Below, one piece after another: positions 1-64,000 of a stretch of DNA of 64,000 bases. Below the pieces are notes generated by a model that saw only the letters and a list, made by a program, of their open reading frames with translations, did no database searches and was not told the DNA's origin. The translations under genes and the position numbers were made by a program. Location of the stretch: contig CP075497.1 in the NCBI GenBank assembly GCA_021613535.1, positions 12,090,001 through 12,154,000 on the forward strand, in the 5' to 3' direction. Numbering within the stretch: position 1 is the first letter of the stretch; every line of letters starts with the position of its first letter. Source of the stretch: Adineta vaga (lineage: Eukaryota; Animalia; Rotifera).

Positions 1-116
1 GCTTCAACAACTAAACAGGTAAGAATAATATTCGATAATAATATTATTTATTGATTTCTTTTAAATAGGATTTAATGGATTATGTTGATTCCTTACCAGG
101 TGCTCCAAAAATGTGA
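1..116 (+). CDS. 3' end of an unidentified gene (last two exons, ...ASTTKQ|DLMDYVDSLPGAPKM*)
   Basis: GTAAG donor at 19, TAG acceptor at 68 (50-bp intron), in-frame continuation to TGA at 114-116. Too short to identify. Confidence 0.55.
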
Positions 117-347
117 AAACGCATTCACTGGATACTTTCTTAGTGCAATTTCTATCTTTTGATTTCTTCGAAAAAAAATATATAATAAAGCGTGTTTTTG
201 TGTGTGGGTGTGTGCATAAAGTTCGTTTATTAAAAGTGTTTTCTCTGTATAATAACAAATCGATCATTTCTTTTTTGTTTCTCTAATCTAAATTGAACAT
301 TTTCTATGTAAAAACAGCCAAGAATATATCTACGAAAACTTTCTTTT

Positions 348-1309
348 CTAAACTTTTTTGTTTATTAATGATAATAATGTTGTCAATTGTTTGGATTTTG
401 TTGAAGTTTGAATTGGACGTATTGTTGTTGTTTTTGTTGTTGTTGTCATGGTTGTTGTGCTTGTAGGATGACCGAAAAATTTTATACTCGAACAAAGTTC
501 TGGTAATGCATAACGACTCCATTGTCCATTGGATTCACATCGTTTACAATGAGGACCGAAAGCAAAGGCATAAATCGCAAAAACAGTCAAAGGTGAATAC
601 AATGTACCACCATCTAATGGTTTGATTTCACCCCATTCAGTGACTAAACGTGGATTTGCACGTAATAGTTCTGCATCACATCGAACAGTATCACATACTG
701 TTAATTGTGTCCAAAAACCTAATAAAAAGAAGAATAAATGATAGTTTGAAATATGAAAATATTGTTACCATCTCGACACGAACGACAGAAACGAACTCCA
801 TCAGGATCGGAACGTCGTTCGTAAACAGCAGTTGAAAGATCAGGAACTGTTTCTCGTGGATCATCATCGAAATATTTTAGACGATGATCAGGTTGTTCAA
901 TACGTAAACGACGAAATTCAAATGGAACAACCATTTTAGTTTCAATTTCGTTTAATAATTTGATTGAACATGGAGAAAATGTTTGTTCAATCAGAGAATT
1001 TGTTAAAGATTTTTTTAATAACGGTTGAGTTTTATTTATTATTGGTGGTGATGATGTTGCTTGTTTAATATCAATATGTGATAATGGAATAGGTTCAAGA
1101 ACAAAATCAGATGAACGTTGATGATCAAGCATACGTAAATTTCGAAGAAGTAATGATGAACGATTATTCGATGATGATGATGATATTTCATTTTCTGTTC
1201 GTTGAATCATATTTGTATCAATAATAATACATGCAGGAATTGAATATACTCGATATTTATCCAATAGTACAAGAGATAGAATGAAAATCATGGAAATATT
1301 CAATGACAT
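348..1309 (-). CDS. Secreted protein with two divergent Cys modules (sushi/CCP-like) and a Thr-rich tail
   Basis: Exons 769-1309 and 348-718, intron 719-768 (GT..AG). Hydrophobic N-terminus. Two C...CxxC-x2/3-G-x-W...C modules (CRSCRDGFWTQLTVC; CKRCESNGQWSRYALPELC). Confidence 0.65.
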
Positions 1310-1692
1310 GATTGATTGAAGTTGGTTTATGTTGATGTAGAAGACGAAGAATGAAATGAATAGAAAAGTATTAAGCTTTCTTTTATTTTTCGTCTTTCTT
1401 CGATGGACGACAGACAGCAGAGATTAACTAACGCATAATGTTTACCTATCGGTTCATGCAATCAAATGATGTGAGACAATAATATCATGCGATATTTAGT
1501 GTCTAATCTCTTTTCACTTATTGTTGTTATCGATAACCAAACAAAAACAATCGATCGAAGAAATCCGATAATCACCACTTTACAATTGTCTACGAGATTT
1601 TACACAATTCAAAGAGGATGAAAAATATTCCAAATGAGATTTATTTTATATCATCATTGCTTTATTCAACAAATAAAAACAATCACATTTAT

Positions 1693-2286
1693 TCACTGAG
1701 TTTCTTCTTCTTCTTCTTCTTCTTCATCTCCTGAACTTTCGTACGGTGGCATCATATCATCAACTGATGTTTCACCTTTCGTGTCTTCGTCTTGAATATC
1801 TTCAAATTCTTTTGGCCTAAAATTAAAAAAAAACAACTTTCATATTCAATCTATTAACTGTCACTATCATTTAACATACCAACAGTTTTGTGATCGAATA
1901 TATTTGATATTATCTCGAAGAAGAATTTGTATAATTTCTGCTTTTACTTTATCACCTTCTTCAATATCTTCAACAAGAACATAATCTCCTAAAAGGAAAT
2001 TTCTCAAGAGAAGAATTCAATAAGATGAAAGCAAACCTCGTTTTATGAAGATTGTCTTTCGAAATTTCGTTGGCATACTAACAAGAAACATTGTGCCATT
2101 CGGTGTGATTACTTCATGTAAATTATTTCCACGTGGTGCAACAATCTACCAGAAAAAAAGATCCATATGTTTTTTTCTTCATAAGATTCAATGACTCACT
2201 TTGACAATGTAATGTTTATCATCGGGTAATTCATATCGTTGAAGTGCTTCATTGACGACATGTTTCATTTTTGTTGTTGAAGACAT
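1693..2286 (-). CDS. EIF1AD: eIF1A domain-containing RNA-binding protein (4 exons)
   Basis: Spliced translation [15 protein letters not shown]...[12 protein letters not shown]...[36 protein letters not shown]...WPKEF with an acidic tail. These are EIF1AD signature motifs. Confidence 0.92.
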
Positions 2287-2557
2287 GTTCTAAAGAGAAA
2301 TATATATATATGCACACGTACACACAGACATTTCATATAAGTTTATTTTTTTCTCTATTGTTGCTGAGCAAAAATTCATCTGATCGTCAAAAAAAGAGAA
2401 AAAAAAAGAAAGACTCATCAAAAAGAAAGAAAGAAAGAACATACAACAAAATCCGAAGAGAGAATGAATGACCAGCATTCCGAGAAGAAAAAAAACCCGA
2501 AATCAAGATTATAAGACAACAAAGAAAAGAAAAGAAAACCAAAATCGATTGATCAAG

Positions 2558-4664
2558 TTAACTCGTTGAATCTCCATTCATACGTTGATAGAAAAGTAGA
2601 TAACTAAATAAAATTCGAAATAAATCTTCAATGAATCATTTTCATTTCTTAGTTAACATACCATTCACTTTTAAATACTTCTTCTGCGGATACTTCACAT
2701 ACACAATGATCATCACATCGAAACCTAAATGATCGCATAATTTCATTGAATCAAAAGATTTTTTTTTTGGAAATTTTTACCAACGATTTTGTAACTGAGG
2801 TTTAACGTAACACATATAATGTCCGGTTTCAACTGATGAACCAAAATGACTGATAACAGCAAATAGACAATATTTCGCATTTTCTTCATTGATATTTGTT
2901 TTCGTCATATAGGGAGTTAGATTAAGTTCAGCTGGAAATGAAATATGAGCTGATATTTTCTTTCGCATTTTCGATCGAGATTTTTTCAGATATTGAAAAC
3001 GCTAAAAAACAAATAAATCTTGAAAAGAACAAAATATCAAACCAATGAATTACTTTTAAATGAAAACAGGCAACAATCGGTGCTTGAGATATCGTTAATT
3101 TAATATTAGCTGACATTGACATTTGACATTTATCACAGTAGAAATTACTTAATGTTTCGGAATGTGTAAATCTTTTGGAAGAAAAGTAATAAACTTCATT
3201 TGAATTCAAATCAAATAACAAACCTCCATAGACAATTTTCAAGCGAAAATGATGATAATGGAAATGATTCATCTAGAAAAGATTTGTTGTTGTTGTTTTC
3301 TTTATATTGAAAATAACGATGAAGATATTTACCGTTGGATGATGAAAGTGGTAATTGAAGAGATATATCTCGAACAAGATCATTTTTCGTCGAAATAGAT
3401 CTAAAGAATTTCATGTTATTCTTATTTTCATTATTTTTTCATCTGAACTTACCCGCACTGAGAACATGTGATTTCGGATTGTAAAGCACCTTTAAAAAAT
3501 CGATCAATAATACAAGAACAAGTTTTTTCATCATTTGCTAAACGAAAAACAAAATATTTCAAACTTGGAAAAAAAACCCACGAAAACGAATCGTATTTTA
3601 CAATCGTCATTAGAATTTTGTGAATGAATTATATTAAATAAAGCCATTAATAATTCTTGTGCATCTTGTTCTTCAAAACCAGCTAAATGATTTTCATGTG
3701 TCCAGATTAAATACAATAATTGTGATGGAACAAATGGTTCATTCGTTGTTTGTCCTTCATGAACCTATGATTTTGGGAAAAGAATTTCTTTATTTTGACT
3801 TTTTCTTCATCGAGATATTTACATGATGATATAATCGACGTAATTGACACATAATACAATTATTATTTGTATGATTACTATCTTTTGATTGACAATGATG
3901 TTGTTTTTCCGAAAGAAAACAATCACGAAGAACTATTTCAAAACAAAAAAAGCTTTTCGAACGGAAATCAAGAGATCGACGTGTTCTTTTTTACCAGGTG
4001 CATGAACAAAAGCTTGTAAAACACTATTCATAAAACAAGTATTACCGAGATTGAGAAGTCCACAGATACCTGAATGAAAATATTAAATTAATCGAGGGAA
4101 AATTGATATTTTACCTCCAATTGTATTTGAAGGTGATGGATTATTAGTTGGATTTTGTTGTGATAAAACAATTTTTCGTCGTGCTCGTTCAAAAACTGGA
4201 TCATATTGAACATCTCCGCAAATATAACAATGAACAAAAAGCCGTTTGATATCAATTGTAAGTGGATGTGATACTAATCTTGCATGTTGTTGTGCATGAT
4301 GACGACATAAACATGATGAACATTCTAAACAAATACGACATTGTTCATCTAAATTGCATTCACGACATTTTGGAATCTAAAGTCAAGAAAAAAAAGAGAG
4401 AGAAAATGAACGAAATTGTTTGAACAAACGAAATCTTACTCGATGTTTATTGATTAAATTTTGTAAATGTGTAAAACAACTGGTATGTTGAATACGATAT
4501 TTTTGTTTAAGTTTTTCAATTTCTTGACACGGAAATTTATGTAAACGTGTTTGAACAACAACTGGCGAATTATTCGCTGTCGAACAAACAGATCGTGGTG
4601 GTGATGAAACTAAATTTATTGTTGGAAACGAAGATGAATTTGTTGATGAAGATAATTCAATCAT
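2558..4664 (-). CDS. USP22: Ubiquitin carboxyl-terminal hydrolase, USP22/27/51 family (ZnF-UBP + peptidase C19), multi-exon
   Basis: Cys box GLLNLGNTCFMNSVLQAF, HLAGFEEQDAQE, His box LFAVISHFGSSVETGHY, WFRCDD, YLLFYQR*. N-terminal Cys/His zinc finger at 4200-4375. Many short GT-AG introns. Confidence 0.85.
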
Positions 4665-5538
4665 TGTTATTTTCTTGATTTGATTTTCAGATAACAAATA
4701 TTTATTAGTGTAAAAAGAATTTTCAAAAGCTTTACATGATGATTCATATTAACACATGTCGATGAGCTAATGAGTCATGATTTCACATAGGAAAAATAGA
4801 TTGAATTTTTATATTTTACGATGTTTTTTTTTTCAGAAGAATATTCTTCTTGGAAATTTTAAAAAAATAATCTAATCAAATTATTGATTGATTTTATTTA
4901 CGAGAAACGAACCAATAATGTTTGTCTTCTCTGTCAACTAACGACACCTTTCTTTTCTTCTTTCGAATAGACTTGCTCCGGAAATAATAAATCTTAGACT
5001 AAAGTTCTCTTCCTAGTGAACAACATCCGAAATCTTTTTGTTTGATAAAATGTATATTGATTTCCTGTCTAAGATACATTATTTAGTAAAAGACAAAGAG
5101 AAAACCTAATAAATATTCAGTAATTCATCGAGCAAATGATTTTTATGTTTTGAAATTGTTGTTTTATTTATATAAATAAGTTTATTTAAAAAACAGAATT
5201 ACAAAAATAGATTTGTATATATATATAGAGAGAGAGAGAACTGAGAAGATTTGTTATTAATATATGGAATGTATTAGAAAAAGTATAGATGATAAATATA
5301 TTCGAAAGGGAAAGGTTTTAAAAAAAAGAATTAAATAATTCTTTCTTTTCAAGTCTACATTCGAATACAAACACACACAATCACACTCACACTTAATGCT
5401 GAATAATAGAATATGAATAAGTAGATATATATATATATATAATAGAAAGCAAGAAAGAGTAAAGTTTGTTTTTCAGTTCAATATTCGATCATCAGGATTT
5501 GAGAAAGAAGTTTTGGTTGAAATCAAATCTTTCGATGA

Positions 5539-6393
5539 TTAATATGGTATTGATACTTTTCGTTGTCGATGAGTTGCATCTGAATATTGAATATCTAAAT
5601 ATTAATAAAAACAAATTATTAACGGACGAAAACAGAACAAATCATGCGAATTTTGTACACAAACACTTCATGTTAACAAAACACCTACTGAATCTCTCGA
5701 ACGAATATTCTGTTAGTAAATAAGATTTAATTAAATGAATAATTATTTTCAAGATCTCTTTAGTTATTTTATGTTAAATATTTACCTTGTTTTGACCAAT
5801 TATCAGCTGTATATCGACGACCTTCACGTGCTACAAAATGAAAATATTCCAAATCGTTTTGTCTTTTCTTTTCTCGAATGAATATAATTCAATCTACCTT
5901 CATAACTTTCATCTGTACGAACAATTGGAGCTGGTGTCCAATCAGGAAGATCATCAATTTTTCTATAAAGTTTTTCTCGACGTTCAACTGTTGTTATTGG
6001 TGCATATTGAACAGGAATATTTCTTGTTGTTGATAATGTACTTTGATATTCTCGATAAGTAACAGGAACAGAAACAGGAACAGTTCGTTCGAAACTATAC
6101 GTATCTTGTTTAATGACTTCTCGATCAACAACATCATCATGAATTTGCCAAGTAAGATGACGATCAAAATCATCGATAAATCTTGATGTTCGTCGTTGGA
6201 AAAAGAATGGATCATCTAATGGTTCCCAGATAAGTGGAGGAGCAACATAACTTCGTGAAATTCGTGTTGAACTTGCTGTTCGTTGAAGATTTGAACTACT
6301 GTAACTTGTTGACAATCGATTAAGATTGCCGTATGATGATGAACGAGAATAATATGAACGAGAATCTCGAGAATAATCACGTGCTATTGACAT
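5539..6393 (-). CDS. Uncharacterised Ser/Arg/Tyr-rich protein (3-4 exons)
   Basis: Long first exon from ATG 6393, spliced to AREGRRYTADNWSKQ, an optional 21-nt exon (5689-5709), and IQYSDATHRQRKVSIPY* (TAA 5539-5541). Confidence 0.65.
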
Positions 6394-9183
6394 TTTGAAG
6401 AAAAAACTTTGAATTTTTTTTTCTATTTAAAAAATCTAGAAGAACATAAAGATGAAACTTTAAAATAAAATAGAAGTTTTCAAATAAAAGAAAAGAAACA
6501 GTGAAAATCTTCATGCAAACATAACCTTTCTCATCACATATGTCTTGATCTTCATTGAATATCTCTTCTAAAAAAGAAATTGTACATTTATAATAAAATG
6601 AAAATAGTATTGATCGATCTTACTTTTTATCGTCTATTTTAATGTGGAAAATGTCCGTCGTTCGCTTTTTTTTTTCAAATGAAGAAAAAAAACAACCACA
6701 TTTTTTTCAAATGATGGAAATTGTCTTCTTCGTTTCAATTGTAAGTAATGCCGTGACATTGGAAAATGAATTGAATAATTGAAATTGAAACAAGAAAAAA
6801 TCTTCCATCAGTTGGATTGCGTTGCTCAGTATAATTTCGGACGGAATCGAACCGTCTCCAAAAGTACCCGAAACTTTTATCATACCATTAGACAACGAAG
6901 TAACTGATCAACTAAGCCAACTTGATTAGTGAAAGAACGAATGCATTTGATAAACCTTTTATACTTGGATGTTGAGCAATAACTTCAATCCACTTCTAAT
7001 TGAAATGAAGAGGAAAAAAACATCAACACCATTTACGTGTCCTTGAGAAAAAAAAAGACATAGTTGTAGTAGAAAATCGATTTGTGTATTCGTGCTGAAA
7101 TAGAAATACGAAGAATAAATAATATCAAAGATATATGAAAAATAAAATAGAAGGACAAAAACAATCTCTTTATTATTCCAAATAAATATATTCACTCATG
7201 TTTTTCTTCATTCGACTAGTTGTTATGATCTTCTACGCAATAAAGATCATCGTCTATATATATATGTATGTATATTAGTTGATAGTTAGATTTTCACACC
7301 TGGTATTAAATATCAATACTAATCTTTTTCAAACAGATGTTATTTATTCCAATTGAATAAACAGAAATCAATTAGAATAAGAAGATCTATTTAGTCATTT
7401 ATATCGATAATATGTATATAAATAACCAGATAAGTTAGAATAATAATCGATTGTTTTTACAGATTAGTTCTTATCTTATATTTGAATGATTAATCTAATA
7501 TATAAGACATGATCTCATTTTTAGAAACACTTGATTCATATTATAGTATAAAAATAGAAGAGAAAAAAGAAAGATATTCATTATTATCATATCTTCACGT
7601 GAATATTCTATTTTAATTTACATATAAACTAACTATCTTTATTCTCTTTCTATCGTAAATAATTACAAGTCATCTTGAAAATGTACTTTAATGTACGTAT
7701 CTTCTAAAAGATAGCTTAAAAACATGTCTAGTGAAGATATTTATAAATGATATTATTTGTCACTTGTACATGTGTCATTCCGGATGAAGTTACAAGTTAA
7801 TTTGAAAAAGTTTCTATTCATTCCATGTCACGCACTTGTCTATATATTCTGTTTAGTATTCAATTCATGTAATATAATTTGAACTTTTTTAATCAAAAAC
7901 AAATTTTTCTATTTAACCGGACAAAGATCACGTTCATGAAAATTCTTCAATATTGTTTCGTTTTTCTTTCCCCTCTATGAATTCGATGAATATATTATCA
8001 ATCGAATAAAAAGCACAAAAAAACTTTGATTTCTATTTTTTTTGTTCTCATCACACATTCATTTTTAATCACGCGATCATTACAAATGTATTCATCTATT
8101 CACAACTGACTTGTTCTTTTTTCTTCTCTCTTCAGTAGGTGTATTGTTAATTTCAATAAGATATATCTTGCAAAGAAATTCCAAGATTAACGTCATTTCC
8201 GATTAGATATATTTTTCTAATCCGTTTGTGTCATATCTTTAATCTTCTATTTCGAAAATAAGAAGAAGAAGAAAAAAAAACTCCGTCTGTAGTTAAACTA
8301 TATTGAGCGCGAAGAAGGAAGATAAGTAAAGAAAAACTAACATGAATAGTAAATAGTAGGAACACTTTACTTTGTTAAACTAACGGAAAAAATAGTTCGT
8401 TTATTTGGTTAGAGTAGAGAAAATTCCCTTTAGGCAATGAGGAAAAAACATGATTATTTTCAATAAAAAAAAAGCGATTGAAGAATAATACGAGATTTAT
8501 TTTCTCGTTCGATTCAATAGAATCGATCAATGAAGAAGTAAGTTTATCGTTCGTCGATTTAGTTTCTATTAATATTCGAAAGAATAAATCTCTCCCAATG
8601 TTTTGATGACCTGAGAAAATCTTGATTTGTCAAACATCATTTTGAACAAATATTATCATCAGAAAAGAAAACGAAGCGTTTTTTTTTTTTAATAATATAA
8701 TGCAAAGTAGTCATTTTCTTCTTAGATTATTAAGCATCCAGATAATTATATTCCATTGTAATTCTCTTTTGGGTCATTAACTTTGATCTAGAATAGTTTT
8801 ATGATCGATTTCATTATTCTTAATGCCAAGGAAATGTTTGAGTTAACAAAGCTAAGAACATTTTCTCATAGGAAAAGTAAGTGTCTATTTGAAAAAAAAA
8901 GATTCTATTCAGGTGAAAGATGAGTTCTTTTTTTTTTGTTCTGGATGAATTATTTTCAAAGAAAATTAATTTTTCTGGAGAATCATCGACACGCATCATA
9001 TCATATATATATATTTTGTATGATATTTATAAGTTTCAAGATTCGTGTTCATTTTTGAAAGTCTTAATAGAGTTAATCGCCTTATATATTTCATCTCGAG
9101 TTGACGACAGTTTCTTTCCCGAAGAAGATTGATGAAAGATTTAACCTGGAGATAAATTTTCTTTGATTTGAATCTTATTTTAG

Positions 9184-10623
9184 ATGAGTAATTTAACATT
9201 ATCTGATGATTTTATATTAGCTCAAGATGAAATCGATTATTTATGGCAAATAATAAATAAATCTCCATCCGATCCACTTTATTCTTGGATATCATATGCA
9301 ACATTTATTTTTGCTGTTCTCGGTTCATTAAGTAATCTTATGTCTGTTATGGTTCTATTAAAGTTAAGTTCACATTTAGCAACATTTGTTTATTTAACAA
9401 GTTTATCTTTATCGGATATGATAACATGTTTATCAATAATGATTGCTCAACTTTTGGAATTTCTTCTTCAAACACGACGAAGTACAGCCATTGCCATTGC
9501 ATTTCGTCAAATTGAAATTCTATGTGGAGCATTAGGTGCCGGTGGTCGAGTTCTATCCTTTTGGATTTCTACAGCTGTTACAATGGATCGTTGGTTATTA
9601 ATTTGTTATCCGGTCTATGGAAGAACGTTTTGTACATTAAATCGTGCAAGAAATGTTGCTCGAACATTATTTATTCTTGCATTTATTTATACGGTTCCAT
9701 TATTTTTTGAATATGAAATTGTACAAGTGCCAAGTGTTTATCAAATGATGAATCGTGATAACCAATCTCTAACATCAATGAATGAAAAATCAACTAAAAA
9801 TAGTATGTTGATTACGAAAGGATATTCGGATTTAGCTCGACGAAGATTATTTCGTTGGTCTTATATGTTTTTCAATGTGATTTTTGTTTATACATTACCT
9901 TCATTAACAATCGTATCTTTTAATATACAATTAATTCGTGCTTTACATCGTTTAAAATCTCGTTCCAAACGTCTTCGTCAAAAGATTTATTTCAAATCTT
10001 CAGATCATCACAATCGTCGTCATTTTCATCATTCGAAATATTCCGTCACTCTGATGGTTATCATTATGGTCTTAACATTACTTCTATGTCGAAGTCCAAC
10101 TGTTGTTCTTTGGGTTTTATGGTCATTTGAATTAACAATAAAGATCTTTTTTGATTCGACATCAAGTTCCGGTTTTCGACGTTTCCATCATATTGCAAAT
10201 CTCATTGCGATTGTCAATGCAGCAACAAATTTTATTCCATTTTGTGTTTTCGGACAATTATTTCGTGCTGAATGTTTAACACTTTATTGTTGTCGAAAAC
10301 CAACAAGTGAACAATTAGCTCGACAAGCCAAACGAAAATATGAAGAAAAATATCAACATTTAAAACGAAATTCTCGAACAAAATTAGTTACACATGATCC
10401 ACAAACAACACAATCCGGACGAGATTATCTTCGTACAATTCCATCTTTGAATTCCGAGTCAACGAGTGGAAGAACACCTCCATCATCAAATGATCAAAAT
10501 TTTTCGACGAATATTTTACGATTATCCGACCCACCCGTGAATTCAAATGGAAATAATCAACAGTCTCAACCGAGACTTTCAATTAATACAACACCTTTAT
10601 TTAATGAAACGATTGGTTTATGA
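9184..10623 (+). CDS. Class A (rhodopsin-like) neuropeptide GPCR, FMRFamide/sex-peptide-receptor-like
   Basis: 479-aa single-exon ORF with 7 hydrophobic segments; FVYLTSLSLSD (TM2), TMDRW (DRY variant), LLCRSP (TM6), NAATNFIPFC (TM7). Confidence 0.88.
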   Translation: MSNLTLSDDFILAQDEIDYLWQIINKSPSDPLYSWISYATFIFAVLGSLSNLMSVMVLLKLSSHLATFVYLTSLSLSDMITCLSIMIAQLLEFLLQTRRSTAIAIAFRQIEILCGALGAGGRVLSFWISTAVTMDRWLLICYPVYGRTFCTLNRARNVARTLFILAFIYTVPLFFEYEIVQVPSVYQMMNRDNQSLTSMNEKSTKNSMLITKGYSDLARRRLFRWSYMFFNVIFVYTLPSLTIVSFNIQLIRALHRLKSRSKRLRQKIYFKSSDHHNRRHFHHSKYSVTLMVIIMVLTLLLCRSPTVVLWVLWSFELTIKIFFDSTSSSGFRRFHHIANLIAIVNAATNFIPFCVFGQLFRAECLTLYCCRKPTSEQLARQAKRKYEEKYQHLKRNSRTKLVTHDPQTTQSGRDYLRTIPSLNSESTSGRTPPSSNDQNFSTNILRLSDPPVNSNGNNQQSQPRLSINTTPLFNETIGL

Positions 10624-10895
10624 TTAAAATAGATTTCAAACAAATAATTATATATTTCTCATGCGTTCGTCACTTATTCATTAAAAACAAGAAAAAAAAC
10701 GACTTTTCCTGGAAGATCTATATTTACATCAAAGCGCTAAATAAAATGAAACATGAGATAATTATATGCAAAAACGTTCTTTATTATTAACAATGAATCT
10801 TTTGCTTTTTTGAACTTAAGAAGAAAAACATGATATTTTCAAATAAAGATTAGATTTCACCGTTTACAAATATATAGAAAAGATCGAATTAAAAT

Positions 10896-12700
10896 TTAAT
10901 GTTGTCTTTTCTTCTGATAAAATCTATATAATGGAATTATTCCACCGATTAAACCACCACAAATCATTATTGTACCGACTAAAGCAAATGGTATAATCCA
11001 ATTTTGAGTCTTATCTTTTAACAAACCTATTTAAAGAAAAGAAAATAAGTTTCAACTTTATTCACGTTCAATTTGACTAACCAAGTAATGGATATCCGAA
11101 TAATGAAGTTGATCCACTGACTAATAAACTAAATCCATAAGCAATTGCATAACGATGTATTCCAACAACTTCAATCATAATAACATTTCCTAAAGCATTC
11201 GAAGCTGCAAGAAAAAATGCATGAATACCATAGAGTACACATAAACTAATCAATCCAAATGATCCAATTAAAGGTGTTATACTTAGAGATAAACCAGCAA
11301 GAATCGATGTACATGTCCAGAGAATGATTGGATCAAGGGATTCAATATCACCTAAATACCTATGAAAGAATTAATGAAATAAAAGATACCGAATGATTTC
11401 TCATTGAATTTTACCCGAAGAATAATTGTCCGATGAGATCAGAAATACCAATGATAGAAATTAATAGAGTAGATCGATGTTCAGATTGATTTGTTGTTTT
11501 GAGCAGATCGATTAGAAATAGAAAATTTGTTTCATCTAATGACCAAATGAAGATCATTGAGATAATTAAGATACGAAATGAATTGATTCGAAGAACGGAA
11601 GAAATTTCTGAGAAGATTCTCCGAAGAAAATCTTTTGAAGAGATTTCAGATGTTTGAATTTTTTGTTTGTTAGATGGTATATTTAAATGAGAATGATGAT
11701 CAGAATGAGGAAGAACTTGATGAGTATTGATATTTGATGATTGAAATGTATGAGATTTAAGAAGAATTGGAGAAGAATTTAAAGAACTATAGGAAAAATA
11801 AAATTCAATGAAAAAGAATTTTCCAAAAATACTTTTGTGAATTTTCTTTAAGATTTGAATTTAATTCTTCATGAATTCTTGGAATATTCATTAAAAATCG
11901 ATCACTATTCAAATGTTGTTGATGATATTGTAGTGGAATTGGTAAAAGTGATGTTCGTCGACTATAAATCACTCGATTACCTGATATATCCGATCGATGT
12001 GATGTTGTATTGAAATATTCTCTCTCATTTTCATCAATATTTTCATTATCTTGTTGTTCAATGCTAAGAATACCTTTACCAAAAAGAGCTCCAGCAAGTC
12101 CAACACTTAACCACAAACAACTTGAAAGAAGTGTTGCACCACGAAGACCATATTTATCAAGAAGATATTGAAGTAAAAATGGAATTGTTAACATTCCAAT
12201 CGATGCACCACTTACTGCAGATGCAGTTGCTAATGAAACACGATTTGAATGAAAATATGGTGGAATAGCTAAAATAGCCTAAATTACAATTAACAAATAT
12301 TTTTCTATTATTTAAAACTTACAGGTACAAGCATAAGAGTTTCACCCATTCCAATCATAAATCCATAGAATAAACAAAATGCCCAATAATCACCAATACT
12401 TGCTGATAAAATTGAACCTATTGTTGAAATAAACGCACCTGAAATTGTTACTCGTCGAACACCATATTTAATTGTTAATATACTTGTAAAAATACTCATA
12501 AGAGACATTGTACCAATTTGTATTGAACCTGGAAGTGTTGATTGAAATGATGATAATTGAAAAGTAATTTTAAATGCATCTTCAAAGATTCCAGTTGAAG
12601 ATAGAAATCCCCAAATGATAACATTAACATAGAATGAACATGTACAGATCACAAAACGCCAACGAAGACGTGTTAAATCAATTGTTTCATTATTTGTCAT
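10896..12700 (-). CDS. MFS monocarboxylate transporter (SLC16/MCT-like), multi-exon
   Basis: Motifs ILTIKYGVRRVTISG, PPYFHSNRVSLATASAVSGASIG, LLDKYGLRGATL, a central hydrophilic loop, ISDLIGQ, GLLKDKTQNW; stop TAA 10896-10898. The start could instead be 12757. Confidence 0.85.
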
Positions 12701-13555
12701 GATAACATTGTGGCGCGTTAGATAAAAAGAAGAATAAGATCTCTCTTTCAATAACATTCATTTATTCTTTTCATTAGCCAGTTCATTCTCTTTCGGTGTT
12801 GTTGCTGTTATTGTACGTAAGGAAAGTTTTGATGGTAAAAACTTTCGCTCAACTTTCTCGTCATTTAAGAGCCCAGAACAAGTTATACTCACATCTACTT
12901 GGATACTCAAACAATTCTTTCAAGATGAAATATAACGGACGAAAAGAAAGTTTCTAGTATGGTAAAAAAGTCACATTATAAACGATAAATAGTATATGTT
13001 GTTGGAAATCTTGTCTTTCAATTAACAGACACGAAGCCTTACAATTATGTAAGATTCTTATTTTGATGTTTTGACTTATTTTCAAAGAATTTGTTGAGCT
13101 CTACTGAACTGCTTATATAAAGAAATTTTTAAATTATATTCTTATCACATCAATTTGGCAAAAAGTTGCATATCTTTTTTTACGTATGAAAAATGCGAAA
13201 ATAATAAATAAAAGATCTCTCTCGCTTGCACTCAATGACGTATATTTGAATCAACAGTGGTTATTGAGATATAAGAAACAATAAGAAGTTGCTGTCTGAA
13301 GAAGAATCACGGAGTATAATTCGACTAAACACGATATAATATCCATTCTCTAAGAATGAACAAATATCTTTCATCGTTTGTATGTTATTTACGAGGTGAT
13401 ATCAGAAGTTCTCAGGATCAAATTATGTAATACATTTCCATGTATCAATAAATAATAAAACTTTTTATTTAAAAACAACACTCATGGAAAATAGAAAATA
13501 TTATTTCAACGTTTTTTAGAGCATAATTTAATAGGAATTGTTGATAACAAAACGA

Positions 13556-13693
13556 TGGAGAAGGACAGAAAAATCATATACTGTAGGTGAACATGTTACA
13601 TATAAAGGAAAAACATATGAATATCTTCAATCACATATAGCGCTAACTAGTTGGACTCCATTTGCGATTGCTGCACTTTGGCAACTTGTTTAA
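13556..13693 (+). pseudogene. Remnant of the chitinase C-terminal chitin-binding domain (paralog of 57000-57135)
   Basis: Translates KSYTVGEHVTYKGKTYEYLQSHIALTSWTPFAIAALWQLV*, versus KSYTVGERVTFEGKTYQCLQSHTSLPNWTPAAIAALWKLI* in the intact gene. No in-frame ATG or upstream GH18 sequence visible. Confidence 0.85.
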
Positions 13694-13789
13694 TTTTAAC
13701 TCTTTCTTTCTTTCGTCTTCATGTATTTCATAAAAGGTTCACGATAAAATCAAACATATATTTTAATTTAAGTTAAGATTATATTTATT

Positions 13790-14850
13790 TATTTTTCTTC
13801 TTTTTGGACAAGAATAAATTCACGTTTTTATAAGAGAGAAACATACACACACATTGGACTAGACAATTAGTGAGAAGACCAAAATACATGGAAATAATAA
13901 TGTACAGACACAAATTAATCGATGAAGAATTTTTTTCATATACGAAATCATCTAGAAGAAAAACACAAGAAAATGAAAATCATTAACGAGAAGAGAAAAG
14001 AGATGGTGGGTTTACTTAGGTGCTACAGCTGAATCTTGGCGGAACCAAGGTGATGACGTATTTCTTGAAGTGAGTTGTTGAAGGACTCGTTCTTCACGTT
14101 GACATCGTTTATGTAATACTAACGGATCTGATGGTGGTGTACATGTGAATCATTGAATATCATTAAATATAATATTAACACCACCACCACCTGATGGAAG
14201 AACATCACTCTAATCAATAGAACAAAATAACATCAGATCGACTTATATTTGTTGAATTTACTTTGAGAAAATCGGTCACAAATTCACCTTGTGTATCAAG
14301 ATTTTGATGTGTCAAAACATATTTTGTTGTTCGAACAATTTCATCTTTCTCGAGAATGATGAACATCTGCATGTGCATTATAATTCTGAAATACAATCAT
14401 GTCTATATGACGCAGCTAATTGAACAACATTATCTGTCTGAATATGACTGAATTCATAAAGAAACTAAAAGAGAAAGTGAAAACATGCTAATTAAATTCA
14501 ATCTTAGAGAAAAATCATTTACTTCTCTGATTTGTCTATTTTTGGTATTTCAAAAAAAAAGAAATTTTCTCTAAAAATAATTGTAAGAAAGATTTAATCA
14601 CCCACCTCAGATGAATAGAGAATCAATCCTGTTGAGCTAGAAACGTTAATACATGGTGATGAATTATCTGTTTGTTGTTGACCATTATTAGTATCTTTCG
14701 GTGGTCGTAATTGGTAAAATACCTTTTGAAAATATATATCAATCATTATAAATAAATGTAAAAAAGAAAATGAATGATGACTCACTTCGACACGACAACT
14801 ACCATCGTTGACTAGTAAATCACGTGAACCAAGCTATGTTCTCTTCATTT
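13790..14850 (-). pseudogene. Internally deleted KIF23 pseudogene (first exons fused to last exons and 3' UTR)
   Basis: Matches KIF23 exon 1-4 starts (LGSRDLL..., QLRPPKD..., QQQTDNSS) and the C-terminus ([32 protein letters not shown]). Has an in-frame stop; most of the motor and stalk is missing. Confidence 0.88.
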
Positions 14851-15673
14851 GAATGCATATGAATGTAAGAAATGAAAAGAAACAGAATGAACGAAAGAAC
14901 GAAAGACAGAATATACATGGATAGTCATAGAAGTGTTTTTTTGCATTAGTTGACAAGACCGAATAATAGAATACATCTATATGAATTCGTGATTTCTTAC
15001 AAATAGTTATGAATCATCCAGATTCGATCATATATACAAATCGACGAATTCAGTTGAAGGATATCTAAAAAAAGTATCATCTAAAATGTAACAAAGTACT
15101 GTAACAATTCTATACTAGTTCTTGAACGTATATCTATTGGATAATAATCATAATTGGAAACGATTTTTTGTTTTGACTAAAACTTTATAAATCGTTTCAT
15201 AATATTTTCTATTATATGTTTCCTGTGAACTGTTCATCCCTCAATCACATATAAAGAACAGCAGAATGCGAAAAAAAGTCAACACATCGAATACATGTCT
15301 GACTAAAGAACGAAAGAACTGTTAACATCGAACAAAGAGCTACTAACCTTTTGTCCCTTTCTATAAAGATTCATCTTTCGCACAAAACATTTACTTTTGC
15401 AATTAAAATTCATTATTTCTCAGCGAAATAAATACAAGGATAAAAGTAAGAAATCTTCTTTATTAAAGCACATAGCACTGTTCAACAAATCTGTTTCTTA
15501 AAAACATACTCATATAGCAATCTTTCAGTCTCAAGAATATCTACTCAGCAAAGAAATACAAAAAAATACTGTCATCATGCCCTACATTATGTAATGAAAT
15601 TTTTTAGTATGTATCGAAAATATAAACCTCAACAACGAAAAAAACTCCATCAAAGAAAAAGGCATTCAAACTG

Positions 15674-16285
15674 CCTAGGACAGACGTCCCGGCGTCCGGA
15701 TCCAAAAGGAAAATCATCGGAGAATGAAAGCAGTATTCCAGATCGGAAAATGCCTGGCGAAGGGATCCCATGGCTTCCGACCAAAAACCATCTCCTTGTT
15801 TCCAAACGGATCCCATCATAACCATCATACTCCTAAAAAATAAATCCAAGCTAAAGTGAGCATGTCTTAAAATATTTTGATCAAGTTTCTATGCAGATGA
15901 AAAATTCGATTTTAATCCGCTCAAAAATCTGTAATAGAATGCCGTGTTTTTATGTGCGGATTCGGAGAGCAAGGATGTAGATGGAGTTGAAGATTTCTTT
16001 GTATGAATTATCGTGCTGTTGTCAAAGAAAAAAGGGTGGGAATAGTGCGGAAAACTGACATTACCATTGGTTGAAAAATGTAGTTAGGATCCGCTGGTTT
16101 CCGAATTTTCGGTCACAAAGGGAACTTGTAGGTTTCTATGCCGGATTGTTCCGCTGTTTTCTGTGAGAATATGATGAGAAACGAACGGATTTCGTCCGAT
16201 GAATTTCAATCTGGAATATTGCTTCCATGAAATCATTGGAAGGTTTTGGATCCGGTCGGTTCCGGGCCGGATTGTTCGACCTGGG
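15674..16285. mobile_element. Non-autonomous CMC/EnSpm-like DNA element with imperfect TIRs
   Basis: Left CCTAGG...CCGGATCCAAAA...AGCAGTATTCCAGAT is inverse to right ATCTGGAATATTGCT...TTTTGGATCCGG...GACCTGGG. TG flanks both sides (2-bp TSD). Confidence 0.65.
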
Positions 16286-16441
16286 TGACCAGCCAAAAGA
16301 GACATCAACAGCACCAACAACAAATAACATACCAACTACTGAACGCATGGTCTCTACAAACGAAACCTCAAAGTAAGCACGTGCTAACAAAACTCAACCG
16401 GAAAACTTTCCTAACTGACTGTGCATCGAGCTGTCCTTATG

Positions 16442-17673
16442 TTAAAGAAGAAATCTTCTTAAAAAATGAATCCTGTAATCACCCTTAAAAACCTAAAATA
16501 AACAATATCATTTCCTTTTTTTACACAAAAACTCAAGTTATTTCTTGCCAATTTGATAACATCAGCTAGAGAAAGAGCAAAAATTTTCCTTTTTCGGATA
16601 AAAAGGTTTGCGAACCTGGTAAAGTTTTACATTATTGTTATAGGTGCCTTCGTAGTATTTCTCTCATTCTTCTTTTCCCTCGATCAGATATCTTTCTTTC
16701 TTCATGATGATTTCTATACGATCACATATCTTCATCTCACTGTATCATGTCTAAACCCTCGATTCGTTCGATCATATATATGCGTTCGTGTTCTCTTCTA
16801 TAGTCGGTCTGATGTGGTGTGTATTTATCACCATCAAATAAACCCCTAACAATTATGAACACATTCGAATCTATTTATAGCGGTAAGAAATAATTGGAAT
16901 GAGAGTATTGACCTTAAAAGCTGAGATGGGATAGTTTCTGTCTTTTTGGTTAAAATTGTTTTCAACTCACCATGAAAGAAATTAGCTCTGGGGAAGTCCA
17001 GTGGATTCGATTTTTTCAACTTGAACTCGTACATGTCGTGAAAGTTGTAACCTAAAATGAAAGGAAAGTTTAGTTTCTTACGCATTTTTTTATCGATTTT
17101 TAGGGATGAAGATAACAAGTATACATGGTTGGTGGTTTTCCTCATGCTGTTTGGTTTTCTAGTCTTTTTGGACCATTTATATTCCTTTCCAATAAATTGT
17201 GTTCAGGATTTAAAAATGGAAATGATGCCAATGCTATATTCCATGTTCACCATCGCATCGGCGTGGATGGTCTGCCTAGTGTATGGAAAACCATACAATC
17301 CTGGATTTGAACGCGTTTAACGTTCGTGTCTAGTAAAGTCTATACGTTTCGATACCACTTTAATTGTTCATTTCTTACTTTGATTTTAATGTGTCTTTTT
17401 TTTGCCTTTGTTGTTTGATTGAATTTTCATGCTCATATATTTCTTTCGTTTTTCGAAGTTCTTTCTTCGCTCTTTGAAGTTTTTTTGATAGGTTTACTCG
17501 CCGATTACTTGTTGGCATTCTAAAATAAATTTGTCGCTTGTTAGACAAAAGAAAAGTGATCATCTTTGTTATTTTATGCTCAATGTAGGGAATATTTTGT
17601 CCATTGAATACATTTTTGTATATGATTTTTAATAGCAAGTTGTACTTGCCGTATCAAAAGATTTCTTTTTTTA
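16442..17673. mobile_element. Possible degenerate TTAA-type (Kolobok-like) DNA transposon with decayed ORF fragments
   Basis: TTAAAGAAGAAATCTT at 16442 is roughly inverse to AAGATTTCTTTTTTTAG at 17658. Minus-strand ORF pieces (16846-17145, 17375-17520) are broken by stops. Confidence 0.3.
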
Positions 17674-17845
17674 GGGGAAGAGCACTTACTTTTTTGGCTA
17701 ATAGTATAGTTAAGAAAGGTAAAAGATAAAGTGAAAAGGAAAATACTTTATTGAAGAGCGCTAGTTTAAACAATGGACATTCAATCAATAACGTCTTTAT
17801 TCATTGTTCGTATCTCTTGTGTTCTATATTCATTCATCGAGACAA

Positions 17846-17940
17846 CACTGAAAAACATCGTCGTCGATTGATAAACGCTCCAGAAACGTTTTTTATGCTT
17901 ATCAACCCTTTGATATACGTTTTTTGAATTAATCAGAACA
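17846..17940 (+). mobile_element. CACTG-terminated CACTA/EnSpm-type end (inverted partner at 29177-29270)
   Basis: CACTGAAAAACATCGTCGTCGATTGATAAACGCTCC... is the reverse complement of 29177-29270, with about 11 mismatches in ~94 bp by eye. Confidence 0.7.
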
Positions 17941-18329
17941 AGTATAACGCTCATCCGTAGGATTCGCTGACCCCTCTCTGAAAGAACTATAATGATGATT
18001 AACGCATCTATATTCTTTAAAAAACTCTCTTAATGAGAAGAAACACTCGTCAAAATTTCTTTTCTTGATTTTATGTTTTGATTTTGTTCAGCATCATTGA
18101 AAACCTCGAGATCCAAATTTTAGCGCATCTGGTTGAACGAATAAAAAATACATCAATTTTACTGACAAAGACTCCAGAAACTATTTTGAGATTGCTCAAA
18201 AAATATAGCTAAAAAGAACGCTCATAAAAATTGCAGCTTCTGACGGAATCCGATAGGATTTTGTCGACCTGAGAAGAGCTTTATGAAATAATTCGTTTAA
18301 TGCACTAAAAGATACAGTATCGAAAACTG

Positions 18330-21170
18330 AACAAAATCCTCTACTTAGATATTCTTTCTGTGGACCGATCGGTACTAGTCGAACATTAAAAATACGTAAA
18401 TTTGATAAATATAATGATATTAATTGTTTTTATCTATCCTCTGAAAGAAGAAAAGGAGTGATCCAAAACCTTTTTGGGTTCTACAACATCTCCAGAACCA
18501 GAAAAAGTTCTGTATGACATATGAGAAACCAAGAAAGGTTCTGGGCAACAATTCTGAACTACAAAGGGTTTTGTCCGACAATTCTAAACTATGACGAGTT
18601 CTGTCAGTCATCCCTTAAACTACAGAAGGTTTAGTTATTTTTCTATTGAACCTTGAAAACTCCTTCGTGAGACGAAACTGAATCCAGTTGGTTCGGTAAT
18701 ACAGCTGCAGAACTTTGAAAAGTTCTGTGTACCAATCCGAAACCATGTAAGCTTATGAACAGGCTTGTAAGAAACCGAAATGGTTCTGCCTATTAAATCC
18801 CGAACCCTAAAAAGTTCTGTTTTATTTATTTTGAACCAAAAGGGTTCTGCCCAAAAATACTCAGTTTGAAAGTGTTCGATCTCATAATATTGAATCATAG
18901 AGATTTTTTCCTTCGACGTTACTAAATGTAAAGTTTCTTCTCTAAAATCCGCAATCTGATATAGCTGCCCCAGTGAATGTTGGAGTATCGTAAGTTTCCT
19001 CAACTGAAGAAGAGAGTCACACTCAAAAAATGTATATACGTTCGTTTGTTCATGCAAATCAACAACAATTTAACAACTTTCTTTTCTCTTTTGAGTTTTG
19101 TCATAACAAAAAACGGGAATTCTTTGGCCATTTCAAGTTGTCAATAACGATCTTAGGTATGAACTGAACAACTTAATGTTTTGCATCGACGATGGTGGGA
19201 GTCCACTATCAGTATATGATTATTCCAAGCAATTTTTCAGTCATCCAAATCTGAGGGAGGTTTTTCTCTTATTATTTACATGTAACAAAATCATGTTCAG
19301 GCCAGTTACAAGTTAACAGAGAACGACTCTAATATAGCTCAAACTAACTTATATGTTATGTCAACAATAGAGGGTAGGAGTTGATCAGCTCAAGTCCATG
19401 AACTCTGATGAAATGAACTAAAGAATTATTCAAAAGTTTATCATTTCACCGAGCTCAATCTTTTAAAAATATTCTTTACAAATAAAATGATCTTTTTCAG
19501 CGGTTCCTCTATTCGATTATGTAGAGATATCACGCAGTCATCAACTGATAGTATGTAGGGGTATTTGTATACCCTTGAGCATAGCAGACAGGGACAGGCT
19601 GAGGATTTTATAATACTCGAAAACTTAACTTCAAAGCATGGGTCCCGCATGAAACTTATGAAAGATGATAAGTGACCCAAATGGTGACTTTTTACCAAAA
19701 ACATTTTGTGATTGAAGTTTGCGAAAAAAAATTCTTTTAATTGCTACACCCAACTTTTGTTTTTGGTTTAAGCAGTACTCAGATTCTTAGAATGTTATCG
19801 GAATCTACATCGAATTTCATCCACAGATTTCAAGTCTTTCAGAAGCTATCAAGAGATATATTCAATACGACTTGTTCAATCCCTCTTTCTATTCGGACAG
19901 CTTTCGAAACTAAATATCAGTCCCTGATAGCGGCAGATATTGAGAAGGTCATAGCTTTTAGCGAGAATGTTTATGTTATTATATTTAAAATGAAAAACTA
20001 AATATTGTGTTATCATTTAGGTTCATAGCCATATCTGATTAAAGTTGAGTGACATTTTGAATTTTAGATTAAATATTTTCTATTGTCATTTAGATTCAGA
20101 TCGAAAGTCTAACGAAATGTGAGTTTTATTTTATATAGAAAACTAAATATTTTCTTCTTTTACATTTAGACCGATCTATATTGCAGAGAAATGGTAAGTG
20201 CGATATTAGAAACAAAATAGTAGAATGATTTTCTTTTTATATCTAGGTTGATTTGTAAACGTATTCAAGTACTGCAAGTGCGTCTGTTTATATTACAAGG
20301 TCAAAAACAGACTGAGAAAGTGAATTAGGTTAGGGCTGAATTGAGCCAATCGGCAGCAAGCAAAAAGCGTGATTCGACTGTAGCTTAATTCACTTTTTCG
20401 GTCTATTTGAGAGCTTAACATAAACAGACGCACTTGCAACACTGGAATATGTGTACAAATCAACCTAGATATAAAGAGAAAATAATTTTCTGAAAAACCA
20501 TTTAACACACCTTTTATATCAGACTGAACCTTATTTTTGTATAGAATAATGAAGAGTTCTGTTAGGTTTTAACAGAACCCTCAATGAGCCAGAAGCTTTT
20601 TGTGGGTTCTCAATTTTACCAGTGGGCCGAACCTCCAAAAAGGTTCTGGAAAACTCTTTTATTATTTTCAGAGTTGGCTTTTATACATCTAATATCTGAT
20701 GTGATGAATAAAATTTCAATAGAAGGAAAATGATTGATAAAAGATTGCTCAAAAATATCAACTGCTTCGGATTTGAATTTAAAAGATGCATATGTCAAAT
20801 TAATCAACATCATGCCATATAAATTTGGTTGTGTAGGACCATATTGACGTAATAAATTTGCTGATAAATAACGAAATTATGGAGCACACGATAACAAACA
20901 AATCAATTGATTACAATATATTGAATTATCAACGAGTTAATATTCCATTGAGCTATATGAGAAAGTCATAATGTATTGTGTACATTTCGGAAAGTATAGA
21001 GGCAATTGATCTCAAATTGTGTCGAAGGAAAATAATATGAAAGTGTTCCACAATAGATTTTTAATGTTGAGAGAATCTGAAATAAAACATAGTCTCTCCT
21101 AATATTAATGTAACATACGATCAAACGAGAATTAAATAAATGAATAGACAAAATTATTCTATAGAAGAAT
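18330..21170 (-). pseudogene. Decayed member of an F-box-associated, Leu-rich protein family, split by a CACTA-like insertion
   Basis: Fragments NQLICLLSCAP*FRYLS and FPSIEILFITSDIRCIKAN (right of the insertion) join R*KQLISLYLSNLRIFNVR (left of it). Multiple stops. Family assignment is from motif recall only. Confidence 0.55.
18438..20673. mobile_element. Degenerate CACTA/EnSpm-like element with GAACC/GGTTC subterminal repeats
   Basis: Left CTCTGAAAGAAGAAAAGGAGTGATCCAAAACCTTTTTGGGTTC is inverse to right GAACCTCCAAAAGGTTCTGGAAAACTCTTTTATTATTTTCAGAG. Dense GAACC...GGTTC repeats at 18470-18850 and 20520-20650. Removing the element rejoins a reading frame. Confidence 0.65.
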
Positions 21171-21549
21171 AAAATAATAGGGATCTATCGAAAGACGATA
21201 ATGAAAAGGATATATCACATGATGCTTTAAACAAATATTACCTTCAAAGACAATGATCAAAAAAGATTGGAACACTTATGATAATTAAATGAAAATAGAG
21301 TTGCTCTAATAAATTACTGCTTGTCTATAAATAAGAAACAAAATGAGTAGAAATATAGATGAGATTTACGGAATATTCATTTTTAATTTTGTTCTCATTT
21401 CGTAAGTCTAAATATGGAAGTTTTTTTTATCTCTTTTGCCATGAAAGTAGAAAAGAAAAACTTCTTCTACGCAAGACATTAACACTATTATTTGTTTTCA
21501 TTAGAATTTAAAACATTGAAAAAAGAACGAACAATCATATACTCTATAA

Positions 21550-22370
21550 TTTTGGTCAAAATGTATGTTTTCTAATGGAAGAGAAAGCTTTTATCTGGAA
21601 ACATCAAGTATTAAAAAATAAAGAAAAAGAGTTTATTGAATTTTTTGTATGGATTCAATAGTTATTTACCTAATTATGACAATGGATAATATCCGTTTAC
21701 AATCGATTATTTTAAAATTTACAAGCTCGTCTTTGAATGACGTTGGATAATGTCTTCGTTTTTATCTTGGTTATGATGCAACACTCGTTTGAATTCTCAT
21801 TGTTTGGATGCTGTGAAATTGTTCAAAGGTTATAGGTAACTATTATACAAATTCAATATTTTTTACAAATATATTTAGAGCATTGCAATCAAAATTGATT
21901 AAATCAAACCAAACAAAGTTTATTATTAATTTTTTTATCTCTTTTCGACTAATGTTAGATATTATTGGTTAATTCATGTCAGATATAATCCTATCTTTGT
22001 TAAAATACCAATATTATATGAAAGAAAATTTCCATTTAGTGTAAATATGACAATTATATACTTCATCAATATATTCGTAGTCAAAAAGTCAGTGATCAAT
22101 ATGCCATTGGTTCAATGAAACAAATGTCATGATACATGCGTCGATGGTATATTTTAGAACAATGTTCATCACCATCGATGAATTCAGTAAGGCAGTTCAC
22201 ATTGATTTCTCAAATAAACAAAATCGTCATATTAGATAAAGAAACTATTTTGGATGTACATTCAACAACTAAATGTTCATTATCATGTGTAATTATTTGA
22301 ATGCACAGCATGAAAAACTTCGATAGATCTATAGTATCGTCAGTTTCATCGACACCGATGATGAATATAT
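21550..22370 (+). pseudogene. Possible decayed coding remnants, unidentified
   Basis: Host-like codon usage in stop-interrupted stretches (e.g. WYILEQCSSPSMNSVRQFTLISQINKIVILDKETILDVH) and a GTAACT donor near 21836. No recognisable family. Confidence 0.25.
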
Positions 22371-23345
22371 TCAAAAAGAAATATGTGTAAACTCAAGACA
22401 GAACGACTTTACCACTCTCGAATTAATCATACACTTGTAATTCTCAGAATGATAATGAATAGGAAGGGACTATAAGTGCGGGCCACTATGTAAACATGAA
22501 ACACTCTTTGTGTTTACAAATGCATTTCGCCGTCTTTCATTGAAGCTCGAATATATCGGAAGTTCCATCCAGATGCGATTTATATCCTAAATTGTGTCTC
22601 TAAACATTAGTTAGTTGAGACTGAGATACACTCTTTTCTCTAAAACTTTCTTTTCATCTTGAAAGATGTACGAATAAAAAACATCTTTCTATCATTAGAC
22701 ATCAAACGTCAAATCAAAGAAGCAACTAAATAAAGTTGTCAAACTCGTCATCCACTTTATCTTGACCTCAACCCCAACTCTCTAACGTTACAAATATAGT
22801 AACGATTTGTGAGGCACTCAGACTTTAAACTAAACTCTCTATTATGAGAAATATTCAAAATAAAGTTCGGAAGAATATTTTGCTACGTTTTCATGCACAA
22901 CAGAATGTTTAAGAAATAATTTTCCAGTCGTTCCTAATAGATCAGCGATGGGAATAAGTGCAGTGGACCCATCAAAAGGCTCATAAGACGCATCGACGGT
23001 CGTCCTTCTTCTTCATAACCTTTCCACTATTGAAACATTTTCAGAAGACATTATATTAAGAGTAGACAGTTTCACAAAATATCATATGATACCCATCAAA
23101 CTTCAGTTAATAAATTATAGTGCATTTCTAACACGGGATTTCGCTATCTCGGACAAACACAAATCAACAACTTAGATGATAAACACATCTCTCACGGTCG
23201 CAAATCAAGAGCTTAAAACAAAACACGTTATTGTACGATAAATATGACTTCGAAGCAAACTGTGTATTTATTTGTCACCATATCGGTTTCCTCTGCAAAA
23301 TTCTCCAGAAAAGAGCACTAAAACACAATGTCCCTCGAGTCCAGA

Positions 23346-26300
23346 CTACAACAACAACCTATTTTCAAAAGTATTTCGGAGATACTTTCTTCCTTCGTCG
23401 CCGATTTGATTGCCCCTGAGATCTAGTGTGGTGAGTGTCTATAGACGAGAGAGAGCATGGATGTGTCAATTAGTACAAGAGCGAATGAATATTACCGTGT
23501 TTATTCGCAAGGCATCACCAATATGTTGTGCTCCTTGATGGCCGATTTGATTGTACTCGAGATTTAGTGTGGTGAGTGTCTATAGACGAGAGAGAGCATG
23601 GATGTGTCAATTAGGACAAGAGCGAATGAATATTACCGTGTTTATTCGCAAGGCATCACCAATATGTTGTGCTCCTTGATGGCCGATTTGATTGTACCCG
23701 AGATTTAGTGTGGTGAGTGTCTATAGACGAGAGAGAGTATGGATGTGTCAATTAGGACAAGAGCGAATGAGTATTACCGTGTTTATTCGCAAGGCATCAC
23801 CAATATGTTGTGCTCCTTGATCACCGATTTGATTGTACCGGAGATTTAGTGTGGTGAGTGTCTATAGACGAGAGAGAGCATGGATGTGTCAATTAGGACA
23901 AGAGCGAATGAATATTACCGTGTTTATTCGCAAGGCATCACCAATATGTTGTGCTCCTTGATGGCCGATTTGATTGTCCTCGAGATTTAGTGTGGTGAGT
24001 GTCTATAGAGGAGAGAGAGCATGGATGTGTCAATTAGGACAAGAGCGAATGAGTATTACCGTGTTTATTCGCAAGGCATCACCAATATGTTGTGCTCCTT
24101 GATCACCGATTTGATTGTCCCAGAGATTTAGTGTGGTGAGTGTCTATAGACGAGAGAGAGTATGGATGTGTCAATTAGGACAAGAGCGAATGAATATTAC
24201 TGTGTTTATTCGCAAGGCATCACCAATATGTTGTGCTCCTTCGTGGCCGATATGATTGTTCTCGAGATTTAGTGTGGTGAGTGTCTGTAGAGGAAGGAGA
24301 GCATGGGTGGGTCAATTACGACAAGACTGAATGAGTATTACCGTGTTTACTTGCAAGGCATCACCAATATGTTGTGCTCCTTGATCACCGATTTGATTGT
24401 CCCAGAGATTTAGTGTGCTGAGTGTCTATAGACGAGACAAATAGCATGGATGTGTCAATCAGGACAAGAGCGAATGAATATTACTGTGTTTATTCGCAAG
24501 GCATCACCAATATGTTGTGCTCCTTGATGGCCGATTTGATTGTCCCAGAGATTTAGTGTGATGAGTGTCTATAGAAGAGAGAGAGCATGGATGTGTCCAT
24601 TAGGACAAGAGCGAATGAATAGTACTGTGTTTATTCGCAAGGCTTCACCAATATGTTGTGCTCCTTCATGCCCGATTCGATTGTACTCGAGACTTAGTGT
24701 GGTGAGTGTCTGTAGAGGAAGGAGAGCATGGGTGGGTCAATTAGGACAAGACTGAATGAGTATTACCGTGTTTACTTGCAAGGCATCACCAATATGTTGT
24801 GCTCCTTGATCACCGATTTGATTGTCCCAGAGATTTAGTGTGGTGAGTGTCTATAGACGAGACAAATAGCATGGATGTGTCAATCAGGACAAGAGCGAAT
24901 GAATATTACTGTGTTTATTCGCAAGGCATCACCAATATGTTGTGCTCCTTCGTGGCCGATATGATTGCGCCCGATATCTAGCATAGTGAGTGTCTATAGA
25001 CGAGAGAGAGAGTGGATGTGTCCATTAGGACAAGAGCGAATGAATATTACTGTGTTTATTCGCAAGGCATCACCAATATGTTGTGCTCCTTGATCACCGA
25101 TTTGATTGCTCTGGAGATTTAGTGTGGTGAGTGTCTATAGACGAGAGAGAGCATGGATGTGTCAATTAGGACAAGAGCGAATGAATATTACTGTGTTTAT
25201 TCGCAAGGCATCACCAATATGTTGTGCTCCTTGATCACCGATTTGATTGTTCCGGAGATTTAGTGTGGTGAGTGTCTATAGACGAGAGAGAGCATGGATG
25301 TGTCAATTAGGACAAGAGCGAATGAATATTACCGTGTTTGTTCGCAAGGCATCACCAATATGTTGTGCTCCTTGTTCCCCGATTTGATTCAACCGGAGGT
25401 TTAGTGTGGTGAGTGTCTATAGACGAGAGAGATAGCATAAATGTATCAACTAGGTGAAGAGCGAATGAATATTACCGTGTTTGTTCGCAAGGCATCACCA
25501 ATATGTTGTGCTCCTCGTTCCCCGATTTGAGTGTTCCACAGATCAAGTGTGGTGAGTGTCTATAGACGAGAGAGAGAGTATGGATGTGTCAATTAGGACA
25601 AGAGCGAATGAATATTACTGTGTTTATTCGCAAGGCATCATCAATATGTTGTGCTCCTTGATCACCGATATGATTGTTCTCGAGATTTAGTGTGCTGAGT
25701 GTCTATAGACGAGAGAGAGTATGGATGTGTCAATTAGGACAAGAGCGAATGAATATTACTGTGTTTATTCGCAAGGCATCACTAATATGTTGTGCTCCTT
25801 GATCACCGATTTGATTGTCCCAGAGATTTAGTGTGGTGAGTGTCTATAGACGAGACAAATAGCATGGATGTGTCAATCAGGACAAGAGCGAATGAATATT
25901 ACTGTGTTTATTCGCAAGGCATCACTGATATGTTGTGCTCCTTGATGGCCGATTTGATTGTCCCAGAGGTTTAGTGTGGTGAGTGTCTATAGACGAGACA
26001 AATAGCATGGATGTGTCAATCAGGACAAGAGCGAATGAATATTACTGTGTTTATTCGCAAGGCATCACCAATATGTTGTGCTGCTTGATCACCGATTTGA
26101 TTGTGCCCAAGATTTAGTGTGGTGAGTGTCTATAGACGAGAGAGAGAGTATGGATGTGTCAATTAGGACAAGAGCGAATGAATATTACTGTGTTTATTCG
26201 CAAGGCATCACCAATATGTTGTGCTCCTTGATCACCGATATGATTGTTCTCGAGATTTAGTGTGGTGAGTGTCTGTAGAGGAAGGAGAGCATGGATGTGT

Positions 26301-27503
26301 CCATTAGGACAAGAGCGAATGAATAGTACTGTGTTTATTCGCAAGGCATCACCAATACGTTGTGCTCCTTCATGGCCGATTCGATTGTACTCGAGACTTA
26401 GTGTGGTGAGTGTCTGTAGAGGAAGGAGAGCATGGGTGGGTCAATTAGGACAAGACTGAATGAGTATTACCGTGTTTACTTGCAAGGCATCACCAATATG
26501 TTGTGCTCCTTGATCACCGATTTGATTGTCCCAGAGATTTAGTGTGGTGAGTGTCTATAGACGAGAGAGAGTATGGATGTGTCAATTAGGACAAGAGCGA
26601 ATGAATATTACTGTGTTTATTCGCAAGGCATCACCAATATGTTGTGCTCCTTCATGGCCGATTCGATTGTACTCGAGACTTAGTGTGGTGAGTGTCTATG
26701 TATAGAATATTCATTTGGAGAATGTGGGTAAATCAATCGGAACTTTATAGTAAGGATTTTCAATTAGATATTGCACTATACAAGAGGTGTGGCGGTAGTG
26801 TGGGCAAGTGTTCGATCTGGGTTCATGGAATGAAAAGAGAAATTGGTGCTTGTCTGATTATTACTGAGTTAATGTTCGAATCGTCAGATGAGTAGAGTGA
26901 GTACTGTACTGAAGGTAGTTATACTTGTTTATTTCGAAGGGTTTTGGATTGTTATTTTTAGATTTGGTTTGCGAAAGATCGTATTGAGTCGGGGCAGAAT
27001 ATGAAACAATTCACTTTATTTTATTGGGTGGGTTGCAAAAATAGTTGTTGAATTGTTCAAGAGTTGCAATAGAGACATTTGTTTAAAACGGGAAAGGTGT
27101 TTTAATGCTGTGGTTTTGTTCTTGTGCGGCAGATGAGTGCACGTTTAGTAAGATATATATTTTATGGGTATAGATAGAAAAGAACAGGTGAGAGGAAGGG
27201 TTGTTTTAATAGCATGAGTCAATTTTGTGCTTGGTTGACTCGTGGAAATTGCTTCGGAATTGTGAAATGTGTTTTTTTTTTGAGTAAACTGATTAAGTTA
27301 GATATTGCTAGGTTCATGTGTGCTTGAACAGTTGAGAAAATAGGTAAAGCACTTTGCAAACTTACTTGATATCGATGATAAATGTTCAGAATTTGATTAA
27401 AACGTTGGCAAACATTTTGCATTGAACAAAATAGTGTAAAATCAGACAGATGATCCAAAATTCGATAGACGAGTTCAATCGGTAATGTTGAAAATGTGTA
27501 CAT
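23346..27503 (-). CDS. F-box + 24 RI/NLRC3-type leucine-rich repeats, one LRR per exon (~720 aa predicted)
   Basis: Exon 1 (27366-27503) MYTFSTLPIELVYRILDHLSDFTLFCSMQNVCQRFNQIL is an F-box, followed by a GTAAGT donor. Then 23 exons of exactly 84 bp (26612-26695 down to 23496-23579; consensus TLTTLNLxxNQIGDQGAQHIGDALRINT) and a terminal exon 23346-23438 (TLTTLDLRGNQIGDEGRKYLRNTFENRLLL*). All introns are GT..AG, phase 0; no stops or frameshifts in exons. Confidence 0.9.
23400..26697. repeat. Tandem array of 141/143-bp units (84-bp LRR exon + 57/59-bp intron)
   Basis: Periodicity read directly (e.g. ATTAC donors at 23491, 23632, 23773). More GC-rich than the flanks. Confidence 0.97.
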
Positions 27504-28729
27504 ATTCGCTTTAAATTCCACAAAAGTTTGTTGAGAATACAAGCTATTGAATATATTTTGTTTGTTATGAAAAGAAATTCGCTTTACTATTACTGATAGT
27601 ATTGTATTTTTGTTATTCGAAAAAGGTAATGAAATCTGACGATTTCAACAAAAGCGAATAGCTCGTTTATGCAGAAAGATGGCGTTAATGTATTTATTGA
27701 TTGGAGTTTCGTTTGACGTGTATGATTATCAGTGTCAGTATCAGTATACACTCAAGATATGTATTTTTCATTAGTAATTTTTTGAGTTTTGCAAAAGAGT
27801 TCGTTTTAAGAAAGGATATTTTTGCATGTGATATTCAACAAAAGTTCAATCAGAAAAGGAAATCTTTGAGGGTAGATACCGATAGTCTCTACTTTTCACA
27901 CTCACGCTCCATACCCTCACAAACTAATTTCATTCCATTAGTTCGACGTAAGGCAATTTTTGTTTCAAATACGTCTATCCTTAAAGATCTTAACAAGAAA
28001 ATTAATTGAATTAAAGAAAACAAAGCCGGTTCATCTTATCGTGATGTGTGAGATAACGTTTTTGTATGAACAACTGGTGGCGTATCAAATATTCTCAAAA
28101 GCAAAAGAAAACACATGAAAGTATAAACTAAGTTCGAGTCTGACTCTCACCGAGTTAACTGAGGCTGTTGCATGTCTATGCCATCGTATCTCTAAGATGT
28201 TCTTATATGATTTGCTTATTCCGCTACGTTTTTCATTGATTCCAATAGTGTTCAAACTAGACAAATTACTGTACTTTATTTTTCTCAAACCTGCTACGGG
28301 TTCGATTCTATCTATGTGTTCATTTATTGAATTATCATCTCTAGAATGATCAATAGTTTCTATTTCAATATTACAAAACTTTTAATGATTTTATGAATAA
28401 ATAATGACCGACTGATGATTGTAATCTCATATTATATCTATCGAAAGCGCGTATTTAGCTCGTACTGAAGGGTAGAGCAATATTTTGATCTTGTGCAGCC
28501 TTTAACTTTTAACCCATGATCCTTCACATTGACCCCACCTATCATCCTACCCTTAATCTACTTTCGGTTTCCGATGTTTAAGACAGTCTTGTAGAAAATG
28601 GTTTTTTGACCTTTGACACTGACACAAAAACGCACAGAAACTTTTTTTTCATATGACGCTCCTTTCTGTGGAAGGAATAAGGTGTGGGTGTAAGTGTTCC
28701 TTGACAGAGTACGCACATACATACATCCA

Positions 28730-28925
28730 CACAAGGGGAAAAGGCCGATCCTGGATCCTCATAGTTCCTGCGATCACACAGTTCATGATGACCAATGATA
28801 ACTCATGAGTATCTTTCAGGATTCACGAGAGTCAGCCTTTTTGAGATACCAGGATTTATGGGGAGCCATGAGGGTCCGAAAGTTTTATAGGATTTGGGTA
28901 TCAAGGATCCGCTTTTTCCCCTTTG
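28730..28925. mobile_element. Small MITE (CMC-like)
   Basis: CACAAGGGGAAAAGGCCGATCCTGGA is inverse to TCAAGGATCCGCTTTTTCCCCTTTG. CA flanks both sides. Nested in a GGTGTGGGTGT...ACCCACACC inverted simple repeat. Confidence 0.6.
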
Positions 28926-28956
28926 CAGACCCACACCCACCCACACCCTCAAGATG

Positions 28957-29270
28957 GCAGTAAAATGACCTTTTTAGCTTCATAAACCCTTTGAAACAGG
29001 GTTTTTATTCTGCCATTCCTTCCGAAGCGTATATTTAACAACCCTGCTTCGAAAGGTTTATGAAACCAAAAAGGTCATTTTATTGCTAAAATGTCCGAAA
29101 GGGTTGATCAAAGTGCAACGTATGAAATACCCTTTATAGGGTTTATGAATTAGAAGGGTATATAAAAAGGTTGATTATTCTAATAAATTCGAAAAACGTA
29201 TATTAAAAGGTTGATAAGGATAAAAAACGTTTTTGGAGCGTTTATCAATCGACGACGTTTGTTTTCAGTG
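28957..29270 (-). mobile_element. CACTA/EnSpm-type end (terminating ...CAGTG) with an internal ~130-bp palindrome
   Basis: GCAGTAAAATGACCTTTTT...AAAAAGGTCATTTTATTGC inverted repeat (28957-29086). The terminus matches 17846-17940 in inverse orientation. Confidence 0.65.
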
Positions 29271-29461
29271 ATATCAGATATATTAAATTTTCTTATCGCA
29301 TCGAATCAGAAACTAATTTTTCTCTGTTAGCCTATGTTCAAGCGACCTCTGTATTGGTTAAAGATTATAACTTTAGTTATAACCAGTTCGACGTTTTCCT
29401 AGTTGTCTCAACTTAAAACTTTTGAAAAATTCTCTTTAACTTTTGCTACGAAGAACAAGTC

Positions 29462-30110
29462 ATTTCAAAGTTGACGCTTTGTTTTTTGTTAATGCGTTAC
29501 ATAAATAAGAAAAAAGTCTTATTCGTTTGAATTAAAGTATAATTTCAATTATATTCATTCATTGTTCTTCTTTTTCGACAAGAATAAATTCACATTTTTA
29601 TAAGAGACACACACACGTGAATAACTAGAGAATTAGGAAGTAGAAATTAATTAACAAAGAATTTCTTTTTCAGATACGAAATCGTCTGGAACAAAAAAAG
29701 AAAATAATCAGAAATTTGTGTACATCAGAAAGATTTTGCACTACTTAGGTGCTACAGCTGGACCTTGGTGAGACGAAAGTGATGGTGTATTTGTTGTAAT
29801 TGCTTCTTGAAGAACTCGTTCTTCACTGTGATATCGTTTATGCATGATTAATGGATCTGGTGGTGATGTACATGTTAATCATTCAGCATATCATTAAAAA
29901 TAACATTCACACCACTAGTACTTGATGGAAGAACATCACCCTAATAAAGATCAAATAAATCAAATTTTATATCTTCTCATTGAATTAGAATGTTGAAATA
30001 AACCTGTTTGAACTGTTCCTCGTGGTCGATGTTCAGGCCAAACTTCACTTAATGATCTTGATCGACGATGTGCAACAACTGCATGTCCATTATTATGGTC
30101 AACATGTATA
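29462..30110 (-). pseudogene. Second KIF23 3' fragment (last exons, 3' UTR and spacer up to the chitinase stop)
   Basis: Reverse complement aligns to ~56055-56999 ([46 protein letters not shown]|RFRI*). One exon deleted, frameshift present. Confidence 0.9.
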
Positions 30111-30322
30111 TCAATGTTGAAAGTGGGTGAGAGAGAGGGTATCTGACGAGGTAACGAGGTGATAGCTGACTGATCATTTGTGATTTCGATCCATTTTGGT
30201 GTGTCTGAGTCGTGACGATTTCGCCATCAGTTCTTACAAATCCTCCATCCCTTTATTCTTTTTTAGAATTACTTTATATAAAAAAATACTTTAAAAAAAA
30301 CACAGGAAAGGTTTTTTGTTCA

Positions 30323-33300
30323 CTAAAAATCCAGACTTGCATAATTATTTTCAATATCTTCATCTGATAAAAATACAGATGAATAAATCGAATTGTTCTT
30401 AGTATTCAATTGAACTGATTGTCTTTTATTTGATTCGTCTATTTTTGATGATACACGTGTATTTGAATTGTAAATTGTATGAGAAGTTTGTTTATCAAGA
30501 CTCTCACTTGGTAAATAAGATCGTTTTGCTAATGTCACAACATTTGTTCGTTCATTACTCGTCATTCGTGAAAGTAATCTTCGTCCATCATTAGTTCCGA
30601 CATGTTCGAGATGTTGATAATTCGTTGGCTCGGATATTACAACATCTGAAAATGATTTTGAAGAATTAGAAAATCTTTTGGAATTTCTGTCTGAAATGTT
30701 TAATGATATTTTTGTTCGACTTTCATGTTTTATATAAAGTAATCTTGAATGGTTTTGATTAAGTTCTTGATCATTTGAAAGTGATATTGATCCATCGATG
30801 GTTAGTGGAGAAGTTTTCGATAGAGGAAAGGATTGTAACCAAAGTCCATTGAAAATATCATAAATATCGATCGATTTTTCTGAATAAAGAAATAAATATG
30901 GTTCAGAATATGATGTGGATATTGGTAAAGATGGCCACATTAATTCTTGATGACGTGTTCGCATTCCACTTAGAAAATTTATATAAAGACCGATTTTACG
31001 ATAAACAAGTAACAATTCAGTTATTGTTGAAGTATCTAAATCAATAAAATATTTTCAATCAAATCGCAAAAATCATTTTTTTATTTACTTCTGACAACAA
31101 TCACTCGTAATATTTCCAAAGATCTTTCAAAGAAGCTTTTCAATGTTGGATCTTTATCTCTTAATAATTTAATACTTGGAAATTGTCGATCAATCCTTTG
31201 TGCAAGAAATGTTGATCCATAACCATACCAAATAATTCGTTCATCGGAATCTTGAATTTTGATCATGGAAATTTCTAAATATGTAATGATATGTGTTGTA
31301 TGTAAATCACATAAATGTGTGTAAGGATAAGGGTGAGGTTTAGGATGGATTTTATAAACATGAAGTCCATTTTTAATTGCAACACATAATGTTAAGGAGT
31401 GAGGATCAAGTGCGAATAATGTCGCATTCTTTGTTTCAGGTATTTTTGTATCAAATGATGTTTGACAATGTTTAAGTAAATGATTGAGAGATTTTATACG
31501 AATGATTCGTTCTTTGCCAGATAAAATCACTAAGAATTGATTATTTGATAAAACAGATAATTGATAAACTTTTTTATCATATAATTTGTTCAATGCTAAA
31601 ACAATTCATAGAAACAAGATAAAGTATAGAAAATTTGTTTTGTTTTTTTACAATCGGTATGGATATCGAATAGATAAAGACCATCTTCACTGGAAAGAAG
31701 AAAACGATTTAGATCTATAATGACAAATCATTTGAATTAGTTGCGATTGAATATCTATATGATTACCGAGAATAAAAGCAGAAGTGATTTTCTTCAAATT
31801 GATATCACGAATTTCATTGACATGAAAATTCTCATGTTCCTAAGAGAAAAACAAATGAAAGATAAATTCATTGAAATTTCAGGTTAACAAACATTCAATT
31901 GGAGTGATTTTAATCGATCGATATATTGATCTCTTTCTGAACTATTATTTGCCGATACAAAGATATATTTCATTCGTTCTGGTGAAGAAATTTTCGTCAA
32001 ACGAATCTAAATTTCAATTCATTATTAAGTTTTTAAATAAAAAAGAAATTCACTTTGAAGATATTTGTAATTTCATTTTTATGTACATCAAGTCGATCGG
32101 ATGCTCTGATTGGATAAATATGAAAATTCTGATCAATAATATCAATGATTAAAAATGGTTGAGGCCAATTGATATTTTTATCGATAATTAAATCATAGAA
32201 TAAGATTTTCGTATCAGTGATTAATAATTGGCATTTTTTCCATTCTTTTTTTAAATCTTCACTTTTAGGAATCTATTTTAAATTGAAAGGAAATTCTTTG
32301 AATTGAAACAAAAAGAAGACTTACTCGAACAATATGTTGATCAAGAAGATTAATTCGATCTAGCGAAGAAAAACAACGAGAAGATAACGATGAAAAAAAA
32401 GGTAAAGATTTACTTCGATCTTTATTAGCTAAATCACATGGACTTGATATTTTTTCCATACATTCCGAATGACAAATTATCGCACAACCTAAAAGTTTTT
32501 GATTTTATCCAAAACAAAACATGAAGCTAAGCAAGTCACATACATCTACAAATAAATCCTTGTCGAATAATTCCAATTAATGCATATCGACAAAAATGAC
32601 AAATTGTAGGTAAACGAAAATTTCCCAATGTAAAATCATGTAAAGGATTCTAAAACAAAATAATAATACTTTATGATGACACGAAAATGATCTTTGTATG
32701 AAAATATTACAGATCGAGGAGTTAACGGTTCATCAACAGTTGAAAGATCCGACTGAAATTTGAAACAGAATTTTTATTTAGAAAAAATTTATGTTCTTAC
32801 TGATGTTTCTGTAGAAAGTCTTTCCATAGAACTACGTGTTGGAAATCGATCCCTTGATAGAGACAATTGAGATTGAGCTAAGAAAAATGAAAGATTTGAA
32901 TTCTATTGACCTATTTTTCTTGGTTTTATTCAATAGGTCTTGCTATTACAGAAAAGAATTGGCTGGAAGTCTTTTACCTGATGATTTGATTTGTTTATCA
33001 ATTACTTGTTTTTTTAACAAATCATTTTCTTCTTTTAAACGATTGATTTCTAACTCGGATTGTCTAAATTTCTCTTCAAATTCTTGTCGAATTTGAATTT
33101 CTCTTTCCATTCTTATTGTTAATTGTTGAATTTCCATATGTTGTAATTTCAATGAACGACTCAAACCTCGCGACTAAAGACACCAAATTTGAAATATTCA
33201 ATTAGAAAAAATTCAAAACAAACAAGACTATTTTTTGAACTGGATGCTGTTGTAATCGTCATTGTTGTTCGAGGATTTGTTGTTTCTTCTAATTGATCCA

Positions 33301-36056
33301 ATTCTTCAATCATTTGATTTGCGAAATCTTTTAGATATAAACTTGATGATTTATCTTCAGTAATTAATTTATGAATTTTTGTAATCCATTTGGAATAGTT
33401 TCGATATTTTTTATCTAAACGAACGAATTCATCCGTTAGATTCGTTTTTTCATGTAGAATCTTATTCATTTGTTTGTAAAGATTATTGAGAAATGAAATA
33501 AGATCGTTTAAAATTGGATAATTTCCATTTTCATATTCAATTGTTAATATCATTTCATCATTTCTATTGTTTTGATCAATTTGATCGAATTCTTCACGAA
33601 ATTTTGATAGAAGAAGAGAAAGTTCATTTAAAAATGTTTTTTCTATTGAATTCGAATTTTTGATTAATAACGATTTGTAAATCATAATAAAATTATTGAT
33701 TTGTTGTTGAAATTCTTGTTTAATCGCATTGAATCGCGTTGATAAATCATTTTGTTTAAGAATATAATCAAGTTTTTTCATATTCGGAAGATCTTGAAAT
33801 AGAACCAGAATTCGCATAAGATAATTGATTTGGTCTTGTTGAAATTTTTGATATTGTTCATTGAAAAAATCTCGATTCAATTCGATTTGACGCTTTTGTT
33901 CAATTAAATCACTTGTAGATTGATTATACGATTGTTGTAAACGATTTATATCTTCTAACAGAGATGTTTGATGGACTTTTAAAGCCTTAATAGTATCTTC
34001 TTGTTCTTTAATTTCGACTTTTTTCATTGAACTTTGAGAACTATTGTATACAACTAAAAACGAAAGAAGTGAGAAGATCGAAGAAGAGGAGAGGCGCACA
34101 GGACGCTTTGCCCACTACAGTGTTTTATCTAGAGGGCAGGCGCCCCTTGGCCCACCCGGGAGAAATCAGTTCTATACCTTGAGAAGTTGAAAGTATTGAT
34201 GTTCGTATTTTTGGTGAAGGAATCGAAGATATTGAAGGAGTATTAGATGGTAGTATAGATCTAATAAAAATTGGGAAGAATGATTTATTTTATAGATGCT
34301 GAACTTACTTAGTTGGTGAATAAGTAAAACCTATGAATGGAGCTTGTCGATTAAGTCCTAACTCTGTTGTTGATGAATCGAAATTCTAAAAGATAATTTT
34401 GATAAAGAATTTTCAAAAATATGACTTCATAGTTTCTACTTTGTTAATTTTCTAAATGAATAGAAAAAAAGAAAATCTAGTTGAAAAGATATCGACAAGC
34501 AAATTAAGGTATACTTTATCATGTGTTTCAAACTCACACTCAAAATCATCATTATCTATTGAGGCTTGTTTATCAGGAACGAACGGTGCTTTTGCTTTAA
34601 GAAAAAAAGAAAAGAAGTTGAAATTGGTTTCTTTTATGAAATCATTACCTTGTCGAATATTTGTCCAATTAATTGAACTAAAAAACGGATGTTTTTTAAA
34701 ATCCTCAACTCCATTTTTTCCCAAACGATCATTAGCTGGACAAAGTAAGTTTTCTAATAAATTCTTCGCATTCTTTGATACATCTGTATCGTCAGGAAAT
34801 GCAAGTGGAGTCTAAAATCGAGTTTTTGTTTTAACTAAATCTATTCGAATTTGTCAAGTACTTTTTTCTTTCCATATTCCATTATTTGTCCATAAGTTTG
34901 TGTTAAAAGTTCGGAATAAAATGGAGGAATTCCATACAACATTTCCCACATAACACATCCTAAACTCCACCAATCACATTCCATTCCATACTGATTTTGA
35001 TTCATATTCATTGCATTTAAAACTTCCGGTGAAATATAATCCGGTGTACCAACCGCAACACTATTCTGTACCTAAAATTCTATAAATTTCAAACAAAAGT
35101 TCATATCATTCATTGTCTTTACTGTTCCATCCGCTCTCATTCGTAGTGCAGAACCTAAAATGAAACGAAGATCAATGGAATTCAACTTGAAATTGTTCTC
35201 TTACCAAAATCAGCTAAATGAATATGTCCTTCACTATTGATTAAAACATTTTCAGGTCTTTGAAAAGAAAAATATTATAAATCAATAAGAAAAGATGAAT
35301 TTACTTGATATCTCGATGAATATAACCCAATTTATGCAGAGATTCTATCGCTAAAATCATTTCTGCTATATAAAATCGAGTAACTTCTTCAGAAAATTGG
35401 TCATCATGTTTTGATAATAAAGTGAGGAGATTTCCACCATGATAATATTCCATTAAGAAATACTAAATAAATACCATAGAATATATCAAAAGATGAAAAT
35501 TTTCATTTACTAGATTTTGATTATCTTGAAATGCATAATAAAGTTTTGTTATCCATTGTGGATCTCCAAAGACAAGAATATCTCGTTCTTCACGAAAACA
35601 AACTGTATCCACACGTTTTAACATGTCTGATTTACTCATAATTTTCATTGCGAATAATTTCTCCGTATTCTTCATTTTTACGACCACAACTAAATAAATT
35701 CATTCAATTATTGACAAACAATAAGAAATCGTCACCTTCACCAAATGCACCACGACCAATTGTTTTAATCGTTTCAAAATCATCTCGATTAATTCGACAT
35801 TGTTTTATCTGTGAAACAAATGTACGAACTAAAATCCAAAAGATTTATGAAAAGAAAACAAAGAAAATATCTTTACCATAATCAGAAATCCTAAAATCAT
35901 TTTGTTTCTTCGTAATGTTGCATTAGAACATTCATCATAGAGAACAAGTAATGCATCAACTAATCCATCAATATTTAGGACAGTTGAATGATTAATAATA
36001 AGCCGTTTAATTTCATCACAACGAGATTCAATAGTATTGTTAATTAATTCACTCAT
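30323..36056 (-). CDS. MRCK/DMPK-family Ser/Thr kinase (kinase, coiled coil, C1, PH, CNH, CRIB), multi-exon
   Basis: [50 protein letters not shown]; coiled coil; C1 (HDF...CHFC...GIIRQGFIC); CNH; [21 protein letters not shown]42BP/gek-like architecture. Confidence 0.9.
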
Positions 36057-36397
36057 TTTCTGTGATAAACAGAAGGATAAATGATAAAAGTTCTCTTCTC
36101 AAACAAAATTTAAAAAAAAGAAAAACTCAAAATTATTATCTCAAGACAAAAGATATCAGCGATATCTTTGGTGTATATTTCTTTCAATACAAAGAGTAAG
36201 TCAAACTGGCTTTTCAAAATGATATAGATAAGAATATAGACGTCGATTTTATCAGAAGAAATATTTTACAAACAAAAATCATGATTTATATACTAACGAC
36301 ATCTTTGTGTATGATCTTTCAAGAAAGTAAATATGACATGTCAAAATTTTATTTATGAATATAAGAATTATGACAAGGAAAACAAATGTGTTATAAT

Positions 36398-37540
36398 TCA
36401 ATTTGTACATTGAAGTTCAGTACCATATCGAGCCAATTTGCCATTATTTTTATCAGCTAAATATAATTGATATTGATCAGTAAGTACCATGTCGTATAAC
36501 GATGGATATATTGAAGTTAAATTCCATGAAAGTAACAATGATTGAGAATCGATATCATAAATTCGTACACCAAAATTAACAAATGTAACCCAGAGACGAT
36601 TGCAACTATCAACAGTGACGGATGTTGGTGATTCGGAACTACTAGCACTTGTAGCGAAGAACGTGAAAGTATAAGGTGGTGTTGTTTTTAATTGCAAAAC
36701 TTTACCACCCCATGATCCATCGGTGATATAAACAAAATTATCATCATCTGGCGCTTTTCCTAATCCATATGCATTTGTTATTCCAAGTACAACGGATTGA
36801 TTTAATGTATTCGATGGCCAATTGTAAAAATTTGCACGTGATATAGAAGCTGGATTCGTTTGTAGAAGAACACAAATGAGTGTATTATCAAAAAGCCAAA
36901 GAATACGTTGTGGTCCACCTTGAGTAAAATTCATGTTTGCAATGTTAGAGAAATTTGTTGTTGAGTAGATATTAAATGCATACGGTGTTGTTACAGGAAA
37001 AATACCAGTATAGAAACGATCTTGATAATAACTGATCGTTTGAGTTCCTGATGGTAAATTTATAGTTACGTTTGATAGAATAAAAGATGTTTTAGATACA
37101 AGACGAAGTTTTGCTAAAGCTACTACAGCTAATCTATTATTGTTACTATCTAAAACAACGCTTGTAATAGAAGGAATGTTTAATGAGCTCACATTCGATC
37201 GAATTTTTTCCATTAACCATGTCAAATTTGAACAACACGGAGCATACGGTAATAATGGTTCCAGTGAATATACTGAAACATTTGTTTGTGTAAGAATTTG
37301 AAATGGATATGATGAAAAATTTGAAAATAATTGGCAAGATGAATTGGATTTATAGAAATTAAAAACAACAACTGAGGGATGTTGAAAACAATAACATAAA
37401 CATTGTAATGGAGTAAACTGATTTTCCAACCATACTAAAGGTGCATTCGTTATAATCTGTGCTTCTCTAATAATGCCAACCGTTGTACAGTCCGTACCAA
37501 CGAAAACTATACTTAACAAAGAAATCAGCATGGACTGCAT
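36398..37540 (-). CDS. Secreted PAN/apple-like + beta-propeller (NHL/SMP-30-like) protein, copy 1, intronless
   Basis: Signal peptide MQSMLISLLSIVFVG, CLCYC...FNFYKSNSSCQLF (PAN-like), blades ending VYITDG, PTSVTVDSCNRLWV, LYLAD. First ATG is at 37540 (the track's start is a TTG). Confidence 0.75.
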   Translation of the reverse strand: MQSMLISLLSIVFVGTDCTTVGIIREAQIITNAPLVWLENQFTPLQCLCYCFQHPSVVVFNFYKSNSSCQLFSNFSSYPFQILTQTNVSVYSLEPLLPYAPCCSNLTWLMEKIRSNVSSLNIPSITSVVLDSNNNRLAVVALAKLRLVSKTSFILSNVTINLPSGTQTISYYQDRFYTGIFPVTTPYAFNIYSTTNFSNIANMNFTQGGPQRILWLFDNTLICVLLQTNPASISRANFYNWPSNTLNQSVVLGITNAYGLGKAPDDDNFVYITDGSWGGKVLQLKTTPPYTFTFFATSASSSESPTSVTVDSCNRLWVTFVNFGVRIYDIDSQSLLLSWNLTSIYPSLYDMVLTDQYQLYLADKNNGKLARYGTELQCTN

Positions 37541-38046
37541 TCTCGTAATATTAATGAGTAAATGAAAAGTATAATATTTATATAAACCATTTTTTTCCAA
37601 TGCACTTAGATCTGCAGAAATGGATATTTAAATGAAGTGCATTATATCACTTTAACAATCGATTGCACTTTTGCTGTTACTTATTCTCAAGAAGAAACAA
37701 ACAAATAAATGTTTCACAACTAATAGTATACTGAACAAACTGTAAAAGAGTTTTCCATTAAATTGTGAACTTATTCGATTGCTCTGCTCAAGGTAAAACT
37801 CTCAACAACTTGGAAAAGGCCATTTCCATGTATGAAAAGAAAACATTCATGTAACAACTAAAACGTGTTAAAGAGTTTCTATGCCACATCTCCATTCGAT
37901 CTTGTGATCCAAACCTCGAACTGATCTACATTATGCATGACAAATAATTTCGAGATCATTTATTTCTTTTTAATAGCAGAATAAAAACAATGAAATACTG
38001 TACAAATCTAACAAGACGAAAAGAGGAAAACAAGAAGATAAACAGT

Positions 38047-39182
38047 TTAAAATGGTCGAGGTTCAACAATTAAACTGTAGATTCTAGGTGACTGAAATGT
38101 CGGGATGTTTTTGTTCTTATATCGCCAGTAGAACAAACATAAACGAATACAAGTTAATATACATGTGAGACAAAAAAGACAACGAACAAACCAAACAATG
38201 AAAACAAATGAAGACGAGGGGTTTTGTTCATAGAATACAATTGTTCCTAATAACCAGAGAAAGGTTAACCATGGTGAAAGAGTAAATGCCATTGAATTAT
38301 AAAAAACAATATTTTCAAGAATAGAAAGCGTGAGAAGACCAAAGAGGAGAAGAAAACCACCAATAATCGAAGCTGTCGATGAAGAAACGAAATCACTATA
38401 GATAATACCTATAGTTATTGCTAAACAACTTTCATAGAAAAGAACAGATGCCCATAATGCTAATCCATTGTGATATAATAATCGTGTCAACCAAACATCC
38501 ATAAAACTAAAAAATCATATAAAATTTTCATATTTAAAACAAGTATAAATACGTACAATCGATGTCGAATATAATTGCTCAAATTTCCCCACAGTGATAC
38601 ATGAACAACTACTAGAATAATGATTACTTCACATAATGTACCAACATAACGAAAGATAGAAATCTAATTTAGAAGAAAAACATTATCAATAATCAAAAGA
38701 CATGTATCATTTAGTTTTTACTCCAACTCCATATTTATTTCTTGCAGCTGCTGCCAATTGTGGTGTATACAAAATAAGAGCAAATGCCGTATAGAAAAAG
38801 CACCATTTATTCATAGCACATGGATGTTGATAGAAATAACTACCTGAAGATGTACGACGGAAGATACCGATGACTGAATAGATTAACCATGCAGCCTAGA
38901 AGAATATTTGAATATAATAGAGATATTCATTTTGATCTTACCTGCCAAATGAAAACAAGATACCAGATGTATGACATACATACTGTTGGTGGTGTTATTT
39001 CAGTTGGATATCGATTAAGAGATGGAACATTTGGAAGAGTTTTGAGATTTTCTAAATTTGTCAGTATACATTTAGGAAAAAAGATTAAATTGTGATCAGA
39101 GATACTTACTCGATGAATATAATATATCAATAGAAATGCGTTGACAAATTTGAATTGAAAAGAATACTATAGATATACCCAT
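38047..39182 (-). CDS. Multi-pass membrane protein (YPTEITP...IW...WQ / NGLALW family), copy 1, 5 exons
   Basis: Spliced frame is open: RYPTEITPPTVCMSYIWYLVFIWQ|AAWLIYS...|...HNGLALWAS...LENIVF. The 5' start is uncertain because the ATG of copy 2 is absent here. Confidence 0.7.
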
Positions 39183-39729
39183 ATAGAGAATATGAATCCA
39201 ATCGTGTTCATAGGTGACATTTGGTGGAGCATAATTATTTTCAACTAAACCTATTTGTTTTTCATTTTTTCTGTCTGTTTGAGATCTAATATATTAATTA
39301 CATTACATTCGGATCATAAGAAATTTACTGGATCAAGTGTTAGTGTTACCCTATCACTGTCCATCAAGGAATATATCATATGCTAGACTTTAGCATATGA
39401 TTAGGGATTGCAGAAACGCGCCTAATTGACAAAATGAGCTTATTGATTAGTAATTAGAATTTCAGAAAAATGATCAGGTATGTGGCGCCCCCATTTTGCC
39501 CTTCATTGAATGATTGATTTATCTATCTAAGCATGTATGTATCCAAAGGCTAATTCTTTGTCGAGGTCGTGGTGCTTTGTGCATCGATGGTTTAAATAGA
39601 CATTTTCATTCGTTTCAATCCATCTAACAACAGTGTTCACTCAATAAAATTATCATCACATGTGCAAAGTATAAGTTACATCATTCTTTGTGCTTAAAAT
39701 AGTTCATTTGCTATATCCTTCATTCCTAA

Positions 39730-39792
39730 CCCAGATCGACAAATCCGATATTGGATCCAATCCGATCCGAGTATCGGATTATTCGACCTGGG
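39730..39792. mobile_element. 63-bp minimal MITE of the CCCAGGTCGA family
   Basis: CCCAGATCGACAAATCCGATA...TATCGGATTATTCGACCTGGG with AA on both flanks. Same terminus as the element ending at 16285. Confidence 0.7.
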
Positions 39793-39920
39793 AAGCAAAG
39801 TCAAAATAAGTGCGCTCACCACAAATAATAATTATTCTAATGAATAAGTAAATAATAGGATTATTGATTAAATAGATCATACATATTAGCTTGCTTTGTT
39901 TTGTTTGTTTGTTTGTTTAG

Positions 39921-40118
39921 AACAAAGTTCCAGTTGTGATTGATTGGCAAGATGAATACCAAAAGCTCCAACAAAAGTTTCAGCAACAAGGTGACTTACA
40001 CAAATAATTAATGGACGATATGAAGAGACAGATCGAAGAATTAAAACAAGAGATTAAAGACCTCAAGAAAGAGATCAACAAAACGGAAACAAATTCCAGC
40101 GATTCGTCAATTGCTTGA
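39921..40118 (+). pseudogene. Orphan coiled-coil terminal exon with a premature stop
   Basis: Polypyrimidine-TTTAG acceptor, then NKVPVVIDWQDEYQKLQQKFQQQGDLHK*LMDDMKRQIEELKQEIKDLKKEINK...*. Confidence 0.45.
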
Positions 40119-40159
40119 TGATCATCCTGTGTAGGACTCTAGATTTTTTTGTATCTCAT

Positions 40160-41612
40160 TTTGAGTCTATGGTCTTTTATATTTCAAATTGAATTTAAAA
40201 AAAATCGGACCCCATTTATACATATACCGTGGAATTTGGAGATCTAACAGAACAACACCTTCCACAACGACTAGCATCAAAGATATTACATTTCATACGG
40301 AATCAATATTAGAGTGGAAACCATACCGTAGTATAGTGCTCAAAACTAGACCTCAAGTATTCAACTATTTAGTTACCTATTTATGCAACTGTTCAGTTAT
40401 TCCATTACACCGCCAACACCCTGAATATACTAATACCCCCACCACACCCCCTGCACCCTCAATATGCTAATACCCCGCCACACCCTTCCCGCACCCTCAA
40501 TATGGAGGACTAAGAGAACTAGGAGGACTAAGAGGACTAAGAAAATTGCGAGATAGTTCGCATCTTTGGACTCTATGGTCTTTTTGAATTCTTTCTGAAT
40601 TCAAAATCACAAGCCATAACCATATTTTTCCACACAACCCTGGGTATACGGGTCTAAAACAAACAATTGGTTCTATTCAATGACCGACAGTCATTGTTAT
40701 ATATCCAGATGGTGCGACACACAATTGTTCAGATTATTTTTCACGATTCTTATCATTTCACTTGACCATGACCAGACATAAATCCAGTACTGTGTTCATA
40801 GACTCGCCTTAATTCATCACTAGTGATGAAAAATCTGTATACCCAGTTAGATACTTTCACCTTAGTCAATTTGAAAGACTCAGGGTCTAAGGGTATAAGG
40901 GTCTATGGGTCTAAAGGGCATAAGGATGTAAGTGTATAAGGGTCATCAGAGTCTAAAGGGTCTAAAGGGTATAAGGGTATAAGGGTGTAAGTGTATAAGG
41001 GTCTATGGGTCTAATGGGTATAAGGGTCTAACGGTGTAAGTGTATAAGGGTATAAGGGTCTAAAGGGTATAAGGGTCTAAGGGTATAACGGTGTAAGTGT
41101 ATAAGGGTCATAAGGGTCTAAAGGGTATAAGAGTATAAGACCCTTACACCCTTAGACCCTTTGGACCCTGAGACCCTTTAGACCGTTATACCCTTATACA
41201 CTTACACCGTTATACCCTTTAGACCCTTAGACCCTTAGACCCTTTAGACCCAAAGTTATGACGACTTCCGAAGTTATGAAGGACGAAGGTATGCATGTGT
41301 ATATGTATATAATTATGAAGATTCGAAGACTCATGATTTCAATCGGAAATGATATCTGTTTCTTCTTTTCTTAATTCAGAAAGAATTCAAATAGACCATT
41401 ATATGCTCCTTCTAGTCCTCTTAGTTCTCTTAGTCCTCCTAGTGTTCTTAATTATCGTAACTTATCATGTTAATAGAGACTATAGACAAAACATTTTATA
41501 TAATGAATTACAAAAATGTGTGTTTTCTTAAATCCGCTAGTCCTCCCATTTCAGTTTTAACTTAGATTCATATTTTTCGTTAAAATTCTGATTGAAATTT
41601 AAAAGACCATTA
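40160..41612. mobile_element. Foldback-like element with nested inverted repeats and a palindromic satellite core
   Basis: Symmetric order A(40169)-B(40504)-C(40571)-core-C'(41373)-B'(41406)-A'(41592). Confidence 0.6.
40883..41251. repeat. Degenerate 8-9-mer satellite (GGGTATAA/GGGTCTAA) that inverts at ~41140
   Basis: G-rich units 40883-41139 are followed by their reverse complements (TTAGACCC/TTATACCC) at 41140-41251. Confidence 0.92.
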
Positions 41613-41709
41613 TAACTATGCTCATTTTGATGTAAAAAACGAAAAGCTATTAATGTTTTCATACTTAATAATAAATCTACAATAACTGATGTACATATCC
41701 AAAAACTAA

Positions 41710-42400
41710 TTGTCCGATAAAATCAGAAATACCAACAATTGAAATCCATAAAGTTGGTCGTTGTTCAGATTGATAAGATGTTTTAAGAAGATTGGTGAAA
41801 AATAGAATACTTGTCTTAACTAATGATCAAATGAAAATCATTGAAATGATATGGAGATACAAAATGAATTATTATGAAGAAGGAAAGTGATTTGAATAAA
41901 GAATCTATTGATTGAAGAATATGAAATTTCATGAGAGTTGTTGATGAATTTAAAGAAACTGACTCAAATCAAATAAAGTGTTTAAATAAAGTGCCGAATT
42001 TATCTTCGAGATTTTTCTTGAAGATTGAAATTTAATCCAAGAAATCGATCACCATTTAAATGTTGTTGATGATTAAGGTGTTCATATTGGTAGAAGAGAT
42101 ATGCGTTGACCATAAATTAATCGACTACCTGATCCATTTATATCGCTTGTATTTAAATTTTGATCATCTTGCTGTGCAATACTATAATAACGCCTTTACC
42201 AAAAAGTGCAGCACTTAACCATAAACCACTGGAAAGAAGTGTTCCATCTCGAACTCCATATTTAATTGTTAATATACTTGCAAAAATATTCATGATTGAC
42301 ATTGTAGCGATTTATATTGAACTAGGAAGAGTTGAATGAAAATTCCTGTGGAAGAAATAAATCTCCATGCTATAATATTTACATAGAATGAACAAATACG
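41710..42400 (-). pseudogene. Decayed paralog of the MCT transporter at 10896-12700
   Basis: Colinear matches to 11425-12640 (ATTGTCCGAT..ATCAGAAATACCAA, TGTTCAGATTGAT, CCTTTACCAAAAAG, CCATATTTAATTGTTAATATACTTG) with internal deletions and stops. Confidence 0.85.
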
Positions 42401-42683
42401 AGTTCATGGGAAATTTGATTTTATGGCAAATTCGAATTTAATTACATATTTCGACAAAATCAAGTCACCAATGTACTTAAGAAACGAACGAAGCAAACGA
42501 GTTAATGCTTTCTTATACTGTAATTTACATACACAGAAAACTGTCATAGAATATAGAAATCATAGCGGTGAAGTCATCTTCGTGGCGTGATGGTATTGTA
42601 TTATAGTTATACACGAATATAGAGGTGGGTGTGGGTGTGAACAAGAATTCGAACTCTGACACTCCCTAACATCCTCATACCCT

Positions 42684-45036
42684 CAAGTGATGATTGAGAA
42701 CGATCAAGTAAATAACTGAGAGATTTTATACGAATCATTCGTTTTTTACCAGATAAAAGAATTAATAGTTGGTTACTAGAAATTAATGATAATTGATAAA
42801 CTTTTTTATCGTACAAGTTGTTCGATGCTAAAACAAAAAAACAGCAAAAGTTAAAATGAAATGAAGAATTGAGTTTGAATTTACAATCGGCCTTGATATC
42901 AATGACATAAAGACTATCTTCACTAGACAAAAGAAAACGATCTTGATCTAAAATCAAAAGGAGTTTGAAACAATTATTCATATTTTATTTTCCGAATTAC
43001 CGAGAATAAGAGCTGTGGTAACTTTTTTCAAACTGATACCACGAATTTCTTTAACATGAAATATTTCACCTGTCTAAAGAAAAGAAATTACTTGGTGAAA
43101 GATCATCGAACAAGTTCACATGTGATCCGCATTCTGTTGTAATGCTTTGAATCGATGAATATATTGATCTTTTCCAGAATAATTATTTGCTGATATATAT
43201 AAATGGTTTATTCGTTCTGCGGTAAAGAAATTTTTGTTACACTGATCTAAATATAACTTTTCGTAACTTTAATATAAAGAAGAAAAAAAATTGACATTTT
43301 TTTCATTCTTTTTTCAATAAAAATAACAATTTGAAAGACAAAGGAATTCACCTACTCGAACAATATATTGATCAAGAAGCTTTTTTCGGTCTAAAATAAC
43401 AACTAAAAGAAAAGAAAATGGAAAAGAAGATTATTTATTGGCGATTTCAGATGAACTCAGTATTTTTTTCATACAATCCGAATGACAAATCATCGCACAT
43501 CCTAAACAACTCGCTTTTTATAGAAAAAATAATTAAGGCCATCATACTTTTAAAAATAAATCCTTGTCCAACAATTCTGATCAATGCATATCGACAACAA
43601 TGAGAAACTGTTAGTAAACAAAAATTTCCCGATGAAAAATCATGTAACACGTTCTAAAAAATACATTCTTTTACATTGTTGATATATTTCAATATTATCG
43701 TTCGAGGAATTAATGGTTGATCTACATCCGACTAAAAATTCAAATATTTAGTCAAAAAAAAACGTTCAACTGTTTCTTTTCTTATTGATATTGATTCATG
43801 TGTATCCGTTATTATGTTTTGCGGCAATGATGATTGCGTTTTCACCTGAAAGACTTATCTCTCTCGATGATACTTCTGTTAATTGTCTTTTCAGTGATTC
43901 GTTTTCTTCTTTTAAACGTTGAATTTCTAATTATGATTCTTTAAATTGTTCTTCAGTTTGTTGTCGAACTTGTATTTCTCTTTCCATTGTTATTTTTTCA
44001 ACTTTAATTATTCAAAAGAAGAAAAAAAACTTCGAATAATTGATATTGTTGATATTCGACGAGAATTTGTTATTTCTTCAAGTTCTCCCATCATTTGATT
44101 TGCTGACGCTTTTAAAAATAAACTTGTTGATCGATCTACATTGATTAATCGATGTTTTTTTCTAAATCAATTAATTTCTCGTTCAAATTGTTTACAAAGA
44201 TTAGTATAAAATGAAATAAAATCAGATAAGATTGGATTAGTTTGATATTGATAGTCAATTGTTAAGAGCATTTCAGTATTTGCAGTATTCTGAAAAAAGT
44301 TGTGAAAATTCTTTACGAAATTTTGTTAAAAGAATCGCAAGATCACTGAGAAATGTTTGTTCTCTTCCGATTGAACTTTTAATTAATAAAGATTCATAAA
44401 GAATAAGAAATTCATTAATTTGTTGATGAAATTCTTGTTTAATTTCTTCAAACTCTGTTTGTTGAAGAAACTAATCAATTTGATCTTGTTTGAATTTTTT
44501 GTGTTATTCAGTAAGAAAATCTTGATTTAATTGCGTTTGATGTTTTTGTTGATCAAATAATTGTTATAAGCGATTAATTTCGGAAAATAACGATGTTTGT
44601 TGAAGTTTGACTAAAGAAGGTTTGAAATAGAAATTTTGTGTTGCAAGTGATTAGACTTACGTATAAAGTGAATAAGTAACAAACAGTATCAGCTCGTTTC
44701 AATATATCAGATTTAGTCATTATTTTCATTTTCACAACCATAACTAATAAAATAAAATTCTATCAATACTTATTACAAAAATGAGATTTACCTTTTCCAA
44801 ATGCACTATAACGAATTGATTTAGTTGTTTCAAAATCATCGCAATTCATTCGACATTGTTTTATACGTGAAATAAATGTTGGAACTAAAAAGAAAATGAA
44901 TATAAAAGATTAAAAAGTATAAAATAAATTTACCGTATTTAACAATGGCTACAATTATTTTTTCTTTTTTTAATGTTGTTTTACAACATTCATCATAAAC
45001 AACAGGCAATGCGTCAATTAATTCATCAATATTCAT
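42684..45036 (-). pseudogene. Decayed paralog of the MRCK-type kinase
   Basis: Colinear remnants: NIDELIDALPVVYDEC (N-terminus), coiled coil, C1 (LHDFSSGNFC...), PH, CNH ([11 protein letters not shown]...). Most of the kinase domain is deleted; stops and frameshifts; introns retained. Confidence 0.9.
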
Positions 45037-45252
45037 TTTATTGAAATCTTTGTGTTATGAATACCAAAATGAGAACAAAATAGATTTTAACATGAGGACA
45101 AATACATAACGTGTCTGTTTTCCGTACAATACAAAGAATAATGCAAACTGGTTTTTGAAAAATATATAAGATGGCATAAGAGATGATGATGAGATCTTTA
45201 AAAACCAAAATCATAGTTTGATGACGGCATGTTCGAATATCATAGAACAATT

Positions 45253-46280
45253 GTGATGTGGCCCAGTTCTAAAATTCTGGAATTATCAGCAAAATTCTAG
45301 AATTATCGGAATTATCTATCTCAAAATATAACTTTGCAACTGTAATTCTTCTATGAATTGGATTTGAGAACTATCAGAATCATTAGAACTATCGGAATTA
45401 TCAGAACTATGAAGACTCGGAATTAAGTGGATTGTTAGATCAGTACCAACCATTAAAATTACTGAAAGTATCAAAGTTGTGTGATCGGTAAGTGTATGAA
45501 ATCATTGACTTTGTGTCTTATTGAATTCAAGGTTTATACGCATATTTAAACCTAATATATTTCTATTCTGGAATAGATAGAGCACAAGTTACTTTGCGTA
45601 TCGCGCCATCTTTTTTTCTTGTAAATATGTTTTATATATACACGTATGTTGAACCATTTGCTTAGTTGAACGATTGTGCCACGTTATCACATAAGTTCTT
45701 TCTTCGATGCTAATGTTCTTGATTTTATTTTTATGTGCGATGCGGTCAGTTTTGTATGAGACAGTTTTCATACTTTCATATAACTTCTTTTCATAAAAAA
45801 TTAAGTAGTTTTTAGTATGTTTTCTTTCGTTCACTTTTATCTTCATAGATAAAGCAAATCATGTCCCATTAAATGTTTCTTACTTTGCAGTTAAACCAAC
45901 AGAAAAGCAACGCTTATGAACAACTCAGACCTGGATTCGTATAATCACTTTCGATGCAAAAATATGGTCAAACTTTTCAAAATCTGGTTCTTGAATATTA
46001 CCGATGTCAAATAATGAACAACTGCACAAAGGCTGTTAAAACGACTAATATTGGGATACTTTCCAAGCTCTGATAACTAAAATTATCATAAATTTCTTCT
46101 TATTCTTCGTTTCTACTGCTTCACTTACTTCTAATATGTCTAATAATTCAACTAATTGCGATAGTTTTAATAGTTCTGATAGTTCTAAAATACAATTCAT
46201 AAAAGAATTATAGTTGCAAAGTTATATTTTGAGATAGATAATTCCGATAATTCCAGAATTTTAGAACTGGGCCACTGCTG
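45253..46280. mobile_element. Non-autonomous hAT-like DNA transposon with >100-bp TIRs and an 8-bp TSD
   Basis: GTGGCCCAGTTCTAAAATTCTGGAATTATC... at 45258 is inverse to ...GAATTTTAGAACTGGGCCAC ending 46275. GAACAATT is directly repeated at 45245-45252 and 46281-46288, each 5 bp outside the matched TIR. Confidence 0.8.
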
Positions 46281-46347
46281 GAACAATTCGAGATATTTTT
46301 ACACATCAATGACAAAAACGAAAAAAAAGAAAAAATTTTGTCTAGTA

Positions 46348-47493
46348 TTAACTTGTACATTGAAGTTCAGTACCATGTCGAGCCAATTTGCCATTATTTT
46401 TATCAGCTAAATATAATTGATATTGATCAGTAAGTACCATATCGTATAACGATGGATATATTGAAGTTAAATTCCATGAAAGTAATAATGATTGAGAATC
46501 GATATCATAAATTCGTACACCAAAATTAACAAATGTAACCCAGAGACGATTGCAACTATCAACAGTGACGGATGTTGGTGATTCGGAACTACTAGCACTT
46601 GTAGCGAAGAACGTGAAAGTATAAGGTGGTGTTGTTTTTAATTGCAAAACTTTACCACCCCATGATCCATCAGTGATATAAACAAAATTATCATCATCTG
46701 GCGCTTTTCCTAATCCATATCCATTTGTTATTCCAAGTACAACGGATTGATTTAATGTATTCGATGGCCAATTGTAAAAATTTGCACGTGATATAGAAGC
46801 TGGATTCGTTTGTAGAAGAACACAAATGAGTGTATTATCGAAAAGCCAAACAATACGTTGTGGTCCACCTTGAGTAAAACTCATGTTTGCAATGTTAGAG
46901 AAATTTGTTGTTGAGTAGATATTAAATGCATACGGTGTTGTTACAGGAAAAATACCAGTATAGAAACGATCTTGATAATAACTGATCGTTTGAGTTCCTG
47001 ATGGTAAATTTATTGTTACGTTTAATAGAATAAAAGATGTTTTAGATACAAGACGAAGTTTTGCTAAAGCTACTACAGCTAATCTGTTATTGTTATTATC
47101 TAAAACAACGCTTGTAATAGAAGGAATATTTAATGCGCTCACATTCGATCGAATTTTTTCCATTAACCATGTCAAATTTGAACAACACGGAGCATACGGT
47201 AATAATGGTTCCAGTGAATATACTGAGACATTTGTTTGTGTAAGAATTTGAAATGGATATGATGAAAAATTTGAAAATAATTGGCAAGATGAATTGGATT
47301 TATAGAAATTAAAAACAACAAAAACTGAGGGATGTTGAAAACAATAACATAAACATTCTAATGGAGTAAGTTGATTTTCCAACCATACTGAAGGTGCATT
47401 CGTTATAATCTGTGCTTCTCTAATAATGCCAACCGTTGTACAGTGCGTACCAACGAAAACTATACTTAACAAAGAAATCAGCATGGACTGCAT
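46348..47493 (-). CDS. Secreted PAN/apple-like + beta-propeller protein, copy 2
   Basis: Near-identical to 36398-37540 (few substitutions, one extra codon, ends CTS* rather than CTN*). Confidence 0.75.
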   Translation of the reverse strand: MQSMLISLLSIVFVGTHCTTVGIIREAQIITNAPSVWLENQLTPLECLCYCFQHPSVFVVFNFYKSNSSCQLFSNFSSYPFQILTQTNVSVYSLEPLLPYAPCCSNLTWLMEKIRSNVSALNIPSITSVVLDNNNNRLAVVALAKLRLVSKTSFILLNVTINLPSGTQTISYYQDRFYTGIFPVTTPYAFNIYSTTNFSNIANMSFTQGGPQRIVWLFDNTLICVLLQTNPASISRANFYNWPSNTLNQSVVLGITNGYGLGKAPDDDNFVYITDGSWGGKVLQLKTTPPYTFTFFATSASSSESPTSVTVDSCNRLWVTFVNFGVRIYDIDSQSLLLSWNLTSIYPSLYDMVLTDQYQLYLADKNNGKLARHGTELQCTS

Positions 47494-47999
47494 TCTCGTA
47501 ATATTAATGAGTAAATGAAAAGTATAATATTTATATAAACCGTTTTTTTCCAATGCACTTAGATCTGCAGAAATGGATAGTTAAATGAAGTGCATTATAT
47601 CACTTTAACAATCGATTGCACTTTTGCTGTTACTTATTCTCGAGAAGAAACAAACAAATAAATGTTTCACAACTAATAGTATACTGAACAAACTGTAAAA
47701 GAGTTTTCCATTAAATTGTAAACTTATTCGATTGCTCTGCTCAAGGTAAAACTATCAACAACTTGGAAAAAGCCATTTCCATGTATGAAAAAAGAACATT
47801 CATCTAACAACTAAAACGTGTTGAAGAGTTTCTATGCCACATCTCCATTCGATCTTGTGATTCAAACCTCGAACTGATCTACATTATGCATGACAAATAA
47901 TTTCGAGATCATTTATTTCACTTTAATAGCAGAATAAAAACAATGAAATACTGTACAAATCTAACAAGACGAAAAGAGGAAAACAAGGAGATAAACAGT

Positions 48000-49214
48000 T
48001 TAAAATGGTCGAGGTTCAACAATTAAACTGTAGATTCTAGGTGACTGAAATGTCGGGATGTTTTTGTTCTTATATCGCCAGTAGAACAAACATAAACGAA
48101 TACAAGTTAATATACATGTGAGACAAAAAAGACAACGAACAAACCAAATAATGAAAACAAATGAAGACGAAGAGTTTTGTTCATAGAATACAATTGTTCC
48201 TAATAACCAGAGAAAAGTTAACCATGGTGAAAGAGTAAATGCCATTGAATTATAAAAAACAATATTTTCAAGAATAGAAAGCGTGAGAAGACCAAATAGG
48301 AGAAGAAAACCACCAATAATCGAAGCTGTCGATGAAGAAACGAAATCACTATAGATAATACCTATAGTTATTGCTAAACAACTTTCATAGAAAAGAACAG
48401 ATGCCCATAATGCTAATCCATTGTGATATAATAATCGTGTCAACCAAACATCCATAAAACTAAAAAAATCATATAAAATTTTCATATTAAAAACAAATAT
48501 AAATACGTACAATCGATGTCGAATATAATTGTTCAAATTTCCCCATAACGATACATGAACAACTACTAGAATGATAATTACTTCACATAATGTACCAACA
48601 TAACGAAAGATAGAAATCTAGTTTAGAAGAAAAACATTATGAATAATCAAAAGACATGTATTATTTAGCTTTTACTCCAACTCCATATTTATTTCTTGCA
48701 GCAGCTGCCAATTGTGGTGTATACAAAATAAGAGCAAATGCCGTATAGAAAAAGCACCATTTATTCATAGCACATGGATGTTGATAGAAATAACTACCTG
48801 AAGATGTACGACGGAAGATACCAATGGTTGAGTAGATTAACCATGTAGCCTAGAAGAATATTTGAATATAATAGAGATATTCATTTTGATCTTACCTGCC
48901 AAATGAAAACAAGATACCAGATGTATGACATACATACTGTTGGTGGTGTTATTTCAGTTGGATATCGATTAAGAGATGGAACATTTGGAAGAGTTTCGAG
49001 ATTTTCTAAATTTGTCACTATACATCTAGGAAAAAAGATTAAATTGTGATTAGAGATACTTACTCGATGAATATAATATATCAATAGAAATGCGTTGACA
49101 AATTTGGATTGAAAAGAATATTATAGATATACCCATATAGAGAATATGAATCCAATCGTGTTCATAGGTGACATTTGGTAGACCATAATCATTTTCGACC
49201 AAAGCTATTTCCAT
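48000..49214 (-). CDS. Multi-pass membrane protein, copy 2, 5 exons
   Basis: ATG 49214 gives MEIALVENDYGLPNVTYEHDWIHILYMGISII...; same exon structure as copy 1; open spliced frame. Confidence 0.75.
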
Positions 49215-50277
49215 TTCATATTATTAGGTTTTATATTTAATAAATAATTCTAATGCGAAAAGTCAGCACAACAATGTATTTTTATTACAATATTTTATTA
49301 CACACTTATTATAAGAATTTCATTGGTTCAAGTGTTTGCCTATCACTGTCTATCAACGAATATCTCGTAAAGTAAACTTCAGCACAGAAGTTTGATAGTA
49401 CAAAAGTTTCTAATTTATGAAATGGATTCATTTATTAGTAGTTGAAATTCTCAGAAAAGTGGCTAGACATGTGGCGCCCTCATTTTGCTGTTTATTAACT
49501 GTGTCATTTTTCGGAAATATATGTTACAGTTGATGCTCATTTTTCGTTGTTGAACTAGATTTTTTCGATGTTCTTTTCTGTAAAAGTGGTATTCTTTTGA
49601 AATAGATAAAAGAAAATAATCAAGAATAGGAAAATAAATTTGAACAACTGTCTTATTATACATTCATATCCTTATTTACGAATCTTTCAATCTAGTAAGT
49701 CAGATAGAACATACTAATGCAACTAGTGAGGATTGTATTGAAATACACACTTATGTAATGTCTTTAAAAAGCATCTACTATCGTATTATTGATGAATATG
49801 CATCGTGTCACTAAAATCATATCTTTATATTGACTTTCTTTCATCAGTAAGTTTGTGGATCATCATGTGATAAATGAACATAATTGTATCTACACCATAG
49901 TCTTTTACAAGCACGATATACGTCTATGAATTCGAAGCTAATAGACTTCACCACAGAGAATATTCAACTTATTTCACTTTGATGCTTTGATATGAAGAAC
50001 ATCAGATTGAAAATGAGCGTTTCTCTTCCAAGAGTACGAATTAGTTGGTACTGATTTAAACAATCATTTCTGTTTATACTATTCTTCAGCTCCTTACTTA
50101 TACAGTACAAAAGGGACAAAAGAATTGTATTTTATATACATTTACTGTCCTTTATCATTTGCTAACAGGTTGAGTTTTTTACTTCGTATTTTATTGTCTG
50201 TTTAGACAGTAGTAAAATAGGGAATAGTTCGATTCTTGACAGAAAGATTGCAGATCGATAGATATAACATTCATGAT

Positions 50278-52104
50278 TTAGTCGTTCATTTTAGAATATT
50301 CATCAGCTATTTTGGACATACGAGCAGCAGCTAAGGATATATTTGTTCTCGTTGGTGTTTCTCGAGTTCTTGTCGCTCTTGGCAAAGTTCGAGTTGTTGT
50401 TGTTATGGGTTTTCTTATTGTTGTAGGAGGTGTAGACACTTTGTTTTCCATTTGTAATGATGCAGGTAGTTTTCTTTCCACAGAATCAAGTGTAAATGGT
50501 GTATCACAAAGAACATCAATAGCAAATTTAGCCAAGGAATTTGATTCAAAACAAGCTGGTACTATGTAATACTCTTCTCCATCTTTTAGATTTACTAATC
50601 GAGATACAGATCTTGCTCGAACAAATGCTGGTTCATCGTTCAATGTATTCGAAATAACATAAACACCGATCGGATGATGCTGAGCAAGTGGCACATCTGC
50701 TTCAAATGATTGACGAAGAATGAATCGAACAGATGATGGATTTGATAATGTCAGAAGATATGCAGGATTTTGATAGAATGTTGTTGCACTAGATTTTATT
50801 CTTCGACCACCAGCATTTTCTTCACGCCATTCTCCTTGTAAAATTTGAGGAGTTTGTTGAAAAGCACTTGTCCATGTTCGTAAGTCAATTGATGGAAGAG
50901 ATTGTTGTGAAAATATTTGTACCCAAAATGCACTATGAATGTTTGGATAAAAGGTCGATAGAACAATTGCATATTGTTGTTTCTGTTTGGGTTCAATATC
51001 GATAGAGAGAGTTGCCTCACGTTTATTCCAAAATTTTGATTGACAAACAACTTCATAATTATCATGAGTAGAAATCGGATGGGATTTCAACTGAACGACA
51101 GTAATACCTATCTGTGCGTAATTAAGTTTAACATCGGTTGTCGTTCGTTGATGTCGTTGATCAACCATATGACCAAGAACTACGATCATCTTTTTCAAAG
51201 AGACAGCAGGTACAAGAATGAATGGATTTCGATAGAATGTTGAATAATTCGAACAACCACCATCGGTTATTGATGACCAATGGCCAAATAATATTTGTTG
51301 AGGTTCAACAGTTAAATGACATATTTGAATACGATTACATGTTTGTTTTAGATCAGACCATGATAATAATTGAGTTCCTGGTGTAGTTGACCATAATGGA
51401 TGACTTCTAGAAATAGTTTTGAAGAATGCCTAGAAAATAATATGAGAATAAAAGTTTTTGTAAAGATTATCTCTTACATCTCGTGCTGACATATTTTCAT
51501 TTGATATATGATTAATTCCATGAGGATTATGTATAAGAACATATTTCTCTCGTGTCTTCTGATAAATAAAAGTCGTCAAAATAGCATACGCATGATTTAC
51601 TACTAATCCATTAGTAGCAACGGTTGTTGTCATTTCATTCGTTACAACAGCACCACAAGTAACTAATATATTTTTTTGATTTAAACCTCTTTCAATCTTA
51701 TCCCACACATCTGTAGTACTCGGTTCAAATTCTTCGACTGGTTTCCCAAGTAAATCATACATTGCTTCCGATGTATTTCCTCCAGTTAAATTTTCATATC
51801 GATCTCCATAAAATCGAGCATAAGCTTGTTCAATAATATAAGGCCATTGCACATCCTTAACTGTTGAACGACAATATTGATATTGATCTGTAAATGATTC
51901 TAATACGACTGGAATTTCGATACGTTCACCTTGTCGATAGAAAAAACATGTCAATGATGATGTCGAAATGATTGATTTAAGTAAATGTGGTTGACATGAT
52001 GCTAATGTTTGAAGTGAAGCGATAAGAAAACAATTTCCTAAACGACCTTGAACAATATCACCATGGTAAGGTTCACGATTGGATGGCCACACATTTGCAG
52101 ACAT
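50278..52104 (-). CDS. Calpain-family cysteine protease (CysPc + two domain-III/C2-like), 2 exons
   Basis: Catalytic triad motifs DIVQGRLGNCF, GLVVNHAY, HNPHG. Intron 51430-51477. Two G-x-W...GG...TFYxNP repeats. No EF-hand or MIT domain. Confidence 0.88.
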
Positions 52105-53089
52105 TTTTCAATCTTAACTAACAACACCTAAGTCAAAATGTTGTGTAAGAAAAGATTTTTTTGTATATATGATACTGTTTTTTTCTTCGTTCTTATCGAA
52201 TATCTTCAAATATATATATAAGAAATTATGACTTTTCTTGTAGTGAATTATGTGAAAGAACTACAAACGTGATAAACTCGCAGAAAGAATAAAAAATCCA
52301 AGAAAAATTATCTTTATGTCTATTTTCAAATCCTTATAAATATATACGAACGTAATGAGTAATGTTTCACTTTGTTATTATGACGATATAAAAGAATTTA
52401 TTCAATCGTTTCTATGTATAGAATGACATTTAAATATAATACATACGTAATACCTTTGAAATCTGTTTCCAGATGATTGGCAAGAAGAAATTACATAAAA
52501 CGTGTTGTTCAATATGAGTCATGGTGTTGCATAGGAAGCAAATAAAAAGCCAATAGACAATCTTTCTTCATCGTTCTGTTTCATTTAATTCATGAGAGCA
52601 TTTCTGACGTCATTTCTTTTCGTTTTAAAAATATAATTTCAAACGATCGATGTTAAATACCTATCTTCTTTCACTCAATTAATTGCTCGTAGTATGAGCA
52701 AACAATACAACGATGAGAAAACCTATTAACATCCTCTTTGAATATTTTCTCCAAAAAATCTGCTAACGGATTCAATCTAATTCTTCAATTTTTATTTAAG
52801 CGGCATCTATTCAATTCTTAATTGAGACATTAAACATGATTTAATTATTTAAAGATGATTCCAAATGATATTTTACAAATGAATTTGTATGAAAAATTAG
52901 AATTCAATCTCTAACAGTGTTATCTATATAGTCATTTGTATGAAGTGACCAATAGATATTAGAAGACGGGTGATGATGAAGAAAAGAAAATACCTCGATG
53001 AATATATATACATTCGTATTTTTCTTTTCCTCTTATTTCTTTTCGACTATATATAAATTGTTTCAATTTCAATCGTAACACGCACTTCC

Positions 53090-56000
53090 ATGAAGAAAAT
53101 ACAACTTGGTTCACGTGATTTACTTGCTAATGGTGGTGGTTGTCCTGTTGAAGTGAGTCATTGATAATTCATTTACAATTATTGGTTTTCTTTTCTTACA
53201 AAGGTCTTCTGTCGTCTACGACCACCAAAAGATCCGAATAATGATCAACAACAACAAACAGATAATTCATCATCATGTATTAAAGTTTCGAGTCCAACAG
53301 AATTGATTCTCTATTCATCTGAAGTCAGTCGAAAAGAATCTTTATTTCTTCTTAATTTCAAAGATTAATTTACATATTTAGAATACGAAAAATGGACAAA
53401 TTAGAGAAGTAAATCATTTATCTTTATGACTTTGATTCGATTGAAATTTTCTTTTAGTCCCGTTACGAATTCAGTCATATTCTTACAGATAGTGTTTCTC
53501 AGTTATCTGCATTTAAAGAATTAGCATTGCCTTTACTTGACGATTTTATTCAAGGAAAAAGCAGTATGTAATTTCTTTGCATTTGAAATAAAAGATCATT
53601 GTATGGAACTATTTAGGTGTATTATTTACCTATGGAATAACGGGCTCAGGCAAAACATATACAATGATGGGTCCATTGAATAATCCTGGTTTAATTCCAC
53701 GTTCATTCGATGTTGTTTTCAATTCTATTGGATCTTATCTTGGCAAAAAATACGTTCGTTTTTTCTTCAAATTTATTCTTCTTTTGTATTGTCGATGATT
53801 TCTTTGATCATTTAGCTTCTTCGTTCTGATCGACAAAATAGTTATGAAATTCAAAGTGAAGCTGATATTTTACTTGAACGTCAACGTCGAGAAATTCAAA
53901 TAAACAAAAATGGAAATAATCAACGTACAAAGTAATAAAGACAACTTTTCTAATATCATTCAATATTCAATCGATTTAGATTTCCTGAATCATACAATAC
54001 TCGTACATTGGATATGACAGCAATACATAATCCACAATTGAACGGAAATTCATCTTATTTTGTCTTTGTGACATTTGTTGAGATTTATAATAATTATATT
54101 TATGATTTATTTGATGATGATATTCTTAATAAGTAGAATAACTCATATTTTAATTGAATCTATCGATTGATTTCTAGAGCACCACAATCGAAACAATTAC
54201 GTGAAGATAATCGTGGTCGACCGTATATAAAAGATGTGAAAGAAATTGAAATTCGTTCTAGTGAAGAAGCGATTGAATTATTGAATATGGGTTTAAAACG
54301 ACGTCGTATTGCTCATACACAACTAAATACGGAATCAAGTCGTTCACATAGTGTCTTATCAATGCGTCTTGTACAATTTCAAAATGATATTCCACCAACA
54401 TCATTAGTAAATCATTGATTATTCTCATTTAATCATATGAATAATCTGTTTCATTTTAGACAAAAGATGATTTAACGATCAGTACAATACATTTAGTTGA
54501 TTTAGCTGGTAGTGAACGTGTTAATCGTGCTAAGACAGTTGGTGAACGACTGAAAGAAGCAGGTAATATCAATGCATCATTGATGGTTCTTCGACAATGT
54601 TTTGAAACTTTACGAGAAAATCAAACACAAGGTATCAGCAGGGTAAATCTTCTATGATTTCGCAGCGTTAAAGATGATATGCATATTTTCAATGTAGATG
54701 GTTCCATATCGTGAATCAAAATTAACGTCATTTTTCAAAAGTTATTTTGATGGCGAAGGTCGAATACGAATGATTCTTTGTGTTAATCCAACTGTCGATG
54801 GATACGAAGAAATTCAAGTAAATGATCGGATATTTAATCTTCTATTTGAATTATGAAATTTTTAGCATGCATTAAAATTTGGTGAATTAACGAAAGATGT
54901 AATGGTACCACGATCTTTACCACCACCACCGCCAGTTCCACCCAAATTAGTTCGTATGGGTGGTGCTCTACGTGAAGTCGATAATCAACCACAGCAACAA
55001 CAATCAAATGCACAATCAATTCTTTTTACTGAATTCAAGTAAAAACAAATTGACTTTAATAAGAGAACTCGTCGATGATTAAACATTCATTTCTACTTGT
55101 CTAGTGCTCAAGCATTAATTGCTCCATTTCCACCATTTGATTATTCATTATTGGATGGAATTGGTGATGATGAATCTCTGTTAATTCTTCAAGAACATTT
55201 ACGACGACGAATGGAAGAACGGCAACGATTGAATATAGTTAGAAATGACTTCTTTGTTTTAAAATCATTCCTTTGAATTTCTTCTAATTCTAGCTTATTC
55301 AAGAACAACAAGAATTCTTACGTAAATTTACGCTTGAATTAGCATCAGATTATGATTCAACTATATCGAATCATGAAGATTTAACAAAAGAAAATGAACA
55401 ACAAACAAAAACAATTCGTCATTTACAAACACGTATTAAACTATTAGAAAAATCCCAGAATGATATTTTGAAAACAACAAATCAAACTGAACGTGATAAT
55501 AAAACATTAAAAGCACAAGTATTTTCTTCTTCAATTTTCTATCTCAAATAATTAATCAACTCTTGTAGATTGAAGAACGAAATAATGAAATTAAAGCATT
55601 GAAATCCGATCGACGGAAAGATAAAAATGATTTTGAAAATAAAATGAAAATCAAACTAAATGAACTCGAACAACAATATGTAAGAAAATCAAAACTTTTA
55701 TTTATTAAATCTCTTCTTCTTTCAAGATCAATGAAATCAAGAATAAAGAAATTAAAATGCGTGAACTTGGACGACAACACGATGATAAACTCAACATTAT
55801 ACGATCAATGACTACAAACAATACCTTTTCCAATGAACAATTTCTAATTCCCATCAATCCAACATCAACACAGTTCGTATCAAATCATTCACATAAAAAA
55901 TTCTTACAAAAACACTTGCATAATTGTAGAAGTCCAACAGAAAATGCTTATCAAAATCAACAACAACAATATCATCGTGTAGAAATGATCATATCACAAA

Positions 56001-56740
56001 ATTGTAATACACCCGATGCACGTCCTAATCCTCATACACCAAATACTGAACCAATGCATGTTGATCATAATAATGGACATGCAGTTGTTGCTCACCCACG
56101 ACAACAACATCGACGATCAAGATCATTGAGTGAAGTTTGGCTTGAACATCGACCACAAGGAACAGTTCAAACAGGTTTATTGCAACATTGAACTATATAT
56201 AGAGAAGATAAATGATTTGTTTTGATTTAGAGACTCTTCTTCAACCGAAATTTCATAAGAAAGTCTGTACCCAACAAGCACCGGCGAAAGGTGAAATCAT
56301 TCGAACAACAAAATATGTTTTGACACATCAAAATCTTGATGCACAAGGTGAAATTGTCACTGATTTTGTGAAAGTAATTTCAAAATATTTCGAAAGAAAA
56401 CAAATTCATATCTTTCATCTTTCTTAGGGTGATGTTCTTCCATCGAGTACTGGTGGTGTAAATGTTATTTTTAATGATGTTGAACGATTAACATGTACAT
56501 CACCACCAGATCCATTAATTTTACATAAACGATGTCAAAGTGAAGAACGAGTTCTTCAAGAAGTATAGATTTCAATTTTTTTTATTCATCGAAAATTTCT
56601 GTTTATTTGTTTTTAGACAAATACACCATCACCTTCGTCTCGCCAGGGTCCTGCTGTAGCACCCAAGTAATGCAAAACCTTTCTGATTGATTCAAATTTC
56701 TGATCATTTTCTTTTTTGTTCTAGACGATTTCGTATGTGA
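53090..56740 (+). CDS. KIF23: Kinesin-6 family mitotic kinesin MKLP1/ZEN-4/Pavarotti, multi-exon
   Basis: [50 protein letters not shown], coiled coil, HRRSRS, and the MKLP1 C-terminal KYVLTHQ...[21 protein letters not shown]; ends PK|RFRM*. Confidence 0.92.
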
Positions 56741-56999
56741 AAACAATTCTTACTAAACAAATTTCCCCAAACTAATTTGTCTCTTTACATTACTATTTCT
56801 ATGTATTTTCGTCTTCTTCCTAATTCTCTAGTTATTTGCGTGTGTGTGTGTCTCTTATCAAAATGTGAATCTATTCTTGTGGAAAAAGAAGAACAATAAA
56901 TGAATATAATCGAAATTATATTTTTACTCAAATAAATAAAAACGTTTTTTTCTCAATTTATTTAATACATTAATGAAAAACAAAGCGATAACTTTGAAA

Positions 57000-58636
57000 T
57001 TAAATAAGTTTCCAAAGTGCAGCAATAGCAGCTGGTGTCCAATTAGGTAATGATGTATGTGATTGAAGACATTGATATGTTTTACCTTCGAATGTCACTC
57101 GTTCACCGACAGTATATGATTTATTTGTTTGCCATGGAAGAATATCTCCAGAAGGACCTTGCGTTGTTTGACCAGTTGTAGTTAAAGATGGTGGAGTCGA
57201 TCGAGCAGTTGAAGGTGTTGGTGAAGTGGATTGATATGTGACTGTAGCTGGTGTTTGACCATTAAATAAAGCTGCATATGTAGCACCAACAAGTTCTGCA
57301 TTTCGATCACCACTTAATTCCCAGAACATTGCACCACCTAATTGTTCTTGTTTGATATAATTATTTTTCAATGTAATTGATTGGAGATCATCATAACTAA
57401 TCCAAATACCAGTGGATGGATTGAATAGATATGGAACTTTTGATGCATCATCCCAATAACGTGTATAGGTTGGTAAATAACTTTTTTTTAAATGATCATA
57501 ATCAAAAATACCGTTTTCCCATGTGCCCATTGGAAGTTGACTTGATGCTGATTGCGAAAATCCATTCATAGCAGTACTTGTAACTCCTTTTAGAACAAAA
57601 GCGATTTAGTTGCATTGAAGAAAAGAAGGAACAATGAATTTACCTTGCCAACCACGTCCATATAAACCTAAACCCATAATGAGTTTCGAACGTGGAACAC
57701 CAGCAGAAATATATGCTTGAATAGAAGCATGACAATTGTATCGTGATTTAATAAATGATGGTGAAATATCAGTAGCTGTCTCAGCATCATTTTTATATAA
57801 AGGAGCATTATGACCAGTCTTGGCTTCCCATCCACCTAGAAACAAAAATAGATCTACATATTTTCAAGTTAATCTATATGACATTTACCATGAAAGTCAT
57901 AAGTCATCACATTAATCCAATCAAGATAGTTTGTCATGCCAGGTAAATCCATATCAGCAATGCGTTCTGTACCAGCACCAGTTGCAACAGTTAATAAATA
58001 TGTTTTACCATCAAGAGTACCAGCTGTATCGAGTTGTTGACGAATTTCTTTCAATAAAAGAACATAGTTTTCTTTATCAACTGGTCGAACAATATTGCCT
58101 TGAAGACCACCAGATACAGGATATTCCCTTAATAAAAGAAATTCGTTATTTAACTGTTACATATCTTCAACATCGATCGATACCAATCGAGATCAACTCC
58201 ATCAAAACCATATTTTTGTACAAATTCAACACATGATCGAGCAAATTTCGAACGACTTCCAGCTGTTAGAGCGACATCAGAAAATTTTCCAGACCATGTC
58301 TACAAAAATATATTCATAAAATAAAACAAAACAAAAAAGAAATTAATTTACCCATCCACCAACAGAAATTAATGTTCGAATATGTGGATATTTTTGTTTA
58401 AGTTTAAGTAATTGATTAAAATTTCCACGTAATGGTTGATCCCATGTATCACCTGGAAAAGCTTTTTCAACATCAGCCCATGAATCACCTAAGACCAATA
58501 ATCCATCTGAACCAATATTAGCAAAAGCATAATTGATATGTGTGATTTTATCACCTGGAATATCAGCAATGAAATATGACCGAGAATAAATCGACCATGC
58601 AGCGAAGTACGCTACAATAATAGGTGCTGCAATCAT
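57000..58636 (-). CDS. GH18 chitinase with C-terminal CBM5/12 (ChtBD3); bacterial-type sequence with 4 spliceosomal introns
   Basis: Exons 58352-58636, 58184-58299, 57889-58127, 57644-57835, 57000-57586. Motifs KITHINYAFANI, GNFNQLLKLK, ISVGGWTWS, FDGVDLDWEYP, VMTYDFHG, GGAMFWELSGD, a Thr/Pro linker, and YTVGERVTFEGKTYQCLQSHTS...LW. Confidence 0.93.
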
Positions 58637-61600
58637 ATCTTTTCTATTATATTAATCTCAATTTCAGATCAGTTTTTCTAATTTATATACATAACAATGG
58701 ATGAGACAAACATATTTGAAAATATTTATTTTGCTCTATTAATATTTCTATTATTATGAGAATAAAAAGCATCTGAGCATTTCGACAAGGTGTGGATTGC
58801 AAAAGAAGGTCCAATATTTAAGTCTTTTGCTCTTGTTTAATAACATTCGTTTTTCGTTATTTTTTTTCTCACAAGAATAGATAATCATCTTATTCGTATT
58901 TACTGGAATTTTTTCGAAATCTACAAAATTATCTTTATGTAATAATGCCTCGTCACCAAGTCATATATTATTGATGTCCATACAGTGCATTTTATAAATA
59001 GTTATATTCGAACAGACGCCACGTAAACAAGGGTGAGAGGTGAGATATCCTTACCAATATTTTCTACTCTGTTACACCCCTGAAAAAGTGAATGATTTTA
59101 TCGTCGATGGAGAAAGAAAAATTAATAAATTTATATATTTTCTCCATTCAGATATAAATACACAATATTATCGTTTTTTATCCGAAAAATCTTTTACAAA
59201 AATTTTATCATTTCTTAAGCAAATGTTTATTTCCGTAAGTATGATTTACCATCTATGACTTTCATTTGTTATGTTTCTTTAAAATCATGAATTTGGTTCA
59301 CTTGAATCAAACAATGAGAAAGGCTTTCAAACTAATTCCTTTAAAGATTTGCATAACTATTGTAATAAACAAAAGAAGAAATTAATATTCTATCCAAATG
59401 ATCAGAAAGAATAAATCTTCATAGTTTTAAACGAGACATTCATCTGACAAACTTGAATTTCTTTTCTTTTTTCTTTACAAAAACTCTTATGACGACAATC
59501 GACTCCGGAAATCAAATATGCAAGTCTGGTGCAAAGAAAAAGATATCCATTTGCACAAATTATTATATATCAATGGAAGTTTTGATTCGTTTCAATACAA
59601 TGTGCTTTGTTTTTCTCTCGAATCCTCGATATTTCTTTGAAATTATATATCAAAACATTTGTTTTTCTAGAAACTCGTAGGAAGAAAGAAAATAAATGTC
59701 ATTGAATGATAAAATGTGATATTTAGATAAAAATTCGATAATTTACGTAAGCAAATTGAAAGAAAATGTTTTGTTTATCAAATAGAAAATTTTCCAGGTA
59801 AATAAATCCATTTAGATTCGAATAGAAAGAACTTTTCGCGTCAATACGTTTTAGTTATTTTCATTCTAAGAAGCAAAGTAAAGAAATATTGCTTCCGATT
59901 GAAGAAGAAATTTAGTTGAGAGTTTGATTTCAAAATATCCGCTATTATTCGATCTTCCATGTCAATGAATTCTATTCTTTCAAAAGAAATTCGAAAGATT
60001 TGATGAGTTTACGTGATGATATTGATCAAATAATGAAATCTTCATCATTATCTTTCTTCTATCCGCAGGGGTATTCGATAGAAACGATGGATTCAATCGA
60101 ATTGTTTAATGAAATCATTCAATCGTAAACTAAAATGAGAAGAAGAAAAAAAAATCATCGTTTTCTCGAAAATATTTCCAACATTCTTCGTCATTTTTTC
60201 ATCAATTTAATTATTTTTGTTCTTATTAATCATTTCTGACATAGAACTATTTTCCCCTGATACTATCAAAGACTTCTTTCGGAGTATTTTCTATGAGTTC
60301 ATTTCTGATTGAATGCATTGGAGCAATTTTAATTATCAAAGGAAGACACTAAAATCATCAGAAACTGCATACCAGGACTTAAAATTATCGATTCTGTCTG
60401 ATCAGATTATGTTTTCAAGAATAAATAACGTCATTATCACTTATATCAATGATGAACTCATTGGTAAAAAGATTTCTGACTAAATCAAATAAAATGTACG
60501 ATCGATTTAATGTTTCTCGTTTAATGAGAATTTTCTATTATTTACCATCAAAGCAAACATTTGTTATTCAGTTTTTTTTGTAACCTCGTACACAATAGTT
60601 TGCATTATTGACATTGAGTATTATAGTGTCAATAAGAGAAGAAAAAAGGATAATAAAATTATTTCAATATACGGACAAAGAAGTAAAATCTCTTTTCTCT
60701 GAGTTGTTTTTATCTGATAGAATGTTTTCTTGTTTGTTCATCATTTCGATTAGTATTTTTCTTGAAAAAATTGATAAGCGAAGTTTATCTTAGTAATTGC
60801 ATCTTTGATAATGCTTCCATTTCTGTTCACATCCGGACATACATTCATTTCGTTGGAGTGTTCAATACTGAATGTAGTTTTAAGCTTAATCCGGATACTA
60901 TCCCGGAACAAACATGATTGATCATCATTATTATCGTTGTGAATCTACTGATGTTGTTGTTGTTGTTGTTGTAGTTCATCATGATGATTTGTCTCTTCTT
61001 CTTTTTTTATCGTCAATAACGTCTTTTTCTCAAGTGACAAACGAAGTTCGAATGCATTTTTTGACATCGAGCATTGCAAACGAGAAAACCTACTAGGCAA
61101 ATGTCAAAAAATTGTCATTTCATAACGCGATCCGAAGAACGACAATGATGTCTTATTACTCTTGAGACCGAGGAAAAAAAAGCAAAAGAATGAACGTTTT
61201 ATCAAATAACAAGAAAAGCAGAAAAAAACCGGGGGCACACGCTCGGGCTAACCAGGAAATCTATAATTGATCGGTGGTTGATTCCAAGATGCCGACAGAC
61301 AAAGAAAAGGAGACAGACTATCTCTCAGTTCGAGTTAGTTCGATATACCAATTTCTTCTTCTTCTTCTTTTTCTTCTTTTTTTTTGTCATTGGAAAGATC
61401 GCATTTGACTGATTATATGATAGAAAAGAAGCTTCTTAGATAGATTTCTTTTTCTTCTTTTCTATCAAGGGAGATTTTCTGCAAGAGAAACTTGTTGGAT
61501 TTAGCAACATTTATCATTCTTGAGGATGTCGAATACACACATATATATCATAATAAACGAGTGCAATTGCTTGATTTAATGTCTCATAAAAATGTAGTTA

Positions 61601-63066
61601 GAATGATGATTCTGTTTTTGCATGCATTGCATAAATCGATTTTTTCCCCTTCTTCTGCTTGTTTTCTTTCTCGAGATACGTTTTCTTGATAAATGAGAAA
61701 ACTAAGTACATCATTTCTATATAATTAGAGTCAAAGCTTTTCTTTGTGTGTTTTGTTCAATTCTTTATGTGTAATGATATAATTAGAGTATTCTTTTTGT
61801 CCTCCGGTAAACATTGAGATATTTGCTGTTCGCTAGTTTTAGGAAAATTGCTTTGCTATTTGTTCATTCGTTCATCGATTTTAATAAGTGAGTCTCTTGA
61901 GTGAAGAATGAATTATCATCTTTTACTTTCATTTTTTTTTCTTCTGTTTTTTTCTCCTCTGAAACACGATATAATCATGTTTGAACATGCAAACTGTTAA
62001 GGGAATGATGAAGGTAGTCGAAAACGGATAGATAACATGTGAATTCGTCATTGATTGAATGAATGAGTGAGTGAAAAAAAGTAGGAGGGTTAAGCGCGCT
62101 GTTCCCGGGAAACGGAACACATATACACAGACACATAACGTTGTTGTCAAGGCATTGTGTACTGTAACAAGAATCTTTCTGTCGACAACGACAAAGATGA
62201 AACAAATAGAAAAGAAAAGAAGAGCGATGTTTTGTCAAATAGAAAGGAAAAAAGAGAAAGAAAGAAAGAGAAAAGGAGAAGAACGAAAGATACTCATACA
62301 ATCTTGTGTATTTTTTATGCAACAACAACAACGTCCCTTGTTACATTCTTATATTCCTCGTTTGTTTCTTTCGTCTTCTACAACTAAAATAGGAGGGATA
62401 CAATCATCGCTGTGTTACTTCGTAGTCGCTTGCACGCTGAAAACGACACTGGATTCTTTTAGTCGTTGTAGTACTACGCGATAAAGGAAAAAAAGAAAAG
62501 CAAAAAAAAAGAGGAGAATAATGAACATACTTGCTCTCTCTTCTCAGTTAAGAGAAAATGAGAGAGGGAAAAAGCAGAGAAAATCAATTTTCTTTTCTCA
62601 GTTGGGCATTACAACGTGTTCTGCTTTTTTTTCCTCTTTTTCAAAAAATCTCTTATTCTTTCTTCTTTTTTATTCTATATTTTTCTCTCTTTTTTTTATA
62701 TAACTACCAAGCGAGAGTCGTCGTTGTCGCCGTCACCACCATAGAAAATACTCTTGCCGGCGTCGTGCTACAAGAAAGATAAGTTGTTGCTCCTACTACT
62801 ATTGCTACTATTGCCTTGTGCTCTTGTGCATTACGTCCGCGTTGAATCGGACTATTCCTTTCTTTCTTACTGACATACACACACACACACACATTTTCTC
62901 TCCTACCTCCGACTGAACAACGTTCTCTTCGATTTACACGATATCCCGGTGTTGATCAACCAAGACAAATTCTTTCTTAACGAACCTGTACACAGGTCAA
63001 CATTCAAACAAACATACATATTTATAAGTGGAACTTTAGGGTAAATTCAATTCCAATCACATTACA

Positions 63067-63069
63067 ATG
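63067..63069 (+). CDS. Possible ATG-only first coding exon of a gene continuing beyond the window
   Basis: ACAATG immediately followed by a consensus GTGAGT donor, after a C-rich UTR-like stretch (62700-63066). No downstream exon seen. Confidence 0.35.
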
Positions 63070-64000
63070 GTGAGTATGATGGAAAAAAAAGAAAAAAAAA
63101 CGGAAGTGTATTTTTCCCTCTGTATCATTACAAGAAAAATAGCTAGTAACCAATTTGTTATTTTTCTTTAACTTGACGAAGTATTTTTTTTACACTTGAA
63201 ATTTTCAAGACATGATTAGAAAAACTTCCGTTTGATCGAGATATCTAAAGAAAAAAAATGAATCCCTATTTTGATCCATCTAAATTTATATCTATAGTCG
63301 ATGTTATTTATAACTTTTAAAAAAGATAGATTTAGATTTTGTATTTGTCAAAAGAAGAAACTCGTCTTACGTCATTAAAATACGTCATTTAGTTTTTTTT
63401 CCCAAAGAAAAAATATTAAAGAAAACAATAATCAGTAGAAAGAATCTGTTCAAGTAATAAACATTTGTTTTTCTTATCATCGAAGAAAAAAAAACATAAG
63501 AACTTATGATTTATTCGAATGAAGCAGAAAACTTCTAATTCACACAAATTGATACTTGAACAAAACATGAGTTTTTATTCTCGAGCCTTTTTGTATGACA
63601 TTCACAAGTAAAAGAAAAAGGAGAATTCGAATTTTGTTTTATTACAGAGAAGGAAAAAGATCTTTGAAGTTCTCTTGCAAAATCATTGCATGTTAAAAAA
63701 TCCTAAGACGATTTCCTGAACACCAAATGATAGTGACATACTGTCAGAAGAGATCGAAAATCTTTTTCTCGCGCTTTCTTTTGAAGCAATAATAGTGTGC
63801 ACATCTTAATTGATTATACGGGTGTCTACAGAAAGAGAAAGGGAGACCTAGAAACAACACACACGAGAATGCATCTGATTGTTGTTCTCGTTACTCGGAA
63901 TATGCCATTGTCGAACGAGTAAGACTACTAGTAAAGATAAAACAAGGACAGATATTTAGGACTAAGAAAAAACAACAGAAAGATTTGTATGATTGGATTT

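What the first reader, a model, noticed from the sequence alone, without database searches (positions are those of the whole stretch)
23346..27503. Modular F-box/LRR gene: one LRR per symmetric exon with hypervariable ligand-facing codons (candidate diversifying recognition system)
Seen: one F-box exon, 23 exons of exactly 84 bp and a terminal LRR exon, all phase 0. Introns and framework codons are nearly identical between units. The two codons in LxL-xx-N vary radically. In gene order they read EY, WD, EY, EN, GH, WD, WD, EN, WN, RL, RN, QS, GR, WD, EY, WD, WD, EN, WD, ED, RY, GY, EY, RG (13 distinct), with lesser variation at N/S/D, Q/H/R and D/H/E. Indels occur only in introns. Established: these positions lie on or next to the concave binding face of RI-type LRRs, and F-boxes recruit substrates to SCF ubiquitin ligases. 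One-repeat-per-exon shuffling is described for brown-algal ROCO LRR genes. Inference: any unit can be skipped, duplicated or swapped without frameshift, giving a combinatorial intracellular receptor that would send foreign proteins for degradation.
Basis: partly seen in the sequence, partly recalled or inferred. Interest (0 to 1): 0.92.

Follow-up and report, generated by a model that had tools for sequence, protein, structure and literature searches.

The report
Rotifer F-box gene, hypervariable LRR exons
This is a real, expressed animal gene that joins a ubiquitin-ligase adaptor (F-box) to 24 nearly identical leucine-rich repeats, one per exon; two neighbouring residues in each repeat change far faster than neutral DNA, which marks it, and a family of at least about 45-60 similar genes, as a fast-evolving recognition system whose targets are unknown.

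Summary
The gene lies on the minus strand. It has an F-box exon (27503-27366), a 670-bp intron, 23 exons of exactly 84 bp separated by 57- or 59-bp GT-AG introns, and a terminal LRR exon (23438-23346).

- **Expression:** contigs from three studies stop exactly at the predicted exon borders and continue into the neighbouring exon. The genome holds no intronless copy, so the gene is transcribed and spliced as predicted.
- **Family:** at least 45-60 loci on all six contigs, and 416 LRR exon cores genome-wide. The scan holds 17 first-stage notes of this kind in this genome.
- **Selection:** in 242 units from 31 loci, first and second positions of codons 8-9 differ 3.6 times more often than intron sites and 6.4 times more often than synonymous sites in independently chosen pairs (about 5- and 10-fold after correction). 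Codons 6, 11 and 14 are also raised. No unit carries a stop or an exonic indel.
- **Structure:** in a model of a relative, these residues line the loop between strand and helix of a ribonuclease-inhibitor/NLR-type LRR.
- **Not shown:** exon-skipping isoforms, exchange of units between paralogues, Skp1 binding, and foreign targets.

Verdict: a new variant of a known kind.

The parts
27366..27503 (-). Exon 1: start codon and F-box (46 codons), ending in phase 0 before GTAAGT
   Evidence: The translation matches Pfam F-box-like PF12937 (1.1e-5, 25.5 bits, cut-off 24.3) and F-box PF00646 (1.7e-5). An RNA contig covers 27366-27527 with no mismatch and ends exactly at 27366. The same 46-codon exon is found at 150 scored places in the genome, about 60 of them at 74% identity or more.
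26696..27365 (-). Intron 1 (670 bp), GT..AG
   Evidence: The donor is GTAAGT at 27365 and the acceptor is CATAG before 26695. No RNA contigs lie inside it, apart from one 76-nt piece with 3 mismatches. In 26 paralogues its length is 659-683 nt.
23496..26695 (-). Array of 23 LRR exons of 84 bp (28 codons each) separated by 22 introns of 57 or 59 bp. Exon first bases (minus strand): 26695, 26554, 26413, 26272, 26129, 25986, 25843, 25702, 25559, 25416, 25275, 25134, 24993, 24850, 24709, 24568, 24425, 24284, 24143, 24002, 23861, 23720, 23579. Codons 8-9 of each exon (bases 22-27) are hypervariable.
   Evidence: Exon and intron coordinates, GT-AG borders and translations come. Tandem Repeats Finder gives period 141. 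Single exons match Pfam LRR_6. RNA contig pieces end at exon borders 23496, 24002, 24284, 24425, 25333, 25476, 26189 and 26272, and their loose ends read the adjoining exon. One joint, 24568>24626, skips exactly 57 nt with GT..AG on the minus strand.
23346..23438 (-). Terminal exon: last LRR with a divergent C-terminal half (30 codons) and the stop codon. It is preceded by a 57-bp intron (23439-23495).
   Evidence: Translation is. Pfam LRR_6 scores 2.6e-7, 30.6 bits. An RNA contig covers 23311-23438 with no mismatch, runs 35 nt past the stop, and is spliced at 23438 to the end of the previous exon.
27504..28938 (-). 5' flank shared with paralogous loci (about 91-95% identity in the closer copies). 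The homology of this copy ends at about 28938.
   Evidence: The other copies remain alike among themselves beyond this point, so 28938 is this copy's breakpoint and not a family terminus.
17937..23345 (-). 3' flank of about 5.4 kb shared with 20 or more paralogous loci (about 91-97% identity in the closer copies). No ORF exceeds 140 aa and no Pfam match was found. It holds a 264-nt palindrome at 20224-20487.
   Evidence: Whether 17937 is a family terminus or only this copy's end could not be settled, because no more paralogue DNA could be fetched.

Best explanation
This is an intact, transcribed gene of a bdelloid rotifer. The species is most likely Adineta vaga, inferred from a 100.8-Mb genome in six pieces and from its closest database relatives.

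**Shown**
- The gene encodes a 720-residue protein: an N-terminal F-box joined directly to 24 ribonuclease-inhibitor/NLR-type leucine-rich repeats of 28 residues.
- Each repeat is one symmetric phase-0 exon. Exon plus intron form a 141-bp unit, so the LRR domain is a minisatellite-like array. Units can be gained or lost by unequal recombination without breaking the frame.
- Paralogues carry from 2 to 24 repeats.
- The gene is one of at least 45-60 recently duplicated copies. Each copy lies in a larger shared segment of 11 kb or more, and the copies are spread over all six chromosomes.
- The framework and the introns drift at about the neutral rate, but stops, frameshifts and splice-site losses are excluded.
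- Residues 8 and 9 of each repeat change several times faster than neutral sites. Residues 6, 11 and 14 do so to a lesser degree. In a model of a relative these residues line the loop between the strand and the helix. I read this as diversifying selection.

**Inferred**
- That loop is the rim that ribonuclease inhibitor uses to grip its ligands.
- The F-box docks the protein on Skp1 in an SCF ubiquitin ligase.
- The variable rim of the LRR solenoid picks the substrate.
- The family tracks fast-changing targets, such as proteins of pathogens, of mobile elements or of other conflict partners, and marks them for ubiquitination.
For: **Gene model:**. **Domains:**

**Splicing and expression**
- Contigs of four runs from three studies end at the predicted borders and continue into the next exon.
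- Some pieces are specific to this locus. One covers 24365-24425, with the WD type seen only in this gene. Others are the 24568>24626 joint, 23311-23438 and 27366-27527, all with no mismatch.
- No exon-exon junction exists in the genome within 3 mismatches of a 39-nt probe.

**Family size**
- Many loci share the F-box exon and the array.
- A 27-nt exon core has 416 matches against 0 for the control.

**Selection**
- Amino-acid entropy is 2.85 and 2.98 bits at positions 8 and 9, and at most 1.06 at framework positions.
- In pairs chosen on framework sites only, codon 8-9 first and second positions differ at 0.372 per site against 0.103 in introns (Fisher 6e-35).
- In pairs chosen on introns only, they differ at 0.521 per site against 0.082 at framework third positions (2e-76).
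- After Jukes-Cantor correction the ratios are about 4.7 and 10 (my arithmetic).
- Third positions of the two codons stay largely fixed (NNG NNC), as expected for selection on the amino acid.

**Purifying selection on coding capacity**
- Of 242 exon-like 84-mers found without regard to reading frame, none has a stop and one has a lost acceptor.
- About 44 of the 222 distinct exons would carry a stop if the same numbers of changes fell at random.
- All length changes are intronic.

**Fold and position of the variable residues**
- In the AlphaFold model of a relative (P0168:1-215, mean pLDDT 81.5), the strand covers repeat positions 4-6 and the helix covers 13-26.
- Foldseek matches it to NOD2 and ribonuclease inhibitor at TM 0.8 and rmsd 1.6.
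- A sequence search also finds ribonuclease inhibitor and NLRs.

**Same LRR module on other effector domains in bdelloids**
- It is joined to RING/B-box, U-box, ADP-ribosyltransferase, caspase and kinase domains.

**Same gene structure in another bdelloid assembly:**
Against: - No binding partner or substrate is known, and Skp1 binding was not tested.
- The F-box part of the model has low confidence (pLDDT 43-63).
- The fold and the residue positions were obtained on relatives, not on this protein. The joined 720-residue product was not sent to any search or fold tool.
- Nothing links the family to infection. The one bdelloid pathogen-response paper I checked does not mention F-box, LRR or ubiquitin.
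- Framework nonsynonymous and synonymous differences are about equal (0.071 against 0.082). Constraint on the scaffold is therefore weak, apart from the exclusion of stops and indels.
- Units are related by descent. My pair tests use each unit only once, but they are not a full codon model on a tree.
- The neighbouring paralogue carries a stop inside its terminal exon, so some family members may be decaying.
Confidence: 0.6

Rival explanations
1. The array is a combinatorial system in the individual animal: regulated exon skipping, or somatic reshuffling of the cassettes, yields many receptor isoforms from one gene.
For: All 23 internal exons are symmetric (phase 0-0) and 84 bp long, so any subset can be spliced in frame. 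The contigs show a few long-range joints with GT..AG ends on the minus strand: the F-box exon joined to exon 23 (skips 3786) and exon 10 joined to exon 16 (skips 764).
Against: Those joints rest on only 21-29 nt on the shorter side. Over that length the exon starts of different units and paralogues differ by 0-1 base. The same table holds out-of-order joints (exon 9-like end to exon 2 or exon 4), which point to paralogues or to contig assembly across repeats rather than to isoforms. Short-read contigs cannot resolve a 141-bp repeat array.
Confidence: 0.1
2. The hypervariable codons are made by a targeted mutation mechanism, such as a diversity-generating retroelement-like or templated process, and not by selection on ordinary mutations.
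For: Units that are identical or nearly so at 130 other sites differ at 2-4 of the 6 bases of codons 8-9. Units 20 and 22 are an example: 0 differences outside these codons and 2 inside. The first two codon positions vary while the third stays fixed, which recalls the AAY design of diversity-generating retroelements.
Against: The variation is not tied to adenines. Many framework adenines are invariant, and at codons 6 and 14 the first base varies while the adjacent A does not. A frame-blind process would have to spare exactly the two third positions. The common types EN, GY and RY recur in 15, 13 and 9 genes with the same codons, which suits inherited, selected types. No template copy or reverse transcriptase was seen in the shared 11-kb segment.
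Confidence: 0.03
3. The family is a substrate receptor for internal conflicts or for fast-evolving endogenous partners, not for pathogens. Candidates are proteins of transposable elements, toxin-antidote pairs and germline factors. Alternatively it is cargo that spreads with a mobile element.
For: The gene lies in a dispersed repeat of 11 kb or more, with 20 or more copies at about 91-97% identity on all six contigs. Of the 45 closest F-box matches, 38 lie in the outer parts of the contigs (my count). A published note says that an LRR multigene family member of Adineta vaga may have been moved by a Penelope element (PMC3846280). Newborn F-box genes can act in hybrid incompatibility in nematodes (title and abstract listed).
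Against: No transposase, reverse transcriptase or other element protein was found in the shared flanks, where no ORF exceeds 140 aa and Pfam finds nothing. The 5' end of homology differs between copies. No terminal repeats or target-site duplications could be examined, because no further paralogue DNA could be fetched.
Confidence: 0.22
4. The array is a decaying or non-functional tandem repeat that merely looks like exons.
For: Framework nonsynonymous and synonymous differences are about equal. One close paralogue has a premature stop in its terminal exon.
Against: Among 242 units there are 0 stops and 1 lost splice site, where about 44 distinct exons with stops would be expected by chance. 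No exonic indels occur, although intron indels are frequent. Spliced transcripts are present. The same structure occurs in another bdelloid assembly.
Confidence: 0.03

Closest known systems
Expanded F-box gene families of nematodes and plants under positive selection (for example Caenorhabditis elegans F-box genes, PMC8120010; induced by virus infection, PMC5392922)
   Same: Both are large, lineage-specific, fast-turning-over families of SCF substrate adaptors. Titles and abstracts report strong positive selection in these genes. A role in defence has been proposed for them, which I state from my own knowledge.
   Different: The nematode families use FBA/FTH-type substrate domains, which I state from my own knowledge. 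Here the substrate domain is a ribonuclease-inhibitor-type LRR array built from one exon per repeat, and selection is focused on one di-residue per repeat.
Ectocarpus (brown alga) ROCO and NB-ARC-TPR genes with one repeat per exon (PMC3341825, PMC11378527)
   Same: Each LRR is one phase-0 exon of constant length. Exon gain and loss produce variable arrays, and positively selected sites lie on the concave face. The genes are proposed to be immune receptors.
   Different: In the alga the exons are 72 nt (24 residues) of the plant-specific LRR type, joined to a ROC-COR GTPase. Here they are 84 nt (28 residues) of the ribonuclease-inhibitor type, joined to an F-box in an animal. The units are also far more uniform (about 90% identity, introns included), and the variation is concentrated in two codons.
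Ribonuclease inhibitor and the LRR domains of NOD/NLRP receptors
   Same: The repeats are of the same class (28-29 residues). Among solved structures these are matches by sequence (1e-27 to 1e-30) and the closest matches by fold (TM 0.8, rmsd 1.6), both measured on relatives. The variable positions lie in the loop after the strand. From my own knowledge, ribonuclease inhibitor uses that loop to contact ribonucleases, and the exon-repeat correspondence is also described for the ribonuclease inhibitor and NLRP genes.
   Different: Those proteins have no F-box, and their repeats have diverged from one another. Their exons encode pairs of repeats, and they are not minisatellite-like arrays.
Canonical F-box/LRR proteins (FBXL family, such as Skp2; plant TIR1/COI1)
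   Same: Both have an F-box followed by an LRR solenoid that binds the substrate of an SCF ligase.
   Different: FBXL repeats are of the cysteine-containing class of about 26 residues, which I state from my own knowledge. Here the period is exactly 28 residues, there is no conserved cysteine, and the closest structures are ribonuclease inhibitor and NLRs.
Near-identical tandem repeats with a hypervariable residue pair or triplet: TAL effector repeats (residues 12-13) and the PRDM9 zinc-finger minisatellite (84-bp units)
   Same: Both show a highly uniform repeat scaffold with variation focused on the ligand-contacting residues, and arrays that change by repeat gain and loss. This comparison rests on my own knowledge.
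   Different: The folds and ligands differ, since those proteins bind DNA. Their arrays lie in a single exon. Nothing here suggests one repeat reading one unit of a polymer.

Membership tests
F-box proteins (Pfam PF12937 / PF00646) | A sequence match to the F-box profile above the curated cut-off | tested here: met
   Exon 1 scores 25.5 bits on PF12937 (cut-off 24.3) and 24.9 bits on PF00646 (cut-off 20.5).
F-box proteins (functional SCF adaptors) | Binding to Skp1 | not testable with these tools
   No Skp1 of this organism could be supplied by reference, and no complex prediction was run.
Ribonuclease-inhibitor-type LRR (28-29 residue class; Pfam LRR_6) | A repeat period of 28-29 residues with the LxxLxLxxNxIG...A..L..AL..N pattern, and a match to LRR_6 | tested here: met
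   The period is exactly 28 residues in 23 exons. Single exons score 23.8 and 30.6 bits on LRR_6 (cut-off 23.4); two others score 20.3 and 13.0, below it.
Ribonuclease-inhibitor-type LRR | A strand-loop-helix solenoid superposable on ribonuclease inhibitor or NLR LRR domains | tested here: inconclusive
   The feature is met for a relative only. The model of P0168:1-215 has pLDDT 81.5 and reaches TM 0.80 and rmsd 1.6 against NOD2 and ribonuclease inhibitor. This gene's own joined product was not folded.
FBXL family (F-box with cysteine-containing LRRs) | LRRs of the cysteine-containing class, about 26 residues long | tested here: not met
   The period is 28 residues, no cysteine is conserved in the repeat, and the closest structures are ribonuclease inhibitor and NLRs. 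The definition of the class is from my own knowledge.
Exon-per-repeat shuffled LRR receptors (Ectocarpus ROCO type) | Each LRR is encoded by one phase-0 exon of constant length, in arrays of variable length | tested here: met
   There are 23 exons of 84 bp, all phase 0. Paralogues whose two ends are both covered carry 1-23 such exons.
Exon-per-repeat shuffled LRR receptors (Ectocarpus ROCO type) | A ROC-COR GTPase domain and 72-nt exons | tested here: not met
   The only other domain is an F-box, and the exons are 84 nt.
Genes under diversifying selection at ligand-contact sites | Nonsynonymous change at the candidate sites exceeds neutral change | tested here: met
   Codon 8-9 first and second positions differ at 0.372 against 0.103 in introns, and at 0.521 against 0.082 at synonymous positions, in pairs chosen on other sites. 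No full codon model was run.
Diversity-generating retroelement targets | Adenine-specific variation, a template repeat and a reverse transcriptase nearby | tested here: not met
   The variation is not limited to adenines, and framework adenines are invariant. No reverse transcriptase was found in the shared segment.
Somatically assembled LRR receptors (lamprey VLR type) | An incomplete germline gene completed by copying of flanking cassettes in somatic cells | not testable with these tools
   The germline gene here is complete and spliced in order, as far as short contigs show. Somatic DNA variation could not be examined.

The most novel reading that the evidence does not exclude
The 400 or more one-exon LRR cassettes of this genome form a germline diversification system. 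They are attached to F-box domains and, in related genes, to RING/B-box, U-box, ADP-ribosyltransferase and caspase domains. Gain, loss and reshuffling of units during repair of double-strand breaks, perhaps together with exon skipping, would keep generating new recognition surfaces. That would give an animal that rarely or never has sex a substitute for recombination at immune loci, with a small alphabet of di-residues acting as a recognition code.
Probability: 0.12. Interest if true: 0.9.

Novelty: new variant of a known kind. Interest (0 to 1): 0.68.

Why it matters
Bdelloid rotifers are the textbook case of animals that persist without regular sex, and how they keep pace with parasites is an open question.

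This locus shows that their genome holds a large, young and actively transcribed family of ubiquitin-ligase adaptors. The recognition domain of these adaptors is built to change:
- its units are identical in size and phase;
- the number of units varies from gene to gene;
- a di-residue per unit is under strong diversifying selection.

The same LRR module is also joined to other effector domains in bdelloids.

The family gives a defined set of candidate intracellular receptors. They can be tested for induction by pathogens, for their substrates, and for variation between clones.

The very regular scaffold, with two variable residues per repeat, is also of interest as a natural design for binding proteins.

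I found no paper that describes this architecture in rotifers. The literature only mentions LRR expansions in general terms (PMC3846280).

Tried and rejected
1. **Exchange of units between paralogues (ectopic gene conversion).** I compared the number of near-identical unit pairs between genes with the number expected from the divergence of intron 1. Observed counts were 3, 6 and 16 against 10.8, 42.7 and 103 expected, at 0, 1 and 2 or fewer differences in 130 sites. There is no excess, so the idea is not supported. I had first read the near-identical units as concerted evolution between genes and withdrew that reading.
2. **Diversity-generating retroelement-like adenine mutagenesis.** Rejected.
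3. **A hidden exon in intron 1, or upstream coding exons.**
   - No contigs lie in intron 1.
   - The N-terminal 172 residues of database protein P0003 have no match in the window or in the 31 family loci.
4. **Finding this gene's own annotated product in the protein databases.**
   - The F-box exon search returned mostly short unspliced ORFs.
   - Two homology searches returned relatives but not the window's protein among the 120 rows listed in each.
Exons were searched one by one by reference, and relatives from the database stood in for the fold.
5. **Fetching whole paralogous arrays.** The family analysis rests on 31 merged loci, many of them partial.
6. **Exon-skipping isoforms.** The long-range joints are ambiguous.
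7. **A mobile-element identity for the shared 11-kb segment.** No element protein was found, and the termini could not be defined.
8. **Literature.** Searches for bdelloid or rotifer together with F-box and LRR found nothing specific. The pathogen-response paper holds none of the terms.


Full report
**What is there**

The feature lies on the minus strand. Tandem Repeats Finder reports a 141-bp unit in 23.3 copies between 23401 and 26699 (89% matches, no indels, score 5121).

Read on the minus strand, each unit is an 84-bp open exon followed by a 57- or 59-bp intron with GT and AG ends. The gene model is:
- ATG at 27503;
- F-box exon 27503-27366 (46 codons), then GTAAGT;
- a 670-bp intron down to 26696;
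- 23 exons of exactly 84 bp (26695-26612 through 23579-23496);
- a terminal exon 23438-23346 (30 codons and the stop).

All junctions fall between codons. The product would have 46 + 23 x 28 + 30 = 720 residues.

The eight longer introns carry 2-bp insertions, and no exon differs in length.

Pfam recognises an F-box in exon 1 above the curated cut-offs and LRR_6 in the single LRR exons tested.

**Is it expressed and spliced as predicted?**

I laid the contigs of four public runs from three studies on 23300-27560. The run type on record is only a guess, but the contigs settle the question themselves.
- Their pieces stop exactly at predicted exon borders: 23438, 23496, 24002, 24284, 24425, 25333, 25476, 26189, 26272 and 27366.
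- The letters that run on are the first letters of the next exon or the last letters of the previous one.
- One joint skips exactly the 57-bp intron 24569-24625, with GT..AG on the minus strand.
- The genome holds no intronless exon-exon junction within 3 mismatches of a 39-nt probe. These contigs therefore come from spliced RNA.

Some pieces are specific to this locus:
- 24365-24425, which covers a Ser-3 variant and the WD type that I saw only in this gene;
- the exon 15-16 joint;
- 27366-27527, the F-box exon with 24 nt of leader;
- 23311-23438, the terminal exon with 35 nt of trailer.

All four have no mismatch. Intron 1 is empty apart from one 76-nt piece with three mismatches.

A few long-range joints also appear: the F-box exon joined to exon 23, exon 10 joined to exon 16, and some out-of-order joints.
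- They rest on only 21-29 nt. Over that length units and paralogues differ by 0-1 base.
- Contigs built from short words break and join inside such repeats.
- I therefore do not count them as evidence for exon skipping.

**The family**
- The F-box exon has 150 scored matches in the genome. About 60 of them are at 74% identity or more, on all six contigs.
- A 507-bp piece of the array has over 200 matches at 77-94% identity.
- A 27-nt conserved exon core occurs 416 times within 3 mismatches, against 0 for the reversed control.
- I merged the fetched DNA into 31 loci holding 242 units. More DNA could not be fetched.
- Paralogues whose two ends are both covered carry from 1 to 23 of the 84-bp exons.
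- The scan's own index holds 17 first-stage notes of this kind in this genome. One concerns the neighbour 96 kb away, which I analysed. Another concerns an ADP-ribosyltransferase with such an array.
- In another bdelloid assembly (GCA_905250095.1) a related gene has the same F-box exon, GTAAGT donor and 84-bp exons at 141-bp spacing.
- Database relatives come from Adineta steineri, A. ricciae, A. vaga, Rotaria species and Didymodactylos.
- In those relatives the same LRR module is joined to F-box, RING/B-box, U-box, ADP-ribosyltransferase, caspase and kinase domains.

The genome size (100.8 Mb in six pieces) and these relatives make Adineta vaga the likely source. That is an inference.

**Are the two codons really hypervariable?**

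Within this gene:
- per-site diversity is 0.37 at codons 8-9, 0.096 in introns and 0.093 at third positions.

Across the family:
- amino-acid entropy is 2.85 and 2.98 bits at positions 8 and 9;
- it is 2.22 at position 11, and 1.55 and 1.50 at positions 6 and 14;
- it is at most 1.06 elsewhere;
- there are 65 di-residue types.

To avoid counting shared ancestry many times, I paired each unit once with its nearest relative. To avoid bias, I chose the pairs on one class of sites and measured on another.

| Pairs chosen on | Codon 8-9, positions 1-2 | Neutral comparison | Fisher P | Ratio after Jukes-Cantor (my arithmetic) |
|---|---|---|---|---|
| Framework sites | 0.372 per site | introns, 0.103 | 6e-35 | about 4.7 |
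| Introns | 0.521 per site | framework third positions, 0.082 | 2e-76 | about 10 |

- First positions of codons 6, 11 and 14 are raised too (26, 37 and 29 differences in 84 pairs).
- The third positions of the two codons stay mostly fixed (NNG NNC). That pattern fits selection on the amino acid and does not fit a frame-blind mutation hot spot.

**Coding capacity is protected**
- A scan that ignored reading frame and splice sites found 242 exon-like 84-mers. None has a stop, and one has a lost acceptor.
- If the same numbers of changes fell at random, about 44 of the 222 distinct exons would hold a stop. The minimum was 26 in 300 trials.
- Every length change is intronic.
- Framework nonsynonymous and synonymous differences are about equal (0.071 and 0.082). 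The scaffold is therefore only weakly constrained beyond staying open and in frame.

**How old are the types, and do units move between genes?**
- Neutral-site distance depends mostly on the gene: 0.08-0.09 within a gene and 0.12-0.16 between genes. It depends little on the di-residue type.
- EN, GY and RY occur in 15, 13 and 9 genes. WD occurs only in this gene and LS only in its neighbour.
- The neighbour, on the opposite strand, has an identical F-box exon (138 of 138 bases), 98% identity over the 300 nt upstream, 92% in intron 1 and 97% in the 3' flank. Yet its set of di-residues is almost wholly different. New types therefore arise and spread inside single genes after duplication.
- I first took the near-identical units found in different genes for exchange between paralogues. 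The number of such pairs is in fact below what intron-1 divergence predicts. I withdraw that reading: recent gene duplication explains them.
- Within this gene, units 2 and 14 are identical. Units 20 and 22 differ only at two bases, both in codons 8-9.

**Where the variable residues sit**

Exons were searched singly by reference, and relatives from the database stood in for the fold.
- A relative that has the same F-box exon and junction (P0168, residues 1-215, with a small alignment) folds with mean pLDDT 81.5. The LRR part scores above 85 and the F-box part only 43-63.
- In every repeat the strand covers positions 4-6 and the helix covers 13-26.
  - Positions 8, 9 and 11 therefore lie in the loop after the strand.
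  - Position 6 ends the strand.
  - Position 14 starts the helix.
- The model superposes on NOD2 and ribonuclease inhibitor at TM 0.8 and rmsd 1.6.
- A sequence search also finds ribonuclease inhibitor, NLRPs and LRRC34.
- From established knowledge of ribonuclease inhibitor complexes, this loop is the main contact surface. More exactly, it is the rim of that face.

**Surroundings**
- Homology with 20 or more paralogous loci does not stop at the gene.
  - It runs from window 28938 (1435 nt upstream of the ATG) to about 17937 (5.4 kb beyond the stop).
  - Identity is about 91-97% in the closer copies.
- Other copies remain alike among themselves further upstream, so 28938 is this copy's own breakpoint.
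- The 5.4-kb flank has no ORF above 140 residues and no Pfam match. It holds a 264-nt palindrome.
- The family therefore spread as segments of 11 kb or more. Whether a mobile element moved them could not be settled. A published note links one LRR gene of Adineta vaga to a Penelope element (PMC3846280).
- Of the 45 closest F-box matches, 38 lie in the outer parts of the contigs (my count).
- The next gene upstream, at 30.3-31.6 kb, encodes a CNH domain.

**How it most likely works**

Shown:
- an expressed gene for an F-box joined to 24 ribonuclease-inhibitor-type repeats;
- an array that can change its unit number in frame;
- strong diversifying selection on a rim of residues;
- a large young family.

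Inferred:
- the F-box docks on Skp1 in an SCF ligase;
- the variable rim chooses the substrate;
- the family follows fast-changing targets.

Which targets these are remains open. Pathogen proteins, mobile-element proteins and other conflict partners are all possible. I put 0.6 on the whole reading. Most of the doubt lies in this last, functional step.

**Comparison and novelty**

Three features are known separately:
- one repeat per symmetric exon with positive selection is known from brown-alga ROCO genes (PMC3341825);
- expanded, positively selected F-box families are known from nematodes and plants (PMC8120010 and others);
- LRR expansions in Adineta vaga have been mentioned in general terms (PMC3846280).

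I found no description of the combination seen here:
- an F-box on a ribonuclease-inhibitor-type array;
- a minisatellite-like exon-plus-intron unit;
- a hypervariable di-residue per repeat;
- an animal host.

I file it as a new variant of a known kind.

Noticed in passing
window 17937-28938: The whole gene lies inside a dispersed repeat of 11 kb or more, shared with 20 or more loci on all six contigs at about 91-97% identity. The 5.4 kb beyond the stop has no ORF above 140 aa and no Pfam match. The termini and the mode of spread are unknown.
   Followed up: partly
window 20224-20487: This is a 264-nt palindrome with arms of 72 nt (89% complementary) enclosing a second pair of 45-nt arms. It lies inside the shared 3' flank and is also matched on the opposite strand in many paralogous copies.
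   Followed up: partly
G000:C6:11990035-11994070 (loci L031, L030, L006, L007 and others), + strand, 96 kb from the window: This is the nearest paralogue. Its F-box exon is identical and it has 22 exons of 84 bp, mostly with 59-bp introns. Its di-residue set is almost wholly different (WG, GY, LS, GG, WE, RS, QS). It has an in-frame stop 14 codons before the usual end of the terminal exon.
   Followed up: partly
proteins P0157, P0166, P0182, P0299, P0229 and others: In bdelloid rotifers the same ribonuclease-inhibitor-type LRR module is annotated together with RING/B-box, U-box, NAD:arginine ADP-ribosyltransferase, caspase, kinase and NACHT domains. That is a repertoire of LRR-guided effector proteins.
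   Followed up: no
proteins P0276, P0277, P0270, P0305: Proteins of Rickettsiales endosymbionts of amoebae, one of them named an F-box protein, match the rotifer LRR region at 43-56% identity over about 79% of the query. This could reflect gene transfer between host and endosymbiont, or convergence. Mortierellaceae fungi and Capsaspora also score high.
   Followed up: no
window 40882-41139: This is a tandem array of an 8-bp unit (AGGGTATA, about 31 copies, 76% matches), with higher-order periods of 41 and 49 bp.
   Followed up: no
window 30323-31593, minus strand: Two ORFs match the CNH domain (PF00780; 5.7e-12 and 5.7e-11). They are probably exons of one ordinary host gene, just upstream of the breakpoint of the shared segment.
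   Followed up: no
window 27225-27365, minus strand: If intron 1 were retained, the frame stays open for 49 more codons, which would give a 95-residue F-box-only product. Many database entries of 60-140 residues are such unspliced ORF calls (for example P0002). No RNA contig supports retention.
   Followed up: partly
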